64,000 nucleotides of DNA from Thermodesulfobacteriota bacterium (GTDB lineage Bacteria > Desulfobacterota_D > UBA1144 > Nemesobacterales > UBA2774), in assembly GCA_965216785.1 (NCBI GenBank), contig OZ244197.1:2176001-2240000 (forward strand). The letters are read 5' to 3'. Shown here one piece after another: positions 1-64,000 of the stretch. Numbering within the stretch: position 1 is the first letter of the stretch; each line of letters opens with the position of its first letter. Under the pieces are notes generated by a model. It was not told where the DNA came from and searched no databases. It worked only from the letters and a program-made list of their open reading frames with translations. The position numbers were made by a program, and so were the translations under genes.

Positions 1-1
1 G

Positions 2-697
2 CTTTCGGGGCTTACGTGTAATGAAGAGAATTTTATCACTAAAGCCGGTGTAGAGAGGTGGGCCTCTGAGTACGGGATGATGATCGTGTGTCCGGACACG
101 AGCCCCAGGGGCCTTAATCTTCCAGGGGAGCACGACTCCTGGGACTTCGGCTCGGGCGCGGGTTTTTACGTAAACGCGGCGTGCGAACCCTGGCGCAGGT
201 ACTACAGGATGTACGACTACACGGCAAAGGAGCTCCCGGCTGTAATCGATGCGAACTTTAATGCTGACATGGAGCGAGTAGCAATATCGGGCCACTCGAT
301 GGGAGGGCACGGAGCGCTGGTGCTGGGGCTCAGAAACCCCGAGCTTTACAGGTCTATATCCGCATTCTCACCCATTTCGGCCCCTTCCGCGTGCCCCTGG
401 GGCCAGAAGGCGTTTACGAACTATCTGGGTGAGGACAAAGAGCTATGGAAGCAGTATGACGCCTCTGAGATTATCAAAACAGTTAAGGTGAGGACACCAG
501 TGCTGATAGACCAGGGTACGAACGATGAGTTTTTGGACGAGCAGCTAAAGCCTGAGATATTTCTCCATGCCGCGGAGGAGGCCGGATACCCGGTGAAGCT
601 GAGGATGCAGGAGGGATATGACCACAGCTATTACTTTATCGCGACATTTATAAAGGAGCACATAGAGTTTCACACTAAGAACCTGAGCCGGGTGTGA
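2..697 (+). CDS. fghA: S-formylglutathione hydrolase (5' partial)
   Basis: Frame open from nt 2 (LSGLTCNEENFITKAG...), with CPDTSPRG, WDFGSGAGFY, GHSMGGHG nucleophile elbow and GYDHSYYF motifs. Confidence 0.93.
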   Translation, partial: LSGLTCNEENFITKAGVERWASEYGMMIVCPDTSPRGLNLPGEHDSWDFGSGAGFYVNAACEPWRRYYRMYDYTAKELPAVIDANFNADMERVAISGHSMGGHGALVLGLRNPELYRSISAFSPISAPSACPWGQKAFTNYLGEDKELWKQYDASEIIKTVKVRTPVLIDQGTNDEFLDEQLKPEIFLHAAEEAGYPVKLRMQEGYDHSYYFIATFIKEHIEFHTKNLSRV

Positions 698-766
698 AGC
701 CTTGCGGCTACTCTCGTAACACGAGTAGATATATCTTTCCAAGCGGTTCGGGTACGATAAAAAATC

Positions 767-1273
767 ATGAGTAATTTTCTTTCCTATATCACTCTCAGGA
801 CTGTTATAAATAATTTTGTGGTAGCTGTCATCGCCTATGTCCTCGGTTATTATTTTACCTCTCTCTTCCATGCGGGCTCTGCCGAGATCGGCGGTCTGTG
901 GTCGGTAATATCGGGCGTATTTGTGGTCGAGGACCGTAAACTCGACACCGTGGGGTCGGCGCGCTCAAGGATTGTCGGCACCTTTATAGGGGTAGCTATA
1001 AGCGGGGTGTACCTCTATCTATTTCCCTTCAACGTGTTTGGCTTTGCCGCCTGCATAGCCTTGGGCGTTACAGTCTGCAAGCTATTCGGAGTGATTAAAT
1101 ACCTTAAGCTTGTGGGCATAACTATTTCAGTCGTTATGATCGTCTCGATTGTCGATAAGGAGATCGCCCCCTTTATGAACGCTGCTCTAAGGTTCGTTGA
1201 ATCTATAATAGGAACGGTTGTCGCTCTGATCGTAGTGCATCTTTCGGACTTGGTGTATTCGGATAAGGAGTAG
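767..1273 (+). CDS. FUSC/aromatic acid exporter family membrane protein
   Basis: Hydrophobic; GGLWSVISG...RIVGT.IG and RFVESIIG motifs. Confidence 0.75.
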   Translation: MSNFLSYITLRTVINNFVVAVIAYVLGYYFTSLFHAGSAEIGGLWSVISGVFVVEDRKLDTVGSARSRIVGTFIGVAISGVYLYLFPFNVFGFAACIALGVTVCKLFGVIKYLKLVGITISVVMIVSIVDKEIAPFMNAALRFVESIIGTVVALIVVHLSDLVYSDKE

Positions 1274-1290
1274 CAGGGATATAGGCGTCT

Positions 1291-2025
1291 TTACGGTCTG
1301 ATAATCATAATCGAGCCTATGACTATGAGCAGTATGAGGACGGAGAGGCGGAATTTTTCTTCTGAAAGGTGGCGGCGGAGGATGCTTCCGAGGAAAATGC
1401 CCGCCGAGGCCGGGATGACGGCAAATACCGAATATACGATTACACCCGGATCGAACATGTTAAAGGTGTGAAGGAAGAATATGAGCACTATCCCCGAGAG
1501 TGTGAACCCTAGGTTAATGGCGTTTATGAGACCGTTCATGTCCTGTTTGAGCGCGAGCAGGTAGGGGAGCATCGGCATTACCTGAGTGCCTGTCAGACCG
1601 TTTAACACCCCGTTGGCGAGCCCGATGGGGAAAGAGTAGTATTTCTCCTGGCCCCTGGGCACCGATACCTGAACATTAAACAGCATGAGAACAGAATATA
1701 TAACGGCTGAAGCCCCGAGCGCCATTCGGGAAACCTGGTTACCCGCGGTGCTCAACAGATGCACGCCTATGTATAGCCCTGGAAAAGCGCTGATGTACAG
1801 GAGCCAGAACCTCTTTACACTCTGAGCGAGCCTCCCGGTCTGGATGATAATGATAATATTTGAGGCGAACGAGGGGATGATTATGAGCGGTATGGCCTGG
1901 TGAATGGGGATGAAGCTCGTAACTACGGGAAGAGTGAGGATAGCGAATCCGAGCCCCGTAATGCCTTTTACGAATGAGGCGGCGAAGAAAGTCGCGTAGA
2001 TTATGACTATGAGCTCGGTGTCCAT
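1291..2025 (-). CDS. TauE/SafE sulfite exporter family protein
   Basis: FVKGITGLGF and GVLNGLTG repeats, multi-TM; start moved to MDTELIV. Confidence 0.85.
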   Translation of the reverse strand: MDTELIVIIYATFFAASFVKGITGLGFAILTLPVVTSFIPIHQAIPLIIIPSFASNIIIIIQTGRLAQSVKRFWLLYISAFPGLYIGVHLLSTAGNQVSRMALGASAVIYSVLMLFNVQVSVPRGQEKYYSFPIGLANGVLNGLTGTQVMPMLPYLLALKQDMNGLINAINLGFTLSGIVLIFFLHTFNMFDPGVIVYSVFAVIPASAGIFLGSILRRHLSEEKFRLSVLILLIVIGSIMIIRP

Positions 2026-2277
2026 GAGTACCCGTGAAAACTGTATTATATAGTTTAACCGGGCAAAGCGGTACGCAGGATTTCTATATTCAGGAGCTTG
2101 TTTAACTTTATATATTATAATATCAGTGAAAGCTTGACACATCAGGCCAGGATATATTAGAATTGCCGTATAGGTGGTATGTGGCCTATTGCCGCATTTG
2201 AGAAGCATAACACTATAAAGTTAAATTACCGCTTTGAGAGTCTCGGATTGAAAAAACTAGTTAAGGAGGTTGGTGCT

Positions 2278-2784
2278 ATGATCAGAGTTAAAGAGGTGAG
2301 TGTATTTGTATCTGCGTTTTTTGTCGCGTCGATGCTACTTTGCGCGGGATTGGTGAGTGGAGCTTTCGCGCACGAAGTGGAAGTCGTGGTGGAGGAGGTT
2401 GAAGTTGAGGTAATCGAATGTACTTCTCAAGAAGGGGTTCCATGCACGCAGATGTGCGGGCCTAGCGTAGTAAACGAATTTAAAGCCGGCGGCGCGGTTT
2501 ATACCGAAATGTCCCAGAGCCGTCAGGTAAATATGCTGAGCGCGACGTCTATTGATTTTACGGCCCCTTGCATACAGGGCTCAAAGGCGGTTAGCGGCGG
2601 TTATGTATTCCTGCCTGATGGGTCAACTATCGATATGGACGAAATAAGGATTACCTCGCAGCGCCCGCAAAACGACATTGCTTCGCTGAATAGCTCTTGG
2701 TTAGTGTCGATTTACCGTGAGCACAGTGGTAACGTGGACAACTGCCTAAACGTTGAAGTCCGCGCCCTTTGCGTGAAGGAATGA
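2278..2784 (+). CDS. secreted hypothetical protein
   Basis: AAGGAGGT RBS before ATG 2278; signal peptide ending AFA; C...KAVSGG...VRALC pattern. Confidence 0.65.
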   Translation: MIRVKEVSVFVSAFFVASMLLCAGLVSGAFAHEVEVVVEEVEVEVIECTSQEGVPCTQMCGPSVVNEFKAGGAVYTEMSQSRQVNMLSATSIDFTAPCIQGSKAVSGGYVFLPDGSTIDMDEIRITSQRPQNDIASLNSSWLVSIYREHSGNVDNCLNVEVRALCVKE

Positions 2785-2819
2785 TGTAAATACAATTAAC
2801 CAAAAAAGAGAAAAAGATA

Positions 2820-2867
2820 AAACGCCCGCTCGTCCTTTGAGAACATCCGGATGAGCGGGTTTTTTTT
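2820..2867 (+). terminator. intrinsic terminator
   Basis: CCCGCTCGTCC...GGATGAGCGGG stem followed by T-run. Confidence 0.7.
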
Positions 2868-2907
2868 ATCACCCCCATCCTAGCCTTCCCCCTTCACGGG
2901 AGAAGGA
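2868..2907 (+). repeat. REP-like family C (TCACCCCCATCCT..CCTTCCCCC-loop-GGGGGAAGG)
   Basis: Similar copies at 51745-51786 and 55891-55934; related hairpins at 55944-55980 and 56731-56768. Confidence 0.75.
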
Positions 2908-2975
2908 AGAACAAGGGAGATTGTATGGCCGGGTGGATTGTGATAGATTGTGAGAAAGAAACGCGGAGGGCGACC

Positions 2976-3443
2976 ATGCGACACATGAGAGCTTTAGCAC
3001 TGACAATCGCAATATTCAGTTTTCTCGTACTACCAGCTCAGGCGGAGCACGTAGTAGACGATTCCTACAGTTACCAGTTTGTCCTGAGCGGCGATACCGG
3101 ATCGCTGAAAGACGGGAAGATTACGCTGAACGGTGTGCCTGTCGTGACATTCTATTCGCTCGGCGCCGAAAGGGGCGACGGGCATTTCTTTGTTAAGAGC
3201 TTTGTGGAAGTGTGGAATAATAACGCGCGGATTTTCGAGAAAGACCCTCCGAACGGCACGCTTTCAGTGCTCAGCGACAAGGGCTCTTCAGGTGCGGTAG
3301 TAGAGTTGTCCGAGCCCTCGGCCACGCTGAATAGCATTACCTTTAAGGCGCGTGTGCTAGAGGGCGGGCTGCCACAGGAGTTTGGCTCCTCTACGTTATT
3401 TTTAAGGCTTACACTGAATGAGTATCTTAAGACTCAGGAGTGA
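2976..3443 (+). CDS. secreted hypothetical protein, DPPNA family paralog 1
   Basis: GGAGG RBS; signal peptide; W....F..DPPN.TLS motif shared with 20176 and 42458. Confidence 0.75.
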   Translation: MRHMRALALTIAIFSFLVLPAQAEHVVDDSYSYQFVLSGDTGSLKDGKITLNGVPVVTFYSLGAERGDGHFFVKSFVEVWNNNARIFEKDPPNGTLSVLSDKGSSGAVVELSEPSATLNSITFKARVLEGGLPQEFGSSTLFLRLTLNEYLKTQE

Positions 3444-3498
3444 TTTCCATTCGGATAAGATCCGTCTTGAGGGTGCTACACTAAACGAATACATGAAT

Positions 3499-3885
3499 TA
3501 CTTCTTTTGCATGATCACACACGAAGTGTGAATTACTAAAAGATTACAAAAATCACCGACTGAACACTAACAAGGTGAGTTTTTACAAATGCGCCCTAAG
3601 GACTGAGTAAATTTCTGTCTGCGCGGTATATTGTAGAAACCGTTTGTCAGCACGCACAGCGTGTACGCTAAAAATGAATGTAGTTGTATGATCCTTATAA
3701 TTCCACCCACACCCCGTATAAGGTTTTTAACGCGGACACAGAGTGTCCATTCATACGGTTTCTGCGAAGCTAATAAGTTAGGACAAATAGAAGAGGTTCT
3801 TATGAACCTGAAAAGGAATAGAGAAACAGTATGCCTGCGGGCTCTGCCCGCATTTTCTTTGCGCTATTTATGTATGTCGGAAACT
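3499..3885 (+). repeat. expanded copy (A) of the ~170-nt structured element
   Basis: CTTCTTTTGCATGATC, AAAAATCACCGAC, ATTCCACCCACACCCCG loop and CGCTATT...ATGTCGGAA match the copies at 53766/54838/56454. Confidence 0.75.
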
Positions 3886-3979
3886 TTTCACCCTACGGGT
3901 GATTTAGCCTAGTTGCAGTTATATTAGACCTAGAGATTATTTAGAACTTTCCCGGAATAATAGCCGCTGCTAAATTAGT

Positions 3980-4012
3980 AAGAGGGGGGAGCCAGTTGGC
4001 TCCCCCCTCTTT
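3980..4012. terminator. GC-rich hairpin, probable terminator
   Basis: AAGAGGGGGGAGCCA/TGGCTCCCCCCTCTT perfect inverted repeat just past the stop of 4023-5069. Confidence 0.7.
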
Positions 4013-4022
4013 GGTTTTCAAG

Positions 4023-5069
4023 TTAAACTCTTGAGCCTGAAGCGATTAACCTTCTTAGAGCAATAAATAGAAACGGAACTAACAGCAGCAGGTAAGGGAA
4101 CGAGTATTCTTCACCTGCCCGGGCAAGCGAGCAGTCACTGTTTGAGAAATTACCCGGTTTGAAAGCCATATCTGTCGGACCGTCCAGTCCGCCTGAGGCC
4201 GCTGTAATAAAAACTCGTAAAAACGCCCCGTTAGTCCTTGAGTATTCAAGCACTTCGTCCGTGTTAAAGCTGCAGACAAATACCTGTCCGCCGCCTTGCT
4301 GCCCGCGGCTTAAGCACGTGGGACCGTCGAGCCCGCCTGAGGCCGCTGTAACGAAGGCGCCAAGAAACGCCCCGTTTCCTTTATTATAGTTAAGCACCTC
4401 GTCTGTATCGAAACTTGTTACCAAGAGGTTGTTGTTATGAATGAGGAGCGCGTTGGGAGAGCTGAGGCCTCCTGATCCCGCTGTTACGAGCACCTGTACG
4501 AAATCCCCGGTAGAAGGGTTATACTCTATAACCTCGTTAGTCTCCTGGCTTGCTACAAGCAGTTTGTTGCCGGTGAAAACAAGCGCTGTGGGACCGTCCA
4601 GTCCCCCCGAGCCCGCGGTAACGAAAGCTTCGATGAAATCACCGGTGTTACCGTTGTAGCGGAGTATCTCGTCAGTACCGAAGCTCGCGACGTATAGATC
4701 GCCGCCAGGGCCGAACTCAAAATCCGTCGGGACCTCGAGACCGCCCAAGCCTGCTGTTACGAATGCGTCTATCAGCGTTCCTGAGGCGCCTTCATAAACG
4801 AGAATTTCATCGGTTCCGGCGCTGCTGATAAAGGTTTCTTCGCGCCCGTTAATGAATATGCTCTCAGGCATCATAAGCTGGCCGAACTGGGTGAACGGTT
4901 TTACGAATGCACCTGTTAAAGGGTCATACTCAAGCGCTCTGTCATTATTGAAGCTGTTTATAATAAGTCCCGAAGCAAGAACAGCTCCGGTAGACGAAAA
5001 CACAATGACAAGGGCAAAGCACAAATGTAAAACTGAACTGCGGAAATTATGGAATCTTCCACTAATCAT
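4023..5069 (-). CDS. secreted beta-propeller (NHL/Vgb-like) repeat protein with Cys-containing C-terminal anchor
   Basis: Signal peptide; ~6 repeats of FVTAGSGGLDGP...F...L.VAS..TDEVL.Y; tail DCSLARAGEEYSFPYLLLLVP...RR. Confidence 0.85.
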   Translation of the reverse strand: MISGRFHNFRSSVLHLCFALVIVFSSTGAVLASGLIINSFNNDRALEYDPLTGAFVKPFTQFGQLMMPESIFINGREETFISSAGTDEILVYEGASGTLIDAFVTAGLGGLEVPTDFEFGPGGDLYVASFGTDEILRYNGNTGDFIEAFVTAGSGGLDGPTALVFTGNKLLVASQETNEVIEYNPSTGDFVQVLVTAGSGGLSSPNALLIHNNNLLVTSFDTDEVLNYNKGNGAFLGAFVTAASGGLDGPTCLSRGQQGGGQVFVCSFNTDEVLEYSRTNGAFLRVFITAASGGLDGPTDMAFKPGNFSNSDCSLARAGEEYSFPYLLLLVPFLFIALRRLIASGSRV

Positions 5070-5378
5070 CCTTACACCTCCGATATTTAGTTGTAAATTA
5101 AAAACCCACCGGCTTCTCTCTCAAGCCATATCCACACAATGCCTTTTTGACAATAGTACTGAGCTAATGTTAAGGAATTGTGAAGATCATATATACCATC
5201 TATTCCCATACTAACCTATATATTAACAATTATCTACTGTTATTATTTATCATTATTTCCTTTTGTCGGACTGTGGGGATTGCCCTCTACAGCATGCTGA
5301 TCGGACTTGTTTGTGAAGGTTGGCAAGAAATATCTGAATCTTTTTTAACGTTATCCCTCTCTATAGTACATAGAGGGC

Positions 5379-5879
5379 ATGAATATGAGTAAAACAACGG
5401 TGACAAAATTAATGGGGCTGACAAAATGGGCTCTTATGAGTTATCTGGCTGTATTAACGCTGACAGTGGGTGTTGAGCCGCCTGCCGTCTACGCCGGTGA
5501 GAACGGAAAAGAGTGCGCAGAGGTGGTATTTGAGATCGGGCCTCCGAAATTGGCGCCTCAGATTGTGATGATTCCGGAATTTGATAAGGAAAAGATTTTT
5601 GAAGAGGCGGTAAAGTCCATTGATTTGGGTAATGCCCCGTTTAACGTTAACGGGTTTGAGGTAGGGATGTTCGACACAGGCGAGCCTGTGGACGCTGGCG
5701 CCTACGCTACGGAAGAGGATCTGGGAGTGGGCGGGCTCGATGCTGAGGTGTCTGAGTACGAATCGGACACACTCAAAGCGGGTGATATACTCAAAGCTGT
5801 ACCGAGCATCGCCACCAAAGATGAAAAAACGCTCGGTATCCTGGTGCCGCCTTTCGCGTATTTCTCGAAGAAGTTTTAA
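5379..5879 (+). CDS. secreted acidic hypothetical protein
   Basis: ORF with signal-like N-terminus; no family recognised. Confidence 0.55.
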   Translation: MNMSKTTVTKLMGLTKWALMSYLAVLTLTVGVEPPAVYAGENGKECAEVVFEIGPPKLAPQIVMIPEFDKEKIFEEAVKSIDLGNAPFNVNGFEVGMFDTGEPVDAGAYATEEDLGVGGLDAEVSEYESDTLKAGDILKAVPSIATKDEKTLGILVPPFAYFSKKF

Positions 5880-6116
5880 TTACTGATACCCCCCTATGAT
5901 TACAAGCGCCGCAAAAGGAGCTGTATAGCGGCATATAGCGGTCTTCATCAATTCCTCCCGCCTATTGATACAATTTACAACCATAATATGAATTGGGATT
6001 AGCGCAGCGCATTTAAACAAAGCGCGGGAGCGCGGCCTCAAACAGGACCGCGGTTTGGACGCAATCCTGTAGAGCGTGATTTGTGATTATAAAGAAAAGA
6101 GTATAATAATCTTCTG

Positions 6117-7172
6117 ATGTCACCGCGGATAAAAAGAATAATACTCACCGCGGTCGCCATAGCCGCGGCTGTATTTATTGTAGAGGGGCTACTGCGGCTG
6201 GCAACGCCACCTGAGTTTCTTCAGAGCAGTCCCCGGAGCACGGTGTGGCCGTGGGTTGTGACCGATCCGATCCTTGGGTGGGCTAACTCCGCAGGCTATG
6301 AGAGCAATAACTTTAGAATAAACTCAGAGGGTTTCCGGGGAGAGGAGATTAAGCCTGAGAAGCCCTTGGGCGCTAAACGTGTTGTATGTATCGGGGATTC
6401 GGGCACGTTCGGCGTGTGGTTCGGCGAGAGAGCAAGACGCAATTGGGACAGCTATCCCCAAGAGCTCAGCAGGATACTAAAAGAACATGGTTATGAGGAC
6501 ATAGAGGTAATAAACGCGGGGGTCGTGGGCTACACATCATCCCATACGCTACGTCAGTTGATGACAAAAGTACTTGCGCTCGAGCCTGATATATTGATTG
6601 CGCGCACGGGGTTTAACGACATTGCCGACATGGGTAATGAATTTTTCAGGGCTTATTACGTAAAAGAGCCGCCGGGTTTTATTATCGGGAGCCTGATGTA
6701 CCGCTGGCCGGAATCGAGACTGGTGCGCCTGGCTGCTTGGCTGGATAGAAAGCTCGTAAGCAGGAGCGTTCCGGGTGACAAAAACGTTGTATCGAAAGAG
6801 GAGTTCAGAGCGAACCTGGAGCGCTTAATAAAAGCCTCAAAGAAGCGCGGGATAGATGTACTCTTGCTGGACTACCCGCTGAGAGACGAAAAGAGCGGGC
6901 TTAATAAACAGGAGCAGTATCTTACTGAATATTACGGCGTGGACACGCTTGCCGAGTTTCATGAAAAGCACGACGGCTATCAGGAAATATTATCAGAAGT
7001 TGCCCACGAGCGCGGAGTGGAAGTTCTTGATACCGCCGCGACTATGAAAAAGTTCGCCGGGCCTTCTTTCAGTGAGTACGACTTTGTCCACCCAAATGCT
7101 TCGGGAACCCGGACTGTAGCTATGGAGGTTTTCATCGCTCTCGTAAAGCTTGGGTGGCTGGAAGAGAAGTAA
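6117..7172 (+). CDS. SGNH/GDSL hydrolase, membrane-anchored
   Basis: INSEGFRG, GDSGTFG, NAGVVGY, GFND, DFVHP blocks. Confidence 0.9.
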   Translation: MSPRIKRIILTAVAIAAAVFIVEGLLRLATPPEFLQSSPRSTVWPWVVTDPILGWANSAGYESNNFRINSEGFRGEEIKPEKPLGAKRVVCIGDSGTFGVWFGERARRNWDSYPQELSRILKEHGYEDIEVINAGVVGYTSSHTLRQLMTKVLALEPDILIARTGFNDIADMGNEFFRAYYVKEPPGFIIGSLMYRWPESRLVRLAAWLDRKLVSRSVPGDKNVVSKEEFRANLERLIKASKKRGIDVLLLDYPLRDEKSGLNKQEQYLTEYYGVDTLAEFHEKHDGYQEILSEVAHERGVEVLDTAATMKKFAGPSFSEYDFVHPNASGTRTVAMEVFIALVKLGWLEEK

Positions 7173-7316
7173 GGGGATGTTGATGATGCCGCTCAACCTA
7201 AAGGCGTCAGTTTTTATTAAGATCTGGTGAAGCCTTGGATTTGAGGCTAGGAAAGAGCTAAAGGTTGTTTTATAATCGAAGTATGAAGTATATAAAAACA
7301 TCAGGGGGTTAGAACT

Positions 7317-7877
7317 ATGAGATATGCAAAAGGGTTTTTCGTCGCTACAGTGCTACTTTTCTGCGCGGGTACATCATTCACGCATGCCGCAGAGGAGATT
7401 TGGAGTGTAAAGGCGATCTCGCCACAGGGGCAGACACTCGACGTAAAGGCGTTTGATAAAGAGGGCACGGCAATTGACATTAAAGCAATCGAAGTAGACG
7501 GCAACACGTGGCTAATGGACGTAAAGGCTATTAAAGACGGAAAGAAGCTCCCTGTGAAGATACTTGTGAGCGATGAAAAGAATATGCCCTTAAAAGCGAT
7601 AGACGAGGGCGGGGTAATAATGGACGTAAAAGCAATCGCACCTAACGGAGACAAGCTCGACGTTAAGGGTGTGAAGCAGTACGGGAGCATAATACAGATA
7701 AAGGCGATCGGGCCGGACGGTGAGCTATACGGTGTAAAAGCAATATCCCCGGACTCAGATGTGCACGATATAAAGGGCGTAAAGATGCTCGCTCCGGGTG
7801 AAAAGGCCGAGATGAAGATAAACGGAGTCGAGGTTTACGCGCACGTAAAAGGGTTCCCGCACTCAGAGCTCGATTAG
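7317..7877 (+). CDS. secreted protein with internal DVKA[IF] repeats
   Basis: Signal peptide; about 13 [DP][VI]K[AG][IVF] units. Confidence 0.75.
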   Translation: MRYAKGFFVATVLLFCAGTSFTHAAEEIWSVKAISPQGQTLDVKAFDKEGTAIDIKAIEVDGNTWLMDVKAIKDGKKLPVKILVSDEKNMPLKAIDEGGVIMDVKAIAPNGDKLDVKGVKQYGSIIQIKAIGPDGELYGVKAISPDSDVHDIKGVKMLAPGEKAEMKINGVEVYAHVKGFPHSELD

Positions 7878-8113
7878 AAACCGGGGCTGGTTGTTATGAT
7901 TATACGCTTCTCTCAGATGTGATATATGAGCCCCTGCGGGTCAAGTAAAACCTATCAATGTTAAGCAGCCGAAGCTATATTATCGGCAGGTTTTTAAATT
8001 CTTTCCCGTTTAGGTATTATATTGCCTCGTATAAACCGGTTTTACATTTAATCAAGTTTCAAATGCGAATCAGAAGCGAATATTAAGCCCCAGGGCTCAA
8101 AGGTCAAATTATA

Positions 8114-9091
8114 TTGAACACATCTAAATTACTGAAAAATCTTCTCGCGATACTAATAATAATTGTAGTTCTGTTCGCTATCTGCGAAGCGCTGATCAGG
8201 GTGTATCTGCACTACAACACGGTGTATGACATAGAGATGACCCGCTATGCTATGAGCGTTAAAGAGGACTCCGAAAACCCCAAGATAGGGCACGTTCATA
8301 AACCCGGGAGCGAGAAGGAGCTTATGGACGTAAACGTGTCTATTAACTCTGACGGGCACAGGGACAAGGAGTATCCTACCCAGAAGGGGGACGCGTATAG
8401 AATAATTTTCCTCGGAGACTCCCTCACGTTCGGATGGGGAGTAGCGATTGAAGATACATTTCAATACGTGCTCGAAGAGGAGCTTAGCAAGACTTCTCCT
8501 ACGGAGATAATTAACTTTGGTACCGGGAATTACAACACCGAGCAGGAAGTAAACCTGTTCTTTGAAAAGGGGGCGAAATACCAGCCTGATAAGGTGGTGC
8601 TTTTTTACTTTATTAACGACGCCGAGGTGACGCCCGAGAAATCGGGGCTTTGGTTCCTGGGGTACTCGCACCTCATATCTTTTTACTGGTCGAGGATTAA
8701 TTCCCTTATGAATAACATAGTCGCCGCAAAGAGCTTTGAGGAATACTACAACGCTCTTTATGAAGAAGATCAGCAGGGGTGGGTAAGCGCGAGAAAATCG
8801 CTCATAGAGCTAAGGGACTACAGCCGCGACAAGGGTATCGAGCTGCAGGTGGTGCTCCTGCCCGAGCTACACGATACGGACAACGTAATATTCAAGCAGG
8901 TGTATGATAAAATATCTAATTTCCTGCAAGACAGCGGGATCGATTACATGAGTCTTGCGGATCTGTTTAAGGGTCACGGGAATGAAATCGAGCTATGGGT
9001 GAGTTTTGACGACGCCCACCCTAACGACGTCGCCCACGGTAAGATAGCGGAGTCGTTGGTTGAATTTATTTCGAAAAAGGAGACTGACTAG
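8114..9091 (+). CDS. SGNH/GDSL hydrolase, membrane-anchored
   Basis: INSDGHRD, GDSLTFGWG, NFGTGNY, FIND, DAHPN. Confidence 0.9.
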   Translation: MNTSKLLKNLLAILIIIVVLFAICEALIRVYLHYNTVYDIEMTRYAMSVKEDSENPKIGHVHKPGSEKELMDVNVSINSDGHRDKEYPTQKGDAYRIIFLGDSLTFGWGVAIEDTFQYVLEEELSKTSPTEIINFGTGNYNTEQEVNLFFEKGAKYQPDKVVLFYFINDAEVTPEKSGLWFLGYSHLISFYWSRINSLMNNIVAAKSFEEYYNALYEEDQQGWVSARKSLIELRDYSRDKGIELQVVLLPELHDTDNVIFKQVYDKISNFLQDSGIDYMSLADLFKGHGNEIELWVSFDDAHPNDVAHGKIAESLVEFISKKETD

Positions 9092-9225
9092 TGCTTGGTA
9101 AATTCTTCTCCAGATACAAATACTATCTCATTGCGGCTCTTGTGCTTTTTATCGGGCTCACTCTGCTTCTGATCGTCTTTTCCTCAGGCCCGCAAAAGGG
9201 CGCGTTTAACTACCAAATATTCTAA
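9091..9225 (+). CDS. 44-aa membrane microprotein, DUF5989/SxtK-like (not in ORF track)
   Basis: GTG overlaps upstream TAG, AAGGAG RBS; MLGKFFSRYKYYLIAALVLFIGLTLLLIVFSSGPQKGAFNYQIF ends in F.Y..F. Confidence 0.7.
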   Translation: MLGKFFSRYKYYLIAALVLFIGLTLLLIVFSSGPQKGAFNYQIF

Positions 9226-9259
9226 CTGTACCTGCCGTTAAAAGAGCTCGGGAGGTGCG

Positions 9260-10312
9260 GTGCAAGAGGATAAATTGCAGGACTCCGCTGACAAAAGGGG
9301 CTTTTTTTCAAAGCACGCGACGGACATAGTCGTAATTATTGTTTTAGCTCTGATTGTTTACGTGATGGTCGAGCAAGCGGTAAGGGTGTATCTGTTCGGA
9401 GGGGACGCATTTAGCTACTCTAAAATGTCGAGCATAAAATCTACCGGAGGCTCGGGGAACCTTCGGCCCTCGGATATAGACGGGCTCGTTTACGAGCTAA
9501 AGCCCGGGCTCGATACAGTGTTTAAGCTCGTGCCGTTCACTACTAATTCCAGAGGACTCAGGGATAAAGAGTACTCGATCGAAAAGCCTCCCAATACGTT
9601 CAGGGTGGCGGTTATCGGGGGCTCGTTCACCATGGGAGCCGGCGTTAGGATCGAAGAGACCTTTCACTCGAGGCTCGAAGACAGGCTGAACGGGGAATCG
9701 GACGACATCGCTTACGAATTTATAAATTTCGGGGTCGCCGGTTATACAATGGATAACAAGCTCTTGGTGCTCGAGCACAAGGTGCTTGAGTACGATCCAG
9801 ATCTTGTGCTGTTCGTGCTTGACGGGTCGCAATTCTACGAGGAGAAAGTGCGTACGTTTACACCAAGGACGGAGAAATTTAGTTTTTTTAAAAGCTACTC
9901 ATATGAGCTTTTAAAGAAAATAAAAATTCTGCCGGGGGCAAATAAGAGCGCGGTAGAGTTTACACGCCGGCACATGCGGCATTTATTTTTGCTTGACCAC
10001 GCTTTATTTATGTTGGCGCGCTTTAGTGAGGAGAACGAAATCCCAATATGTATTGTAGTGCTCGACCACGATTATCAGCACGAAAGACTCGGCGGAAAGA
10101 TTGAGCAAAAGGTGAGCGGCGTGAAGGAATTATACTTCTCGAATACGCTGCCTTATTTCAGGCATAAGTATTTCAGGGACTACTCTATATATAAGGTAGA
10201 TATGCATCCGAACGGAGAGGCAAACAGTATCTTTGCCGAAGTTATCTATACGGACTTAAAAAGTAAGTCACTTCTCGGCGGGCCTGAGCAAAAAGCTACG
10301 GAGAACGAGTGA
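9260..10312 (+). CDS. SGNH/GDSL hydrolase, membrane-anchored
   Basis: TNSRGLRD, GGSFTMG (GDS->GGS), NFGVAGY, DMHPN; GGAGG RBS. Confidence 0.85.
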   Translation: MQEDKLQDSADKRGFFSKHATDIVVIIVLALIVYVMVEQAVRVYLFGGDAFSYSKMSSIKSTGGSGNLRPSDIDGLVYELKPGLDTVFKLVPFTTNSRGLRDKEYSIEKPPNTFRVAVIGGSFTMGAGVRIEETFHSRLEDRLNGESDDIAYEFINFGVAGYTMDNKLLVLEHKVLEYDPDLVLFVLDGSQFYEEKVRTFTPRTEKFSFFKSYSYELLKKIKILPGANKSAVEFTRRHMRHLFLLDHALFMLARFSEENEIPICIVVLDHDYQHERLGGKIEQKVSGVKELYFSNTLPYFRHKYFRDYSIYKVDMHPNGEANSIFAEVIYTDLKSKSLLGGPEQKATENE

Positions 10313-10352
10313 ATATGGGATACGCTAATATCAAAGCAAAAACGGGGGCAGC

Positions 10353-11594
10353 ATGAATAGAGCGAAATTAATCTGCTTTTTAGCAATACTTCTGGGCATA
10401 GCCGGGTGCAGCGGCAGCTCCAGCGGAATACTGTCGAGCTGGGTGCAGATGGGACCCTCGGGGAGCGTTATAGCCCGGGTGATTACGATCCGGAATCACT
10501 GTCCGGATATTAAGATTGATAACTTGAGAGTGGAAATGAGCGTGAGGAGCGAGCCTAAAGAGGATTTTCAGGTGCTGGTATGCGAGTTTGAGATCCCGCC
10601 CGATACGGCTGTAGCGAGAGTAGGGGGTAGAGACCTGAAGCTCCCAAAGGAAAATAACACCAGGCTGGTAATTATAGGGGACGCGGGATGCAGGCTCGAA
10701 GACGGTGACACTCCGCAATCTTGCAACGACCCCAAAGCATGGCCGTTTGAGCGCATCGCCAAAAGCGCGGCAAAGCTTGAGCCGGATCTGGTGATCCACG
10801 TTGGCGACTACCTGTATAGAGAAAGCCAGTGCCCGGAGGGAGATGCGGGATGCGAGGGGTCTCCGTTCGGAGATAACTTTCTTGCCTGGGACGCTGATTT
10901 CTTTACCCCTGCCGAGAGACTTCTGAGGGCCGCTCCCTGGGTGTTCTCGCGAGGAAACCACGAGGAGTGCTCGAGAGCGGGGCCCGGTTGGTTTACGTTC
11001 CTTGACCCCAACCCTCCTTTCCCTAAATGTGAAAAGTATACTCCCGTCTACACTATCGATATAGGCCCGGTCGAGCTACTGATGCTTGACTCGGCGAGCG
11101 CGAAGGACAACTCGGCTCCTTCGGGCGAGGTGGAGGAGTACTCTGAGCAGATTGCCGAGCTTGAATCTACGGTGAGTGAGGACGCCTGGTTTGTTACGCA
11201 CCACCCGCTATGGGGAATAGGGGAATCTGACGGAGAAGTGTTCAAGATTAATGATACGCTCCAGGCCTCTACAGACAACACGCTGGCCGCCGGGATAAAC
11301 CTGGTGATAACAGGGCATATACATTTTTTTGAGATACTCGACTTTGACGGAGTGCGCCCGCCGCAGCTGATTGTGGGAAACAGCGGCACAGAGCTTGACT
11401 CTGCCGTAAGCCAACCGCTCGCGGGAATGGAGATAGGAGGCGGTACTGTGCGCGAGGGGATCAGCCTTTCGGAATTCGGGTTTGTGCTGATGGAGCTGAA
11501 CGGAAACGTATGGGAGATGTCAGTTCGCGGTGTAGACGGGGAAGAGATTTTAAGCTGTGATATAGAAGGACCTGAAGCTACGTGCTTTCCCTAG
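10353..11594 (+). CDS. calcineurin-like metallophosphoesterase lipoprotein
   Basis: Lipobox IAGC; GDAGC, HVGDY, RGNHE, THHP, GHIH motifs. Confidence 0.88.
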   Translation: MNRAKLICFLAILLGIAGCSGSSSGILSSWVQMGPSGSVIARVITIRNHCPDIKIDNLRVEMSVRSEPKEDFQVLVCEFEIPPDTAVARVGGRDLKLPKENNTRLVIIGDAGCRLEDGDTPQSCNDPKAWPFERIAKSAAKLEPDLVIHVGDYLYRESQCPEGDAGCEGSPFGDNFLAWDADFFTPAERLLRAAPWVFSRGNHEECSRAGPGWFTFLDPNPPFPKCEKYTPVYTIDIGPVELLMLDSASAKDNSAPSGEVEEYSEQIAELESTVSEDAWFVTHHPLWGIGESDGEVFKINDTLQASTDNTLAAGINLVITGHIHFFEILDFDGVRPPQLIVGNSGTELDSAVSQPLAGMEIGGGTVREGISLSEFGFVLMELNGNVWEMSVRGVDGEEILSCDIEGPEATCFP

Positions 11595-12678
11595 CGTTTA
11601 GCAATCGCCTACTGAAAAACCTTATCATTATTAATAGCACAAGCGGGGTGAGCAGTAACCACGGGAATGAAGCCCTTGTTCCCGGATTAGCTAAAGAGCA
11701 GTTGCTGCCGAACGCCTCGACGGCTTTTGACGGGAAAAACAGAATTACGGTGGGGTCGCTGAGCCCTCCGCTTCCGGGAGCGATGAATGAGCCCAGGAAC
11801 TGGCCATTAGTTGCAGTGTATCGTATCACCTGATTTGTCCCCCGGCTTACCGCGTGGAACCAGCCGTCGGGCGAGAAAGATATACCGAACGGGTTGTCCA
11901 GCCCCCCGCTTCCCGCCGTAACGAATACTTCTACAAACTGCCCTGTGCTTGAGTTGTATTTTAGTACTTCGTTTGTATTTATACTGCTTACGTAAAAGTC
12001 CGTAGTGCCGCGAAATGTAATACCCCTTGGTCCGTCGAGACCGCCTGACCCGGCCGTAACAAAAACTTCAACGAAGCTCCCTGTAGCGCCGTCGTAGCGG
12101 AGCACTTCGTTTGTGCCTGCGCTAGAGACGAAGAAATCACCCCCGAGGCTGAATGTGATGCCGGAGGGAGTGTCAAGGCCGCCTGATCCGGAAGTAACGA
12201 ATACGTCTATGAACTCACCTGTCACGCCGTCGTAGCGGAGCACTTCGTTCGTACCGACGCTTGCTACGTATAGGTTCTCGTCGGGGCCGAACACTATGAA
12301 GCCGGGCGTATCGAGACCGCCCGATCCCGCCGTGACGAACACGTCAATGAAATCTCCGGATTTACGGTCATAACGAAGCACCTCGTTTGTGCCTTCGCTA
12401 GCTACGTAAAAATTGGAGTCTTCAGGGCTGAAAGCTAAACCCACCGGGGTTTCCAGACCGCCTTCACCGTCAGAGACAAAGACGTCAATAAACTCGCCGT
12501 TTCCGCTGTCATAACGGAGCACTTCGTTTGTACCGGGGCTGGAGAGATATATCCTTACCTTACCCTGCGCGCGGGTGTTTACAGAGAATGTGAGTATAAA
12601 AAGAGCGGTAAGAATTCCCAAGAGTACGGGCCAACCAATTTTAAAACGCTTTAGAGGTAACTGTGTCATAATTTCCAT
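11578..12678 (-). CDS. secreted beta-propeller (NHL/Vgb-like) repeat protein with Cys-containing C-terminal anchor
   Basis: AGGAG RBS; FVTAGSGGLD.P repeats; tail NCSLANPGTRASFPWLLLTP...RR. Confidence 0.85.
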   Translation of the reverse strand: MEIMTQLPLKRFKIGWPVLLGILTALFILTFSVNTRAQGKVRIYLSSPGTNEVLRYDSGNGEFIDVFVSDGEGGLETPVGLAFSPEDSNFYVASEGTNEVLRYDRKSGDFIDVFVTAGSGGLDTPGFIVFGPDENLYVASVGTNEVLRYDGVTGEFIDVFVTSGSGGLDTPSGITFSLGGDFFVSSAGTNEVLRYDGATGSFVEVFVTAGSGGLDGPRGITFRGTTDFYVSSINTNEVLKYNSSTGQFVEVFVTAGSGGLDNPFGISFSPDGWFHAVSRGTNQVIRYTATNGQFLGSFIAPGSGGLSDPTVILFFPSKAVEAFGSNCSLANPGTRASFPWLLLTPLVLLIMIRFFSRRLLNAREST

Positions 12679-12794
12679 TGTAACATAACTCCTAAGGGGA
12701 TGGCGACCCTTCGCGAAGGTTGTAGATGGCAAGCACGACATGAATTCCCGCTTTTCCAGGAATAACAACTGTGGGTAGGCTGCGGTATTGTCGG

Positions 12795-12822
12795 GGATTG
12801 CTTCGCTCCGCTCGCAATGACA
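12795..12822 (+). repeat. REP-like family A (GATTGC.KCGCT.CGCTCGCAATGACA)
   Basis: Copies also at 25516, 25935, 27568, 43127, 55820, 56695. Confidence 0.8.
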
Positions 12823-12851
12823 GCTTTCCCGAGTCTCAGGATTCGCAGAAA

Positions 12852-14246
12852 TTACTTGTTATTACAACCCGTATTCCTACGCCAGAGTCTTCTTAATATT
12901 ATGAATGCCGGGATCAGCAGGTACAGCGGGAAGTATGTGCCGCTGTTGCTTGGCTGCGCTAGGGCGCATCCGCCTCCTCCTGCTCCCCCTACCTGTGTCA
13001 CAAGCTCGGAGATAAGCATCTCAAGCGCTCCGATATCGCACACGGGAAAACCGTCGTCAAGACCGTCCTGAGGGCGCATGACCCCGCGCTGGTCAAGTGG
13101 AGGACAGCTGAGGTTGTCGCCCATGTCTATTGCCGGGCTTTCGGGCATGAGAGCGTGGCTCAGAGTGATGCCGTTATTAAATGCGAGGTTATCTAACAGA
13201 GGATCAGTGTTCGAGATGTCCGTAAGCTCGGTGAGCATGCACGTGCCGTCTGAGTCCAGGTTATTGCCGTCTGATGTTATAGGGTCGAAGGGCCAGCAGT
13301 CGTCCCCCATGTTATTCGCTACAATGGTGTTTTGGAGAGTGAGCGTTGAGCCATTAAAAATGCCTCCGCCTCCTAATGCCGGGGCGGTGTTATTAGCAAT
13401 TGTCGAATTTAGAATATCAATTACTCCTATGCTTGTCCCAGCCTGACTGTTAGATATTGCCCCGCTGTTATTCGTTGCCTCGTTATCAGAGAGGGTAGAA
13501 TTGGTGATCGTTATGTTGCCGAAATTAGCTATGCCACCGCCCGCTCTGGCCTTATTGCCGATAATGGCAGAGCTTGATATCGTGACCATTTCGTTGCTGA
13601 ATATGCCGCCTCCGCGGTCGGCTTCATTCCTGTCTATAGTAGTATCTGTAATATCCACAGTGCCGGAGTTAAAGATTCCGCCTCCTACAGATGAATCTGT
13701 AGTTCCCGAAATTAAGTTTAAAAATATATCTACTGTGTCGAGTGTGAGGATGCCTGCGTTTGATATTCCTGCTCCTGCTGCTTCTCCGAGCGCTCCCTGG
13801 GTTATTGAAAGGTTAGTCATCATGACAGTTGTGCCGGCTACGATGATGTGGAATACCCGGTCCAGGGAATTACCGTCAACAATTGTATTGCCAAGCCCGT
13901 TTCCTGTAATCGTGAGGTTCTCGAGAATGTCGAGGTCTCCTGTTAGCGCGGAATCTTCGCCGGTGCCGGGGATGGTTAGAGTAATAGGCACCCCGTCAAG
14001 GGACGTGTCGAACACGATCTCGTCATTCCCAGCGTCCCCAAGCGCGCACTCGCCGGGCGGGACTATAAGACCCGGGGGATTGGTGTTGGCGCTTATAACA
14101 GCCTCGCGGAGCGAGCACTGAAGGTCGAGCCCGCTTATAACGTCGTCATCTGTATTTACTGTGATAACCGCTGAATTTGAAACAGGAATCTGAAAGAGAA
14201 TAAATACAAAAGATACAATTGCCACACGCAAAATTGAATTTGCCAT
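12852..14246 (-). CDS. CSLREA-domain beta-helix protein with choice-of-anchor-Q-like region and Cys-containing anchor
   Basis: CSLREAV; GGGI.N repeats; SPAIDMG...DQRG...CDIGALE; tail GGGGCALAQ...YFPLYLLIP...RRLWRR. Confidence 0.9.
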   Translation of the reverse strand: MANSILRVAIVSFVFILFQIPVSNSAVITVNTDDDVISGLDLQCSLREAVISANTNPPGLIVPPGECALGDAGNDEIVFDTSLDGVPITLTIPGTGEDSALTGDLDILENLTITGNGLGNTIVDGNSLDRVFHIIVAGTTVMMTNLSITQGALGEAAGAGISNAGILTLDTVDIFLNLISGTTDSSVGGGIFNSGTVDITDTTIDRNEADRGGGIFSNEMVTISSSAIIGNKARAGGGIANFGNITITNSTLSDNEATNNSGAISNSQAGTSIGVIDILNSTIANNTAPALGGGGIFNGSTLTLQNTIVANNMGDDCWPFDPITSDGNNLDSDGTCMLTELTDISNTDPLLDNLAFNNGITLSHALMPESPAIDMGDNLSCPPLDQRGVMRPQDGLDDGFPVCDIGALEMLISELVTQVGGAGGGGCALAQPSNSGTYFPLYLLIPAFIILRRLWRRNTGCNNK

Positions 14247-14295
14247 AACTACACCTCCTCTTTTTTACTCGAGAAACTACTTGCCTTTGTGTCTA

Positions 14296-14325
14296 ATTAT
14301 AGAATATTTGCAGGACTTAAGTCAA
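14296..14325 (-). promoter_or_regulatory. sigma70-like promoter for the CSLREA gene
   Basis: TTGACT-N18-TATAAT on the minus strand. Confidence 0.5.
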
Positions 14326-14418
14326 GGTTGCACCACTGCTGCGAATTGGTACCGCAAAATTTGAAAAATTACTTTAACTTAGGAATACTTAGGACGGTTA
14401 GATTCTTTGTAAAATATC

Positions 14419-14907
14419 ATGTGTAAAACAAAGATTTTAAGAAATAAGCCACTTCCCAAGGGGTTTAATCGGCTCCTTATGCGCTCGCCGCTATTGCTCT
14501 ATAAGCTCGGGCTCGGCTGGGTTATGGGGGAGAGGTTCCTGAGGCTCAGGCACAGGGGCAGAAAGAGCGCGCGGGTGCACGACACGGTGCTGGAAGTGGT
14601 GGGAAAGGACGAGCAAACAGGTACCTATTATATAGCCTCGGGCTGGGGCGAGGGTTCTCACTGGTTCAGGAATATACAGAAGACCCCTGGGGTAGGGGTG
14701 CAGGTTGGGAGCCGTAAGTTTCAGGCCAAAGCAGAGAGGGTGCCGGACGATGAAGCATGCGAAATACATTATAAATACTCACAGAAATACCCAAAGGCGT
14801 TCGCGGTTCTGACATACAAACTGCTAGGGGAAAAGCTTGAACCCACAGAGGAAAACGCTGTTAAAATGGCCAAGTATGTGCCTGTGGCGGCTCTAAAGCC
14901 TCTTTGA
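14419..14907 (+). CDS. deazaflavin (F420H2)-dependent nitroreductase family protein
   Basis: L.HRGRKS...TVLEV, ASGWG...WFRNI...P.V.V. Confidence 0.85.
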   Translation: MCKTKILRNKPLPKGFNRLLMRSPLLLYKLGLGWVMGERFLRLRHRGRKSARVHDTVLEVVGKDEQTGTYYIASGWGEGSHWFRNIQKTPGVGVQVGSRKFQAKAERVPDDEACEIHYKYSQKYPKAFAVLTYKLLGEKLEPTEENAVKMAKYVPVAALKPL

Positions 14908-15007
14908 TCCTTCCTTAAGTACATTTCCGCTTGATAGTAATGTAAGCTTTCAAACTGCAAAGAGGACTGCCGTTAGACAATTGAGGATTGTAAAATCGTA
15001 AGGGTGC

Positions 15008-15703
15008 TTGATGAGAACTCTCGTTATCGGAGACATACACGGAAATTTTAAAGCGCTCATGCAGGTGCTGGGGCGCGCGGGTTTTGACTCGGACAAGGAT
15101 AAGCTGATATCTCTGGGCGATGTTTACGACGGACACCCAGAGTCCGGGCGTTGTGTGGAGTATCTGAGGAAGCTCCCCCATTTTATATGGTGTCTCGGCA
15201 ATCACGACTCTCACGCCAGGTGGTGGCTGCGGGGTGAGTGGAAAGCGGGGGACCCTGAGGGGACTTGGTCTCTGGCATCACTTAAGTCCGTCATAGATTC
15301 CTACAGGGACGGGAAGGGTAATCTCGACCAGGAGCTTATACAGCGCCACAGGGAATTTATTGAGACTGCCGTACCGTACTACGTTGACGAGGACAACAGG
15401 CTCTATCTGCACGCGGGGATAGACTGGCGCTTCGCTGTGGACGAGCAGCCAAAGTATTGGATCTATTACGCAGACAGGCTGACTTACAGAGAGCAGGCGG
15501 TTATGCATAAAAAAGAGGGCACGAAGTTTCCTTACAAAGACGTTTTTATCGGGCACACCAAGACCATAAAACAGCACCCGAAGGCAAAACCGGTGAGGCG
15601 CGCGAACCTGTGGAACCTGGACACGGGGGCGGGGACGCACGGGAAGCTTACGGTGATGGACGCCGATACCTACGAGTACTGGCAGAGCGATAGGTGCGGG
15701 TGA
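15008..15703 (+). CDS. PPP-type metallophosphoesterase
   Basis: GDIHG, GDVYD, GNHD, HAG, GHT, DTGA motifs. Confidence 0.88.
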   Translation: MMRTLVIGDIHGNFKALMQVLGRAGFDSDKDKLISLGDVYDGHPESGRCVEYLRKLPHFIWCLGNHDSHARWWLRGEWKAGDPEGTWSLASLKSVIDSYRDGKGNLDQELIQRHREFIETAVPYYVDEDNRLYLHAGIDWRFAVDEQPKYWIYYADRLTYREQAVMHKKEGTKFPYKDVFIGHTKTIKQHPKAKPVRRANLWNLDTGAGTHGKLTVMDADTYEYWQSDRCG

Positions 15704-15718
15704 AAGCTGTGAGCGGCT

Positions 15719-16432
15719 TTACTTTCTATACATGAAAACGCTGTATAGCCCCGTGGATTCGGAGAAGATTTTCTTGGCTTCTTTAAAACCCGCGTCCTTT
15801 CCGAGTTTTAGCCAGGTGCCTTCGGTTTCAGGCAGCTCGGTCGTTTTTACATGGTCCAGGAGCGCCGCGGTCTCTTTCTCCGATAGTCCCGTCCAAGTGC
15901 TCTCTATTATCCTCTTGATCCGCACAAAGTAGGCGTCTCTGTTTTCTCCGTCTATATAGACTGGCTCATATATTAGGTATATACCATCATCCGAGAGGGC
16001 ATTGTGTACCCTTTTCATGAAACCCGCTTTCTCCGCCGTATCCAGATGGTGGAGCGAAAGGCCGATCCATATAACATCGAGCGGGGGCTCGCTGATACTC
16101 TCAAACTCGTTAAAGTCGCCCGATTTAAGCTCTATTTTACAATCCAGTCTCTTAAGCTGTTCTTTGGCTGCCGTAAGCGCGGCAGCAGACAGGTCGATGC
16201 CGGTGTAATGCGCGATTCTTGTATCCCTGAGAGCTCTTGAAGAGTAGTATGCGTCGCCGCAGGCCAGGTCGAGGAAGCTGAAGGGTTTCGTCATCTCAGC
16301 ATTTAGAATATCCCGAAGCACTTGATAAGCCTGTACATGGCCCATGTAATTATTCTCCAGGATCTTCCTGTACGCGGCCCAGCTGGTCTTGAAATAGTCG
16401 GACGGGGTTTCTTTTGTATTCTCAGAAGTCAT
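15719..16432 (-). CDS. class I SAM-dependent methyltransferase
   Basis: FLDLACG, YTGIDLS, LSLHHL. Confidence 0.85.
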   Translation of the reverse strand: MTSENTKETPSDYFKTSWAAYRKILENNYMGHVQAYQVLRDILNAEMTKPFSFLDLACGDAYYSSRALRDTRIAHYTGIDLSAAALTAAKEQLKRLDCKIELKSGDFNEFESISEPPLDVIWIGLSLHHLDTAEKAGFMKRVHNALSDDGIYLIYEPVYIDGENRDAYFVRIKRIIESTWTGLSEKETAALLDHVKTTELPETEGTWLKLGKDAGFKEAKKIFSESTGLYSVFMYRK

Positions 16433-16461
16433 CGTATCTGTCTGTGATTATACCTTGGAGA

Positions 16462-17103
16462 TTAATCCAGGATACCTTTCAAGAGATAAAGGACTCCATT
16501 TTCAAAATAGGTATCGAACTCCACTTTCATGTGTGAAAGCTCGGGGTGCTCCATGGCTTTTAGCTGGACCTCGTTATGATTTGTCATCTGATATAACCCT
16601 GTTGCCATCGACATATGAAGATAAAGAAATTCAAGTGCTTTTTCAGGTGTTAAATTCGGGAAATATTCGCACAATAGCTCTATAAACATCTGTACTTCGG
16701 CTTTAATTGCAAACTTAAAACTAATTACACTCTCGAGAGAGGAGTTCTTTTCAAGGAAATGAAACAAGATTGACAGCAGGTCCAGCATTCTATTGTGCCT
16801 CTTAAGTATCTCGACCCAGACAGAAACGAATTCCTCTGCTGAATACTTCTTCTTTTTCTTATAGGTTTTAACAAGGTCTTTTCTCCAAAGAACAATATCG
16901 TGCTTTAGAAACTCGAGGAATATCTCTTCCTTGGAGCTGAAATATTTGTACAGATTCGAGCGCGTAAAATCGGCTTCCTCAGCAATTAGTACAAAGGTAA
17001 TTTCTTCGAAACTATATTTTTTGTAAAGACGCTCGGTTGCTGCGATTATCTCGGCGATTCTTTGCTCTTTCTGCTCTTCGCTTCTGGCTCTCTCCCATTC
17101 CAT
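16462..17103 (-). CDS. TetR family transcriptional regulator
   Basis: RARSEEQKEQR...IAEEA..TRSNLYKYFSSKEEIF HTH. Confidence 0.9.
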   Translation of the reverse strand: MEWERARSEEQKEQRIAEIIAATERLYKKYSFEEITFVLIAEEADFTRSNLYKYFSSKEEIFLEFLKHDIVLWRKDLVKTYKKKKKYSAEEFVSVWVEILKRHNRMLDLLSILFHFLEKNSSLESVISFKFAIKAEVQMFIELLCEYFPNLTPEKALEFLYLHMSMATGLYQMTNHNEVQLKAMEHPELSHMKVEFDTYFENGVLYLLKGILD

Positions 17104-17194
17104 ATAATCAACTCCGGTTTTATACTCTTTTTCTGAACGATTGTAGAATAACTTAATTGCAGGTTATAAGAATATCAATTGTGGATGATCTGTC

Positions 17195-18076
17195 TCACCC
17201 CTCGTTTGCCATAAACTGCTCCATTATTTTGCGCACATCGTATTTTTCGTCGCCTTCGAAGCGGGGTGCCTGCGCGACGAACGCATCAAGGATTTCTTTG
17301 TAACGCTCTTCGATATAGTCCCTGTTATGGGGATGGGTGACTATATAAAAGTCGCCCCTCTTCACGCCTTCAATTGTAAGCCTCCCGATTTCGTCCGGGT
17401 CCATACCGAGCTGCATGACCATTTCTCCCCCTTCAACGTTTTCAGGCTCTGTGGGTCCGCCCAAGCGCTCGGGTCTGTTCTCAGAGCTTCGGTGAAGGCT
17501 GGTGTTCACAAGCCCGCAGCACAGAATGCTAACGCCGATGTAGTCCGGAAGCTCCATTCTTAAGGTATCAGAGAGTCCCAGTATCGCATGCTTTGTGGCA
17601 ACATAAAAACCCTGGAGCGGTGCTGCAGGGTAGAAGCTGTTTTCAGACGCCGTGTTCACAATGTGAGCGGGAGTACCCTGCTCAATAAAACGTTTTCCAA
17701 ATACGCTGCAGCCGTTCCATTCGCCGATCAGATTAACGTCTAGCAGCCATCTGAAATCTTCTTCCTTGCCCTCAATTACGGTCCCGATGCCGCTTGAAAC
17801 TCCGGCGTTATTGAATATAAGGTCGACGTGGCCATACTCATTCCAGGCATAATCCGCGAGTTTTTCAACCGCGCTGCGGTTGCTTACATCGCAGACGTAG
17901 GAAGAGGCGCGTACGCCATATCCTTTTAACTCTTCTGCTACCCGCATCCCTTTGTCCTCATTCATGCCGACTACTACAACGTGTGTCCCTTCCTTAGCCA
18001 GGGCTCTAGCAATGCCCAGCCCTATACCGCTTGAACCCCCTGTAACTACTGCTACCTTATCTTTTAAATCTTTCAT
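17195..18076 (-). CDS. short-chain dehydrogenase/reductase
   Basis: TGGSSGIG, NNAG, YVATK. Confidence 0.9.
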   Translation of the reverse strand: MKDLKDKVAVVTGGSSGIGLGIARALAKEGTHVVVVGMNEDKGMRVAEELKGYGVRASSYVCDVSNRSAVEKLADYAWNEYGHVDLIFNNAGVSSGIGTVIEGKEEDFRWLLDVNLIGEWNGCSVFGKRFIEQGTPAHIVNTASENSFYPAAPLQGFYVATKHAILGLSDTLRMELPDYIGVSILCCGLVNTSLHRSSENRPERLGGPTEPENVEGGEMVMQLGMDPDEIGRLTIEGVKRGDFYIVTHPHNRDYIEERYKEILDAFVAQAPRFEGDEKYDVRKIMEQFMANEG

Positions 18077-18103
18077 TGTTGTTCTCCTTGTTAATTGTAT
18101 TTA

Positions 18104-19015
18104 CTAACCAAAGTAAAACCTAACATTTGTCAATTCCTGAGAGACGTCCCATAATTTCTTGGCGGTTTCTTTGTCATGCGACAATGTGCTGGACTTTACT
18201 TTTACCGGATACCCTCTCATTTCCATAAATCCATTAGGGCCGTAGTAATCACCGCTCCCGGTATTTTCGTCAAGTGCCGCCCTTAAAGTGGGTAATGCTC
18301 CCTGTTCAGACGTCATAGCAAAGAAATTGTTCAAAAAGCGTATAAATCCCGAATGACGCTGTAGATCAGTGGCCGTCCATCCGGGATGCGCTGCCGTGAC
18401 CTTCGTATTTGAGCCGCTCTTTGCAAGGCGCTCTTGAAGCTCATAGGTGAAATATAAGTTAGCGATCTTGCTGTCGGCATAAGAGCGCTGGGCCCTGTAA
18501 TCTCTTTTTTCCCAATTGAGGTCATCAAAATTGATATTGCCAAACTTGTGGGCCATGCTGGATACATTAACAATACGCGAGCCGGGAGTGCTGTTTATTA
18601 AGTCAATCAGAAAACCCGTAAGCGCAAAATGTCCCAAATGGTTTGTTCCGAACTGGAGCTCAAATCCGTCTTCCGTCTTCGAGTAGGGAGGAATCATAAC
18701 TCCGGCGTTATTTATCAGCAAATCAAGCCTTGAGTATTGTTTCTTGAACTCTTCTGCAAAATTCCGGATTGATTTAAGGCTCGCAAGGTCTAAGAGCATT
18801 ACCTTGACGTCAGCGTTTTGGTTTTGCTCTTTTATTTCTTGTACAGCTTTATCACCTTTTGACTGATTTCGCACAGCGATGATAACTTCGGCATTTTTGT
18901 TTGCCAGCACTCTTGCTGCCTCAAACCCAATGCCACTGCTCGAGCCGGTTACGATCGCTACTTTCCCTATTAGATCGGGAATATTGTCAGCTGTCCATCT
19001 TTGATTTTTACTCAT
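18104..19015 (-). CDS. SDR oxidoreductase (retinol dehydrogenase/WWOX-like)
   Basis: TGSSSGIG, NNAGVM, QFGTNHLGHF, YADSK, AHPG. Confidence 0.9.
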   Translation of the reverse strand: MSKNQRWTADNIPDLIGKVAIVTGSSSGIGFEAARVLANKNAEVIIAVRNQSKGDKAVQEIKEQNQNADVKVMLLDLASLKSIRNFAEEFKKQYSRLDLLINNAGVMIPPYSKTEDGFELQFGTNHLGHFALTGFLIDLINSTPGSRIVNVSSMAHKFGNINFDDLNWEKRDYRAQRSYADSKIANLYFTYELQERLAKSGSNTKVTAAHPGWTATDLQRHSGFIRFLNNFFAMTSEQGALPTLRAALDENTGSGDYYGPNGFMEMRGYPVKVKSSTLSHDKETAKKLWDVSQELTNVRFYFG

Positions 19016-19083
19016 TGTTTTCTCCTCTCAATAAAGTCTTTTTAACTACTTCGATTAGAAAACACAAAACTCTATATGCTAAT

Positions 19084-19899
19084 CTACAAATCAATCATAG
19101 CTCTAACCCCGGCCATAAACGTCTCGTCGTCCTGCTCCCTACGGTTGGCCATAAAGACCTGAGCGTCATCACCAGCTGTGTAGCGGAGCCTGTCCGTGCC
19201 ATCCGTTGCGGCTTTGTAAATTACCTCAGCCACTACGGCAGGGTCTGCAGCGTTTGCCATCATAGGCTCAAACGCAGCAAAAACCTTATTAGTTATTTCC
19301 CGATACTCGCTCAGATTCTCATCATAGTTATGGTCAAGCGACCTCCCATCGAAATCGGTCTTAATAGCGCCAGGTTCAACGACCTTCACCTTGCAGCCAA
19401 TCTCGGCCAGTTCGTAATGAAGAGCCTCGGATATACCCTCCACTGCATATTTTGTTCCGTGATAAAGACTGAACAAAGGAAATGCCATCTTGCCCCCCAC
19501 GGATGTGATGTTGATAACCATTCCGTCCCTGTTTTTTCTGAAGTGGGGGATTACGGCCTTTGTAACATCCAGTAGTCCGAGCACGTTAACTTCGAATTGC
19601 CTTATGATCTTTTCTCTAGGTGTTGCCTCAAGCGGGCCATACGCGCCGTAGCCCGCGTTGTTAAGAACTACATCTATTTTCCCGAATTTCTCGATACCCT
19701 CGTTAACGGCGCTATTGATGGACAATAAGTCCTGAACATCTAATCGCGTTACAAGAACGTTATCCAGCTGGGTTAATTCTTCTTCCCTTTCGGGCTTACG
19801 CATGGTTGCGACAACGTTCCAGCCCTTTTCATGAAAATATTTAGCGGTCGCTTTACCGATACCGCTGCTTGCTCCTGTAATTAATATTGTTTTACTCAT
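19084..19899 (-). CDS. short-chain dehydrogenase/reductase
   Basis: TGASSGIG, NNAGYG, YHGTK, EPG. Confidence 0.9.
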   Translation of the reverse strand: MSKTILITGASSGIGKATAKYFHEKGWNVVATMRKPEREEELTQLDNVLVTRLDVQDLLSINSAVNEGIEKFGKIDVVLNNAGYGAYGPLEATPREKIIRQFEVNVLGLLDVTKAVIPHFRKNRDGMVINITSVGGKMAFPLFSLYHGTKYAVEGISEALHYELAEIGCKVKVVEPGAIKTDFDGRSLDHNYDENLSEYREITNKVFAAFEPMMANAADPAVVAEVIYKAATDGTDRLRYTAGDDAQVFMANRREQDDETFMAGVRAMIDL

Positions 19900-19924
19900 T
19901 TAATTCCTCCTGTGGTTTGTTATA

Positions 19925-19970
19925 AGAGACATTATGTCACTAATATAAGTGACACAGTGTCTCTTGTCAA
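19925..19970 (-). promoter_or_regulatory. sigma70 promoter overlapped by two palindromic operators (probable TetR sites)
   Basis: TTGACA-N17-TATATT; palindromes AGAGACATTATGTCACT (19925-19941) and AGTGACACAGTGTCTCT (19948-19964). Confidence 0.75.
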
Positions 19971-20175
19971 GAGGTTTTTTTGAAAATTCCAAATTTGGTC
20001 TAAGATAGGGTAGGGGCGGATATCGAGATTGTTAAGTTAGGCGGATGCTATGCTATTCATACTTTCCCGGTATATTATCAAGTTTGCCGTATTCAGTACA
20101 TAAAACACTCACGCTTCACAACTGTTTAATACGGTGGATATAATATAGAGACATAATCTAAAGATGGAGGATCAC

Positions 20176-20649
20176 ATGAGATACATTTCAAAGTTGCTGG
20201 TTGTAATGTTTGTACTGGGCTTGGGTTTTCAGCTCGCTGAGGCGAATCCCGTAATAAACGAGAAAGACGCTCCGAAGTTCTTATATACGCTGAGCGCCTC
20301 TTCCGGGAAGATGGAGGGGGACAGGATAATTCTCGAAAACGTACCGCTGGTCGTTTATTTCTCGGACAGGCCCGCACGCATATCTGGTCAGCTGAGCATA
20401 CAGGTATTCGCGCAGGGATGGGACCAGGGTAGTGACAGCTTCAGAGCTGACCCGCCTAACGCTACTCTTTCGGTACTTACTGACGATGGAGTGAAGAACA
20501 CAGTGATAGAAATATCTGATCCCGACGTTAAGGTGAAGGAAGGCTCAATTTCATTTAAGGCGAAAGTGCTTGAAGGAGAAGTACCGGAGTCATTTGGTAA
20601 AGCCACTCTATTTATTGACAGTAATTTAGGTGCTTTAAAAGGTTTATAA
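20176..20649 (+). CDS. secreted hypothetical protein, DPPNA family paralog 2
   Basis: GGAGGA RBS; YFSDRPAR..G, DSFRADPPNATLS, TLFID. Confidence 0.8.
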   Translation: MRYISKLLVVMFVLGLGFQLAEANPVINEKDAPKFLYTLSASSGKMEGDRIILENVPLVVYFSDRPARISGQLSIQVFAQGWDQGSDSFRADPPNATLSVLTDDGVKNTVIEISDPDVKVKEGSISFKAKVLEGEVPESFGKATLFIDSNLGALKGL

Positions 20650-20692
20650 TTTCGGTCTATGGCAGGGGTAAATCAGATTTCCCCTGCCGGAT

Positions 20693-22129
20693 ATGCATGA
20701 CAAAAGTGTAAGGCATATTATGGTAAACAGACTACACATTGCGGATGTGCTTAAAGACGACGAGCTAAGGTTCCTCCGTGTGCTTTGGTGCGATAACGGA
20801 AACGTTATACGCTCTAAGGCCATACACCTGCCATCGTTTAAGCGCCATCTGATGAACCACGGGATGGAGGAGCTCAGGAGCGAGGAGTTTTTGTATAAGC
20901 TCGAGGAGGCGCTCGTAAACACCCAGACCCTTCAGGCGCTGGACGCGGCTCTTGACGAGCCTGTACCTGAGGCCGGGCTCGAGCCTGTTAAGGAGCTGAG
21001 GCTTGTCCCGGACTGGTCTACGCTTGCCATGATCCCCTATGCCCCGGGGCACGCAGTGACCATGGGCAACTTTATGCTCGACAGCACTACAGAGCCATGG
21101 GAGCTTTGTCCGAGGGGGCTTCTCAAGCGCACGGTGAAGAAGGCGGAAGACGCAGGATTTGATGTTATGTGCGGGGCGGAGATAGAGTTCTTTTTATTCG
21201 ATGAAGCGGTGTTCCGCGACAGTGGTACGCTTGAGCCCGTGGACAGGGACGCGTACGCTCAGAACGCAGCGTTTGAAGTGAGCCGGGAGCTGATGGACGA
21301 GATTGCGGACACGCTTTATGAGATGGGGATAGAGCTTGCTTACTATAACCCCGAGGCCGGGCCCGGGCAGCATGAGATTTCGATACATTACAGCGACCCG
21401 CTTACGCTGTCGGACAGGATCGTTTACATGCGGGAGACGATACGCTCGCTCGCGCTTCAGTATGGAGTGATAGCCTCATTTATGCCGAAGATATTTCAGG
21501 AGGCCACGGGGAGCGGCTGTCACGTGCACATGAGTATATGGAAAGACGGGCAAGACGTACTAGGAGACGGGAAAGGCAATTGGGAGCTTTCACCTGCCGG
21601 TGAGTCCTATGTGGCCGGCGTTCTGGAGCACCTTCCGGCGCTAATGGCGTTTACCACGCCCACGCCGAATTCATATAAACGGATTAAGCCCAAGTTCTGG
21701 AGCGGGGCCTACAGGGTTTGGGGGCTGGACAATAAAGAGGCCGCGGTAAGAGTACTAATGAACCCATTCGGCGGGGGGCCCAAGCAGTTTGAGCTTAAGA
21801 CGGTCGACAGCTCCGCCAATCCGTACTTAGCTTTAACAGGTATTATCGCAGCCGGGCTTGACGGTATCTCAAAAAACTTGAAGCTCGGCGAGCCGCTTCA
21901 GAGAGACCCCGGGAACCTTAGCGATGAGGAAAGAAAAGAGCTGGACATTGAGCTTTTGCCTACCGACCTTGAGAAAGCGCTGGCCGCGCTCCGTAAGGAC
22001 GAAGTATTGAGATCAGCTCTGGGGGACCGCTACTATGAAGTTTATAACGCCGTTAAGAGGTTTGAGCATGAGGAGCGGGGGGATTATGATCTTGAGAAAG
22101 AGCGCTCTATGCTCCTTACACGTTATTAA
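20693..22129 (+). CDS. glutamine synthetase-like (gamma-glutamyl ligase/FluG-type) protein
   Basis: GAEIEFFL, EAGPGQHEI, SFMPK, GSGCHVH, NSYKR, WG.DNKEAAVR, FELK..D..ANPYL. Confidence 0.85.
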   Translation: MHDKSVRHIMVNRLHIADVLKDDELRFLRVLWCDNGNVIRSKAIHLPSFKRHLMNHGMEELRSEEFLYKLEEALVNTQTLQALDAALDEPVPEAGLEPVKELRLVPDWSTLAMIPYAPGHAVTMGNFMLDSTTEPWELCPRGLLKRTVKKAEDAGFDVMCGAEIEFFLFDEAVFRDSGTLEPVDRDAYAQNAAFEVSRELMDEIADTLYEMGIELAYYNPEAGPGQHEISIHYSDPLTLSDRIVYMRETIRSLALQYGVIASFMPKIFQEATGSGCHVHMSIWKDGQDVLGDGKGNWELSPAGESYVAGVLEHLPALMAFTTPTPNSYKRIKPKFWSGAYRVWGLDNKEAAVRVLMNPFGGGPKQFELKTVDSSANPYLALTGIIAAGLDGISKNLKLGEPLQRDPGNLSDEERKELDIELLPTDLEKALAALRKDEVLRSALGDRYYEVYNAVKRFEHEERGDYDLEKERSMLLTRY

Positions 22130-22211
22130 GCTCTGAAATCCAACATTGCACTGTGTAGATAAGTTCGCTAATACCAGCCAGTTCCCGAGCTTAAATGACA
22201 GTTAGATAAAG

Positions 22212-22523
22212 TCAGAATCGGGTTTTTGAATACTTAAGCGCCGTAAGCACCAGTGTGGTCTCGTATAGCTCTTCGATGCCGATTACAAGGCCCAAGAGCA
22301 ATAGTGTGTCGCTTCCGTAAATGCCCCCGGCTGTAATTACTATAATCCCTGCTAGAGTGGTGAGTATTCTGATGCCTTTTACGATGAATCCTATGTTCTT
22401 TTTCCCGCCCGAGCGAAGCACAGCGATAATCCCTTTTATATCATAAACCAGTATAGCCGTGCCAAATGTAAGAAAGAGGACGGCAAATATCTCTTTTAGG
22501 TCTATTTCCACAATGCCAGTCAT
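22212..22523 (-). CDS. small membrane protein
   Basis: AAGGAGG RBS; three hydrophobic segments. Confidence 0.6.
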   Translation of the reverse strand: MTGIVEIDLKEIFAVLFLTFGTAILVYDIKGIIAVLRSGGKKNIGFIVKGIRILTTLAGIIVITAGGIYGSDTLLLLGLVIGIEELYETTLVLTALKYSKTRF

Positions 22524-22724
22524 CTATTTCGGCCTCCTTAGCTCTCTATTAATTTTGATGCTATAGAGCATGGGTTGGGTGCAGAGGGCTTATTTCCGCA
22601 TCCTTTTATCTGAGTGTCGATATCATAAAATTGGTCTTTACAAGACTATTTAATTTATGATATAAGAGAATTAAGGGCGGGTGAATACATACTAAAAATA
22701 TTTATCATAAGGGAGGGTTCTATT

Positions 22725-23465
22725 ATGAGAACTATGATAGTTGTATTTTGTATGGTGACTTACATGGGGTTGGCCGGGGGTTCTGCACTTGAGGAAATTG
22801 ATTGTTCCAAAATAGATTTTTCTTTATACAAACCAAAAATTGCGGATGATGATTCTAAAGACGAACCCGCCGTTAATCCGACAAAGGCGTTTTTCAAAAG
22901 ATTTCAGGCCAATTTGATAGATGATAAGTTGAAATATATAGGGGAGATTACAAGGTCTAGCGATGTTTTGGATGTTGATGACAAAGTTGATGATTCTGGT
23001 GATATTAAGGACCAGAAAAGCACGGAAACACTCTTTAGCATCGGGTACAACTACGAGATAAATCCGGTGGATATAATCAATGTAGTTTATGATCTAAAAC
23101 CCCATGAGAAAAAAAATTATTTCTTGTTAGGATTTATCAGGCTGCAGAATTTGGCGTTAATAACAAAGGGCGCCTATAGTAATACGCTATTAAATGAATT
23201 GGGCGAAGGAGTTGGAGAGTCGGTTAAAACGGAGGAGAAGTTTACCTATGCTTTAGGAATGAAATACACGGGTTGTATTGGGAGTCTTCTCCGGGGGAAA
23301 ATCGGATGTATAGAAAGTTATTCTAGTACGCCAAAAGAAGTTACAGCTAATACAGAAGAAATTACTCTGAATAAGTTTGAAATTGCCAGGCTTCATTGCT
23401 TGGTTAATAAGTTGGAAGACCAGATTGCGACGATGAGCGAGGAAAGCGTCCCGGCTCAAAAGTAG
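22725..23465 (+). CDS. secreted hypothetical protein (AT-rich)
   Basis: GGGAGG RBS; signal peptide; no family recognised. Confidence 0.6.
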   Translation: MRTMIVVFCMVTYMGLAGGSALEEIDCSKIDFSLYKPKIADDDSKDEPAVNPTKAFFKRFQANLIDDKLKYIGEITRSSDVLDVDDKVDDSGDIKDQKSTETLFSIGYNYEINPVDIINVVYDLKPHEKKNYFLLGFIRLQNLALITKGAYSNTLLNELGEGVGESVKTEEKFTYALGMKYTGCIGSLLRGKIGCIESYSSTPKEVTANTEEITLNKFEIARLHCLVNKLEDQIATMSEESVPAQK

Positions 23466-23754
23466 AATGGCAAATCTTATCGTTAGGATTAAATAAAAAT
23501 AGGCTCGCGGAAGGGGTATGGTCGGCGTGGAAGGGCAGCTAATGCCGCTATTGCCCGTATCATGGTAATTTGGTTTTTTTACGTTTGCAGTCTTGGGGTA
23601 AAAAAAGGGCTTTACATGCGAAAATTTTAGGTATAATAGTAATAAGGGTCGAAATATAAGTAATGATTAGTAGTGATTAGATGGCGACTTTAGCCGTTTA
23701 CATGATGGGGAATCATAAAATACTTTAGGGCGGATTAATAACCATTGTATAAAT

Positions 23755-23875
23755 TTAGTCCTCCCCCCTACTTGACTAAAAGCCAATAGGCTTCTTGTCA
23801 TTAGATCCGGGTCCTTCCCGATCCCCACTCCAACACCCTCCGGGAAGGATATGGGGGAGGGCTGAACTACTTTTT
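23755..23875 (+). ncRNA. putative C-rich structured sRNA/leader 1
   Basis: Closing stem TTAGTCCTCCCCC/GGGGGAGGGCTGA, two inner hairpins, C-rich loop, T-run. Confidence 0.35.
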
Positions 23876-23958
23876 AAAACCACTCGGAAAATCAGTTCTA
23901 ATTCCTGTATTTCCTTCGGTATACTTTTAACCTAATCAAATAAGAGAGGAGTTAAAAT

Positions 23959-24579
23959 ATGACAGTTTTGAGGTTATCTATAGCTATAATAATTTGTGTT
24001 TTCATCGTTTCCTGGGCTTCTGAGAACTCGCAGGCTGCAAAGCTGGCTACAGGCTCGCCGGCTCCGGATTTTAACTACACGGACGTTCAGGGCAACGAGG
24101 GGAAGCTGTCGGACCTAAAGGGAAAGTATATCGTGATCGAGTGGTTTAACCACGGCTGCCCGTTTGTCGCAAAGCACTATAATAGTAAGAAGATGCAGGA
24201 GCTTCAGAAAAAATACACAGAACTCGAGGTTGTTTGGATCGCCGTGAACTCGACCTCTGACGGGCACGGGGACTATAGAAACCCTGAGCAGTCTAAGAGC
24301 GACGCGCGGAAGCACGAGACTTCGGCTACTCATATTGTCATAGACTCCAGCGGGGATATCGGGAAGCTCTATGGGGCAAAGACAACGCCCCATATCTTTA
24401 TAGTTAACCCGGATGGAGTGCTTATTTACCAAGGGGCGGCGGATGATATAAAGTCGACAGATACAGAAGACATTCCTAAAGCTACAAACTATATTGATCT
24501 GGCAATGACCGAGGCGCTAACACCGCAAGAACTAACAAATCCCGAGACTAAGCCCTACGGGTGCAGCGTTAAGTACTGA
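23959..24579 (+). CDS. thioredoxin-like/redoxin family protein (AhpC/TSA-like)
   Basis: APDF, EWFNHGCPFV, YGAKTTPH, YQGAAD, PYGCSVKY. Confidence 0.88.
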   Translation: MTVLRLSIAIIICVFIVSWASENSQAAKLATGSPAPDFNYTDVQGNEGKLSDLKGKYIVIEWFNHGCPFVAKHYNSKKMQELQKKYTELEVVWIAVNSTSDGHGDYRNPEQSKSDARKHETSATHIVIDSSGDIGKLYGAKTTPHIFIVNPDGVLIYQGAADDIKSTDTEDIPKATNYIDLAMTEALTPQELTNPETKPYGCSVKY

Positions 24580-24698
24580 GCCCGGGCGCGGGATTACGGG
24601 GCCACCAGGCCCGTTCTATGAATCTGCTGTAAATAAAGTATGTTATTTGGCACCGGGGAATAACTCCGCGGTAAAAAACTACACTGAGGCTTATAGCA

Positions 24699-25154
24699 AT
24701 GACAAATACGGACGCTGTCGATATGCTCGACAGGCACATCAAGGAAAACACCGCTAACGGCAATATGCACCCTGGCGAGAACTGGTACGAGCGGGACTAT
24801 CGTGATGCTGAGGATATGGTGGTCAGATTCTCTGATCTTAACTGGCAGGCGCTTAAGAATATTTTTGGTGATAGGTCTCATATATGGCAGGAGGCGTGCA
24901 TATTCGTACTTGGGGAAGCGCGCACAGATGGATCGATCTCGATGCTTGGCGATATATTCGTACGCGGGACGGACGGCATTGCCTGCTACGCGGCGATATT
25001 CATATCGCAAGAGGATTTGAGCAATCTGGGCGATGCCGAGCGCCAGCAGATCGGGCTGAGAGCGCAAGAGCTATTAGGGGACGACATATATAAAAACTAT
25101 GGGGATCATTACCAAGTTTCGCTTGAAAAAATACACGAAAAGCTCGAAAAATAG
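24699..25154 (+). CDS. hypothetical protein
   Basis: 151-aa ORF with GAGG RBS; no family recognised. Confidence 0.55.
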   Translation: MTNTDAVDMLDRHIKENTANGNMHPGENWYERDYRDAEDMVVRFSDLNWQALKNIFGDRSHIWQEACIFVLGEARTDGSISMLGDIFVRGTDGIACYAAIFISQEDLSNLGDAERQQIGLRAQELLGDDIYKNYGDHYQVSLEKIHEKLEK

Positions 25155-25300
25155 TTAATAAACCCCGTGTTCTGAGTAAATGTTTTAATCATGTGAAATT
25201 GGGTATTTTAAATTCAGAATAATCGGTTATAATGTTGGCCATAAGGTAAAGTACAGTCCTATTTTTTTGAAAAAATTATACGAAAACGAGAGTATGAATT

Positions 25301-25387
25301 AAGTTATCCCACATCCTTATCCTGGGTCCTTTCCCTCCACCTACCGCCATCTAGGAGCTGGGATAGGATGTTGGGACTTTTACTTTC
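25301..25387 (+). ncRNA. putative C-rich structured sRNA 2
   Basis: Stem TCCCA-CATCCT/AGGATG-TGGGA, loop GGGTCCTTTCCCTCCACC, T-run; shares GGGTCCTT.CC with element 1. Confidence 0.3.
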
Positions 25388-25515
25388 GGTTTGATTTTTT
25401 CCTTAGCAGTTTTTCCAGAAATTATTGTTCTATAGCAGACAGTTATGCTGTCCGGGACCTCCTTTTTCATTTCCAGGATAAGAGATCGCTTTGCTCGCAA
25501 AAATACTTGTCAGTT

Positions 25516-25582
25516 AGATTGCCGCAGTCGATATCCACCTTCGCTAAAGCTATGGCAAGGCAAGCGCTCCTTCGCTATGACA
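25516..25582 (+). repeat. nested REP-like element (family A interrupted by CC.CCTTCGCTAAAGCTA.GG..CAAG unit)
   Basis: AGATTGCCGCAGTCG[...]CGCTCCTTCGCTATGACA. Confidence 0.7.
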
Positions 25583-25628
25583 GCATAGGGATAGTCTGTT
25601 TATGCAGTATCTATATTGTGGGAGATTG

Positions 25629-25817
25629 CTAGTCTTGCTGCTTACTTCTTTCTATAAAGCTGCGCCAGTTTGGGGGGAGGTCTTCCTCGATGAGCACGGC
25701 TCCATGCTCGCAGTGATCGCACGCGCCGCACTCAACGCACTCGTCTATGCCCGCGGGGCAGTCGGCTGCGCACTGCGGGTCTTTGGTATGCTCGGGTTTG
25801 TATTTAATTTCTTCCAT
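25629..25817 (-). CDS. small Cys-rich protein, ferredoxin-like motif
   Basis: CAADCP-x5-CVECGACDHC within 62 aa. Confidence 0.55.
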   Translation of the reverse strand: MEEIKYKPEHTKDPQCAADCPAGIDECVECGACDHCEHGAVLIEEDLPPNWRSFIERSKQQD

Positions 25818-25878
25818 GATCTTTGGATAATTTTAACATATTTCGGCTCTATGTTGTAAGAGCTATATATGGTGTGCT

Positions 25879-26002
25879 GTTCATACTTCTACAGGCTCAG
25901 CATGAACGGGTTTCGTTTGGTGCCCGGATTGGAGGAGGTTGCCGCGGTCACTTTCCGCTTTCGTCAAAGACTACGGAGAGACAAGCGTTCCCTCGCAATG
26001 AC
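25879..26002 (+). repeat. composite REP module (family B + nested family A)
   Basis: GTTCAT.CTTC.ACAGGCTCA.C.TGAACGGG...TGCCCGGATTGGAGGAG.TTGCCGCG, directly repeated at 27509-27596. Confidence 0.75.
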
Positions 26003-26004
26003 TA

Positions 26005-27435
26005 TTAGACACCGGTTATTTTTTCTACCAGGGATTTGCGCTCGTCTATGTCGTATTTGCGCATGATTTCGAGCCTGGTAGCTTCGGGCGAGCCACCGCC
26101 CGAGATGCTGATGACGGAGTACCAGCCGCCCTGATAGGAGGCCACGATGTCTTCGAGCAGTCTTGCGATTGAGATTCTGTAGTCGGCGGGAATATCTTCA
26201 CGGCCCTGCAGGTAGCGGTTTAACCTCTCGCCGATATCGGGGGATTCCATGTCTTCGGGGTAGGGGGAAGCTACCAATATTCCGCCCGATGTATCCTGGG
26301 CTATCCTATACATATCGTATATATGGGTTCCCTGCATCAGTTTGCCGATGTTGGAGTAAATGGGGTCGGGCAGAAAGTTGCCCGCGCGTGTTTCACTGCC
26401 GAACACGGAGGAGGTGACTCCACAGGCGTAAAAGGATTCTACATACTTAATGAGGTCTGCAATCTTGTCGCGTACATGCCCTGTCTTTTGGGTGTCGAGC
26501 CCGTTTGCTTCAGCGAGCGAGCATGTGGCGCCGATGAGCATATCGCCAAGACCCGCGCGCGCTCCGATACAGCTAAGTCTGTGGTGGGTGGCGAAGGATT
26601 CGGTGAGCGAGCCCGCGAGCTGCCATTCTCCCGCGAGGAAAACCCTGTCCCAGGGTACGAGCACATCGTCAAACAGAATCTGTGCCGTCGCCTGCCCGTA
26701 ACGAGAGGAGAGAGGAGCGCCCGACTGACCCGGACGTCCCGCCTCTCTTGAGACAAGCTCCACGCCGGGAGCGTCTATGGGAACGGCGAATGAGACAGCG
26801 TAATCACTGTCCTCCTGGGTCATATTGCGAGTGGGGAGGACTATGATTTCATGAGTATACGGGGCGCCGGTTACGATGGCCTTAATGCCCCTGACTACTA
26901 TGCCTTCCGCGTTTCTTTCTACTATCCGAAGGTAAAGATCGGGGTCGTGCTGCTCGTGAGGGCGTTTGGTCCTGTCGCCCTTGGCGTCTGTCATGGCGAC
27001 GCAAGTGGTTAGGTCGTCCTCCTGCACTTGTTCTAGGTAATTCAGAAACTTTATGTGATAGTCAGTGCCGAACTCAAGGTCGATGTTGTGAGTACACTCG
27101 TAAAGCGCGTTCAGCGCGTCGTGGCACAGATAGCGCTGGGCGCAGCCCGTTTCCCTGCACAGGAGCCTTGTCATCTCGAGCTTCTTAAGCAGGTCGTCCT
27201 GAGATGTGTTTATGTGAAGGAGACGGTTTACGGTTTTCCCGGTAATGTGGGAGGTCGCCGTCATAATGTCCTTGTGCTCGGGCAAAAGGGCGTATTCGTA
27301 AGTGAGAGAGATGGCGTTTATTCCGGGTTCAAGAAGCGGCTCATCAGCGACGCTCTGTACTTTATTGCCCCTGATATAGACGGTAGGATGAAGCTCCCTT
27401 AGGCTCTCGACAAATTCTTCAGGTGTTTTCAGCAT
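26005..27435 (-). CDS. 4-hydroxyphenylacetate 3-hydroxylase / 4-hydroxybutyryl-CoA dehydratase (HpaB/AbfD) family protein
   Basis: AMTDAKGDR..RP..Q.DPDLY, GIVVRG.K, FDDVLVPWDRVF, GGGSP. Confidence 0.85.
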   Translation of the reverse strand: MLKTPEEFVESLRELHPTVYIRGNKVQSVADEPLLEPGINAISLTYEYALLPEHKDIMTATSHITGKTVNRLLHINTSQDDLLKKLEMTRLLCRETGCAQRYLCHDALNALYECTHNIDLEFGTDYHIKFLNYLEQVQEDDLTTCVAMTDAKGDRTKRPHEQHDPDLYLRIVERNAEGIVVRGIKAIVTGAPYTHEIIVLPTRNMTQEDSDYAVSFAVPIDAPGVELVSREAGRPGQSGAPLSSRYGQATAQILFDDVLVPWDRVFLAGEWQLAGSLTESFATHHRLSCIGARAGLGDMLIGATCSLAEANGLDTQKTGHVRDKIADLIKYVESFYACGVTSSVFGSETRAGNFLPDPIYSNIGKLMQGTHIYDMYRIAQDTSGGILVASPYPEDMESPDIGERLNRYLQGREDIPADYRISIARLLEDIVASYQGGWYSVISISGGGSPEATRLEIMRKYDIDERKSLVEKITGV

Positions 27436-27508
27436 GAGCTATCTCTCTTAAAAAAGATAGTCTCATATAGGGCGCAGGATGTCAATCTATATTGGTGTTG
27501 ATCCTAAA

Positions 27509-27596
27509 CCCGTTCATTCTTCGACAGGCTCAACGTGAACGGGTTTTGTTTAGTGCCCGGATTGGAGGAGATTGCCGCGCTTCGCTCGCAATGACA
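27509..27596 (+). repeat. composite REP module (family B + family A)
   Basis: CCCGTTCA..CTTCGACAGGCTCA...TGAACGGG plus GAGATTGCCGCGCTTCGCTCGCAATGACA; weaker family B copy near 46522. Confidence 0.75.
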
Positions 27597-27683
27597 GGAT
27601 ATAGACCGGAAAGGATTGGCTTATTGTGATGACAATCGTATATAATAGTTCTTCGATTGAGACTATGGAGGTTAGGTAATCAA

Positions 27684-28448
27684 ATGCTGGATTGGTTGAA
27701 TAGACTGTTTAAAAAGAGGCCGGTGACTGAGGAAAAAATGGAAGAGAGAGTCTTTCTCGAAGGCCCTCATTCGAGGCTGCGTGAGCTATGGTTCCTGGTC
27801 CGTGTGATGTGGGGGTTCCTTTACGGATTCCGCTCCTTACATTTTGTAGGCCCATTGGTAACGGTGTTCGGCTCTGCAAGGACCGAGGAGGACAGCCCTC
27901 ACTATCAAAACGCCGTTAAAGTCGGGGGAGAGCTCGCGAAGATGGGGTTTGGGGTAATGACAGGCGGCGGGCCGGGGATAATGGAGGCCGCAAACCGGGG
28001 GGCTAGAGAGGCCGGGGGAAGGTCGATCGGCTGTAACATCAGGCTGCCGTTTGAACAGGAGCCTAACCCGTATCTGGACGTGATGCTGGATTTTAACTAT
28101 TTCTTTGTGAGAAAGGTGATGCTGCTTAAGTATTCTTACGCCTTTGTGGTTATGCCCGGAGGGGCGGGCACAATGGACGAGCTCTTTGAGACCATAACAC
28201 TAATACAGACAAAGAAGATATTTAACTTCCCCGTAATCCTGATAGGGAAAGAGTATTTCGCGGAGCTAATGGACTTTTTAGAGCTTATGGTAAAAGAGGG
28301 TACTATAAGTCCCGAAGACCTTGACCTTTTTATGGTTACAGATTCGATTGAAGAAGCTATGGCGCATATAAAAGTCAATATTGTAGATAAGTACGGTCTG
28401 AAACTTAAGGAAGTACCTAAGCCTTCGAGAGTGCTGTTCGAGCGTTGA
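27684..28448 (+). CDS. LOG family protein (TIGR00730-type)
   Basis: VFGSAR, TGGGPGIMEAAN, FFVRK, PGG.GTMDELFE. Confidence 0.92.
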   Translation: MLDWLNRLFKKRPVTEEKMEERVFLEGPHSRLRELWFLVRVMWGFLYGFRSLHFVGPLVTVFGSARTEEDSPHYQNAVKVGGELAKMGFGVMTGGGPGIMEAANRGAREAGGRSIGCNIRLPFEQEPNPYLDVMLDFNYFFVRKVMLLKYSYAFVVMPGGAGTMDELFETITLIQTKKIFNFPVILIGKEYFAELMDFLELMVKEGTISPEDLDLFMVTDSIEEAMAHIKVNIVDKYGLKLKEVPKPSRVLFER

Positions 28449-28632
28449 TATATTACTAATTGAGAAATATTAACCAAGATGTTTAGCTCTTAAGTATGTA
28501 AGGCGGTTAACATTCATTATATATTCACACTTGCCGGGATAGCGAACTTGCGTATTGCTGATCGGCGGCTGAATGTTGTATATTGGTATTCAGAGCTTTT
28601 ATACCCCTAAAATGTATTCCCGGGAGGATCAG

Positions 28633-30099
28633 ATGCGGTATATAAAAGACCTGAGAGAGTATTTAAAGACGCTAAATGAGCTGGGTGAGCTTCAGGAAAT
28701 TGATGAAGAAGTAGATTGGAGTCTAGAGATCGGGGCTATAATAAGAAGAGCTTATGACCTGCGCGCTCCGGCCCCGCTGTTTAACAAGATAAAAGATATA
28801 GAGAAAGGGTTCAGGGTGCTTGGCGGCTCTGCGGGGTTAAGCAGGCAGGATGGGCTTAAATTCTGCAGAATTGCGACATCGCTTGGATTCAAACCCGAAG
28901 CGGGAGCTAAGGAAATCGTAAATACGCTTGCCGATTCATTTACCGGAAACGGGATTGCTCCGAAAGTGGTTCCTGACGCATTGTGCCAGGAGAATATTAT
29001 GGCGGGAGAGGAAGTAGACTTGATGCGGCTGCCGGCTCCCCTTATACACGGCGGGGACGGCGGGCGTTATTTAAACACGTGGGGAACGATCGTAGTACAG
29101 ACACCGGATAAATCTTGGACTAACTGGTCAATCGCAAGGATTATGCTGCTCGACAGTAAACGTATGACCGGGCTTATACCTCCGCAGCAGCACCTGGGCA
29201 TCATTCACAAGATGTGGAAAGACAAAGGAGAGCCTACGCCGTTTGCGCTCGTTCTGGGCGCGCCGCCCGCAGTGCCGTTTTTCTCCGGGACCCCATTCCC
29301 GACATATGTGAGCGAAGGGGAGGTACTGGGCGCACATTTCGGGGAGCCGGTGGAAGTCGTTCAGTGTAAGAGCGTAGACCTGCAGGTTCCTGCCGGGTCT
29401 GAAATTATTATTGAAGGCACCATCTCGGAGAATGAGACTGCAGAGGAAGGGCCGATGGGTGAGTTCGCCGGGTACATGGGTGAGCACGACACTCCTCAGC
29501 CTGTCTACGACGTGAGCGCTATAACTTACAGGGACGAGCCTATATTGCCGGTAGTAAACGCGGGCGCGCCCGTAGAGGACACGCAGACCTGCTGCGGTAC
29601 TATGTATTCGGCAGCGGTGCTCACCGAGCTGAGAAAGCACGGTTTCCCGGCGGATTCGTGCTTTCTGACATTTGAGAGCGCGGTTCACATGATGGTGGTT
29701 ACGGTGGAGGAGATGGAGCACACGCACGCAAGCGCAAAGAAGCTTGCCCACGAGGCAAAGGAGATTATCTTTAACAGTAAGCCCGGAGTGGATTTCCCTA
29801 AAGTAATGCTGGTCGATAACGATATCGACCCGAGTGATATTACCCAGGTGGTATGGGCGTTTGCTACCAGGGTTCATCCGCAGAACGACGCGCATTTTTT
29901 CGAGCATCAAAAGACACTACCGCTGCTTCATTATTTAAACGCCGCGGAGAAAAAGGACATGAGCAGCACAAAGGTGATATACGACGCGCTGCTTCCATCG
30001 TTCGATAGAACAAAAATATCGAGCTTTGAGTATACATACCCTAAAGAGCTGCAAAACAAAGTTCTCAAAAACTGGGGGAAGTATGGGTACGGGAAATAA
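28633..30099 (+). CDS. UbiD family prFMN-dependent decarboxylase
   Basis: GGAGGA RBS; DGGRY, NWSIAR, EGPMGEFAGY, VD.DIDP....V.WA.ATR. Confidence 0.9.
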   Translation: MRYIKDLREYLKTLNELGELQEIDEEVDWSLEIGAIIRRAYDLRAPAPLFNKIKDIEKGFRVLGGSAGLSRQDGLKFCRIATSLGFKPEAGAKEIVNTLADSFTGNGIAPKVVPDALCQENIMAGEEVDLMRLPAPLIHGGDGGRYLNTWGTIVVQTPDKSWTNWSIARIMLLDSKRMTGLIPPQQHLGIIHKMWKDKGEPTPFALVLGAPPAVPFFSGTPFPTYVSEGEVLGAHFGEPVEVVQCKSVDLQVPAGSEIIIEGTISENETAEEGPMGEFAGYMGEHDTPQPVYDVSAITYRDEPILPVVNAGAPVEDTQTCCGTMYSAAVLTELRKHGFPADSCFLTFESAVHMMVVTVEEMEHTHASAKKLAHEAKEIIFNSKPGVDFPKVMLVDNDIDPSDITQVVWAFATRVHPQNDAHFFEHQKTLPLLHYLNAAEKKDMSSTKVIYDALLPSFDRTKISSFEYTYPKELQNKVLKNWGKYGYGK

Positions 30100-30137
30100 T
30101 TCTTGCGGATGAGACCCCTATTTATTTGATCTGGCGT

Positions 30138-30635
30138 TTAAGCGGCAAGCTTTTTTCTTCTTAATACTATAAAGCCTATTATCCCCAGAACTCCGGCCAA
30201 TGCCATGAGTCCCCAGTGCGAAAGCGCAGGGATGGGCCGCGGAATGCCCTGCCATATTTTTATAGCTGTGTCTGAGGGTATCTCGATTTCAAAATCATCA
30301 TCAGACATTGAGCCAAAGGCGATTATTGAGTCTATACCCGCTGTCTCGCTTGTATAGGTCCAGGTAACCTGGCCGAGCCCGTTTGTTCTGCAGCTGTCGG
30401 GAACACACTGTCCGCTGAAAGGAACGCTCTCTGTGCCTTCGTTAGGTCCTTCAACTACCCTGAAAATTATCAGCTCATTTACTATTGGAGTGCCGTCTTC
30501 CTCCTCGGCAGTGGCTGTAAGCGTATGCGGCTCGCCGAGCATGTTAACCGCGCTATCCGGTTCCAGATCTATGCAGGCGCTGACTGTAAGCAAAATGACA
30601 ATCAGGCTAAAAACCCTGGTTAATTGTAATCTCAT
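30138..30635 (-). CDS. Big-1/Ig-like surface protein with IPTL-CTERM
   Basis: F.V.EGPN.G, TNGLGQVTWTY; tail RPIPALSHWGL-TM-RRKK. Confidence 0.85.
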   Translation of the reverse strand: MRLQLTRVFSLIVILLTVSACIDLEPDSAVNMLGEPHTLTATAEEEDGTPIVNELIIFRVVEGPNEGTESVPFSGQCVPDSCRTNGLGQVTWTYTSETAGIDSIIAFGSMSDDDFEIEIPSDTAIKIWQGIPRPIPALSHWGLMALAGVLGIIGFIVLRRKKLAA

Positions 30636-30767
30636 ATAGTGGAAAATCCTCCTTTATCCTAATAGCCTCAGTTGCCTCTTTGGATAGTTATCATATAACA
30701 ATCCCAAAGGTTGTAAATACCGGTGTTTGGATTAAGAAGGGAGATTGATGAAGTTTGAGGCTATGGA

Positions 30768-31595
30768 TCAGTATGAGTCTTTTACGTTTCTCGGCATACT
30801 GAAGTAGCCCTTTTCTATCTTGGGGTTTATTTCAATCGACGTTACCTTGAATATTTCATTCTGGGGTACGCCTTCCAGCTCGAACTCATAATAATAAGCG
30901 ACCTTTATGTCTCCGGTCTCAATGAAGTCGCCTATGCGCGTAGTTGATTTAATGCTCTTATTTTTTATTGAAGTCGTTCCTACGACCATAAACGGCAGAT
31001 ATGTTTCCTTGTCCAGATAATATGTATCTACCGAGCCGTTACTGAATGTAACTTTGATCTTGTATCCGGTTCTGTCCTCAATCTCTTCTTCTCCCTGATA
31101 CTCAAGATCGATGCCTTTGTCCTTAGAATTTACGAGAGGACCGTCGAAATCGCAGGTATGCTTGAGCTCCTCGGCTCTTTTGCCTTTAAGCTCTGTAGGC
31201 TCTTTCTCTCTGGCTGCTATTCCTTCCTGCCACGGCGTGGTCCCGTCATATGATTCTACAAAATTCATCATATCCGCCTTAAAGTCCAGTCTGCACAAAT
31301 CTGGTCTCTTATATACTACGGTCGTTTTAAAGACAGTTCCGAGTGACTGCATGTTCCCGGAAACTTTAAGACTGTCCATCTGCTCCCAAGCCTCTTTGCC
31401 GCCTATCGCCTTTCTGTAGTTTTGAAGAATTGAGTCTAGTTTTTCGGCGTTCTCGGAATTTTTGCCCTCTTCCGCGCCGCTCTGCGCAATCTCCTGGGGT
31501 GAGCTCTGGGCACGCGCATCGACCGCCGTCCACAGGGAAGCAGTAGTAAAGGCGGTAAGCATTAGAAATAGGGCTGTTTTTAGATATTTGTTCAT
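30768..31595 (-). CDS. LolA-like outer-membrane lipoprotein-sorting family protein
   Basis: Signal peptide; Y.KAIGG..W, YDG..PW, YYLDKETYLP. Confidence 0.7.
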   Translation of the reverse strand: MNKYLKTALFLMLTAFTTASLWTAVDARAQSSPQEIAQSGAEEGKNSENAEKLDSILQNYRKAIGGKEAWEQMDSLKVSGNMQSLGTVFKTTVVYKRPDLCRLDFKADMMNFVESYDGTTPWQEGIAAREKEPTELKGKRAEELKHTCDFDGPLVNSKDKGIDLEYQGEEEIEDRTGYKIKVTFSNGSVDTYYLDKETYLPFMVVGTTSIKNKSIKSTTRIGDFIETGDIKVAYYYEFELEGVPQNEIFKVTSIEINPKIEKGYFSMPRNVKDSY

Positions 31596-31705
31596 TGAGA
31601 GTCGCTCCAGAGAGGAATTATGTGTATAGCTCAGATCAACATTATTTAGATTATAGGATAAAGTGGGAAATACAAGCGAAATTGCAGATCGCTGAAGTAA
31701 AAGAT

Positions 31706-32512
31706 TTAATCCGGTTTTTTGAAAGAAGACTCGCTGATGCGCGGGTTTACCTGGACGGTCTTGAAGATCACCTCTTCTGTGCCCGGTGAGCCTACAATAT
31801 CGAAATCTAGTTTAGAGGGGATTACTAGTTTGCCGATTTTCTTATAGTCAAAATAGGAGGTTGTAACTTTGTGCTCCAATCCGTCGAGCTGATAGACGCC
31901 GTCGAGTCTAAGGGGGAGGAATGTTTTAGAGTCCAGGAAATATGTCTGCACGTTACCCGTTTTGTATGTGATCTTTAATTTGTAGGTTTCATTTCCATAG
32001 AGGGTTTCAGTACCAAGGAGCTCTATTTTATTGCCCTTTTTCTTGTAGTCGATAAGAGGTCCGTCAATGTCGCATGTGTCGCGTAGGTAATTGGTTTTCC
32101 CCGTGCTCATTGGCTGGGGGAGTATTACCTCGCCGTGTGGATTGTGCTGCCAGCCCATTTTACCGTCGAAAGCCTGTATAATGACCGCGTCTTTGACTTT
32201 GTATTCAACCTTGCATTTGTTGGGATGCATGTATGTGGCCCTTATCGGTACCGACTGACCCATGGAGACCATAACACCGCCCATGCTCATTGTTTTTACT
32301 TCTTTCCAATTCTCAAGACCGCCTATGGCTTTGTAATAGTTCTCAAGCACTTGATCGAGGCTGCGCTCCGGCGCGGCGCTCTTTTTGACCGGGGCGCTCT
32401 TGATTTCCTGCTTCTTGGAATCACCCTCCTTCTCTGGGTTCTCTTGTGAGTGCGAGGGCGCGGCTACAGTAAGGATGAGAAGCGCTGTGATTATAAATAG
32501 ATTACGGAACAT
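31706..32512 (-). CDS. LolA-like outer-membrane lipoprotein-sorting family protein (tandem paralog)
   Basis: Same motifs; TCDIDGPL vs TCDFDGPL. Confidence 0.7.
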   Translation of the reverse strand: MFRNLFIITALLILTVAAPSHSQENPEKEGDSKKQEIKSAPVKKSAAPERSLDQVLENYYKAIGGLENWKEVKTMSMGGVMVSMGQSVPIRATYMHPNKCKVEYKVKDAVIIQAFDGKMGWQHNPHGEVILPQPMSTGKTNYLRDTCDIDGPLIDYKKKGNKIELLGTETLYGNETYKLKITYKTGNVQTYFLDSKTFLPLRLDGVYQLDGLEHKVTTSYFDYKKIGKLVIPSKLDFDIVGSPGTEEVIFKTVQVNPRISESSFKKPD

Positions 32513-32586
32513 TTCGGTTGTCTCCTTTGCTTATGTGTAAAGGGAATTAGGTTATAGGAGAAAGATGGCGATTTCAAAGGATTTTT

Positions 32587-32931
32587 TCACTCCCCCAGGC
32601 GACGCAGGTTCTCATAGGCGCGCTCAATATGTAGTTTCCAGGGAGTAAGCTCCGGGTGCGCGTTTACGAGACGCTCGAGCTCTTTGATTTTTTCTTCGTT
32701 CCCCTGTTGGCTCCAGATTCTAGCTCCGAGCTCAATCGAGGGAATTGTATGTATATCGAATTCTCCATAGTTCTTTTTTGTTTCCTCAATGAGAAGCGGA
32801 ACAAATGGGAGGCTCATATCGCAGTACTTGAGCACCATGTCGTCATATCTGTTGCGCACATTCTCTGTGATCATGTTCAGATAGTAGTAGTATTTGTCCA
32901 GGTCCTGCGCGCTGTCTGTTTCCTTGGTCAT
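32587..32931 (-). CDS. hypothetical protein
   Basis: 114-aa ORF co-oriented with neighbours. Confidence 0.5.
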   Translation of the reverse strand: MTKETDSAQDLDKYYYYLNMITENVRNRYDDMVLKYCDMSLPFVPLLIEETKKNYGEFDIHTIPSIELGARIWSQQGNEEKIKELERLVNAHPELTPWKLHIERAYENLRRLGE

Positions 32932-32995
32932 GGGAGATATATAGTACCCAAATATTTTGGTAGGGGGGAATATATATAGGAGTTTGGAGCTGTAT

Positions 32996-33610
32996 TTATT
33001 TTATTCCGGCCTGCCCGCGGGTGAGGTTCATGATTTCGCTCTTGATAAGCTCTGCTATATCTTGCGGGACATCGGCCGTAACACTGACTTGCTCTGTATA
33101 CACCGGATCGTTAAACCCTATGCCGTGTTTTTCGAACAAGTGCCGCAGGGGGCTCTCAAATTGATAGGGAAACTCGATACTAACGCTCAGCATCGGGACG
33201 CGCTCTACGAGCCTCAGCTTGTCGAGCGCAAGCGTGAGGGTGGCTGAGTAGGCTCTGACAAGCCCTCCGGTGCCGAGCTTCGTGCCGCCGTAGTAGCGCG
33301 TGACGACAGCTGCTACGTCGCCGATGGCTTTGTGCTGAAGGATGCTGAGAATGGGTTTTCCGGCACAGCCGCTGACCTCTCCGTCGTCCGAGTAACCTGT
33401 TTCGGAAGAGCCCTCGGGGCTTCCGATAATGAACGCGTAAGTGTTGTGGTGAGCTCCGGGGTGTGAGTCCGATATTTTTTTAATGAAGCTCATGGCCTTG
33501 TCTTTACTCCCCGCGTGAGTCACCGCGGCGATGAAACGGCTCTTGCTGATGAGCTGTTCTGAGGAGGCTGTGCTTGAGGGAATTTGATATGAAGATTTTT
33601 TATCTGTCAA
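32996..33610 (-). CDS. yigZ: YigZ/IMPACT family protein
   Basis: KSRFIA, SDDGE..G.AG.P, VVTRYYGGTKLGTGGLVRAY. Confidence 0.92.
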   Translation of the reverse strand: MTDKKSSYQIPSSTASSEQLISKSRFIAAVTHAGSKDKAMSFIKKISDSHPGAHHNTYAFIIGSPEGSSETGYSDDGEVSGCAGKPILSILQHKAIGDVAAVVTRYYGGTKLGTGGLVRAYSATLTLALDKLRLVERVPMLSVSIEFPYQFESPLRHLFEKHGIGFNDPVYTEQVSVTADVPQDIAELIKSEIMNLTRGQAGIK

Positions 33611-33713
33611 AGTGAATCCCTGGTAACTTGTGTGATTGTTTAGAGAATATGTGATATATAATGTATGGTATTATCACTTTTTTGTAAAAGCTTGTAACGG
33701 AGGATAGCTAATT

Positions 33714-33959
33714 ATGATGAGAATATATAAGGTTCTGGGTATAGCGGCGTTTCTCCTCTCAATCGGATGCGCCGGGCAGCAGGCAGGGGACGACGGGTTT
33801 GACGCCAGTGTGTGCAACAACATTCCGGTGGGAGTTGAGGCGCTCGCCGCGGCTGACCCTGAAGATAAGGCGTTTAAGATAAGCTGCGCCGACTTGGCGA
33901 GGTGTACTGAGCTAAATGCCTGGGACGCGCCGCCGGACGTACCTTGCACAGGGCCGTAA
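33714..33959 (+). CDS. small lipoprotein
   Basis: GGAGGA RBS; lipobox SIGC; four further Cys. Confidence 0.65.
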   Translation: MMRIYKVLGIAAFLLSIGCAGQQAGDDGFDASVCNNIPVGVEALAAADPEDKAFKISCADLARCTELNAWDAPPDVPCTGP

Positions 33960-34025
33960 CTCAAAGGCAATAACTTCAGCGTTAAGTATATTGCGACGTA
34001 TTCAGGATATGTGCTTCTTGGGATC

Positions 34026-35516
34026 CTAATCTGTCTTCTTAAATGTGCCGATGGACTCGGTGATGAATTCCGTCACTTTCCCCTCTGCGTTTATAACAAA
34101 AGTTGTGTCGTCCGGCAGGTTAATGAATATCGGCCATTTGAGATGGAAAGTGTCGTAATTCACGTGGGTGAGAGCGCCACTATACTGCGCAGGGCCCGCC
34201 AGGACGCTAAGGTTTCCTTCCTTGAGCACAACTGTAAACTTGCCGTATACATCGTTTTCGTATGTTCCGGTATAACCCCTTAGGTCCAGACTCGGGGGAT
34301 GGGGGCTTCTGACCTTAGGCTCCGGGTCGAAGCTGAGCATTTCGGCGATCTTTTTAGAGCGCTCTTTAATCTCCGCCTGGATGTCGTAGTCCGATTCGCC
34401 CAGATAGCGTTCGAGCACGTAAGCGCGAACAGCTTCGGGCAGGACTGTTAAGTTCATATTGGCGAGCACCGTAATGCCGAGCTTTAGCTCGGGCACGAGC
34501 ACCGTGACAGATCGCATACCGTCAAGAGCGCCGCCTTTTTCAAGAATCTTATGGTTATTCCAATGATAAATGCCCCAGGCGAGTCCGTAGTCAAAACCTG
34601 ACTCCGCGGATATCGGCGGGAGTTCGGCGAACCCGGGCGTGTCCGCTATGATGGGTGTGAATATCTGCTCTACTGTCTCGGGCAAGAGTATTTGCCTGCC
34701 GAGATACTTACCCTGATCAAGCAGCATGATCATATAGTTCGCCATATCGGAAGCAGTGGACGTCATGGCGCCCGCCGGGGCGAGCACGCCTTGCTTGTTG
34801 TAGGGTATGACGCGGGTCTGCCCCTCTATTATTCCGTGCGGGAACGCTGCGTTTGACTGTCTGTCTATAGTGTCTGTGAATCCGGAGCGGTTCATAGCGA
34901 GCGGGCTTAAAAGGCTCGTGCGCACCAGATTTTCCCATGTTGAGCCAGTTGAATTGGCGGCTGTCTCACCGGCGAGAAAGAACCCGAGGTTTGAGTAATT
35001 GGCCTCGTCCCTGAAACTGCACGCGGGCTCGATGAACCTTATCCTCTTAACTACTTCTTCGCGCGTGTAGCCCAGGTGGTCGAACAGGTCTCCTGTGAAT
35101 GCCGGAAGCCCCGTGCGGTGAGAAAGCAAGTCGCGGGCTGTCGTGTATCTTGTGGGATATGGGTCATGGAGAGCGAAATTCGGTACGATGTTTATAACCT
35201 GCTCTTCAAACTCCATGCTGCCTCTGTCTACCGCGACTCCGACGGAGGCCGCTGTGAATGTTTTCGTAACAGACGCCAGCTGGAATATTGTGTTTGCGTC
35301 AACTTTTTGGCTCGATCCGATCTTTCTTAATCCAAAGCCTTTTAGGTAGACGACGTCGTTGTCCTTTACCACGACGACGGAGGCTCCCGGAACGCCGTAT
35401 TCTTTCATCGCCTGCTCTATGAATGCGTCCAGACCTTTTAGCCTGTTGTCCTGGGAATAGGCGTTAAACGGTAGTGTTATGAATAGAGCACATAATATTA
35501 GTGCGGTTAATCTCAT
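34026..35516 (-). CDS. serine hydrolase (beta-lactamase class C-like) with DUF3471-type C-terminus
   Basis: ASVTK (SxxK), LLSHRTG, YSN, Y.G.Y....YG; start moved to MRLTAL. Confidence 0.88.
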   Translation of the reverse strand: MRLTALILCALFITLPFNAYSQDNRLKGLDAFIEQAMKEYGVPGASVVVVKDNDVVYLKGFGLRKIGSSQKVDANTIFQLASVTKTFTAASVGVAVDRGSMEFEEQVINIVPNFALHDPYPTRYTTARDLLSHRTGLPAFTGDLFDHLGYTREEVVKRIRFIEPACSFRDEANYSNLGFFLAGETAANSTGSTWENLVRTSLLSPLAMNRSGFTDTIDRQSNAAFPHGIIEGQTRVIPYNKQGVLAPAGAMTSTASDMANYMIMLLDQGKYLGRQILLPETVEQIFTPIIADTPGFAELPPISAESGFDYGLAWGIYHWNNHKILEKGGALDGMRSVTVLVPELKLGITVLANMNLTVLPEAVRAYVLERYLGESDYDIQAEIKERSKKIAEMLSFDPEPKVRSPHPPSLDLRGYTGTYENDVYGKFTVVLKEGNLSVLAGPAQYSGALTHVNYDTFHLKWPIFINLPDDTTFVINAEGKVTEFITESIGTFKKTD

Positions 35517-35726
35517 ATTTTCTCTCCTGCCAAGTTTTATATGTAAAGTATATATCTTACAACGATTGGGTGGGCAATTAAATGCGAGCACCGGATCATC
35601 CATATTTAGGGGGGGGATTGCCGTACTCACTTCTTTCTCAAGCAATCAAACAGGGACGAATTTGTGTTAATTTCCACCGGGGTTTGATATAATTGGGGAG
35701 ATACACGAAAACTTGGAGGTTTTGAT

Positions 35727-36167
35727 ATGAAATTCAGGATAATGCTAACGGTGCTGGCGGGCGTATTTACATTTATGGCGGGCTATGCGGTCTGTGGATT
35801 TTCTTACGCGCAAGAGATGAGCTGCTCTGAGATTCTCGCGAATAAGCAGGACTTGAGAGAGCAATATAAGACTGAGAAACACAACGAACGAAAAGCTTTT
35901 AATAACTGGGACAAGTACTATAAAGAGCTGCACTCGATCGAGTACGGCGGCACCGAAAGACCGCTTGCCGACACGGCAAAAGCATGCCGGGAAGGGAACG
36001 GTCCTAACGAGCACTTTTGTAAAGACGCTTTAAAAAGGTACGACGAGCTTGCGGGGAAAGAGGCTGAGGCCAAAAAAGAGCTGGACGCGACAAAGGAAAA
36101 CGCAGAGCAGCTTGGTGATAATATGAGAGCCTTCAGTCAAAAGGCTAAAGAGAAAGGGTGTGAATAG
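35727..36167 (+). CDS. secreted helical hypothetical protein
   Basis: GGAGG RBS; signal peptide; coiled-coil character. Confidence 0.6.
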   Translation: MKFRIMLTVLAGVFTFMAGYAVCGFSYAQEMSCSEILANKQDLREQYKTEKHNERKAFNNWDKYYKELHSIEYGGTERPLADTAKACREGNGPNEHFCKDALKRYDELAGKEAEAKKELDATKENAEQLGDNMRAFSQKAKEKGCE

Positions 36168-36399
36168 CTCTGCCTAAAGTAGGGGCGGCGGTGTGGATTG
36201 CCGCGCTCACCGCGCTTCCTGGGGTGACAAGCTCCGAGCATTTTTAGGAATGCGCGCTTTGTGTTCCGGAGTTTTCTTAAACGCATTAGAAAATGACAGA
36301 ATTAAAGTCTAAGGTACTATTACCATACATTTTCTATTGTCGGAATTATTTTCATCGGATCGGATTGTGGTAAATCCCGAACATACAACGAGATAAACT

Positions 36400-38631
36400 G
36401 TGTCTAGTGTGAAAAGTGACGGTCAGAGGTACTTAGGTCTTTTCGGAGCTATAGGGGTAGGAGTGGGGGCGATAGTCGGGGGAGGAATATTGGCCCTTAC
36501 GGGAGCGGCGTTTGCGGCTACAGGGCCGAGCGCCGTGGTAGCGTTCGCGCTTAATGGGGTGATTGCGTTTCTAACCGTGCTGAGCTTTTCCGAAATGTCC
36601 GCCGCTTTCCCGGAGTCCGGCGGCACTTATGTGTTCTCAAAAAAAGTTCTGTCTATAAAAGCGGCCTTTGGAGTAGGCTGGGTAATCTGGTTCGCCTCTA
36701 TCGTGGCGGCTGTGCTGTATGCTCTGGGCGCGGGGTTCTTCATCGCAAAAGCCGTCAAAAATATCTGGTTCCTGCTCAGCGGGGCCGATGTGCTTTGGAT
36801 TACGAGCGGTTTTGTCGTTACGGTTATCGCGCTGGCGGCGACCTTGATATACACGGTGAGCTTGGTGTTCAAGCAATCGAGCGGCGGGGCATGGGTGAAT
36901 ATCGGTAAGGTGGCCGTATTCGCAATTCTTTTAATAGGCGGTGTGTGGTATCTGTCCAAGCAGCCGGTTGAGGAATTTGAAACTACGTTTACGCCTTTTT
37001 TCGCTTACGGTGGACTCGGGCTTCTTTCGGCGATGGGCTATTCGTTTATCGCCCTTCAGGGGTTTGATCTGATCTCAGCGGTCGCGGGAGAGATAAAAGA
37101 GCCCGCTAAGGTGGTGCCCAGGGCGATGATGATATCGCTCATGATCGCGCTTGCGATATACCTGCCGTTCCTGATTATTATTGCCGTTACCGGATCGATT
37201 GAGGGCGAGTCCATAGCCGAAGCGAGCGCCCGGCTGCCAGAGGCGATAGTGATTTTCGCTGCAGAGAACTATCTTGGCCGCTTCGGGTTTTGGCTCGTTA
37301 TAGCGGCGGGTGTGCTCTCTATGCTGTCCGCCTTATATGTGAACCTGCTTGCCGCCTCGCGCATCGCTCACAGCATGGCGAGGGACAGGACGCTACCGCA
37401 CAGGCTCGGTGAGCTTAATGAAGAGAGGGGCACCCCGGTAAACGCGGTTATAGTCACGGCGATCATCGTGGTGGTGCTGGTGATCGTGATCCCGGACGTT
37501 TCGGCGGCGGGAGCGGCTGCGAGTCTGATCTTCCTTGTTTCTTTCGCGCTCGCGCATTTAATAAGCATATTGCTGCGAAAAAGGAGCGTGAAGAAGCTTC
37601 CTTTTAAGTCTCCGTTGTTTCCTCTGGTGCCTATTGTGGGGATCGTTACTTGCGTCGGTCTTGCGGTGTTTCAGGGCGTAGTGGTGCCGATTGCGGGTGT
37701 GATAGCGCTGCTATGGCTCATTGGGGGCGGTGTGCTTTACTTTATATTGTTCTCTACCAGAGCGCAGGTGGTGGACGCGTCCGCCGAGGGGTACGACCCG
37801 GACCTGGTGAGACTGAGGGGCAGAAGCCCTCTGGTGCTTGTCCCGATCGCAAACCCTTCGAACGCTCGCGCTATGGTGGCGGTCGCAAGCGCCCTTGCCC
37901 CGCCGTTCACGGGACGGGTGCTGCTGCTTTCTGTCGTTAAGTCTCCCGGGGAAACGTCTGAAGGGGTTGATAGATCTGAAATTATAAACGCCGAAAGCGT
38001 GCTTAATGAGGCGCTCGCAGCCTCGTTTGAGATAGATCTGGTACCCGAAGCCCTGACCACCATAGGTAAAGACCCGTGGTCTGAGATCGTGAGGGTATCC
38101 GCGACGCACGGATGCGAGAGCTTACTCCTAGGTCTTACGGATCTTGAGCAAGACGCGGGAGGGGAGCATATCGAGTATGTCATGAACAGGGTCGACTGCG
38201 ACGTGGTCGTGCAGAACACGCCAACAGGGTGGACGATGCAGGAGGCTAAGCGCGTGCTCGTGCCCGTGGGCGGGCGCGGGGGGCAAGGGGAGCTGCTGGC
38301 GCGTCTCTTGGGTAGTATCTGCCGTACCGGAAACCCCGAGATAACATTTTTAAGAATAGTGCCTGAGGCTACCGGGAGTTATGAACTGGAAAGGGTGAGG
38401 GCGTCGCTGAAGCTGTTCGCTGGCGACCAGCTCCCGTACGGGCGGTATAATCTCAAGCTCGAGAAGAGTGATGATGTGGCGGAGGTTATTAAAGAGCACG
38501 CGTTAGAGAGCGATCTGGTAATTCTCGGGCTCAGGAGGCTCGGAAAGCGTAGAAAATCAATCGGCGATCTCGCGCTTCGGTTAGCGCGCGAGCTGGATTG
38601 CCCCCTCTTGATGATAAGCAGGAAGGGGTGA
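36400..38631 (+). CDS. APC amino acid permease fused to universal stress protein domains
   Basis: GAIVGGGI, FP.SGG.Y, GFD.I..VAGEIKEP; C-terminal LVPIAN/LVPVGG USP repeats. Confidence 0.9.
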   Translation: MSSVKSDGQRYLGLFGAIGVGVGAIVGGGILALTGAAFAATGPSAVVAFALNGVIAFLTVLSFSEMSAAFPESGGTYVFSKKVLSIKAAFGVGWVIWFASIVAAVLYALGAGFFIAKAVKNIWFLLSGADVLWITSGFVVTVIALAATLIYTVSLVFKQSSGGAWVNIGKVAVFAILLIGGVWYLSKQPVEEFETTFTPFFAYGGLGLLSAMGYSFIALQGFDLISAVAGEIKEPAKVVPRAMMISLMIALAIYLPFLIIIAVTGSIEGESIAEASARLPEAIVIFAAENYLGRFGFWLVIAAGVLSMLSALYVNLLAASRIAHSMARDRTLPHRLGELNEERGTPVNAVIVTAIIVVVLVIVIPDVSAAGAAASLIFLVSFALAHLISILLRKRSVKKLPFKSPLFPLVPIVGIVTCVGLAVFQGVVVPIAGVIALLWLIGGGVLYFILFSTRAQVVDASAEGYDPDLVRLRGRSPLVLVPIANPSNARAMVAVASALAPPFTGRVLLLSVVKSPGETSEGVDRSEIINAESVLNEALAASFEIDLVPEALTTIGKDPWSEIVRVSATHGCESLLLGLTDLEQDAGGEHIEYVMNRVDCDVVVQNTPTGWTMQEAKRVLVPVGGRGGQGELLARLLGSICRTGNPEITFLRIVPEATGSYELERVRASLKLFAGDQLPYGRYNLKLEKSDDVAEVIKEHALESDLVILGLRRLGKRRKSIGDLALRLARELDCPLLMISRKG

Positions 38632-38743
38632 GTAGTGTAAGAACGGGATTAAACCCCCGGCACTCCAAGCTAATTAGGATAAATATAGTGTTATAATTAT
38701 TTATATCTGATAGCAAAAACGCATATTTATGGGAGGATAGAAG

Positions 38744-39013
38744 ATGTCAATGCCCGCGGATAACCAGCAAAATAACTTTCTTCAAAAGCCGCTTACGATA
38801 GGCGATTGGATATTGACGCTAATAGTGTTGTCAATACCGCTAGTCGGCTTCATTTTTCTTCTTTACTGGGCGCTTAGCAGCACGTCGAACGTTAATAGAA
38901 AGAACTATTGTATCGCGGTGCTCATAATAGGATTAATAATTGCAGCTCTTTTTATAGCGCTTATGTTTTTGGGTGTGTTTGCAAGCTTTATGGGCGAATA
39001 TATGCAGGCGTAA
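38744..39013 (+). CDS. small membrane protein
   Basis: P.TIGDW.LTL....IP.VG.I...WA......NRKN pattern. Confidence 0.7.
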   Translation: MSMPADNQQNNFLQKPLTIGDWILTLIVLSIPLVGFIFLLYWALSSTSNVNRKNYCIAVLIIGLIIAALFIALMFLGVFASFMGEYMQA

Positions 39014-39173
39014 GTATGGGTTACAATATATTCTTAAAGTAATTTATAGGAATGCGGGGTTTCGCCTTTTACTGTATTTCCTGATACTTCCTGGAAAAGA
39101 AACGTAAGTTTCACAATAATCGACTATTTTAAGTTGCCGAATTTCATCCATATGTTAGCCTGAGTGATCTGTT

Positions 39174-40406
39174 ATGGAGGATCCGAAGAGCATAGGCTTT
39201 CTGAGAACCGTCCCCTTATATATAGTAATATTCATAGGGTTTCTCGGCTACAGCCTTACCATAACCATTCTTACCCCCTTGATACTAAACGACAGCGGAG
39301 GAGTGCTGGCTTCACTGCCGATTGACGCGGACCGCTTGATAGTGCTCGGGATTGTGCTGGCGCTGTATCCCCTGGGGCAGTTCTTCGGCTCGCCCGTGCT
39401 GGGCTCGCTTTCCGATAGGTTCGGCAGAAAACCCGTGCTGCTGGTCTCGCTTACGATTTCCACAATCGGCTATGCCGGGTTTGCTTACGCTCTGTATACA
39501 AAGAACCTTCCGTTATTTATGCTGGTCTCGCTTATAATCGGGCTGTCCGAGGCGAATATCGTAATTGCCCAGAGCGCTATTGCCGACATCAGCACGACCA
39601 AAAACAGAACCCGGATGTTCGCGTATATTAACCTCAGCGCGAGCGGAGCTTTCGTTATCGGCCCTCTGGCGGGCGGGATGCTCGCAGACCCGGGTATCAT
39701 TTCCTGGTTCAGCTATGATACGCCGTACTGGGCAGTGTTCTTTCTCCTCTTCTGCACCACCATTCTTACCTACTCGAGCTTTAAAGAAACAAGGCCCGAG
39801 GGGCACAGAAGAGAGGTCGGATATCTCGAAGCGTTTACGAACCTCGCTAGCGTGTTTGCCTCCGGAAGGTTGAGGGTCATATACTTTATTAACTTCCTGA
39901 TATACTTTGCGATTTTCGGCTTCTTCAGGTCTTTCCCCATGTATCTGGTGGAAGAGTACGGTATGGGGGTTTCGAAGGTCGCCCTTTATATAGCCTGGAA
40001 CGCCGTGCCTGTGGTAATTTCGAGCCTATGGATAATAGGGTATCTGGCCAAGTATTATTCATCGAGGGTAATAACGATTTATTCTTCGATACTTTTCGGA
40101 GTGTCCGCGCTTGTCGTGATTATCCCCGAGCCCGAGTGGGCGCTTTGGGTGACGCTCTTTTTCCCGGGCCTGATGCTTGCCGTGGCTCTGCCGGCGTGCA
40201 CATCGATGCTGTCTTTTATGGTGGTGGGTGAGCAGCAGGGGAGCGTGCTTGGAAACAACCTGTCATTAGAGGTGGGAGCTGAGGTGCTGTCGGGGCTCGC
40301 GGCGGGATTCCTGGCGGCTTATCTGATTGAATTGCCAATGTTCGTGGTTGCGGCAATTGCGATCGGTGCGGGGCTGATGCTCGCTACTATTGTAAAAAGG
40401 GCATAA
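39174..40406 (+). CDS. MFS transporter (DHA1/TetA-like)
   Basis: GSLSDRFGRKP motif A; 12 TM. Confidence 0.9.
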   Translation: MEDPKSIGFLRTVPLYIVIFIGFLGYSLTITILTPLILNDSGGVLASLPIDADRLIVLGIVLALYPLGQFFGSPVLGSLSDRFGRKPVLLVSLTISTIGYAGFAYALYTKNLPLFMLVSLIIGLSEANIVIAQSAIADISTTKNRTRMFAYINLSASGAFVIGPLAGGMLADPGIISWFSYDTPYWAVFFLLFCTTILTYSSFKETRPEGHRREVGYLEAFTNLASVFASGRLRVIYFINFLIYFAIFGFFRSFPMYLVEEYGMGVSKVALYIAWNAVPVVISSLWIIGYLAKYYSSRVITIYSSILFGVSALVVIIPEPEWALWVTLFFPGLMLAVALPACTSMLSFMVVGEQQGSVLGNNLSLEVGAEVLSGLAAGFLAAYLIELPMFVVAAIAIGAGLMLATIVKRA

Positions 40407-40523
40407 AGCACTATTGCTGCTATTGCATTTTATTTTTTATCTGATAAGTAGTATTAATTTATAGGTGATAGATAATAAATATGATATAATCAGTGCTAAT
40501 TTAGAATAAGGGAGGATAAAGGT

Positions 40524-41453
40524 ATGAAACTATTTCAAACACTTTGCATAACAGCTTTAATTCTTGTTTTCTCTTCTGGGCTCGCAAGCGCGCAGACTTT
40601 ATTGATTGCTGTGAGGGACTCATGTGATTCCGGAAGCGGGGCGGGAAACGCAACACTTCATAGAGTCGATCCAAATACAGCTATATCGGTACCGATAGGT
40701 GCGATAGATTTTCCTGGTGTGTCGGCAATGGCGCAGCTACCTGACGGGCGTTTAGTAGCGAGCGCTAGAGCGGATGATAACGGGAACAAAATATCTATAC
40801 TAATTGAGGTCAATCCGGCTAACGGAAATTCAAGATTAATAGGTACCATAGGAAATCAGGCGGGGGGAGGCTGCGGCAGGGTGCCGGGTATGACCTACGA
40901 CCCCGTTACAGGCACATTGTTCGGTTTGGGGATTCATTGCGCAAGCCAACCCAGTAATTTTGTACCCCTTCTCCTTAGCATAGATCCTGACACGGGTGCG
41001 GCTACATCAATAGGATCGCTTGACATAGAGAATGCGGGGCTCCCACTTGCGGCTGACAGTAATGGAAACTTGTTTTCAGCCGGGTGTTGCGGACCTGGTA
41101 ATGAATCTTACTCCGTTAATCCACAAACCGGTCTAGCTACTATATTAGCGGACTTAGGTCCGAATGATCCACCGCTCTTTAATTCATATGATTTTCAGCC
41201 CGATACTGGGGTATTGTTCGGGACGCTTAATGACTTTCCGGACGCAGAACTTGCCACGGTAAATCCTTTTTCCGGAGATGTTAATATTATCGGCGATCTG
41301 CCCGATTGCACAGACGGAATAGTATTTTTCCGGAATTTTACAAGACCTATACCTACGCTTTCCGAGTGGGGATTTATAGTTATGGCGGGTCTTTTAGGTA
41401 TAGCTGGAGCAGCTTTCTTCGCTTACAGGAAGAAGCAAGCGCTACAGGGTTAA
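40524..41453 (+). CDS. secreted beta-propeller-like protein with IPTL-CTERM
   Basis: [VI][DN]P.TG.A..IG repeats; RPIPTLSEWG-TM-RKK. Confidence 0.88.
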   Translation: MKLFQTLCITALILVFSSGLASAQTLLIAVRDSCDSGSGAGNATLHRVDPNTAISVPIGAIDFPGVSAMAQLPDGRLVASARADDNGNKISILIEVNPANGNSRLIGTIGNQAGGGCGRVPGMTYDPVTGTLFGLGIHCASQPSNFVPLLLSIDPDTGAATSIGSLDIENAGLPLAADSNGNLFSAGCCGPGNESYSVNPQTGLATILADLGPNDPPLFNSYDFQPDTGVLFGTLNDFPDAELATVNPFSGDVNIIGDLPDCTDGIVFFRNFTRPIPTLSEWGFIVMAGLLGIAGAAFFAYRKKQALQG

Positions 41454-41483
41454 ATACAACGGTTACAAATTAAAACTTATAAC

Positions 41484-41522
41484 ACGGGCGGGATTGCGTG
41501 ATGCGGTTCCGCCCGTTTTTTT
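41484..41522 (+). terminator. intrinsic terminator
   Basis: ACGGGCGG...CCGCCCGT plus T-run. Confidence 0.75.
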
Positions 41523-41666
41523 ATATAATCGCTAATATTAATTTATTGTTAAGAAAGTTTGATGATGGGAATAATTATGTAGTATAATCCGGCGTAACCT
41601 GATAATATGAGATGCTGGGGAGCGGGATTTACGCGGGGTTAGATTTTCCGGGATAACAAAATATAA

Positions 41667-42341
41667 TTGAGAAGGTGCGGATTGCTAAACGACAGCTTGA
41701 GGCTTTACCTTGCGGAATTCATAGGGACGTTCATTTTGGTTTTTGTCGCCACGGGAGTGGTGATTGTAAACGACGCCTCGGGCGGGGTGATTACGCACGT
41801 GGGCATTGCGATTGCTACCGGGCTTGTCGTGATGGTCGTGGTGTATTCGATTGGCGACGTATCCGGCGCTCACATTAATCCCGCTGTGACGCTCGGGTTT
41901 ATGCTCGCGAGCCGTTTTCCTATGAGCAGATTCTTTCAGTACCTTTTCGCTCAGTGTCTGGGGGCTGTGCTTGCGAGCCTTGTTTTGAGCTATTTGTTTG
42001 CGGAGCATACGAACCTGGCGACGACCGTACCAAGCGGGCCAGTGCTTCAGTCGTTCTTGATGGAAGTAGTCATTACATTTATGTTGATGTTCGTCATACT
42101 CAGCGTTTCTACCGGGAGTATGGAAAAGGGGATTATGGCGGGTTCTGCTATCGGAGCGTTTATAGGGCTTGCGGTGTTGTTTGCGGGACCTGTTTCAGGA
42201 GCTTCGATGAACCCGGCGCGCTCGCTCGCGCCCGCGATTGTGAGCCTGGACTTCGGTTCCCTGTGGATATATCTGACTGCGCCTTTCGTCGGTTCTGCAA
42301 TTGCCGTAGTTGCCTTCCGGCTTGTGCATAAGCCATATTGA
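41667..42341 (+). CDS. MIP/aquaporin family channel
   Basis: AEFIGTF, SGAHINPAVT, SGASMNPARS; true start may lie slightly downstream. Confidence 0.92.
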   Translation: MRRCGLLNDSLRLYLAEFIGTFILVFVATGVVIVNDASGGVITHVGIAIATGLVVMVVVYSIGDVSGAHINPAVTLGFMLASRFPMSRFFQYLFAQCLGAVLASLVLSYLFAEHTNLATTVPSGPVLQSFLMEVVITFMLMFVILSVSTGSMEKGIMAGSAIGAFIGLAVLFAGPVSGASMNPARSLAPAIVSLDFGSLWIYLTAPFVGSAIAVVAFRLVHKPY

Positions 42342-42457
42342 ACAAACCTCTATTGCCGCTATTGCCTTATCTGGTGAGTAAATTGGCAATAAAAAAACCG
42401 GTTTTTTCGTGACAGTTGTACGTTATATTTAGGTAAAACTGTTAAACGGAGGGAATT

Positions 42458-43000
42458 ATGTATAGATTGAGAAGCCTGTTCGCAGCATTGATATTACTTA
42501 CAGTATTCACCGTGTACTCAGGTGCTGAGGTTTCAGAGGACGCGACGAGCTTTATGTTCGTGCAGACCGCAAAGGGGGTTAAATTTGGCGAGGGTACGAT
42601 GACTCTTAGAGGAGTGGCGCCGTCTATGGTTTTCTTTGCCGACAGACCACAAAGGGCAGCCGGGCACGTGCCGACAAGCCATTTTGTAAATATGTGGAGT
42701 GAGGGTCAGGACAGCTTTAAGGCCGACCCGCCAAACGCCAACCTGTCTATATTGGGTGATAAAGAAGGGGCTACTAATATTGTGGTTGAGCTCATGAACC
42801 CAAGGATAGATGGGGAGGACATTACGTATGATATTAAAGTGCTCGATGGGACACCTCCAAAAGAGGGGGGACTTTCTTCGCTGTTTATTGACTGGTGGGT
42901 AGGGCCGCGCGGCGCAGTATGCCACAGGAATTGGTATACCGGCGGCGCCTGGTGTCATTTCCCCGGGCCGTATTATAGGCCGTATGTGCGTCCTTATTAA
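42458..43000 (+). CDS. secreted hypothetical protein, DPPNA family paralog 3
   Basis: FMFVQTA, FADRPQRAAG, DSFKADPPNA, SLFID plus aromatic/Pro tail. Confidence 0.8.
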   Translation: MYRLRSLFAALILLTVFTVYSGAEVSEDATSFMFVQTAKGVKFGEGTMTLRGVAPSMVFFADRPQRAAGHVPTSHFVNMWSEGQDSFKADPPNANLSILGDKEGATNIVVELMNPRIDGEDITYDIKVLDGTPPKEGGLSSLFIDWWVGPRGAVCHRNWYTGGAWCHFPGPYYRPYVRPY

Positions 43001-43165
43001 GACTGCATAGAAGGCCGTCTAAATGGGTTACTCAACTGAAAGTATTCGCGCGAGAATGTTCTAGCGCTTTTCTAGTGCCGCTATTGCGTATGGCTTTTAT
43101 TATAAATAAATAAAAGGACATAATATGGTATTGCTTCACTACGCTCGCAATAAGGCAAAAACAAT

Positions 43166-44143
43166 TTAATAAAAATAAGGCATTATGTGTTTGGCTGTGA
43201 GGCGCAGGGACTTTTCTACTTTTTCTAAGTCCGGAGAGCCAAAATTAGAAAGACAGCAAATCTCGCTTATGCCAAGCTGCTCATACTGGACTATGGTATC
43301 AATGCACTCAGAGTACTCGCCTATGATGAAGTGATTCCTAATAATTTCCTTGTACGTCTTTGATTCCTCGTCCAGATCCGTGACGTTCTCATGCCCCCAC
43401 TTTTGATAGAGCTTTAGGAATACGTCCATAAAGTAGCGCTCCACCTCTTCTTTTTCTTCCTGGGTATCTACTACAAAGAATATGCGGTTAAGGGTGGTTC
43501 TCTTGTGTTTAGGGTCCTTACCCAAACTCCTGAGCTCGGAATCGTATACCGAGACCATCCTGAGGATATCGTCTTTTCTCTGTGTGGTGCTGATTACTAA
43601 TTCATCTCCGAGGCGAGCCGCGCGTCTTACGGCGGCGTCAACCGTCGCGCCCATATATATGGGGGGGCTCGGTTTGCGTACGGGCTTTGGGAATAGCTTG
43701 AAGTCTGAGAGATGGGAAAAACTGTTTTGAATGGTAACGCTGTCTTCTGTCCATAGCGCCCTTATTAGACTCACTCCTTCCTCCATTAGTTTCCCCCTGT
43801 TCGCAGGCTCTACATTAAACGCCCGCAGGTCTGTTTCCGAGTATCCGGCGCTTACGCCGAGACGCAGGCGCCCATGAGACTGAGCGTCCAGCATGGCGGC
43901 TTCTTCAGCGACCCTTACGGGATGGTGGAGCGGTAATAGGAGCATGTTTGAGCCCAGCTCAATGTAGTTTGTCTTACTTGCAAGAAATGAGAGTACGTTG
44001 AGAGGGGAGGGGTATAGAGTTCCTTCCGAGTGGTGCTCGTGTATCCAGAGGGCGTCAAACCCCAGGGTTTCCGCCAGCATGGACTGACGGATGAGATCTT
44101 CGAAAAGCTCCTTTGACTGCACGGGCGCAAGGCTGAATCTCAT
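43166..44143 (-). CDS. luciferase-like (LLM) flavin/F420 oxidoreductase
   Basis: AE.LGFD..W..EHH, HPVRVAEE.A.LD..S.GR. Confidence 0.9.
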   Translation of the reverse strand: MRFSLAPVQSKELFEDLIRQSMLAETLGFDALWIHEHHSEGTLYPSPLNVLSFLASKTNYIELGSNMLLLPLHHPVRVAEEAAMLDAQSHGRLRLGVSAGYSETDLRAFNVEPANRGKLMEEGVSLIRALWTEDSVTIQNSFSHLSDFKLFPKPVRKPSPPIYMGATVDAAVRRAARLGDELVISTTQRKDDILRMVSVYDSELRSLGKDPKHKRTTLNRIFFVVDTQEEKEEVERYFMDVFLKLYQKWGHENVTDLDEESKTYKEIIRNHFIIGEYSECIDTIVQYEQLGISEICCLSNFGSPDLEKVEKSLRLTAKHIMPYFY

Positions 44144-44229
44144 ATTGAACTAACCTCCGTTATTTAAAGTAATACAATATAACGGTTTTTGATATTATTT
44201 CAGGGCACTGGCAGCAAGGCAGGGGTGTG

Positions 44230-45111
44230 TTACTTCTTGGATTTTGATTTTTTCTTGAGAAAGAAGGATATGTTATCGTCAAGGAATTCATCAAAGGTCC
44301 TGGGCTGTTTTTCCGTGACTTTATAGACCCAGTCGGTCACTTCATCGCAAATGCCGTCCCCTAGTAATTTATAGAGCTCGGTATATTCCTCAGCTTCTTT
44401 TTCACGGACTCCGGACTCTATCATTCTCTTTTTGAATTCCTTTGGCTTGATGTTTTCGTAGGTAACTTTCTTGCCCAGGGCGTTTGAGAACAGCTCCGCC
44501 AAATCGCCGCAGCTGAGTGATTCCGGGCCTGTTACATCTATTATTTTCTTTTTATGTCCGTTCTGGGTGATGACGTTGGCAATCAGTCTCGCAGTATCCC
44601 TAACGTCGACGTATCCGCATTTGGCTTTGTTGAGGGGCAGATAGATCTTTCTGTCGTCTCTTATTTCGGCGCCGAAGTAGTTAACGAAGTTCTGCATGAA
44701 TATATTGGGTCTAATGATCGCGTACCTGAGCCCTGAATCCTTTAGGTACTGCTCTGATTTGCCGTGCCGTCTGAGGAGCGCCGAGCGGGAATCGGGGTCG
44801 GCTCCTAAAGCGGAATATTTGACCAAGTACTTCACTCCGCATTCTTTAGCGGCGTCAATGAAGTTCTTCTCAAGCTTTACCAGATTGTCACTATTGGGGG
44901 TGAGGAGAAAAGCGTGCTCTACGCCATCGAGCGCTTTCTTGAGAGTCCCGGGTTTTTTCAAGTCTCCCTCGAGATAGCTTATCCTTGAGGACTTGATATC
45001 GGGGGCTCTCTTAAGGTCTTTTACGAGGACGCTGATCTTGTAACCCTGCTTGTCCAGGCGTCTAATAACTCTTTGCCCGGTTTTACTCTCAGCTCCCGTT
45101 AATAGTATCAC
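44230..45111 (-). CDS. NmrA-like/atypical SDR oxidoreductase
   Basis: ILLTGA...G, RPN.FMQN, VDVRD, TGPE. Confidence 0.85.
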   Translation of the reverse strand: MILLTGAESKTGQRVIRRLDKQGYKISVLVKDLKRAPDIKSSRISYLEGDLKKPGTLKKALDGVEHAFLLTPNSDNLVKLEKNFIDAAKECGVKYLVKYSALGADPDSRSALLRRHGKSEQYLKDSGLRYAIIRPNIFMQNFVNYFGAEIRDDRKIYLPLNKAKCGYVDVRDTARLIANVITQNGHKKKIIDVTGPESLSCGDLAELFSNALGKKVTYENIKPKEFKKRMIESGVREKEAEEYTELYKLLGDGICDEVTDWVYKVTEKQPRTFDEFLDDNISFFLKKKSKSKK

Positions 45112-45246
45112 TTGTCCAATATTCCTCGGCTATGGATGGATGACTTGAGCAGAGTGTATCAGAATAATATAGCTATGTGAAGACTGTGTGAAAATTAATT
45201 ACCTGAGGCTGTTCAAATATTGTGAAAAGTGTAAATATATAGTGTT

Positions 45247-46437
45247 TTAGCGTGAAAGCGCCGCTTCATATTCGGGTAGTAGAATTTTTGTCCTTTCCGG
45301 TATTTCCCTGTTGAGCCATTTGGTGAATGCCCTGTCCTGCTTGAATTTCTTAAGGGCCATTGTTAACTCTTTCTTTTGTTTTTCATCCGCTTCTATGACT
45401 TTGTTTCCCGCTTTCCTGTCTGAAATATATATTACAAAATCACTGGAGTCCCTGCCTTGCTCGGGCCAGTCAACCACCGAGGACAATGTGCCCGGTTCAA
45501 GAGACTCGGTATAGGAAGCGAGGACCATATACTCTTTCAGATTTGTAAAATTGCGTTTGGCTTCCGCGGTTTCTGAGCGCGGGAGGCGTATTTTCTTAGA
45601 CTCCAGCTCGCCCGACAACGAGGAGTTGCGCTCTTTTTTGGGAGTGTTGCTTAATGTAGCAAGCTCTTCGGCGTCTTGGGGAATGATTATAATGTCAATC
45701 CACCGGGTATTGTTGATCAGGTCATGGAGCCTTTGGGTTTCTTCGGGAGCTACCTTGACCTCAGGGGTTACACTTGTTTTTAAAATGCCCGTAGCCAGAA
45801 TAAGTTTGATGTTTTCTCTGTGGTCTTTGTTTTTAGTCAGGAAAAGAAACTCCTTGATCTCCTCTTGAGACATTTTGTCCACGTCTTCCCATCTCTTGAG
45901 CTTGCCCAGGATTTCCGGATCCTGGGCGTGATCAGTGTAAAACGACCAGGCTTCTTTATTCATACCGAGCGGCTCAAGCTCGTTTTTAGCAAATTCATTT
46001 CCTTTATCTTTATCCTCTCTCCATATATTAAGGCCTTCCAGAATTTTAAGCCCTGTGAGCTGCATCCTGGAGAGGACTTCCTTTTTCTTTTCCGGGGTGG
46101 GGAAGAGGAGTCTCCACTGCCGGTCCGCGTAGGCGTTTACTTCTTTTGTGACAAGGTCCTCTGAGGGAGTGATGTCTCTTTTCTGAATCTCTCTTCGGAG
46201 GACTTCGTCCACAATGCGCTTTCTGAGGAGTACTATCTGGCTTTCAATATCGGCTCCTTCGGGGGTCGCTTCCGGATCTACAAATTTAATCTCCCCTTCC
46301 TGAGTACTAACGCGGCCCCCTATTTCGTCCAGGTAGATTGGGGAGGAGTCAACTGTGGCCACTACAGTTCTTTGCTGAGCTTCGGCGCCCGTAGCTATGG
46401 CAGCGATGAGGATGAAGAGCAGTGTGTGAAATTTCAT
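45247..46437 (-). CDS. exported protein, weakly SurA/PrsA-like
   Basis: Signal peptide; VVATVD..PI...E N-terminus; L.PG..S.V; W... Confidence 0.5.
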   Translation of the reverse strand: MKFHTLLFILIAAIATGAEAQQRTVVATVDSSPIYLDEIGGRVSTQEGEIKFVDPEATPEGADIESQIVLLRKRIVDEVLRREIQKRDITPSEDLVTKEVNAYADRQWRLLFPTPEKKKEVLSRMQLTGLKILEGLNIWREDKDKGNEFAKNELEPLGMNKEAWSFYTDHAQDPEILGKLKRWEDVDKMSQEEIKEFLFLTKNKDHRENIKLILATGILKTSVTPEVKVAPEETQRLHDLINNTRWIDIIIIPQDAEELATLSNTPKKERNSSLSGELESKKIRLPRSETAEAKRNFTNLKEYMVLASYTESLEPGTLSSVVDWPEQGRDSSDFVIYISDRKAGNKVIEADEKQKKELTMALKKFKQDRAFTKWLNREIPERTKILLPEYEAALSR

Positions 46438-47015
46438 TGGATAATTATACAGGAAAAATTTATTGAGTCGGCCACTAATGGGTATGGATTCAAAAGTGTG
46501 ATTCAGTTGTGCGCGCTATTACTCTGACGGGGCTCAGTATGAACGGGATTTGCCCGGTGTTTAATCCTGGGACATGGCTGCACAGGGTCCTGAAAGACAA
46601 AGATGGATCTTTAAAGAAGATTCTAGAATAGGGGCGATTTTAAGAAACGCTTTACTTTAAGTCTTTTAGGATGAGCTTGTAATAATATAAGGTATATATA
46701 AAATATGATATCTAACATGCTGATAACACTGGATATTGCACTGAATGTAGAATATTAAATATTCTCTATGAACTATTTTGTTTTTACTTTAACCGGGGTG
46801 CTCGGAGCGGTAATAATTGACTTTAAGTATGTTAAAGCGCTTTATATTGGGCTTATTTGATGCGCGCGCTCTTTTTTGGGTTGGAAATAAGGTATATATG
46901 CGATATATATTTGAGCAAGTGCGGGCAAAGTTAAGTTATAAAAAAAATAGTTGCGACATTGTAATGTTATATCGAGTAAAATAATTATACATACCGATAT
47001 AAAGAAGGTGGCTAA

Positions 47016-48152
47016 ATGGCGGCATTAAACAAATTTTCAAATATTTTTGTGAATAATACCGAATCTGCACCTATGTGGGGAACGGTGATTAGAGCTTTTC
47101 TGGTGCTGACGCTCGTATTGGCGCTAATAGCTCTAATGGCATGCGACGATAGCTCTAATAGCGGCGATGGGGGCGGCAGTGACGGGGGCGGGATGGACGG
47201 AGGAGGTGATATGGGAGGAGGAGGTAGCGGAATCATTGAGGCCGGCGGTAAATTGCCTGACGACCCCGAGACTTTTTCCTATGTGTCCGGAGGCTCAAAC
47301 AGGCAAACTCTTGATTTCTACCGCATTGCCGGTGTAGATTTGCCGACACAAGCCTCAAGAGGTGTTCTTGAAGCGGGGACTAGGCCAGCGCTTGTGTGGT
47401 TTCACGGCGGTGGGTGGGTGATAAACGATAAAACTAACATTGAGCCGATAGCGTTTGAGATCGCGGAGCTTGCGGGATTTCACCTCGTTTCGGTCGGTTA
47501 CAGACTGGCAGGCCCAACGGGCTCTCAGGACCCGTGGCCGGGAATGATACACGAAGTGAAGTCAGCTATCAGGTGGCTAAAGTTAAATTCAGAGATGCTC
47601 GGTATTGACCCCGACTACATATTCACGACAGGCGAGTCCGCGGGGGCGCATTTGGCCGCGATGGTAGCATTGTCAGCTGGAGTGCCGGAGCTCGAAGGCT
47701 CTGTTAACCCGGGAGCGAGCTCGGACGTGGCGGGAGCGGTACTGTTCTACGGGCCTTATGATTTTTCCACAATTGTAGATCAGGGTCTCGGGCTGGTGCT
47801 GGATCAGACCTGCAGCGTTGAGACTCTTAATCCGCTTGCGGTGTGGGCTTTGCTCGACTGTCCTGTGCCCGATAGCGTGCTCGACGCGCTGAGCGGATGC
47901 AGCGCTATGGAGCTTACGCAGTCAAGCCCTGTAACTCATGTGGACGGAGGGGATCCCCCGATTTTTGCCGCCAGCGGAACGGACGATTGTTTTGTGCCGT
48001 TTCAGCAGGTGTTTGATTTGCAGAATGAGCTGAACGCGGCGAATGTGCCAAATGAGGTCTCTGTTACAAACGGCGGTGAGCATGACGTAGAAACGCTAAA
48101 CGTGTCCGCGCAGCAGGTTGTGGACTTTCTTGATGAAAATGCGGGGAAGTAG
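47016..48152 (+). CDS. alpha/beta hydrolase (HSL/BD-FAE-like) lipoprotein
   Basis: LMAC lipobox, Gly-rich linker, HGGGW, GESAG, D..VP, H. Confidence 0.88.
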   Translation: MAALNKFSNIFVNNTESAPMWGTVIRAFLVLTLVLALIALMACDDSSNSGDGGGSDGGGMDGGGDMGGGGSGIIEAGGKLPDDPETFSYVSGGSNRQTLDFYRIAGVDLPTQASRGVLEAGTRPALVWFHGGGWVINDKTNIEPIAFEIAELAGFHLVSVGYRLAGPTGSQDPWPGMIHEVKSAIRWLKLNSEMLGIDPDYIFTTGESAGAHLAAMVALSAGVPELEGSVNPGASSDVAGAVLFYGPYDFSTIVDQGLGLVLDQTCSVETLNPLAVWALLDCPVPDSVLDALSGCSAMELTQSSPVTHVDGGDPPIFAASGTDDCFVPFQQVFDLQNELNAANVPNEVSVTNGGEHDVETLNVSAQQVVDFLDENAGK

Positions 48153-48364
48153 AGAGCTTCATATTAATCTCAAATTTACTTGAAATAGTATAATGGCGCG
48201 CGGTATTGTCAGTTATTGCCCCGCAAAGATCGTACTGACTTTCCAAATACTAAAAATGTATAAGCAATGTGATTGTGGTTGTGTATAATATTATCCCAAG
48301 AAAATAATTATCAGTCTGAATATAACCGAGTTTAAACTCATACTATTATGGAGACGTATTTGTA

Positions 48365-48856
48365 ATGAAGAAACTGATACTACCGGTATTTTGCGTGCTT
48401 GCTGTTTATTTGATAGGCTGCGGCTCTGAACAGGACGCAGCTGATAAGACGGGTAGCCAAAACGATACTTACGTGAATGAAAAATTCGGGTTTGAGATTG
48501 AGTATCCCGGTAAGGTGCTTTTAGCTCAGGGCGAGTTCGCGAACGGATACGGACAGATATTCGAGTCGCAAGACGAAGCGGCGGTACTTGAAACTTACGG
48601 TAAGTTTAATACTTCTGACATAACTTTGGAGGAGGCATTCGATAAGGCGCAAAACGGTGAGGTTTCCGAAAAGAATCTGGAGGAAGGAGCCAAAAGGTTT
48701 ACGGTGAGCGGTGTACACTCGGGTACTGTTTACAACATTCAGAGGTATCTTATTGATGATGTGTATATAAATTATGAGTTTAGATATCCGGAGGACAAAA
48801 AGGATTATTACGGAGCGATAAACGAGGATATGTTAAAGTCGTTTAAAGTGGAATGA
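48365..48856 (+). CDS. lipoprotein (PsbP-like fold possible)
   Basis: LIGC lipobox; Y.N.KFGF.I.YP. Confidence 0.7.
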   Translation: MKKLILPVFCVLAVYLIGCGSEQDAADKTGSQNDTYVNEKFGFEIEYPGKVLLAQGEFANGYGQIFESQDEAAVLETYGKFNTSDITLEEAFDKAQNGEVSEKNLEEGAKRFTVSGVHSGTVYNIQRYLIDDVYINYEFRYPEDKKDYYGAINEDMLKSFKVE

Positions 48857-48879
48857 GGGTTTTATAGTACGTACTTTGT

Positions 48880-49956
48880 ATGGAAAGGTTGATATATAAC
48901 ATGTTAAGATCGTTGAATATTTTTACGTTAACGTTTGTCGCGGCGTTTGTGAGTATTCAGCTCTTAGGCGTTGAGTTATCGTACGCGCAAGCGGATAACG
49001 CTCAAACAGACAAACCCCAAATAAATAAATCAGAAGCAGATAAACCAGCCGAGCCCGCTAATGAAGGAGTCGGCCCTGAAGACGAGCTTTTGGATGTTAA
49101 GCTTAAAAAACCCGTTATGTATACATACGTTGAGGACGGGGACGAGAAACATAAGCTTGATTTCTACAGATACATAAGCCCCCGGCCCGGGCTTCGCCCA
49201 GTGCTTATATGGTTTCACGGAGGGGGTTGGGTAAAAGGCTCTAGGGAGTGGATAGACCCGATTGCTTTTGAGATCGCCTCGGTTGGGGAATATAACCTGA
49301 TCTCGGCTGACTACAGACTCGCGGACGATGAACGCGCCCCATGGCCGTTTATTGTCCATGACGTAAAGGCTGTAGTGAGGTGGGTAAAGCTGAACGCAAA
49401 GCAGCTCCGCGTGAATCCAAAGAAAATAATTGTCGGCGGGGAGTCCGCCGGAGCGCACCTGGCGGCGATGGTGGCGCTTTCTTCCGGAGTGCCTGAGCTG
49501 GAGGGCTCTGATAACCCCGGGGTTTCCTCGAGCGTCGCGGCGGCAGTGCTTTTCTACGGGCCTTATAATATGAAGACACTGGCCGAAAAAAAGCAAAAGT
49601 CGATCGAAAAAGGCAGGTGCCGGAAACCCAATTACTCAAGCCCGGTGCTTTATCTCCTGGACTGCCCGAATGTGGATCCGTCAACATACAACATTGACGG
49701 GTGTAAAGAAGAGGACGTGAAGCAGGCAAACCCAGCAACGCATCTTGACAGCGCTGACCCGCCCGTGTTTATCGCTCACGGGAAAGACGACTGTGTCGTG
49801 CCGTGGACGCAGGCAAGGGAGTTTGTGAAAGCCCTTGAAGAAGCGGGAGTGGACCATAAATTTGTTTCAGCAGAGGACGGGGAGCACAGGGTGTGGACTC
49901 TGGATGTGGAGGCCTCTGAAGTCGTAAGGTTTCTTGATAAGCGTATGGCCGAGTGA
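48880..49956 (+). CDS. alpha/beta hydrolase (HSL/BD-FAE-like), secreted paralog
   Basis: HGGGW, GESAGAHLAAMVALS.GVPELEGS.NPG nearly identical to 47016. Confidence 0.88.
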   Translation: MERLIYNMLRSLNIFTLTFVAAFVSIQLLGVELSYAQADNAQTDKPQINKSEADKPAEPANEGVGPEDELLDVKLKKPVMYTYVEDGDEKHKLDFYRYISPRPGLRPVLIWFHGGGWVKGSREWIDPIAFEIASVGEYNLISADYRLADDERAPWPFIVHDVKAVVRWVKLNAKQLRVNPKKIIVGGESAGAHLAAMVALSSGVPELEGSDNPGVSSSVAAAVLFYGPYNMKTLAEKKQKSIEKGRCRKPNYSSPVLYLLDCPNVDPSTYNIDGCKEEDVKQANPATHLDSADPPVFIAHGKDDCVVPWTQAREFVKALEEAGVDHKFVSAEDGEHRVWTLDVEASEVVRFLDKRMAE

Positions 49957-49968
49957 TATAGTCGGTAT

Positions 49969-50847
49969 ATGCTCCTTAATTTTCTGGCCCTGGTTTACGT
50001 ATCCATTGCCTGGGGCTCAGCATTCGTACTGATAAAATTCGCTGAAGAAACTATAGCGCCATTGACCGTGCAGGCGGGTCGGTGCACCATAGGCTTCCTG
50101 GCACTTCTTATTCTTTCGCTCGCGCTGAGGCGGGATATCGCGGGGCACGCGAAGTACTGGTTCGCGTTTCTTGTGTTCGCTATATTGGGAATAGTGTTTC
50201 TTTGGATTACGGTCGCGTTTGGAGAGAAGTACATATCCGCAGGGCTCGCGACCGTGATGGTTACCGTGTCGCCCCTGGTCACTTTCATAATAACTGTATT
50301 TATCACAAGAACTGAGAAATTCAGCATTACCGGTATCTTTGGGCTCGCTTTAGGTGTGGCGGGGCTTGTGCTGGTTGTGGGGATTAAGAATATTTCCGGC
50401 GGAAGCTCGATACTTATGGGCTCGCTTTTAATTATCGCAGGATTCAGCGTGTTCGCCGTAAACGGCATACTGGCGCCGAGGCTGGCAAGCGGTACGGACC
50501 CGATCGCTTCAAGCGCTTACTATACAGGGATGGCGACTGTTTTCTTATGGATATTCGCGCTAATATTCGAGAGTCCGCTCAAAACTCACCTTACACCGGC
50601 CAACTCTGCGGCGGAGATCGTTATGGGCGTGTTCAGCTTCGCAAGCGGCTTCGTCGTTTATTACTGGCTGCTTAACAGGGCCGGGGCGTTTTTTTCCTCA
50701 ATGACTTTTTACCTGATGCCGATCGTGGGAATAGTCGGAGGGTTTCTTATGTTCAGGGAGAAGATAACCGTAACTCAAGTCGCCGGAATCCTGGTCGTTT
50801 TTGCCGGTGTGTATTTGATAAACAGGGCGAAGTTTAAAGAGGGTTAA
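49969..50847 (+). CDS. DMT/EamA transporter 1
   Basis: WGSAF..IK, 10 TM, P..G......E. Confidence 0.9.
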   Translation: MLLNFLALVYVSIAWGSAFVLIKFAEETIAPLTVQAGRCTIGFLALLILSLALRRDIAGHAKYWFAFLVFAILGIVFLWITVAFGEKYISAGLATVMVTVSPLVTFIITVFITRTEKFSITGIFGLALGVAGLVLVVGIKNISGGSSILMGSLLIIAGFSVFAVNGILAPRLASGTDPIASSAYYTGMATVFLWIFALIFESPLKTHLTPANSAAEIVMGVFSFASGFVVYYWLLNRAGAFFSSMTFYLMPIVGIVGGFLMFREKITVTQVAGILVVFAGVYLINRAKFKEG

Positions 50848-50849
50848 AG

Positions 50850-51731
50850 ATGGCGAAGAATTTTGTAGTGCTACTGTACGTGGCGGGCGTATGGGCTTTG
50901 GCAATAGCGTTTATAAAATTTGAGGAAGCGGTGATTCCGCCTATAACTATTATGGCGGGGCGGGCGCTTTTAGCGTTTCTGACTCTATTTGTCGCTTCAC
51001 TGATAATGAAGAAGGACCTTCGGGGAAATGTTAAGCATATATGGCATTTTCTGGTCTTCGCTATACTGGGGATTACGCTTCTTTGGGTGGGGCTTGCTTT
51101 CGGGCAGGAGTATATATCCGTAGGGCTCGCCTCTGTACTTGTTACCACGCTGCCGCTGATTACATTTGTAATACTGGTGCTGATCCTGCGCCAGCAGCCT
51201 TTCAGAATTGTCGGATTCGCCGGGCTGTTGATAGGGTTTTTCGGGATACTGCTGGTTATAGGAATAGAGAAAGTCCTGCAAGGCGGCTCAACAATGCTGG
51301 GGGTTGTGCTGATAGGCGGCGGGTTCGTGTGTCTTGCGATTAACGGGATATTGGCGGCAAAGTGGGCGAGGGGGATTGACCCCGTAATTACGACTACATA
51401 TTTTCTGGGACTCGGCGCGGTTTTTTTGATCGCGTTCGCGTTTATATTTGAGAGTCCGTTGAAGACTCCATGGTCCGCCGATAACATTCTCTCGGAGCTT
51501 GCGCTCGGGGTGGTATGCACCGCCAGCGGGTATTTTGGGTATTACTATCTGCTTCGGAATTCCGGGGCGTATTTTACTTCTTTTATTTTCTATTTCATCC
51601 CTGTATTCGGACTGGCAGTCGGTTATATTGCATTTCACGAGAGGGTGACAATTGTTCAGATTGTCGGTGTAGTGCTTGTTTTAGCCGGGGTGTATTTGAT
51701 TAACCGAAAGGGGGCTGAGAAGAAAGGGTGA
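50850..51731 (+). CDS. DMT/EamA transporter 2
   Basis: Paralog of neighbours. Confidence 0.9.
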   Translation: MAKNFVVLLYVAGVWALAIAFIKFEEAVIPPITIMAGRALLAFLTLFVASLIMKKDLRGNVKHIWHFLVFAILGITLLWVGLAFGQEYISVGLASVLVTTLPLITFVILVLILRQQPFRIVGFAGLLIGFFGILLVIGIEKVLQGGSTMLGVVLIGGGFVCLAINGILAAKWARGIDPVITTTYFLGLGAVFLIAFAFIFESPLKTPWSADNILSELALGVVCTASGYFGYYYLLRNSGAYFTSFIFYFIPVFGLAVGYIAFHERVTIVQIVGVVLVLAGVYLINRKGAEKKG

Positions 51732-51744
51732 AAGAATTTGAGTG

Positions 51745-51822
51745 ATCACCCCCATCCTGACCTTCCCCCCTCAAGGGGGAAGGGAATAGAGGATTAGATC
51801 CTGAAACAAGTTCAGGATGACA
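51745..51822 (+). repeat. REP cluster (family C + family D GATCCTGAAACAAGTTCAGGATGACA)
   Basis: Two hairpins inside the EamA operon. Confidence 0.75.
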
Positions 51823-51825
51823 ATA

Positions 51826-52704
51826 ATGGTTAAAAACTTAATATTACTGATCTATTTGGGAGTGGTTTGGGGCGCCGGGTTTACGTTTATAAAGTTCGGG
51901 CTAAGAGATATGGGGCCGGTTACCGAGATGGCCGTGCGCTCTGTGATCGCATTCCTCGCTCTACTGATAATCTCGATAGTCTTAAAAAAAGATATTAAAG
52001 GTCACGCGAAGTACTGGTTCCCATACCTAATATTCGCGGTGCTCGGGATAGTGACGCTTTGGCTTGCGGACGCGTTCGGGATGGAATACATAACAGCGGG
52101 GCTCGGTTCTGTGATGGTTGCTGTCGCGCCGCTCGTTACCTTCATTATCACAGCGTTCATCTTGAGAGAGGACCGGGTGACCGTACTGAACGTTCTCGGT
52201 CTTTTGGTCGGGGTGCTCGGGCTCGTGCTGGTGGTCGGGATAGATCAGATAGTGGCGGGGGGTACGGTGATCATCGGCGTACTGATTGTAGCCGGCGGGT
52301 TCGTCATTTTCGCGATAAACGGCGTCATAGCCCCAAGGCTGGTGAAAGACGCAGACCCATTGGTTTCCGCGACTTACTTCATCGGGTTTGGATGTGTAAT
52401 TTTACTAATTATCGCATTCATACGGGAGGCTCCTTTAAGCGTCAAGATTACGGAAGACGTGATTATCAGCGAGCTTGGGCTTAGCCTGGTGTCCACGGCT
52501 AGCGGGTTTGTAGTCTTCTATTATCTTCTGGATAAGGCCGGGGCCTTATTTACTTCTACAGTCTTTTATCTCATGCCCGTTTTCGGAATGCTGAGCGGAA
52601 TTGTCTTCCTGGGTGACAGGATCGACGTTACTCAGGCAATTGGAATCGGGGTGGTGCTTTTGGGTATATATATGATTAATAGAGAAAAGTTCAGGAAGGA
52701 GTGA
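51826..52704 (+). CDS. DMT/EamA transporter 3
   Basis: Paralog; start MVKN aligns with MAKN of paralog 2. Confidence 0.9.
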   Translation: MVKNLILLIYLGVVWGAGFTFIKFGLRDMGPVTEMAVRSVIAFLALLIISIVLKKDIKGHAKYWFPYLIFAVLGIVTLWLADAFGMEYITAGLGSVMVAVAPLVTFIITAFILREDRVTVLNVLGLLVGVLGLVLVVGIDQIVAGGTVIIGVLIVAGGFVIFAINGVIAPRLVKDADPLVSATYFIGFGCVILLIIAFIREAPLSVKITEDVIISELGLSLVSTASGFVVFYYLLDKAGALFTSTVFYLMPVFGMLSGIVFLGDRIDVTQAIGIGVVLLGIYMINREKFRKE

Positions 52705-52708
52705 AGCT

Positions 52709-53593
52709 TTGCTATTTAACGTCATTTTACTCTTATACATCGCGTGCGTCTGGGCGTTTACGTTCATATTCGTTAAGGTCGAGGAAGTCGCGAATGTGGG
52801 GCCGTTAACTATAATCGCGGGGCGCGCAATTATAGCATTTCTGTGCCTTTTTATAGCTTCACTCATACTTAAAAAAGACCTTCTGGGGAATTTTAAGCAC
52901 ATTGGGAAGTTCTTGATTTTTACTCTTCTCGGTATAGTGGGCCTTTGGGTGACGCTGTCTGAAGGTCAGGAGTATATAAACGCGGGGCTTGCGTCCGTAA
53001 TGGTTACAACGGTGCCGCTTCTGACTTTTATAATCCTGGTATTCGTGCTGAGGGACGAGAGGTTTAGCTGGGTCGGCGTGGGCGGTCTTGTGCTTGGTTT
53101 TATCGGCATAGTGCTTGTGGTCGAGCTAAAGAACATCCTTGCCGGAGGGACGACAGCCGGGGGGTTTTTACTGATTGGATCAGGCTTTGTCATGTTCGCG
53201 GTAAGCGGCATACTGATCGGCAGGTGGGCAAGGAACATAGACCCTGTAGTATCAACGACATACCTTCTGGGCCTAGGCGGGATTATTCTCCTCGCGCTGG
53301 CATACATCTTCGAAAGCCCGCTTACATTCCCGATTACAAAGAAGAACGTCTTGAGTGAGCTTGGGCTGGGAATTCTTTCCACGGCGAGCGGGTATTTCGG
53401 TTATTACTACCTTCTTCATAAGGCCGGTACATACTTTTCAACATTTATATTCTATTTCATCCCCGTGTTCGGGCTGCTCGCCGGGTATCTGGTGCTGGGT
53501 GAGATGGTGAACATGTCCCAGATACTGGGAGTTCTGTTAATCATCAGCGGGGTTTATGTTATTAATTGGGAGAAGAGGAGGGGGAAGGGGTAG
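52709..53593 (+). CDS. DMT/EamA transporter 4
   Basis: Paralog; TTG start after AAGGAG. Confidence 0.9.
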   Translation: MLFNVILLLYIACVWAFTFIFVKVEEVANVGPLTIIAGRAIIAFLCLFIASLILKKDLLGNFKHIGKFLIFTLLGIVGLWVTLSEGQEYINAGLASVMVTTVPLLTFIILVFVLRDERFSWVGVGGLVLGFIGIVLVVELKNILAGGTTAGGFLLIGSGFVMFAVSGILIGRWARNIDPVVSTTYLLGLGGIILLALAYIFESPLTFPITKKNVLSELGLGILSTASGYFGYYYLLHKAGTYFSTFIFYFIPVFGLLAGYLVLGEMVNMSQILGVLLIISGVYVINWEKRRGKG

Positions 53594-53765
53594 AACCTCC
53601 CAACTTTTTTCTACTTCTACAAAAAGCTCCTTGTGTGATTCTGAGTATTGAGATAGTTTATGTTCTAAGGGATATGCTATATATAAACACTTGATAGCAT
53701 ATTGCTAGTGTGTATATGCTAACAGCAATATTCTCGTGCAATTTAGATTTGAGGAAACTAGCTGA

Positions 53766-53937
53766 TTCTCTTCTTTTGAATGATCAAAAGAAGCAAAAAT
53801 CACCCTCCCAGGCATGAATGACGCTAATAATGAATTACGCAAGTTAAAGTTCACAATTCGGCCCCAGCCCGTGTGAACTTTTTAACACTTACGTTCTTCA
53901 TTTTCTTAACGCTATTCATGCATGTCGGGAAGATTAA
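53766..53937 (+). repeat. ~170-nt structured element, copy B
   Basis: CTTCTTTTG.ATGATCAAAAGAAGCAAAAATCACC...AAAGTTCACA-loop-TGTGAACTTT...GGAAGATTAA. Confidence 0.85.
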
Positions 53938-53966
53938 TACAAAAGCAAATACAAAGACAAAAGATT

Positions 53967-54027
53967 AGATTCTGAAACGATACTGAATAGATCCCGGATC
54001 AAGTCCGGGACAAGGTTCAGAATGACA
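53967..54027 (+). repeat. nested REP (family D containing AGATCCCGGATCAAGTCCGGGA)
   Basis: GATTCTGAAAC...[TCCCGGATCAAGTCCGGGA]...TTCAGAATGACA. Confidence 0.7.
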
Positions 54028-54071
54028 CTGCCAAGAATGGATGGGGAATAGAGATAAAGGGGGTAGTAGAA

Positions 54072-54323
54072 GTGGATAATTTTTATATAGCTTTTGCGGT
54101 GTATTTGAATTTGATTTTTGTGGCGGCGAAGATTTGGGACAAGATCGGCTGGTCGTGGTTTTGGGTGATGACGCCGCTGATTGTCCTTACCGTGATCGGC
54201 GCTGTAGCGGCTACGGGGCAGGCCGCAAAGAAGAAAGAGCTTCGGGGAAACCTGGTGCAGAACCTTCAAACGCTGAGGGAGATGGTGGAAAACTCGAAGT
54301 CGAGGAGCGGGGACAAACATTGA
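54072..54323 (+). CDS. phage-type small transmembrane protein
   Basis: LIFVAAKIWDKIGWSWFWVMTPL resembles the phage K...I.WSW.WV..P motif. Confidence 0.65.
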   Translation: MDNFYIAFAVYLNLIFVAAKIWDKIGWSWFWVMTPLIVLTVIGAVAATGQAAKKKELRGNLVQNLQTLREMVENSKSRSGDKH

Positions 54324-54793
54324 TAAAGAGCTCGGGGAGACAGCTCATTTATCAACACATCCAGGAAGCCCTGCTGCATTACTCACGATACAAACGCGGA
54401 GAAGGTGTACCGCACCTGTTGAGAGCCTATCTGGAAACGCTCGAAGAGCAGTCCGTTGTAGCAAACTACGTGCTCGGGCTTAAGCTGCTGGAGCACAAGG
54501 CCGTGACGATGTACCTGGACGGGAAGCGTGTGCGGGTGATACGGAAGGCTGAGGTATTCAAGAAGAATGATGTATCACTTACACAGATACGGGTGTGGAT
54601 TTACGGCGACCGTGAGCAGTTCGGGCTTGTGAACACGATGTTCGGGGTGTTTATGCGCCAGGCCAGTTTTTGCCCGTTCTGTCATGACCAGAAGCGCTGG
54701 GGAGACGGGGGGTATCAGAAGCGTCTTCACGGGAGCGTGTGTCCGCATAGGGAGATGTGGGAGGAGGAGAGGGAGGCTGAGTGTGATGCGTAA
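54320..54793 (+). CDS. hypothetical phage protein with CxxC...H...CxH motif
   Basis: TTG overlaps upstream TGA; FCPFCH...HGSVCPH. Confidence 0.55.
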   Translation: MIKSSGRQLIYQHIQEALLHYSRYKRGEGVPHLLRAYLETLEEQSVVANYVLGLKLLEHKAVTMYLDGKRVRVIRKAEVFKKNDVSLTQIRVWIYGDREQFGLVNTMFGVFMRQASFCPFCHDQKRWGDGGYQKRLHGSVCPHREMWEEEREAECDA

Positions 54794-54837
54794 CCTAGAT
54801 TGCTACAATGTGCATGCAATCTGACAATATGAAATCA

Positions 54838-55008
54838 TTTCTTCTTTTGCATGATCAAAAGAAGCAAAAATCACCGGCTAGGTAGAAATGACGCTAAAAG
54901 TTAATTATTACGGCTAAAGTTCACAATTCTACCCACACCCCGTGTGAGCTTTTTAACGCCGTCCTAATCAACTTTCTTAACGCTATTTCCACATGCCGGG
55001 AAGATTAA
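54838..55008 (+). repeat. ~170-nt structured element, copy C
   Basis: Same conserved blocks as copy B, with different but paired stems. Confidence 0.85.
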
Positions 55009-55036
55009 AGGCTACTACAACAACATAAAACAAAAG

Positions 55037-55696
55037 ATGAAAGAGATCGTTGAAAGGAAGGAGTGGGAGAAGAGGGGGAGTGAGACGGGGAAGGCGTATG
55101 AGGGGTTTCGCGTTTACCGGGACATGGGGCCTGCGAGGAGTTTGTCCGCCGCCGCATCGCATGTCGGCAAGTCACTCAGGCTTTTCAAGAAGTGGTCTAC
55201 CGTGCACGGCTGGGTGAAGAGGGCCGAGGCTTATGATGAGTATATGGAGCACCGCTCCCGGGACGTGGTGGAGCGAAAGCTCGAAGACGTAAACCACGCT
55301 CACCTGGATTTGGCGAAGAGCGCGCGCGAGTCTGTGATGGTGCCGCTGCAGGCTCTCCTCAAGAGGATAGAGAAGATAAACGAGGACGGGAATTTTTCGG
55401 CTGAAGAGTTTGAGAATATCCCGGTGGATAAGCTGATTAATATCGCCCGACCTTATGTGAAGCTTGCGCTCGATGTGATTAAGCTCGAAAGGTTACTGTA
55501 CGGGCTGCCGACCCAGACGATTAAGACAGAGGGGACGATAGGGCACGAGGTGAGCCACGACATCAGGGTCGTGAATGAATTTATCGAATCGCTGCCGGAA
55601 GAGGAGCTGCTGCGGATTGTCAGAGACTCGAAAAAACAAAGCGCTAAAGAAAACGGATCCGCTGAGCAAGTACCTGCTGGGCCGGGCAAAGGATAG
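55037..55696 (+). CDS. terminase small subunit-like protein
   Basis: WE....E..KAYE.F..YRDMGP.RSL...A...GKS.....WS....W..RA.AYD N-terminal HTH; directly upstream of a TerL fragment. Confidence 0.7.
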   Translation: MKEIVERKEWEKRGSETGKAYEGFRVYRDMGPARSLSAAASHVGKSLRLFKKWSTVHGWVKRAEAYDEYMEHRSRDVVERKLEDVNHAHLDLAKSARESVMVPLQALLKRIEKINEDGNFSAEEFENIPVDKLINIARPYVKLALDVIKLERLLYGLPTQTIKTEGTIGHEVSHDIRVVNEFIESLPEEELLRIVRDSKKQSAKENGSAEQVPAGPGKG

Positions 55697-55871
55697 CCTG
55701 CTCACCTACACCGAGCTTACTTACCCGAAATACAGGGCCAACTGGCACCACGAGCTGATAATCGAGCGCCTGGACTCGGTCGCAAAGGGGGATATCCGGA
55801 GGCTGATGATCCTGGTGCCGCCGCGCTACGCTCGCAATGACGACTTTGAAAGATGGGATTCCGGGTCGTAG
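55575..55871 (+). pseudogene. terminase large subunit, N-terminal fragment
   Basis: YPKYRANWHHELI...L..V..G..RRLMILVPPRY (typical Walker A lead-in PPR[HY]GKS), then reads into a REP and stops; start uncertain. Confidence 0.75.
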
Positions 55872-55980
55872 CCCGGAATGACTTATATGTTCACCCCCAT
55901 CCTTTATCCTTCCCCCTGAAATGGGGAGGAGAAAGAAAGGTTAACTAATCCCCCTTTATTCCCCCTTTGCGAAAGGGGGA
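55820..55980 (+). repeat. REP cluster (truncated family A, GGATTCCGGGTCGTAGCCCGGAATGAC, two family C hairpins)
   Basis: Four adjacent hairpins. Confidence 0.75.
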
Positions 55981-55991
55981 GATGTTGTTGG

Positions 55992-56399
55992 TTATGAGAA
56001 GTGTTTGTAGAGGGTTAGAGCGATGAGGGCGGTGGAGAGTATGAGCAAGATGTTTCGGAATGAGACGCCCAGGATGGCGCGCCGGGTCTGCGGTATGTCG
56101 TATGGCGAGACGATGTTGTGCTCGCCTATGAGCTGAATGGCTTTTGGTGAGGCGAGCGGGATCATGGAGTTACTTTCACATTTGGGGCAGACGCAGGATT
56201 TGATTTTGTACCTGGTGATGGTGTAAAAGAGCGCTATGAAGAATATGATGGAGGCCGGAAACCAGAGGTCTGTGTAGAAAGCTCCGAGCAGCGCGAAGAA
56301 GAATGCCAGGCCCCAGAGGGTGAATTCGGTTTTGAAATTGCCGTAGGAGCTGGAGGCTTCCTCGCCGATGTAGAAGCATTGGGTGCAAAGTTTTTTCAT
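55992..56399 (-). CDS. membrane protein with split zinc-ribbon (CxxC-TM-TM-CxxC)
   Basis: CTQC...TM hairpin...CPKC; start moved to MKKLC because the upstream extension is repeat D. Confidence 0.7.
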   Translation of the reverse strand: MKKLCTQCFYIGEEASSSYGNFKTEFTLWGLAFFFALLGAFYTDLWFPASIIFFIALFYTITRYKIKSCVCPKCESNSMIPLASPKAIQLIGEHNIVSPYDIPQTRRAILGVSFRNILLILSTALIALTLYKHFS

Positions 56400-56453
56400 T
56401 GTTATTAGGATACCCGGCTTCGTTTGCAACTTCGCCACAGGTAGTTTTAATAC

Positions 56454-56625
56454 TTTCTCTTCTCTTGCATGATCAAAAGAAGCAAAAATCACCGACGGTA
56501 CGTAAATAACTAAAAATAGCTTATTCAAACGAAACTTCACAATTCCACCCACACCCCGTGTGAAGTTATAGACGCTTTCATTGCGCAATTTTCTTAACAT
56601 TATTTGCGTAATGTCGGAAGCTTAA
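56454..56625 (+). repeat. ~170-nt structured element, copy D
   Basis: Same blocks; AACTTCACA-ATTCCACCCACACCCCG-TGTGAAGTT. Confidence 0.85.
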
Positions 56626-56656
56626 AGACAAAAGCAAATACAAAGACAAAAAGATG

Positions 56657-56768
56657 AGATTCAGTATCGGAGTCTGGGATGACTGCGTAAGGATGAGATT
56701 GCCGCGCTATGCTCGCAATGACAATTAATTACTAATCCTCCCTAACCCTCCTTTGCGAAAGGAGGGGA
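56657..56768 (+). repeat. REP cluster (degenerate D-like, family A, family C-like)
   Basis: GAGATTGCCGCGCTATGCTCGCAATGACA; CCCTCCTTTGCGAAAGGAGGG. Confidence 0.7.
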
Positions 56769-56858
56769 TAAAAAGGCAACTCTGTGGTTTTGGGGGTGTG
56801 CCGGAGGTTGGTGAATGGACCCCCGGCACGGCGTAATGAAATAACACAACTTGTGTAT

Positions 56859-57161
56859 TTATTGCGGTATGGTCACTTCTATGGTGACGTCTTCAATGGG
56901 GAAGTTGATACCATTTTCAACTATGATGTCTATTCCCTCGTCTGAATACACCGGAACCATGGACCTGCTGCCATAGCATCTATTGCAACTATCTTCATAA
57001 GATATTGCATACATTAGATTATCTGACGCAAATTCAAACATGCGGACCATGGAAAGCATGACCTCAACGCAGTTGTATCTGGTAGAATACTCAACCAGGA
57101 ACATGCTGGAAACAAGTAACGGCGCTGACCAAGTCATCCTTCTTTTATCGTGATCACCCAA
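56859..57161 (-). CDS. hypothetical protein or gene fragment
   Basis: ORF directly downstream of sigZ; weak start. Confidence 0.3.
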   Translation of the reverse strand: MGDHDKRRMTWSAPLLVSSMFLVEYSTRYNCVEVMLSMVRMFEFASDNLMYAISYEDSCNRCYGSRSMVPVYSDEGIDIIVENGINFPIEDVTIEVTIPQ

Positions 57162-57172
57162 CCCAAACAGCT

Positions 57173-57751
57173 CTAGCTTGCGGGAGGGTTACAAATCTTA
57201 CAGTTATCGTGGTCATGATTATCTACCGAGAATTTTTCGTTAGTATCGAACCGGGCCCCGCAGCACTCTATGAACATTCCCTTTATCATTTCCCTTCCTC
57301 TCTGAACTCTCGACTTCAGCCCCGTGTACGAGAGTCCCATCCGCTCCGCCAAATCCTTTTGCTTAACCCCCTCTATATCGCTCAGTATGAGCGGCTCTCT
57401 ATATTTCTCGGGCAGCCTGTCTATAAATACGTTAAGGCAGTACAGGATGCCGCTTAAATTTTTATCTTCGCCGTTATCTTCTGAATATGAAATGTTCTCA
57501 TCGATCTCAGCGCCTCCCATGTCCTTCTTTCTATAGTAGTCCGTTATAGAATTCCGTACTATCGAGTAAATCCAAGGGGCGAGTTTTTTTTCGTCTTTAA
57601 GTGAGGCGAGGCTCTTGTGGATCTTGATGAATATCTCCTGCGTCAGATCGTCCACATCCTCTGGGCTCCGCACTTTCCCCATCAGATAGGCTCTGATCTT
57701 TTCTGAGAAATCCTCGTATATTCCGTTCATCTCATCTTGCGTCGCTTTCAT
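57173..57751 (-). CDS. sigZ: ECF sigma factor SigZ-type with Cys-rich C-terminus
   Basis: DDLTQEIFIKI, WIYSI.RN.I.DYYRK, LPEKYRE, KSRVQRGR, tail ECC...HDHDNCKIC. Confidence 0.88.
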   Translation of the reverse strand: MKATQDEMNGIYEDFSEKIRAYLMGKVRSPEDVDDLTQEIFIKIHKSLASLKDEKKLAPWIYSIVRNSITDYYRKKDMGGAEIDENISYSEDNGEDKNLSGILYCLNVFIDRLPEKYREPLILSDIEGVKQKDLAERMGLSYTGLKSRVQRGREMIKGMFIECCGARFDTNEKFSVDNHDHDNCKICNPPAS

Positions 57752-57827
57752 CTTTCCTACCTTATATATAAGGGTACACACTATATATATGTATTTTTAT
57801 TATAATGTGTACCCCGTTATTTTAAAC

Positions 57828-57932
57828 TTATCCGCAGCATGTAGAGCTTTCACACTTACACTCACAGCGGCACTCCGCTCCGCCGCAGTTCTCACACTGA
57901 CATTCACACTTTACTTTATTATCTTCACTCAT
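57828..57932 (-). CDS. 34-aa metallothionein-like protein (not in ORF track)
   Basis: GGAGGT RBS; MSEDNKVKCECQCENCGGAECRCECKCESSTCCG, 10 Cys, no aromatic residues. Confidence 0.75.
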   Translation of the reverse strand: MSEDNKVKCECQCENCGGAECRCECKCESSTCCG

Positions 57933-57969
57933 TTCTGACCTCCCTGAATTTTTTTACTTACATATAGAT

Positions 57970-57996
57970 AGACGGGGGGAGGGTGAAAAAGACGCA
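57970..57996 (-). promoter_or_regulatory. putative ECF (SigZ) promoter
   Basis: TGCGTCTTTTT...CGTCTA on the minus strand; CGTC is a typical ECF -10. Confidence 0.5.
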
Positions 57997-58138
57997 AAGC
58001 ATATTGTAAGTGATATAAATCACAAGATAATACAGCGCAGGTTCCTTGGCTCAGTTTTTTTGCTATTGAAAAATAATTTGGTAATACCAGGGGTCTTCGG
58101 CTAAACTTTATTTTATCTAACAGCGGGAGGCAGTATAA

Positions 58139-58300
58139 ATGAAAAGAACATTACTTACTTTAGCTATAGCTCTGGGTCTCGCGTTTGGCAGCTTCGCTAT
58201 TTTCTCATCCGACTCCTTTGCGTGCGGAGCGGGAAAAGATAAAGGCGCGACTACCGAAGATACCACCCAGACAGACTCAAGCAGCTCAACAGAGTCATAA
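58139..58300 (+). CDS. 53-aa secreted microprotein (not in ORF track)
   Basis: GGGAGG RBS; MKRTLLTLAIALGLAFGSFAIFSSDSFA/CGAGKDKGATTEDTTQTDSSSSTES. Confidence 0.65.
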   Translation: MKRTLLTLAIALGLAFGSFAIFSSDSFACGAGKDKGATTEDTTQTDSSSSTES

Positions 58301-58324
58301 GAAGCATCTGCAATACAATTTAGA

Positions 58325-58370
58325 AAAAGGCCCTGGATTAGAACGATTGACTACTCAAGGGCCTTTTTTT
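58325..58370. terminator. bidirectional terminator
   Basis: AAAAGGCCCT...AGGGCCTTTTTTT between convergent genes. Confidence 0.7.
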
Positions 58371-58381
58371 ATATCCTATAG

Positions 58382-58780
58382 TTACCCTTCAATCTTAAAA
58401 ACCTTTTCGGGCTTTATTTTCATTTTAACCCTTACCTCGCCGGGCTGGCGGTGCGGGTATTCATCCAGTCCCAGATATTTCTTAGCAAGTTGATTAATAT
58501 GCTCGTCTGCATCATCGTGGGATTCTTGGGTCACTTTTCCCCTCACCATAGCCTGCTCATAATGGTTCTCTGAATTTGCGATCGCGACAGCGACGCGGCT
58601 GTCTTTACGCAGATTGTTTGTTTTCAGCCTGCCCTCCGCCGTGTTAATTACGATATTCTCGCCGTCCGAATCTACCCAGACCAGACTCACCTGCGGTGAG
58701 CCGTCCGGCATAACGGTCGCGACGGCCGCGAAGTTCTTGCCCTCGGTACATAGTTCATATACAAAGCTGTCTAGTGACAT
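58382..58780 (-). CDS. PPOX-class F420-dependent oxidoreductase
   Basis: ATVMPDGSPQVS.VW, K..NLR.D.RV, LAKKY. Confidence 0.88.
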   Translation of the reverse strand: MSLDSFVYELCTEGKNFAAVATVMPDGSPQVSLVWVDSDGENIVINTAEGRLKTNNLRKDSRVAVAIANSENHYEQAMVRGKVTQESHDDADEHINQLAKKYLGLDEYPHRQPGEVRVKMKIKPEKVFKIEG

Positions 58781-58821
58781 AAGTCACCTCCGCCTTTTTT
58801 ACTTAAGATAATCCCGGATTT

Positions 58822-59586
58822 TTATCTTGCAATCCAGCCGCCGTCTACTGAGAGCATGTTCCCGGTCATAAACCCGATATTATCATCTACCAGGAAGAGT
58901 ATCGAATGAGCAATCTCCTCAGGCTGGCCGAGCCTTCCAACCGGGTGGAGCGATTTCAGGTACTGCTCGGCTGCTTCCCTGTCTTCCACTTTGCCGAAGA
59001 AATCCTCAACAATCATCGGAGTCTCTATAGCGCCCGGGCATATGGCGTTAACCCTGATTCCCTTGTCCGCGTACTCAAGCGCCATGCTCTTTGTAAGCTG
59101 TGTTACTGCGCCCTTTGACGCTACATAGGCCGCGAATCCCGGCATGCCTTTTAGCCCGACAATAGAGGAATTGTTCACAATCGCCCCGTAACCTTTTTCC
59201 AGCATATGAGGTATCGAATGCTTCGACATAAAGTAAGTGCCCTTTACGTTAATGTCGAAAGTCTTTTCCCATATTTCGGTATCGGTTTCATGGGTCCTAC
59301 CCGGCATCAATATCCCGGCGTTATTAAAAAGTATGTCCACGCCGCCGTATTTCCCGATCGTATAATCCACAGTAGATTTACAGTCTTCTTCATTAGACAC
59401 GTCGCACGCTATGTAGTCGATCGTCAGCCCGTTTGACGCAGCCTCTTCCTGAACTTCCTTTAACTTCTCCTCTCTTCTTCCGGTTATTACAACACTTGCG
59501 CCTTCTTTAGCGAAAAGAAGCGCGGTTTCCTTGCCGATTCCTGTTCCGCCCCCTGTGATAATGGCCGTTTTGCCTGATAACTTCAT
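58822..59586 (-). CDS. short-chain dehydrogenase/reductase
   Basis: TGGGTGIG, NNAG, YVASK, VDGG. Confidence 0.92.
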   Translation of the reverse strand: MKLSGKTAIITGGGTGIGKETALLFAKEGASVVITGRREEKLKEVQEEAASNGLTIDYIACDVSNEEDCKSTVDYTIGKYGGVDILFNNAGILMPGRTHETDTEIWEKTFDINVKGTYFMSKHSIPHMLEKGYGAIVNNSSIVGLKGMPGFAAYVASKGAVTQLTKSMALEYADKGIRVNAICPGAIETPMIVEDFFGKVEDREAAEQYLKSLHPVGRLGQPEEIAHSILFLVDDNIGFMTGNMLSVDGGWIAR

Positions 59587-59775
59587 GTATGCCTCCTGGT
59601 GTTTTGGTGTTTTTGTTTTCGATGACTATTAATTTTCAATAGATGCAGGCGGGCAGGAAAATCGTCTGCTTCGCTCGCTCTTGTTATAAAAACTACGATT
59701 ATTTGGAATTACGGACTAACCGGACCAAAAAAATTAATCTCTGGTAACTACAATTAGTATAAGGGGCTTCCCAAA

Positions 59776-60282
59776 CTAGTAAAGCCATTTAGAGTACTCG
59801 GGGTTTTCGTCTTTCATCTCACCGTATAGCCATACCATCCTGTCAAGGAACCAGGTTTTTCCCGCCACGACCAGCGCGAGGCCAAACAGCGTGGGCCACA
59901 CACTGAGCGTGTAAAGGCCCCATACGCAAAAAAGCGCGCCTATCATCGATACTGCGTTGAGGATTTTGATGATCCCACCATGGTGCTTGGGTACAGGCAC
60001 TTTATCTCGCGCTATCCATACGCGCTCTCCAAATACCGCTTTTGAGGCCCAGTTATCCGTAGAGCGGGGTTTTTTGAATATCCTGGGATTGATCCATACC
60101 CAGATTATTGACGCGGCGACAGGAGCAAGGCTCCACCAGCCTATCCACGCGCGGCTCCATATCGAGATTATGAGCAGCGGCAGAGTCAGATACCTCGTCC
60201 ATACGCTCCATGGGTTCGCGTGCCGCTCCCACACCTCGTCGGACATCTTGAATACTGATGCGATTTTGCTTTCAAGGCTCAT
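59776..60282 (-). CDS. Trp-rich membrane protein (DUF6653-like)
   Basis: W.RHANPWSVWTR, NP..F..P....WAS.AV.GER.W, K.WFLDRMV. Confidence 0.75.
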   Translation of the reverse strand: MSLESKIASVFKMSDEVWERHANPWSVWTRYLTLPLLIISIWSRAWIGWWSLAPVAASIIWVWINPRIFKKPRSTDNWASKAVFGERVWIARDKVPVPKHHGGIIKILNAVSMIGALFCVWGLYTLSVWPTLFGLALVVAGKTWFLDRMVWLYGEMKDENPEYSKWLY

Positions 60283-60372
60283 ACCGCGTTACTCCGCTGC
60301 ATAGTAGAGGCTCCATAACTCAATTATAAACCTGTTAAATGACGGATGGTAAACGTTAGATACTTGGGGGGA

Positions 60373-60750
60373 TTAGTTGAAGGATTTGTCGATGGGCAAC
60401 AGCACGTACTTTTCACCGTTTATAGAGATTGTCTGTTTTTCGTTCTCGACCATCCTGATCCTGAACATCGGAGTCTCGGGGCCGGTGTACTCGGGCACGT
60501 CGTATTTGTGTGATCGACCCGACTCAATGATCTCAAAATAGTGTTCGTTCGTGTACTTGTCAGAGTGGCGCACGAGCACCCTGTCAAGTGTGACATGCAG
60601 GATAACGCACTGAGAAGTATCGCTCATTTTGTGTGAGAGCGGGCAGTAATCTGTATGGCTGCCGCTAAAATACCTGAAAAGGAGCAGCGGGACGAAGATC
60701 AGGATGAAAACCAGAGCGACCCTGGCGATTTTATAAGTGGATATGCGCAT
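60373..60750 (-). CDS. membrane-anchored hypothetical protein
   Basis: N-terminal TM segment. Confidence 0.5.
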   Translation of the reverse strand: MRISTYKIARVALVFILIFVPLLLFRYFSGSHTDYCPLSHKMSDTSQCVILHVTLDRVLVRHSDKYTNEHYFEIIESGRSHKYDVPEYTGPETPMFRIRMVENEKQTISINGEKYVLLPIDKSFN

Positions 60751-60910
60751 AAATTCCGACCCTTAAATAACCCGGAATGGATGAATATTCGAATTACCTG
60801 AAATACCGTTCCGGTACCGCTTAATATTTTGTACTTTACGTCCTCAACCTAGATTCGAAGTATAACCCCGTTTCTAAAATTCTGTAATATATGTTCAAAT
60901 ATCCCGTTTT

Positions 60911-61339
60911 TCAGGCAAGCTTGTGCCCATGTAAACATTTCTGAAAACTCTCGTCGGGAAGAAGTCCCAGCTGGTCCCACAGACCCATAAAATCCCAGTG
61001 CTCGTATCCACCCCTTAGTTTCCCGCCAGTGAATTTAGCCATCACGTTGCCGCTGATTGTTACGTCCTCTCCTGTACGCGCATCTTTCGCGTAGCACGAG
61101 CAGAGCGCAGCCAGCCAGTCGCCGTCCTCAATAGCCATGTCTATTTTTATATCGATATTCTTCAGCTGATCGCAGATGAGCTTGTGAAAGCCCTTGAATT
61201 CTTCAAGGTCAATTGCTCTTGACATCCCTATCTGCCCGATCTCCGGGTCAGGGACAAAAAGCTCCTCTATCGCGCCCGCGTCTTCTTGTTCCCATACCCT
61301 CCTGTACCAGTTCTCTAACGCTTCTACTTTTTCAGACAT
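60911..61339 (-). CDS. SnoaL-like/ester cyclase (NTF2 fold)
   Basis: W...VW...D...I.EL, EDGD, G...F.GGK......WD...L..QLG. Confidence 0.82.
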   Translation of the reverse strand: MSEKVEALENWYRRVWEQEDAGAIEELFVPDPEIGQIGMSRAIDLEEFKGFHKLICDQLKNIDIKIDMAIEDGDWLAALCSCYAKDARTGEDVTISGNVMAKFTGGKLRGGYEHWDFMGLWDQLGLLPDESFQKCLHGHKLA

Positions 61340-61361
61340 TTCGCTTTCCTTAACTGTGCTC

Positions 61362-63050
61362 TCAACCCTCTTCTATAAATTCATCCGGCATGAGACGGGC
61401 TTCCTGCCATTTCTCATAACTTCTTTTTGTTAGTTTCTCGGGGCACCCTGAGGATATGTTCTTTATCTCTATAAGTATTTCCATGTCGAGTTTTGCTTCC
61501 CATAGTGTCCCCGTGCCGCAAAGATTGTCCCGGGTAAGGCCGTCTGTGTTTCTAAGATCAGCCTGGTATAGGGATGTCTGGTCAAGCTCCGTATTAACGA
61601 AGCTCGCGCCTCGCAAACCCACACCCAAAAGCAGCGCGCCGTTCAGTTTTGCGTTGGTCAGTGAAGCGCCTTCAAGGTTCGCGCTGTTAAGTTTTGCGTC
61701 CGTGAGGTCGGCGCCGGTAAGGTCCGCGGAGCGAAGCTGCGCGCTGTCAAAGCTGGAGCTGCTTAGGTCCGCGTCAACGAGGCGCGCGCCGTTAAGGTTG
61801 GATCTCTTTAGCTCAGCCCCCCTCATGTAGGCTCTACTCAGATCCGCGCCCTCGAGGTTCGCGTGACTAAGGTTAGAATCTTCCAAAATTACAGATTCCA
61901 AATTTGCTTTCTTTAGACTCGCCTTATGCAGGTCCACCCTTGTAAGTATTGCGTTTTTCAGTTCTGCCTCATCAAGGCTTGCGCCCTCAAGGTCAGTGTC
62001 CCTCAAGTTCACCTGCTCCAAATCAGCCTTCACTAATTTTGCGTTATAAAGGTTCGCCTCTTCAAGCCGGGCGTTTTTTAGCTCCGCTTCACTCAAATCG
62101 GCAAACGACAGATCAGTGCCTTTCAGGTTACTCTGCATGAGGTTCGCATTCACGAGTGAGGCATTGGTCAGTGTGGAGTTGCTAAGGTCCGTATTTGATA
62201 AATTAGCGTTATTGAGCTGTACTCCGGATAAATTGCTTTGTTTGAGGACGGCGTTTCTCAAGTCCGCGCCGTTAAGGTTTGCCCCCTCGAGGTCCACCCA
62301 AAAGTACTGATCGTTTCCGTCGCTTCCTTGTGGAGCGATCGCAAGTATCTCATTTCTAAGATCAAGATTGGCCCAGGCGTACTTTCCCGCGTTAATAGCC
62401 GGCACCATTATACATGCCGCGTACCAGCCTGCTGTAATAATCGCGCATACGGAGAACAGGACTACCAGGTCCCATACATCGTTTGATTTCTTAGGTTTAT
62501 GGATTCTGCTCCAGAAAAGGAATATCAGTAAGAGTGAAGTGAACGTGAGTCCTACTATGATATAAGATATGAGCTCGTCGTGCTTCTTCACATAAATGAT
62601 AGATAGTACAAATAGGGCGGCCGGGAGTGTAAGCCATAAAGACACAGCGGAGAATACAGACTGCACGGCGCCGTAAAAGCCTCCCTCGGCTGCACCGTAC
62701 GTATTCATACCCCATGGAAAAAGCTTATTTTTATCAAATTCTATATTCTGATCTTTACAGTATTGTATAAATTCGGAAACCAGAGTCCTGAGCTTATTCT
62801 GATAGAGCATCAGGTTAATGTACAGAACGATAGCCAGAAAGACTGAAACTATGAAAAACGCTTCCAGCGGAACCGTGAGGTTTAAAAACGGCAGGTTGAT
62901 GTAGCTTGCGCCCAGAGCAAGCTGTTTGTCCTTCACGCTAAGCGCCGTTACAACCAGGTATAACAAAAAGCCGATATATATATAATACAAAAGCCTGGCG
63001 TGTTTAGACGCACTGTCTATGACAGAGAGCATCCGTACTTCGTCTTTCAA
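61362..63050 (-). CDS. membrane protein with pentapeptide repeats
   Basis: N-terminal TM domain (LPFLN..VPL..F) then long A[DN]L.. repeats. Confidence 0.9.
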   Translation of the reverse strand: MKDEVRMLSVIDSASKHARLLYYIYIGFLLYLVVTALSVKDKQLALGASYINLPFLNLTVPLEAFFIVSVFLAIVLYINLMLYQNKLRTLVSEFIQYCKDQNIEFDKNKLFPWGMNTYGAAEGGFYGAVQSVFSAVSLWLTLPAALFVLSIIYVKKHDELISYIIVGLTFTSLLLIFLFWSRIHKPKKSNDVWDLVVLFSVCAIITAGWYAACIMVPAINAGKYAWANLDLRNEILAIAPQGSDGNDQYFWVDLEGANLNGADLRNAVLKQSNLSGVQLNNANLSNTDLSNSTLTNASLVNANLMQSNLKGTDLSFADLSEAELKNARLEEANLYNAKLVKADLEQVNLRDTDLEGASLDEAELKNAILTRVDLHKASLKKANLESVILEDSNLSHANLEGADLSRAYMRGAELKRSNLNGARLVDADLSSSSFDSAQLRSADLTGADLTDAKLNSANLEGASLTNAKLNGALLLGVGLRGASFVNTELDQTSLYQADLRNTDGLTRDNLCGTGTLWEAKLDMEILIEIKNISSGCPEKLTKRSYEKWQEARLMPDEFIEEG

Positions 63051-63247
63051 TTTCCGACCCCCCCTGCCTTTGCTTCAAAGCTTATTATAGTAGAAGACGT
63101 ATATATTGTCTAGTGCGGCACGAAGTTATATATTTGATCTCCTTACTCGCTTAGATAGCAGCGTGTACGGTCTGTAGTTAACGTGCAATGTACAACGTTT
63201 TTTTAAAAGACCGGCAGGGGAGGGGTTTGCTTATTTTTCCTAATTCC

Positions 63248-63793
63248 TTAATCAAACCTAAAGCTCCCGACTATTTCATAGCACTCTTGTAGAAGCGAGC
63301 TGTATGAGGGGTAGCAGGTGAAAATCACTTTCTTATCTTTGTCTACGAAGTATATAGATAGCACTTGGTCGTCCCCAAGAGAGCTTTCGTCCTCGGCTCT
63401 TCGCCAAACCTTCTTTGCCTTTTTGCCGTCAATCGTAAAGTTCTCAAGCTTGGTAACGTTCCTTGTCTGAGTTATCAGCTTCCCGAGCGTACCCTTGTAA
63501 TGTGGATACACCCACCCGTCAACCCTGAGCATGTCTCGTGAGAATAGGTTCGGGCTGTCTGCTCTCGCGTCGTCCTTCGGGTAGCTCGTTATGCGAAAGA
63601 AGTTGCCTCCGACCCGCTCTGCCTCGCGAAGAGTTTTGTAGATGTCCATGTAAGTTTCCAGGTGCCAACCCTCGGGGTAGTCAATTGCAAACCCGTGCTC
63701 GCTCTTATAGGTGTTTTCCGCAAGAGCGCTTACAGGGCCTGACATTATGAGCGCGAGCAATATGAAAATCGTAGTGAGATTCTTGTATCTCAT
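63248..63793 (-). CDS. secreted protein (PsbP-like fold possible)
   Basis: Signal peptide; Y.S.HGF.I.YP.GW, IDGKKA, IV.SFRF. Confidence 0.65.
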   Translation of the reverse strand: MRYKNLTTIFILLALIMSGPVSALAENTYKSEHGFAIDYPEGWHLETYMDIYKTLREAERVGGNFFRITSYPKDDARADSPNLFSRDMLRVDGWVYPHYKGTLGKLITQTRNVTKLENFTIDGKKAKKVWRRAEDESSLGDDQVLSIYFVDKDKKVIFTCYPSYSSLLQECYEIVGSFRFD

Positions 63794-63825
63794 AGCGCAT
63801 AGGATAATAAATGTCCGGGAATTTG

Positions 63826-63999
63826 TTAAGAATAGATAAAAATCATCATCTTGGTATAGTCTTTGTCGGTAAGCATCAGGTTTTCTTTTCCCTCTAGGGA
63901 GCGTATCTCTTCCATTACGCGGGACTTCTCTACATCGCGCACCTCATCCTTATTTAACACCAGCTGTATCTGTGTTTGCTCAGCGAACAGCGCCCGGAG
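63826..63999 (-). CDS. 3' end of a gene entering from beyond the window
   Basis: Open frame LRALFAEQTQ...MMIFIYS*. Confidence 0.35.
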   Translation of the reverse strand, partial: LRALFAEQTQIQLVLNKDEVRDVEKSRVMEEIRSLEGKENLMLTDKDYTKMMIFIYS

Positions 64000-64000
64000 C

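Follow-up and report, generated by a model that had tools for sequence, protein, structure and literature searches.

The repeat described here is real, ~160 bases long, intergenic and apparently undescribed, and occurs as copies A to D in the window (the whole 64-kb stretch of DNA that was analysed; Table 1). It probably (at roughly 60%) acts as folded single-stranded DNA on the reverse strand, the predicted fold being a rod with a triplex-pseudoknot cap, and is spread in trans by a single-strand nuclease. Copies B, C and D were found where a preliminary description of this DNA had placed them, with the linker, stems and C-rich loop given there. The 5′ hairpin with a catgat loop that it described as shared is present, but the loop of B is aatgat and the hairpin of D has one mismatch; the basal stems, described as complementary, were also found, that of B being imperfect. 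Copy A, placed at 3499, proved to be a long form that carries inserted hairpin modules; one of these interrupts the 5′ hairpin. The orthologue of copy A in G002 is a short form. The A-rich tail said to be common to B and D and followed by a REP is there, with palindromes after it, and tails of variable form follow many copies of the element. In a close relative, contigs of sequencing run X5 span B, C and D.

Table 1 Copies of the element and neighbouring features in the window (companion palindromes are termed Ssn-type by position only).
Feature	Position	Strand	Description
Copy A	3501..3880	-	Long form, 380 nt, with inserted hairpin modules
Hairpin modules within copy A	3518-3530, 3650-3666, 3734-3748, 3837-3851		
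Copy B	53770..53928	-	Rod carrying two repeated internal loops and, 3′ of it on the minus strand, the pseudoknot/triplex head (predicted)
Head of B	53770..53802	-	8-9 bp hairpin; its loop pairs with 4 nt past the A4/T4 linker (predicted H-type pseudoknot)
A-rich tail of B	53939..53962		Identical to 56628-56651 in D
Companion palindrome	53990..54011		Of a kind that in relatives flanks small GIY-YIG (Ssn-like) genes
Two small genes, phrog_1374 and ~157 aa protein (start uncertain)	54072..54793	+	Open a conserved phage-like cluster in several genera
Copy C	54841..54999	-	5′ of terS
Terminase small subunit	55037..55696	+	phrog_6299, E 1.4e-21
Terminase large subunit, N-terminal fragment	55575..55871	+	Likeness to a 488-aa G021 protein stops at the start of a palindrome
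Ssn-type palindrome stacked with two BoxC/TM-like triplex motifs	55857..55979		After truncated terL; TM pattern from PMC4666352
Small membrane protein gene	55992..56402	-	In G007, G013 and G021, homologs lie between copies of the element
Copy D	56459..56617	-	
Ssn-type palindrome and BoxC/TM-like motif	56695..56766		After D; polarity as in the element

A profile search of the genome containing the window identified 16 full or module-bearing copies and two fragments, and the element is present in 43/120 genomes of the phylum; a later profile gave no match at E ≤ 10 against one shuffled and one reversed genome. Lineage-specific subtypes were seen, and copies are fragmented, nested and module-swapped. 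The head was also found in one Bacillota genome and in cultured Ilyobacter, the Bacillota and Fusobacteriota relatives of the element being dispersed, and at the sequence level it is near letter-for-letter the same in at least three phyla, on differing bodies. Inverted doublets occur only in Ilyobacter and the Bacillota genome, the Ilyobacter units being 400–470 nt long and bounded by two head modules in inverted orientation. Such units resemble a classical MITE with a missing transposase, but that the element is one is very improbable: in its own family, copies are single-ended and co-oriented, empty sites show neither target duplication nor fixed ends, and terminal inverted repeats combined with a target-site duplication were not found. 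The preliminary description had treated the element as unnamed pending an Rfam search: no family of Rfam 15 matched at the element, the window gave no match at gathering score, and wider runs returned six chance-level matches at E ≤ 10 and one unrelated match in 11 loci. Copy C had no match in plasmid and phage collections, and no account of the element or of the head-tail cluster discussed below was found in the literature outside supplementary motif tables and most subscription papers.

Folding of the forward strand, on which the structure was originally drawn, gave z-scores of −5.8, −4.4, −3.4 and −2.2 against dinucleotide shuffles, while the reverse strand gave −6.0 for C (RNA parameters) and −7.9 for B (DNA parameters). 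The earlier claim that covarying stems point to selection on structure was upheld in a larger alignment of 89 non-redundant, diverse copies, in which 43/51 pairs change on both sides and 86.8% of cells pair, against 71.9% in shuffles and 40–47% with slid partners. Mismatch cells are A.C in 118 cases and G.T in 57. The folding strand is likely the reverse complement of the strand first drawn, because A.C exceeds G.T by 59 to 26 distinct genome-by-pair events (p=4e-4) and the loop-closing pair is A.C in 78/89 copies; the reverse strand also folds lower in 88/89 copies with RNA parameters and in 82/89 with DNA parameters. The fold had thus probably been assigned to the wrong strand. In G022 the mismatch bias runs in the opposite direction (G.T 8, A.C 0).

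DNA and RNA are not separable by covariation, and a pyrimidine triplex can also form in RNA, according to PMC4666352. A role as RNA, in which a minus-strand transcript or mRNA 3′ end would carry a telomerase-like U.A-U triple-helix pseudoknot that blocks 3′ decay, possibly with spread through cDNA, is unlikely. In its favour, the strand inferred to be functional has the pseudoknot at its 3′ end, a U4 loop running parallel to an A4 tract, and the closing pair would be G.U; the RNA folding z-score of −6.0 is consistent with it, as are the T-rich runs that precede many copies on the forward strand and resemble a copied A tail. However, wobble pairs are rare (~3% of paired cells, a proportion judged low for an RNA), in only 71/148 cases does a gene read into the functional strand, the fragmentation, nesting and module swapping of copies argue against it, and reverse transcriptase (RT) was found in 9/41 genomes, which do not include G000, G004, G005, G007, G013 or G022.

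In the preliminary description the head was a hairpin plus linker; the alignment instead shows a covarying pseudoknot with a triplex signature, both of which had been missed. The pseudoknot is 94.4% paired with 4/4 pairs compensatory in the 89 copies, and A4/A4 is present in the 87 that could be parsed. The T4 strand in the head of B appears to be positioned for T.A-T triples. Within the element's own family the triplex signature consists of the invariant A4/T4 tract only; in Ilyobacter, the third strand of one variant is asymmetric and is a mirror image of the stem strand, not a repeat of it, and another variant has a matching AAAGAAA third strand. The element thus has the homopurine-strand hairpin with mirror-matched third strand of the BoxC type. 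The BoxC/PIT/TM_ECO consensus CCCTCNCCC-N3-6-GGGNGAGGG-N3-GGGNGAGGG was not found in the A/T-rich head, and separate TM-like motifs adjoin the element. TATAAT-like and TAGCGT-like words, which we take to label a single-strand promoter and a single-strand origin, respectively, vary freely in the alignment, and both roles were discarded.

Dense arrays are strictly co-oriented, tracking GC skew and not adjacent genes. All copies share one orientation in G013:C10 (51/51), G007 (17/17) and G021 (16/16), and in G005 there are 45 minus and 8 plus copies, the orientation flipping with GC skew near 2.26 Mb. In the genome containing the window, 15/16 copies agree with local skew, while replichores defined by dnaA and dif fit only 12/16; if a segment were inverted, its skew and its copies would change direction jointly. 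Scattered copies are looser in polarity, being mixed on G036 contigs and G096:C17. Four companion palindrome classes share the polarity of the element in G013 (16/0, 16/1, 2/0 and 10/0). Either the folding strand might be incorporated like a lagging-strand fragment, or copies whose folding strand lies on the exposed template of lagging-strand synthesis might be purged, as PMC5371416 reports for attC sites so placed in sedentary integrons. Two other accounts of the polarity were dropped: run-off replication from the flip point, where GC skew is terminus-like, and orientation towards dif, which lies 230–330 kb from the flip or cluster.

The preliminary description had envisaged selection on structure with a role in mobility, and attC-like borders that capture genes. 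The first part, selection on a single-stranded structure and a mobility role, agrees with the present reading; the second, with arrays as integron-like cassette arrays, is largely refuted and now hardly credible. Copies do form long co-oriented runs, one every 1–5 kb amid accessory genes, and in PMC5371416 sedentary chromosomal integrons likewise have co-oriented structured sites with the folding strand mostly on the leading-strand template (25/30 integrons), the placement inferred for the element, if more loosely for scattered copies. However, where a check of gene-content variability between copies had been proposed, gene order around copies is conserved across genera without cassette shuffling, the same two genes flank copy-bearing and copy-free spacers among relatives, and empty sites lack only the element, with ragged ends and no target duplication seen. 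Blocks between copies hold whole operons and genes in mixed orientation, flanking genes facing either way (the four neighbour-gene arrangements occur 51, 41, 30 and 26 times among 148 copies). No attC box arrangement was seen on either strand by comparison with the attC consensus, the head is a pseudoknot, and IntI (TIGR02249) was above cut-off in only two of 41 genomes (G029 and G040), both without an element match.

Four genera have retained copies in one and the same spacer, perhaps reflecting a host function, and the C-position copy is also at the matching site in G007, G021 and G005. Orthologous copies at the B site are 58–77% alike, against 75–89% to their nearest other copies. On the favoured reading, folded single-stranded DNA spread in trans, the fold would form while DNA is transiently single-stranded, proteins would recognise both the triplex-pseudoknot and the two internal loops that are repeated, and a nick-and-copy route would paste copies into spacers already holding hairpins, giving ragged ends, module swaps and homogenisation.

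No cognate enzyme had been visible in the window, and genome-wide and 41-genome searches likewise found none. Y1 and GIY-YIG genes were not found in the genome containing the window, where 15 tyrosine recombinase matches lie no closer than ~9 kb to a fragment and ~53 kb to a full copy. The suggested search for co-occurring recombinase, HUH or RT genes was extended to RT, Y1, GIY-YIG, IntI and DUF559 in 41 genomes, and none tracks the element, which is absent at 12/12 GIY-YIG, 12/12 Y1, 10/10 RT, 2/2 IntI and 11/12 DUF559 loci. Outside the 156 G005 array ORFs and some listed neighbours, no nuclease family recurred in Pfam scans of ORFs, almost all of them next to copies (sets of 134, 57, 58 and 42). 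Companion repeats lie on both sides of 7/12 GIY-YIG loci and TM-like motifs beside 5/12 DUF559 loci, giving these two companion kinds candidate nucleases; since the companions point to candidate nucleases of their own, the element predicts an orphan enzyme.

REP, REPIN and BIME sequences are non-autonomous intergenic palindromes linked to RAYT (TnpA-REP). The element resembles them, as described in PMC11893778, in being non-autonomous, intergenic and mosaic and in forming doublets (Ilyobacter), but differs in size and fold, and Y1 transposase, present in 3/24 family genomes, never adjoins it. It is closer in kind to BoxC/PIT and Ssn-flanking repeats, as a non-autonomous single-stranded-DNA repeat. 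In PMC11893778, the SRM/NTS sequences of Ssn GIY-YIG nucleases are clustered non-coding hairpins that act as single-stranded DNA, and the element has Ssn-type repeats of its own polarity stacked onto it; however, SRMs are simple 20–50-nt hairpins flanking their own nuclease gene, while the element is longer, more complex and found at 0/12 GIY-YIG loci. Like BoxC/PIT/TM_ECO in Holder et al. 2015 (PMC4666352), it is intergenic, combines a hairpin with a third strand, varies sharply in copy number between relatives and is tied to local gain and loss with no known mobiliser. TM_ECO is there a 34–37-nt G/C-rich purine-motif triplex without strand bias, whereas in the element a covarying pseudoknot locks a triplex signature that is A/T-rich, the rod is 125 nt long and contains repeated loops, and the arrays are strongly polarised; the word 'pseudoknot' does not occur in Holder et al. 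2015 (PMC4666352). The DUF1874 motif, suggested to be single-stranded DNA in Weinberg et al. 2017 (PMC5737381), is also a complex covarying motif in consecutive intergenic regions with no integrase, but for the element there is no Rfam 15 family.

The neighbouring genes, originally called a phage remnant, are indeed phage-like, but are what is left of a conserved head-tail cluster that resembles a GTA and is a candidate for a new gene transfer agent. That the element serves this cluster as a cis signal kept by the host, flagging accessory DNA nearby to be processed, packaged or recombined after transfer, is quite improbable. In G021 and G005 many of its gene blocks are preceded by copies, and five genomes have their highest copy density within and upstream of it. 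Cluster genes are present at 12/14 IMG/VR loci that contain the head motif, and the element occurs in each of the seven genomes where the capsid gene was found. However, the capsid query used gave no match in element-rich G004, G007, G013 and G022, copies also lie beside housekeeping genes, no such cluster was seen with the dispersed Bacillota and Fusobacteriota relatives, and unrelated palindromes are enriched in the same zone.

Most single-stranded DNA substrates known from bacteria, such as attC, REP and SRM, are simple hairpins; with a covarying triplex-pseudoknot, selection would be acting on a naturally occurring tertiary structure of DNA (or RNA). More tentatively, and with doubt outweighing confidence, the head might define an unrecognised class of mobile single-stranded nucleic acid elements that spans phyla and has a telomerase-like triple helix and its own enzyme; in the present family it would have colonised, and may serve, a new gene transfer agent, polarising a chromosomal accessory zone of 100–200 kb. 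The cultured and harmless host Ilyobacter polytropus opens structure, expression and mobility to testing, and the finding bears on the old question of what spreads triplex repeats of the BoxC/PIT type.

The element is real. All four copies in the window (A to D) lie at the sites named in the preliminary description, the stems quoted there are present with small slips only, and every copy folds better than shuffled sequences. A profile search of the 3.12-Mb own genome, with no match in the shuffled and reversed genome as control, identified 16 copies, full or module-bearing, plus 2 fragments; 13 of these copies lie at 1.93-2.25 Mb. An Rfam search, a check proposed in the preliminary description, matched no described family at the element. 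Small hairpins of the CACAC-NNN-GTGTG type (3518-3530, 3650-3666 and 3734-3748, in copy A) are inserted at fixed places of the element, as well as within other palindromes, and are a further mobile module. Four EamA-like transporter genes (one scanned) lie in tandem at 49969-53593, with a similar run in G021, another genome.

Element copies in the window and intact counterparts of the phage-like cluster.
Feature	Location	Remarks
Copy A	3501-3880	Long form with inserted hairpins
Copy B	53770-53928	
Copy C	54841-54999	
Copy D	56459-56617	
Intact head-tail-lysis cluster	L040/L108/L109 (G021:C1 239-272 kb); G005:C1 2.26-2.34 Mb	Synteny

The structure alignment comprised 89 non-redundant copies of standard length (142 matches reduced at 90% identity; long and partial forms excluded). 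Pairing is satisfied in 86.8% of cells, whereas shuffles give 71.9% and shifted partners 40-47%; at 43 of 51 pairs, both partners vary. Relatedness among the copies inflates counts of this kind, but nearly all top mutual-information pairs are Watson-Crick pairs of the fold model. The hairpin loop pairs with four bases beyond the A4 linker (TGAT/ATCA, TGAC/GTCA, CGAT/ATCG, CGAG/CTCG; 94.4% paired), making hairpin, linker and these bases a predicted H-type pseudoknot. On the strand originally drawn, A.C mismatches exceed G.T ones by 118 cells to 57, or by 59 to 26 when each genome-pair combination counts once, and 78/89 copies have A.C as the closing pair of the first internal loop; one genome, G022, has the opposite bias (G.T over A.C). 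Because A.C here reads G.T on the other strand, the reverse complement is likely the folding strand. Read 5' to 3', it comprises a rod bearing two almost identical asymmetric loops at ~24-nt spacing, an apical loop rich in G and the 3' pseudoknot, the T4 loop of which runs parallel to the A4 tract in the folding-strand model, an arrangement that would have the geometry of T.A-T triples. The A4/T4 tract is nearly invariant in the own family. There are two variants in Ilyobacter: in one, the tract is AAAGAAA and the third strand matches it; in the other, the tract is asymmetric and the third strand mirrors it instead of repeating it directly, which at the sequence level is a triplex signature. 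The element might instead work as an RNA protected by a 3' triple helix, which we consider rather unlikely.

By BLAST, 26 of 41 relatives have a match to copy C, and a covariance model, its structure partly off register and serving detection only, gave matches in 43 of 120 genomes from the phylum, including 29 of 32 of the family. The exact head pattern (the 3' pseudoknot/triplex-signature module) occurs 113 times in G096 and 64 times in G050 (backwards control, 0). A head with the same covarying letters is found on a different body in one Bacillota genome (21 matches) and 23 metagenome loci, and a plasmid of Ilyobacter polytropus, a cultured fusobacterium, carries a homolog with head and one internal-loop module (31 matches). 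Ilyobacter loci L294-L307 (NC_014633.1) contain 400-470 nt units, both ends of which carry a triplex-pseudoknot head, the two heads being inverted relative to each other. In the Bacillota genome another copy adjoins cas1, and L230:63-129 matches DUF3800-VIII RNA over its gathering score; in L277 (NZ_AP025311.1), cas5d and cas7d of a type I-D CRISPR locus enclose a weak head-like match (E 2).

Copies recur every 1-5 kb over 45-180 kb in G013, G005, G007 and G021, at first sight a superintegron, which would suit an attC-like site. The superintegron reading was rejected: different genera share the order of genes around copies, and a given gene pair can enclose a copy in one genome but lack it in another. 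All four possible orientations of the neighbouring genes are represented (51/41/30/26 of 148), and IntI exceeded the cut-off in only 2/41 genomes, both lacking an element match. Copies are thus not cassette borders capturing genes, as had been proposed, and an attC-like site is scarcely credible. Within the own genus, at least nine spacers with a copy in G001 or G002 have none in the own genome; two are demonstrably shared and two more shared by coordinates. Other palindromes vary at the same spacers. Ragged ends at presence/absence sites, and no target duplication at the compared own-genus spacers, make a MITE highly improbable. Short and long forms at site A are orthologous; orthologous B-site copies are 75-89% alike to other copies and 58-77% to one another.

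Dense arrays are uniformly oriented (51/51 in G013:C10, 17/17 in G007, 16/16 in G021). G005 has 45 minus and 8 plus copies, the orientation switching together with GC skew near 2.26 Mb; in the own genome, 15/16 copies are consistent with local skew and 12/16 with dnaA/dif replichores. The strand originally drawn is the G-rich one, and the folding strand therefore lies on the inferred leading-strand template, as reported for attC bottom strands in 25/30 sedentary integrons (PMC5371416). Mixed orientation of scattered copies in G036 and G096:C17 argues against a strict polarity rule, as does the fact that an inversion would turn skew and copies together. Because four unrelated palindrome classes in G013 have the same polarity, it is a property of the zone, not of the element alone. 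The G005:C1 skew flip lies 230 kb from dif, and skew at 2.26-2.43 Mb (L089-L091, L031-L036; -0.12 to -0.25) is far stronger than in flanking DNA.

No cognate enzyme was found among RT, Y1, GIY-YIG, IntI and DUF559 loci across the genomes. RT is present in 9/41 genomes and missing from most element-rich ones, Y1 in 3/24 family genomes, and the own genome (assembly 92% complete) has no Y1 or GIY-YIG match; most relatives have a 600-aa, UvrC-sized GIY-YIG match. The element is absent at the GIY-YIG, Y1, RT and IntI loci compared and present at 1/12 DUF559 loci, where it belongs to an array and is 1.1 kb away from the gene. Companion palindromes flank 7/12 GIY-YIG loci on both sides, as described for repeats at Ssn GIY-YIG genes (PMC11893778), and at 5/12 loci (L264, L265, L266, L267, L270) DUF559 genes are immediately adjoined by BoxC/TM_ECO-like triplex motifs, DUF559 being a candidate nuclease for BoxC/PIT repeats. 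Since companions pair with candidate enzymes in the same test, an orphan single-strand nuclease may, by analogy, act on the element in trans.

Genes between B and D (54072-56402), the 'phage remnant', are left over from a syntenic cluster (terS, terL, portal, scaffold, capsid, tail, endolysin) that several genera carry at the same chromosomal site. No integrase-family match occurred among 42 proteins scanned. Its capsid protein, encoded once per genome, shows 89-92% identity across 7/24 family genomes of 4 genera. These sequences suggest a domesticated, GTA-like cluster, a candidate undescribed gene transfer agent. At 55815-55882, the match of the window terL to an intact homolog ends after ~72 aligned residues, and the codons at which it is lost coincide with the start of an Ssn-type palindrome; this suggests cluster deletion by microhomology with that palindrome. 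Element density is highest within the cluster and upstream of it, and 12/14 IMG/VR loci with the head carry cluster genes, as for a signal of the GTA-like cluster; rich arrays in genomes where the capsid gene was not found make this very unlikely.

The element would work like BoxC/PIT/TM_ECO and SRM/REP repeats, yet its sequence does not fit theirs and it is not associated with their enzymes. TM_ECO is G/C-rich and without strand bias, and no pseudoknot is mentioned for it (PMC4666352), whereas the element has a pseudoknot head and polarised dense arrays; it has the run-of-spacers pattern in common with the DUF1874 motif (PMC5737381). No description of the element was found in the literature searched (main texts of openly accessible papers), and it is a variant of known repeat kinds, itself apparently undescribed. 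Its covarying structure, its gain and loss and its polarity are established by the data; action at the level of DNA, the enzyme and the copying route are inferences. With a probability of roughly 0.6, it is a non-autonomous repeat that would fold while DNA is single-stranded, be recognised through its repeated internal loops and triplex-pseudoknot, and be copied at forks into spacers through nicking and pasting guided by homology, with polarity arising by lagging-strand-like incorporation or, alternatively, by purging of the opposite orientation.

Follow-up and report, generated by a model that had tools for sequence, protein, structure and literature searches.

A metallothionein-like peptide gene behind a predicted SigZ promoter, and the largely arsenic-linked genes that follow the same element across phyla

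What does an ECF sigma factor with a cysteine-rich tail respond to, and what is the role of a small, unannotated cysteine-rich reading frame placed directly ahead of its gene? The question arises from a 64,000-nt stretch of a Thermodesulfobacteriota genome (hereafter the window), for which an earlier note, made from the letters alone, had described a 34-aa reading frame with a strong ribosome-binding site just 5′ of sigZ and had proposed an autoregulated circuit of metal sensing and metal buffering. Reading frame and ribosome-binding site are present as described, and the genes at issue are the following:

57828–57932, minus strand: gene of a metallothionein-like peptide of 34 aa with 10 Cys (open reading frame, conservation, coding-type selection)
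57939..57944, minus strand: ribosome-binding site GGGAGG, 6 nt ahead of the peptide ATG; GGAG or GAGG is found at 26/26 homologous peptides
57173–57751, minus strand: sigZ, an ECF sigma factor of the TIGR02959 type, 192 aa, with its ATG at 57751 and sigma2 and sigma4 helices in the model

The cysteines of the peptide follow the pattern CxCxCxxC-x4-CxCxCxC-x4-CC, and histidine and aromatic residues are absent. The very small size, the cysteine content of 29% and the CxC, CxxC and CC motifs are metallothionein traits. In a whole-genome census of ATG-started reading frames of 20–80 aa, nested starts counted, the peptide was the sole one among 24,963 to combine 7 or more Cys with a Cys content of 20% or more.

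Conservation of the small reading frame upstream of sigZ orthologues, which the circuit would imply, was borne out in related genomes. Sixty-one were searched and 28 carry sigZ, giving 29 loci, at 26 of which a Cys-rich reading frame of 30–44 aa with a ribosome-binding site lies directly 5′ of sigZ. The three loci without the peptide comprise one in which both genes are frameshifted, one on a contig beginning within sigZ, and a distant relative of the same order with the gene order sigZ–element–arsM, where the promoter element described below is found 3′ of sigZ and ahead of arsM. Frameshifts in the peptide gene and sigZ alike, as in locus L026 (L026/L246), reflect either decay or an assembly error. 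Between the three closest peptide genes, 28 of 42 pairwise base differences fall at third codon positions (the pairs are not independent), and every Cys is retained with its codons interchanging between TGT and TGC, a coding type of selection. Across the homologues, conservation is limited to Cys richness and an acidic/basic N terminus: length, spacing and every non-Cys position vary, hydrophobic residues are missing, the Cys count ranges from 6 to 13 and His occurs in 1 of 26 peptides. These 26 peptides together contain 146 CxC, 46 CxxC and 30 CC motifs. Near-identical sigZ–peptide modules are present in Candidatus Dadabacteria and Thermodesulfobacteriota records.

Gene callers miss these peptides. 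The 34-aa peptide is absent from approximately 15 billion called proteins, among which the neighbouring SigZ is present, and a homologue search with it returned six proteins, all of the same family and either unnamed or labelled 'hypothetical'. Profile searches of Pfam, NCBIfam and PHROG yielded zero family matches for the peptide, and a PDB search with the peptide family profile gave none. One of 16 family members matched PF12749 weakly and below the cut-off, and the best named match in the Atlas was Metallothio_5 at 0.77, which we take as a lead only. The peptide is outside every named metallothionein family in Pfam and the PDB, and from its composition we predict that it is likely a metallothionein-type sponge. 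Unannotated Cys-rich peptides of 26–55 aa are also encoded beside Bacteroidota sigZ genes (L052, L068, L069, L075, L268–L285), located either 3′ of sigZ, with two separate promoters, or 5′ in a window-like order, in 13 of the 30 top-ranking sigZ loci that were sampled. A further Cys-rich peptide near sigZ, 63–65 aa long (L273, L283), resembles the Cys-rich N-terminal extensions of some ArsM proteins whose genes follow the promoter element (L031, L072, L405), and this module is possibly an arsenic chaperone or sponge.

Upstream of the peptide gene, an ECF-like promoter of the form CGTCT-N15-CGTCT had been proposed. It is present at 57970–57995, within two predicted elements:

57987..57996, minus strand: predicted SigZ −35, TGCGTC plus T-tract; ahead of 26/26 peptide genes in relatives, with the top score in the genome
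57970..57974, minus strand: predicted SigZ −10, CGTCT, 16 nt past GCGTC

The conserved element reads TGCGTC(T/C)TTT-N11-13-CGTCT. All 26 peptide genes are preceded by GC(G/A)TC-TTTT and CGTCT, 15–17 nt apart and 32–78 nt ahead of the ATG, and over 68 sites outside the family the −10 positions G, T and C are nearly invariant. With a weight matrix trained on 68 sites, all from outside the sigZ–peptide family of the window, the window promoter scores 31.3 bits and is the best site of the host genome; the runner-up reaches 22.2 bits, and no site of the reversed genome exceeds 22.6. Of 32 family genomes, 28 contain the strict pattern, in most cases as a single copy; its reversal gave 2 matches in the 61 genomes. 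Weight-matrix and pattern scans of the host genome for second CGTCT-type sites found no further SigZ target above background, and the host copA and csoR–ATPase loci are without the element. In this genome the sole confident SigZ target would be the peptide gene, plus sigZ through partial read-through.

Whether the element belongs to SigZ can be judged from its distribution. An all-species genome scan with a pattern derived solely from the window family matched at least 125 stretches, from which 80 loci on 76 contigs of many phyla were fetched. On 62 of the 76 distinct contigs a SigZ-profile match lies within 2 kb of the element (57 of them at 100 bits or more), where approximately 1.6% would be expected from the density of any sigma match in the host genome. 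Loci picked by sigZ alone carry the element, at up to two mismatches, in 26/30 cases in Bacteroidota, 21/23 in Bacillota and 16/30 in Pseudomonadota, which gives 63 of 83 loci with a nearby element as compared with 2 of 83 in the reversed control; for these sets, 251 Bacteroidota genomes gave 40 matches, of which the best 30 were used, 401 Bacillota genomes gave 23, which were all used, and 401 Pseudomonadota genomes gave 36, again reduced to the best 30; 3 of the 83 loci are centre genomes originally found via the motif. Fourteen of the 30 Pseudomonadota loci have zero copies within 1.5 kb at two mismatches. The strict form is found in 9 of 38 sigZ-positive Bacteroidota genomes versus 5 of 213 sigZ-negative ones, and so fails to detect most of the sigZ-positive genomes. 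A flanking-window test of 44 other ECF genes revealed the element at none. On a Priestia megaterium plasmid, where sigZ is divergent from an aldo/keto reductase gene (the Bacillus arrangement), the sole element in 8.5 kb (L361:3920–3950, minus strand) lies just ahead of the reductase gene and faces it; we take yrpG of B. subtilis to be the same reductase. The promoter behaves as one read by SigZ, as the circuit had supposed, and its tracking of sigZ across phyla makes this assignment very likely.

Many of the genes behind the element belong to arsenic detoxification. Among the 83 pattern matches listed from the all-species scan, the first gene is sigZ in 19, arsM in 18, a Cys peptide gene in 12, arsI/cadI in 7 and the gene of a Tenacibaculum-type protein in 6, followed by GST, arsP, DUF2703 and PatB with 2 each, three singles and 10 others. 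Behind the 74 copies in the sigZ-picked sets, it is DUF2703 in 18, a Cys peptide in 12, sigZ in 9, arsM and arsI in 7 each, arsP and GST in 5 each, PhzF in 2 and other genes in 9. Judged by NCBIfam names, cadmium, copper and zinc members also occur in the ArsI/CadI and ArsP families. Labelling of 126 distinct sigZ loci (mixed selections) gave 59 arsenic-linked, 48 peptide-linked, 1 with both and 18 with neither, the two kinds of partner being almost mutually exclusive; arsM, arsI, arsP, acr3, arsC, arsH or arsJ is present at 55 of the 126. Peptide-linked and ars-linked SigZs are interleaved in a quick unrooted tree of 123 SigZ proteins, from which three rows with broken tails were excluded. 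The peptide label there takes four changes, each forced by well-supported branches: the SigZ group of the window joins four Bacteroidota loci of identical gene order (support 91), and a second peptide-linked group has a 98-supported branch in common with arsM-linked SigZs. Taken together, the first-gene counts and partner labels indicate that the peptide occupies the slot filled elsewhere by arsenic enzymes, and that some members of the family are truly autoregulated.

Several observations accompany these counts. DUF2703 is first behind 17 of 22 Bacillota element copies (L338–L360), a lead for an uncharacterised domain. At four loci of genus g5 (L303–L305, L308) the element is located 57–58 nt ahead of genes for a CopA-type ATPase and a cupredoxin-like protein. 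The second sigZ copy of genome G002 (L029) clusters with another genus in the tree. Within the family, arsM-like genes are present in 30 of 33 genomes, all below the family cut-off, and in the host genome an ArsR gene adjoins the arsM-like gene. A variant with CATCT as −10 precedes this arsR once in the host (G000:C1:2946706, plus strand); in the form CATCTAA with −35 TGCATC it stands ahead of arsR/arsM in 10/10 genus-g2 loci and is retained where arsR is missing (L372–L395), and in genera g3 and g4 it has a GAAAC-like −35. Because the host copy scores 14.4 bits, which is background level, carries A where 68/68 training sites have G, and has counterparts with a GAAAC −35 in other genera, the variant perhaps belongs to another sigma factor, and as a tie of SigZ to arsenic within the family it is a hint only.

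The sigma factor itself was assigned to SigZ in the earlier note, and the assignment stands: it passes TIGR02959 narrowly, with 170.3 bits at a cut-off of 168.65, scores 189.3 against NF007215, below the cut-off of 212, and consists of the sigma2 and sigma4 domains only (PF04542 and PF08281). From SigZ membership follows its placement in ECF238. Its candidate sensor residues are:

57437..57439, minus strand: Cys105, predicted sensor ligand; Cys in 120/141 aligned SigZ proteins
57260..57265, minus strand: Cys163–Cys164, predicted sensor ligands; Cys in 135/141 and 128/141, with CC or CxC in 132/141
57191..57202, minus strand: tail CxxC (Cys184, Cys187), putative accessory ligands; invariant in 26 family members

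The tail had been read as CC...HDHDNCKIC. Its cysteines form a conserved C-terminal extension, CC-x19-CxxC, of the kind (about 20 aa, Cys-rich) that marks ECF238, whereas the HDH and the other tail histidines are not conserved. The tail CxxC is absent from B. subtilis and Priestia SigZ, both of which retain just the three core cysteines; across the 141 SigZ proteins additional tail cysteines are usual, at variable spacing. In a structural model (pLDDT 75), Cys105 is located on the helix preceding sigma4, the final helix has Cys163 at its end, and by analogy with the sigma4 fold the Cys105 helix would pack against that of Cys163/164. A fold search with this model returned generic ECF matches only. 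The reported absence of an evident anti-sigma gene agrees with our survey, in which no co-oriented membrane gene and no co-transcribed anti-sigma candidate was seen at sigZ; a divergent 53-aa signal-peptide reading frame is present in 10 of 29 loci. The copy in the window, at 58139–58300 on the plus strand, has a ribosome-binding site and a signal-peptide-like N terminus, is divergent from the peptide gene and has no family match; a hairpin lies by it at 58313–58379.

Between the peptide gene and sigZ are 76 nt, in which two further features can be placed:

57771..57815, minus strand: RNA stem-loop without a U-tract (z −4.0; compensatory and G-U changes)
57799..57826, minus strand: TTTAAA-16-TATAAT, weakly supported as a possible basal promoter of sigma-70 type ahead of sigZ

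An inverted repeat separating the two genes had been noticed, and it is found at 57772–57814, where it folds into a stem of 15–18 pairs. Of the 26 spacers, 20 contain the stem, and the loop measures 6–194 nt. In an alignment of 18 stems, 81% of the cells pair, 37 double changes are seen, G-U pairs are common and the signal exceeds all 500 shuffles; the statistics lean favourable because the 18 sequences were selected for stem presence, with 8 of the 26 left out (5 stemless, 2 long-stem and 1 near-duplicate). By these patterns the repeat behaves as an RNA hairpin, which is likely either a stabiliser or a partial terminator of a short peptide mRNA. A role as repressor operator was considered and ruled out by the compensatory arm changes with G-U pairs and by the range of loop lengths. 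A promoter/terminator scan detected no intrinsic terminator at the locus, and Rfam gave no credible match. Five Bacteroidota loci share the gene order of the window; three likewise have a hairpin, and in two the genes abut. In one relative (L007), approximately 170 nt are inserted in the hairpin loop with both arms retained.

The hairpin bears on the loop that had been proposed, in which SigZ would drive its own gene. Autoregulation holds for the part of the family in which sigZ is first behind the element; here, in contrast, a TATAAT-like sequence in the spacer suggests a separate basal promoter for sigZ, and because the repeat behaves as an RNA hairpin, autoregulation via read-through is uncertain and only possible. 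The one sequencing run labelled metatranscriptomic is probably DNA and contains contigs of a related strain, so it speaks neither for nor against expression. The TATAAT is retained ahead of sigZ in three stemless loci; sigma-70 sites in the region are at chance level (5 found, 3.4 expected).

How might these parts work together? A CorE-like SigZ combined with a chelating peptide, with an ion as the signal, seems to us the probable architecture, and within it an arsenite-type ion takes the larger share of our confidence and copper a distinctly smaller one. To the specific proposal that SigZ senses a soft ion with a preference for thiols, arsenite (or antimonite) being the most likely one, and drives the peptide sponge from the element, we assign roughly an even chance. 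SigZ would be made at a basal level and stay inactive pending the ion, which would load a three-thiol site (Cys105, Cys163 and Cys164, aided by the tail CxxC) and thereby activate SigZ, as in CorE. Active SigZ would then yield a short peptide mRNA, protected by the hairpin and more abundant than that of sigZ, and the peptide, whose 10 Cys would suffice for about three trigonal As(III), would chelate the ion, so that the signal would drop and a negative loop close. Cu, Zn and Cd had been put forward for binding tests. Across phyla the element's targets are mostly arsenic-detoxification genes, and copA follows the element at only some loci of a single related genus, which makes arsenite, or a soft ion like it, a better candidate than Zn or Cd. 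A site of three thiols would likewise fit trigonal As(III) or Cu(I) more readily than Zn or Cd with their four-fold coordination. The As(III) site of AfArsR, CCx5C, is trigonal (PMC11672702). In the host, arsenic sensing is perhaps covered already, given the ArsR gene beside the arsM-like gene. More tentatively, and with somewhat less confidence than for the proposal above, we suggest that arsenite sensing is a widespread property of SigZ (ECF24/ECF238) and that its regulon is of an activator type independent of ArsR; from the element it would drive arsM, arsI, arsP and DUF2703 in many phyla and, in several lineages including this one, His-free arsenite-sequestering peptides.

The same circuit could instead answer to copper (or silver) in this lineage, with SigZ as a CorE-like sensor and the peptide as a copper-thionein. 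The presence of the element at 4 of the 6 copA genes of a related genus (g5) makes copper a real rival, although we consider it unlikely. The ATPase there is of the CopA type (P1B, with CxxC, CPC, YN and MxxSS) and is the only second exact target within the family, at 4/6 genus-g5 loci and 0/24 others; counted over the family, copA is without the element at 26 of 30 loci, the host genome included, and elsewhere no copper ATPase is first behind any of the 74 sigZ-picked or 83 pattern-derived copies. His-free peptides dominated by CxC would befit copper, three thiols suit Cu(I) too, CsoR-family genes occur in just 10 of 33 family genomes, and the arsM-like gene of the host is accompanied by an ArsR. 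Copper activates CorE, which controls copA and copB (PMC3107203), but the CxC of the CorE linker is missing from SigZ.

The remaining explanations are all improbable in our estimation, in descending order. General thiol stress (oxidants and electrophiles, Cd and Hg included) might be sensed, with the peptide as a thiol buffer and not a store for a single ion; GST, aldo/keto reductase, PatB C-S lyase, PhzF and MATE proteins among the targets speak for this, yet typical redox genes were not found among first targets, and the arsenic-specific enzymes arsM and arsI, with acr3, arsH, arsC and arsJ as neighbours, predominate. A slightly smaller chance is left for direct contact of the peptide with SigZ, whether in the role of a small anti-sigma factor or of an ion-delivering chaperone. 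Its gene is directly 5′ of the sigma gene, a frequent anti-sigma position, and abuts it in two Bacteroidota loci; on the other side, 77 of 126 SigZ loci are without a peptide, the peptides lack hydrophobic residues, are fixed in neither length nor spacing nor any non-Cys position, and take the arsM/arsI slot behind the promoter, and ECF238 is described as anti-sigma-free (PMC7826278). We regard it as very improbable that sigZ is a passenger and that the element belongs to another sigma factor or serves a different regulator as a direct-repeat site. The two halves do form a CGTCT direct repeat 20–21 nt apart, and the host genome has ten sigma-profile matches besides SigZ. CGTC-type −10 elements are, moreover, common to many ECF groups. 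The element nevertheless tracks sigZ and not other ECF genes (0/44), separates sigZ-positive from sigZ-negative Bacteroidota even in its strict form (9/38 versus 5/213), faces the divergent aldo/keto reductase gene in the Bacillus-type locus and is upstream of no other sigma gene of the host. The reading of SigZ as an ion sensor, most likely for arsenite, that drives the peptide is the one we retain.

Among the closest known systems is CorE/CorE2 of Myxococcus xanthus (former ECF44), an ECF factor that, like SigZ, has a Cys-rich C-terminal extension; it works without an anti-sigma factor, and its activity is metal-dependent (PMC8999054, PMC3107203). A direct, CorE-like regulation by metal had been suggested for the window sigma, and the likeness extends to the Cys tail and to the lack of a visible anti-sigma gene; the CxC in the sigma2–sigma4 linker that defines the CorE-like group (PMC8999054), and with it ECF44, is absent, SigZ having the single Cys105 and falling in a different clade. 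At other loci the predicted targets of SigZ are for the most part arsenic genes or Cys peptides, whereas those of CorE are copper/cation efflux genes. The system works like CorE plus a metallothionein, and its sigma is SigZ, not a CorE/ECF44 member. Casas-Pastor et al. 2021 group SigZ with CorE2 in ECF238 and suggest metal binding by the Cys tail; in the same text the promoter motifs of ECF238 are called not conserved, its conserved neighbours are confined to one subgroup, and the activation signal of SigZ is termed a 'long-standing enigma' (PMC7826278). B. subtilis SigZ (TIGR02959; former ECF24, now ECF238), whose sequence we took from a row of a supplementary table of Rhodius 2013, has the three core cysteines in common with the window SigZ and, like it, no anti-sigma candidate in view; in the Bacillus-type locus of Priestia the same element is ahead of a divergent aldo/keto reductase gene, and in the window it is ahead of a co-directional Cys peptide gene. 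The B. subtilis gene is described as monocistronic and not autoregulated, with a function 'not yet determined' and yrpG as the only suggested target of its own (PMC4105308).

On the side of the peptide, SmtA/BmtA, Pseudomonas MT and MymT are similarly small, with approximately 30% Cys in CxC, CxxC and CC motifs, but the window peptide has no His, is shorter and has no Pfam or PDB match; SmtA is under the repressor SmtB (PMC7387436), whereas the window peptide is predicted to be sigma-controlled. ArsR repressors carrying CCx5C at the C terminus (AfArsR) offer a parallel to the sensor site, as both they and SigZ have a vicinal CC and a third Cys and are found with arsM, arsI, arsP and acr3-type genes under their (for SigZ, predicted) control (PMC11672702); SigZ differs in its unrelated fold and as a would-be activator that supplies promoter specificity itself. 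In the open literature we found no report of the SigZ promoter TGCGTC...CGTCT, of a SigZ arsenic regulon or of the Cys peptides. The available portion of the CorE2 paper mentions neither arsenic nor SigZ, Todor et al. 2020 do not mention the SigZ group in their main text, and those ECF24 entries of the Rhodius 2013 supplements that we covered are sigma-library rows and table headers.

The promoter, the target list and the three candidate sensor cysteines make the signal of SigZ directly testable in B. subtilis. If arsenite is that signal, arsM in many environmental bacteria would be sigma-activated and not ArsR-released, which bears on arsenic cycling, and the peptides would add His-free members to the bacterial metallothioneins, useful as small chelators or in biosensors. 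Elsewhere in the window, short palindromic repeats near 56690–56770 match several other contigs, and a prophage remnant at 54072–55871 comprises a terminase small subunit (phrog_6299), a short fragment of a terminase large subunit and a phrog_1374 reading frame.
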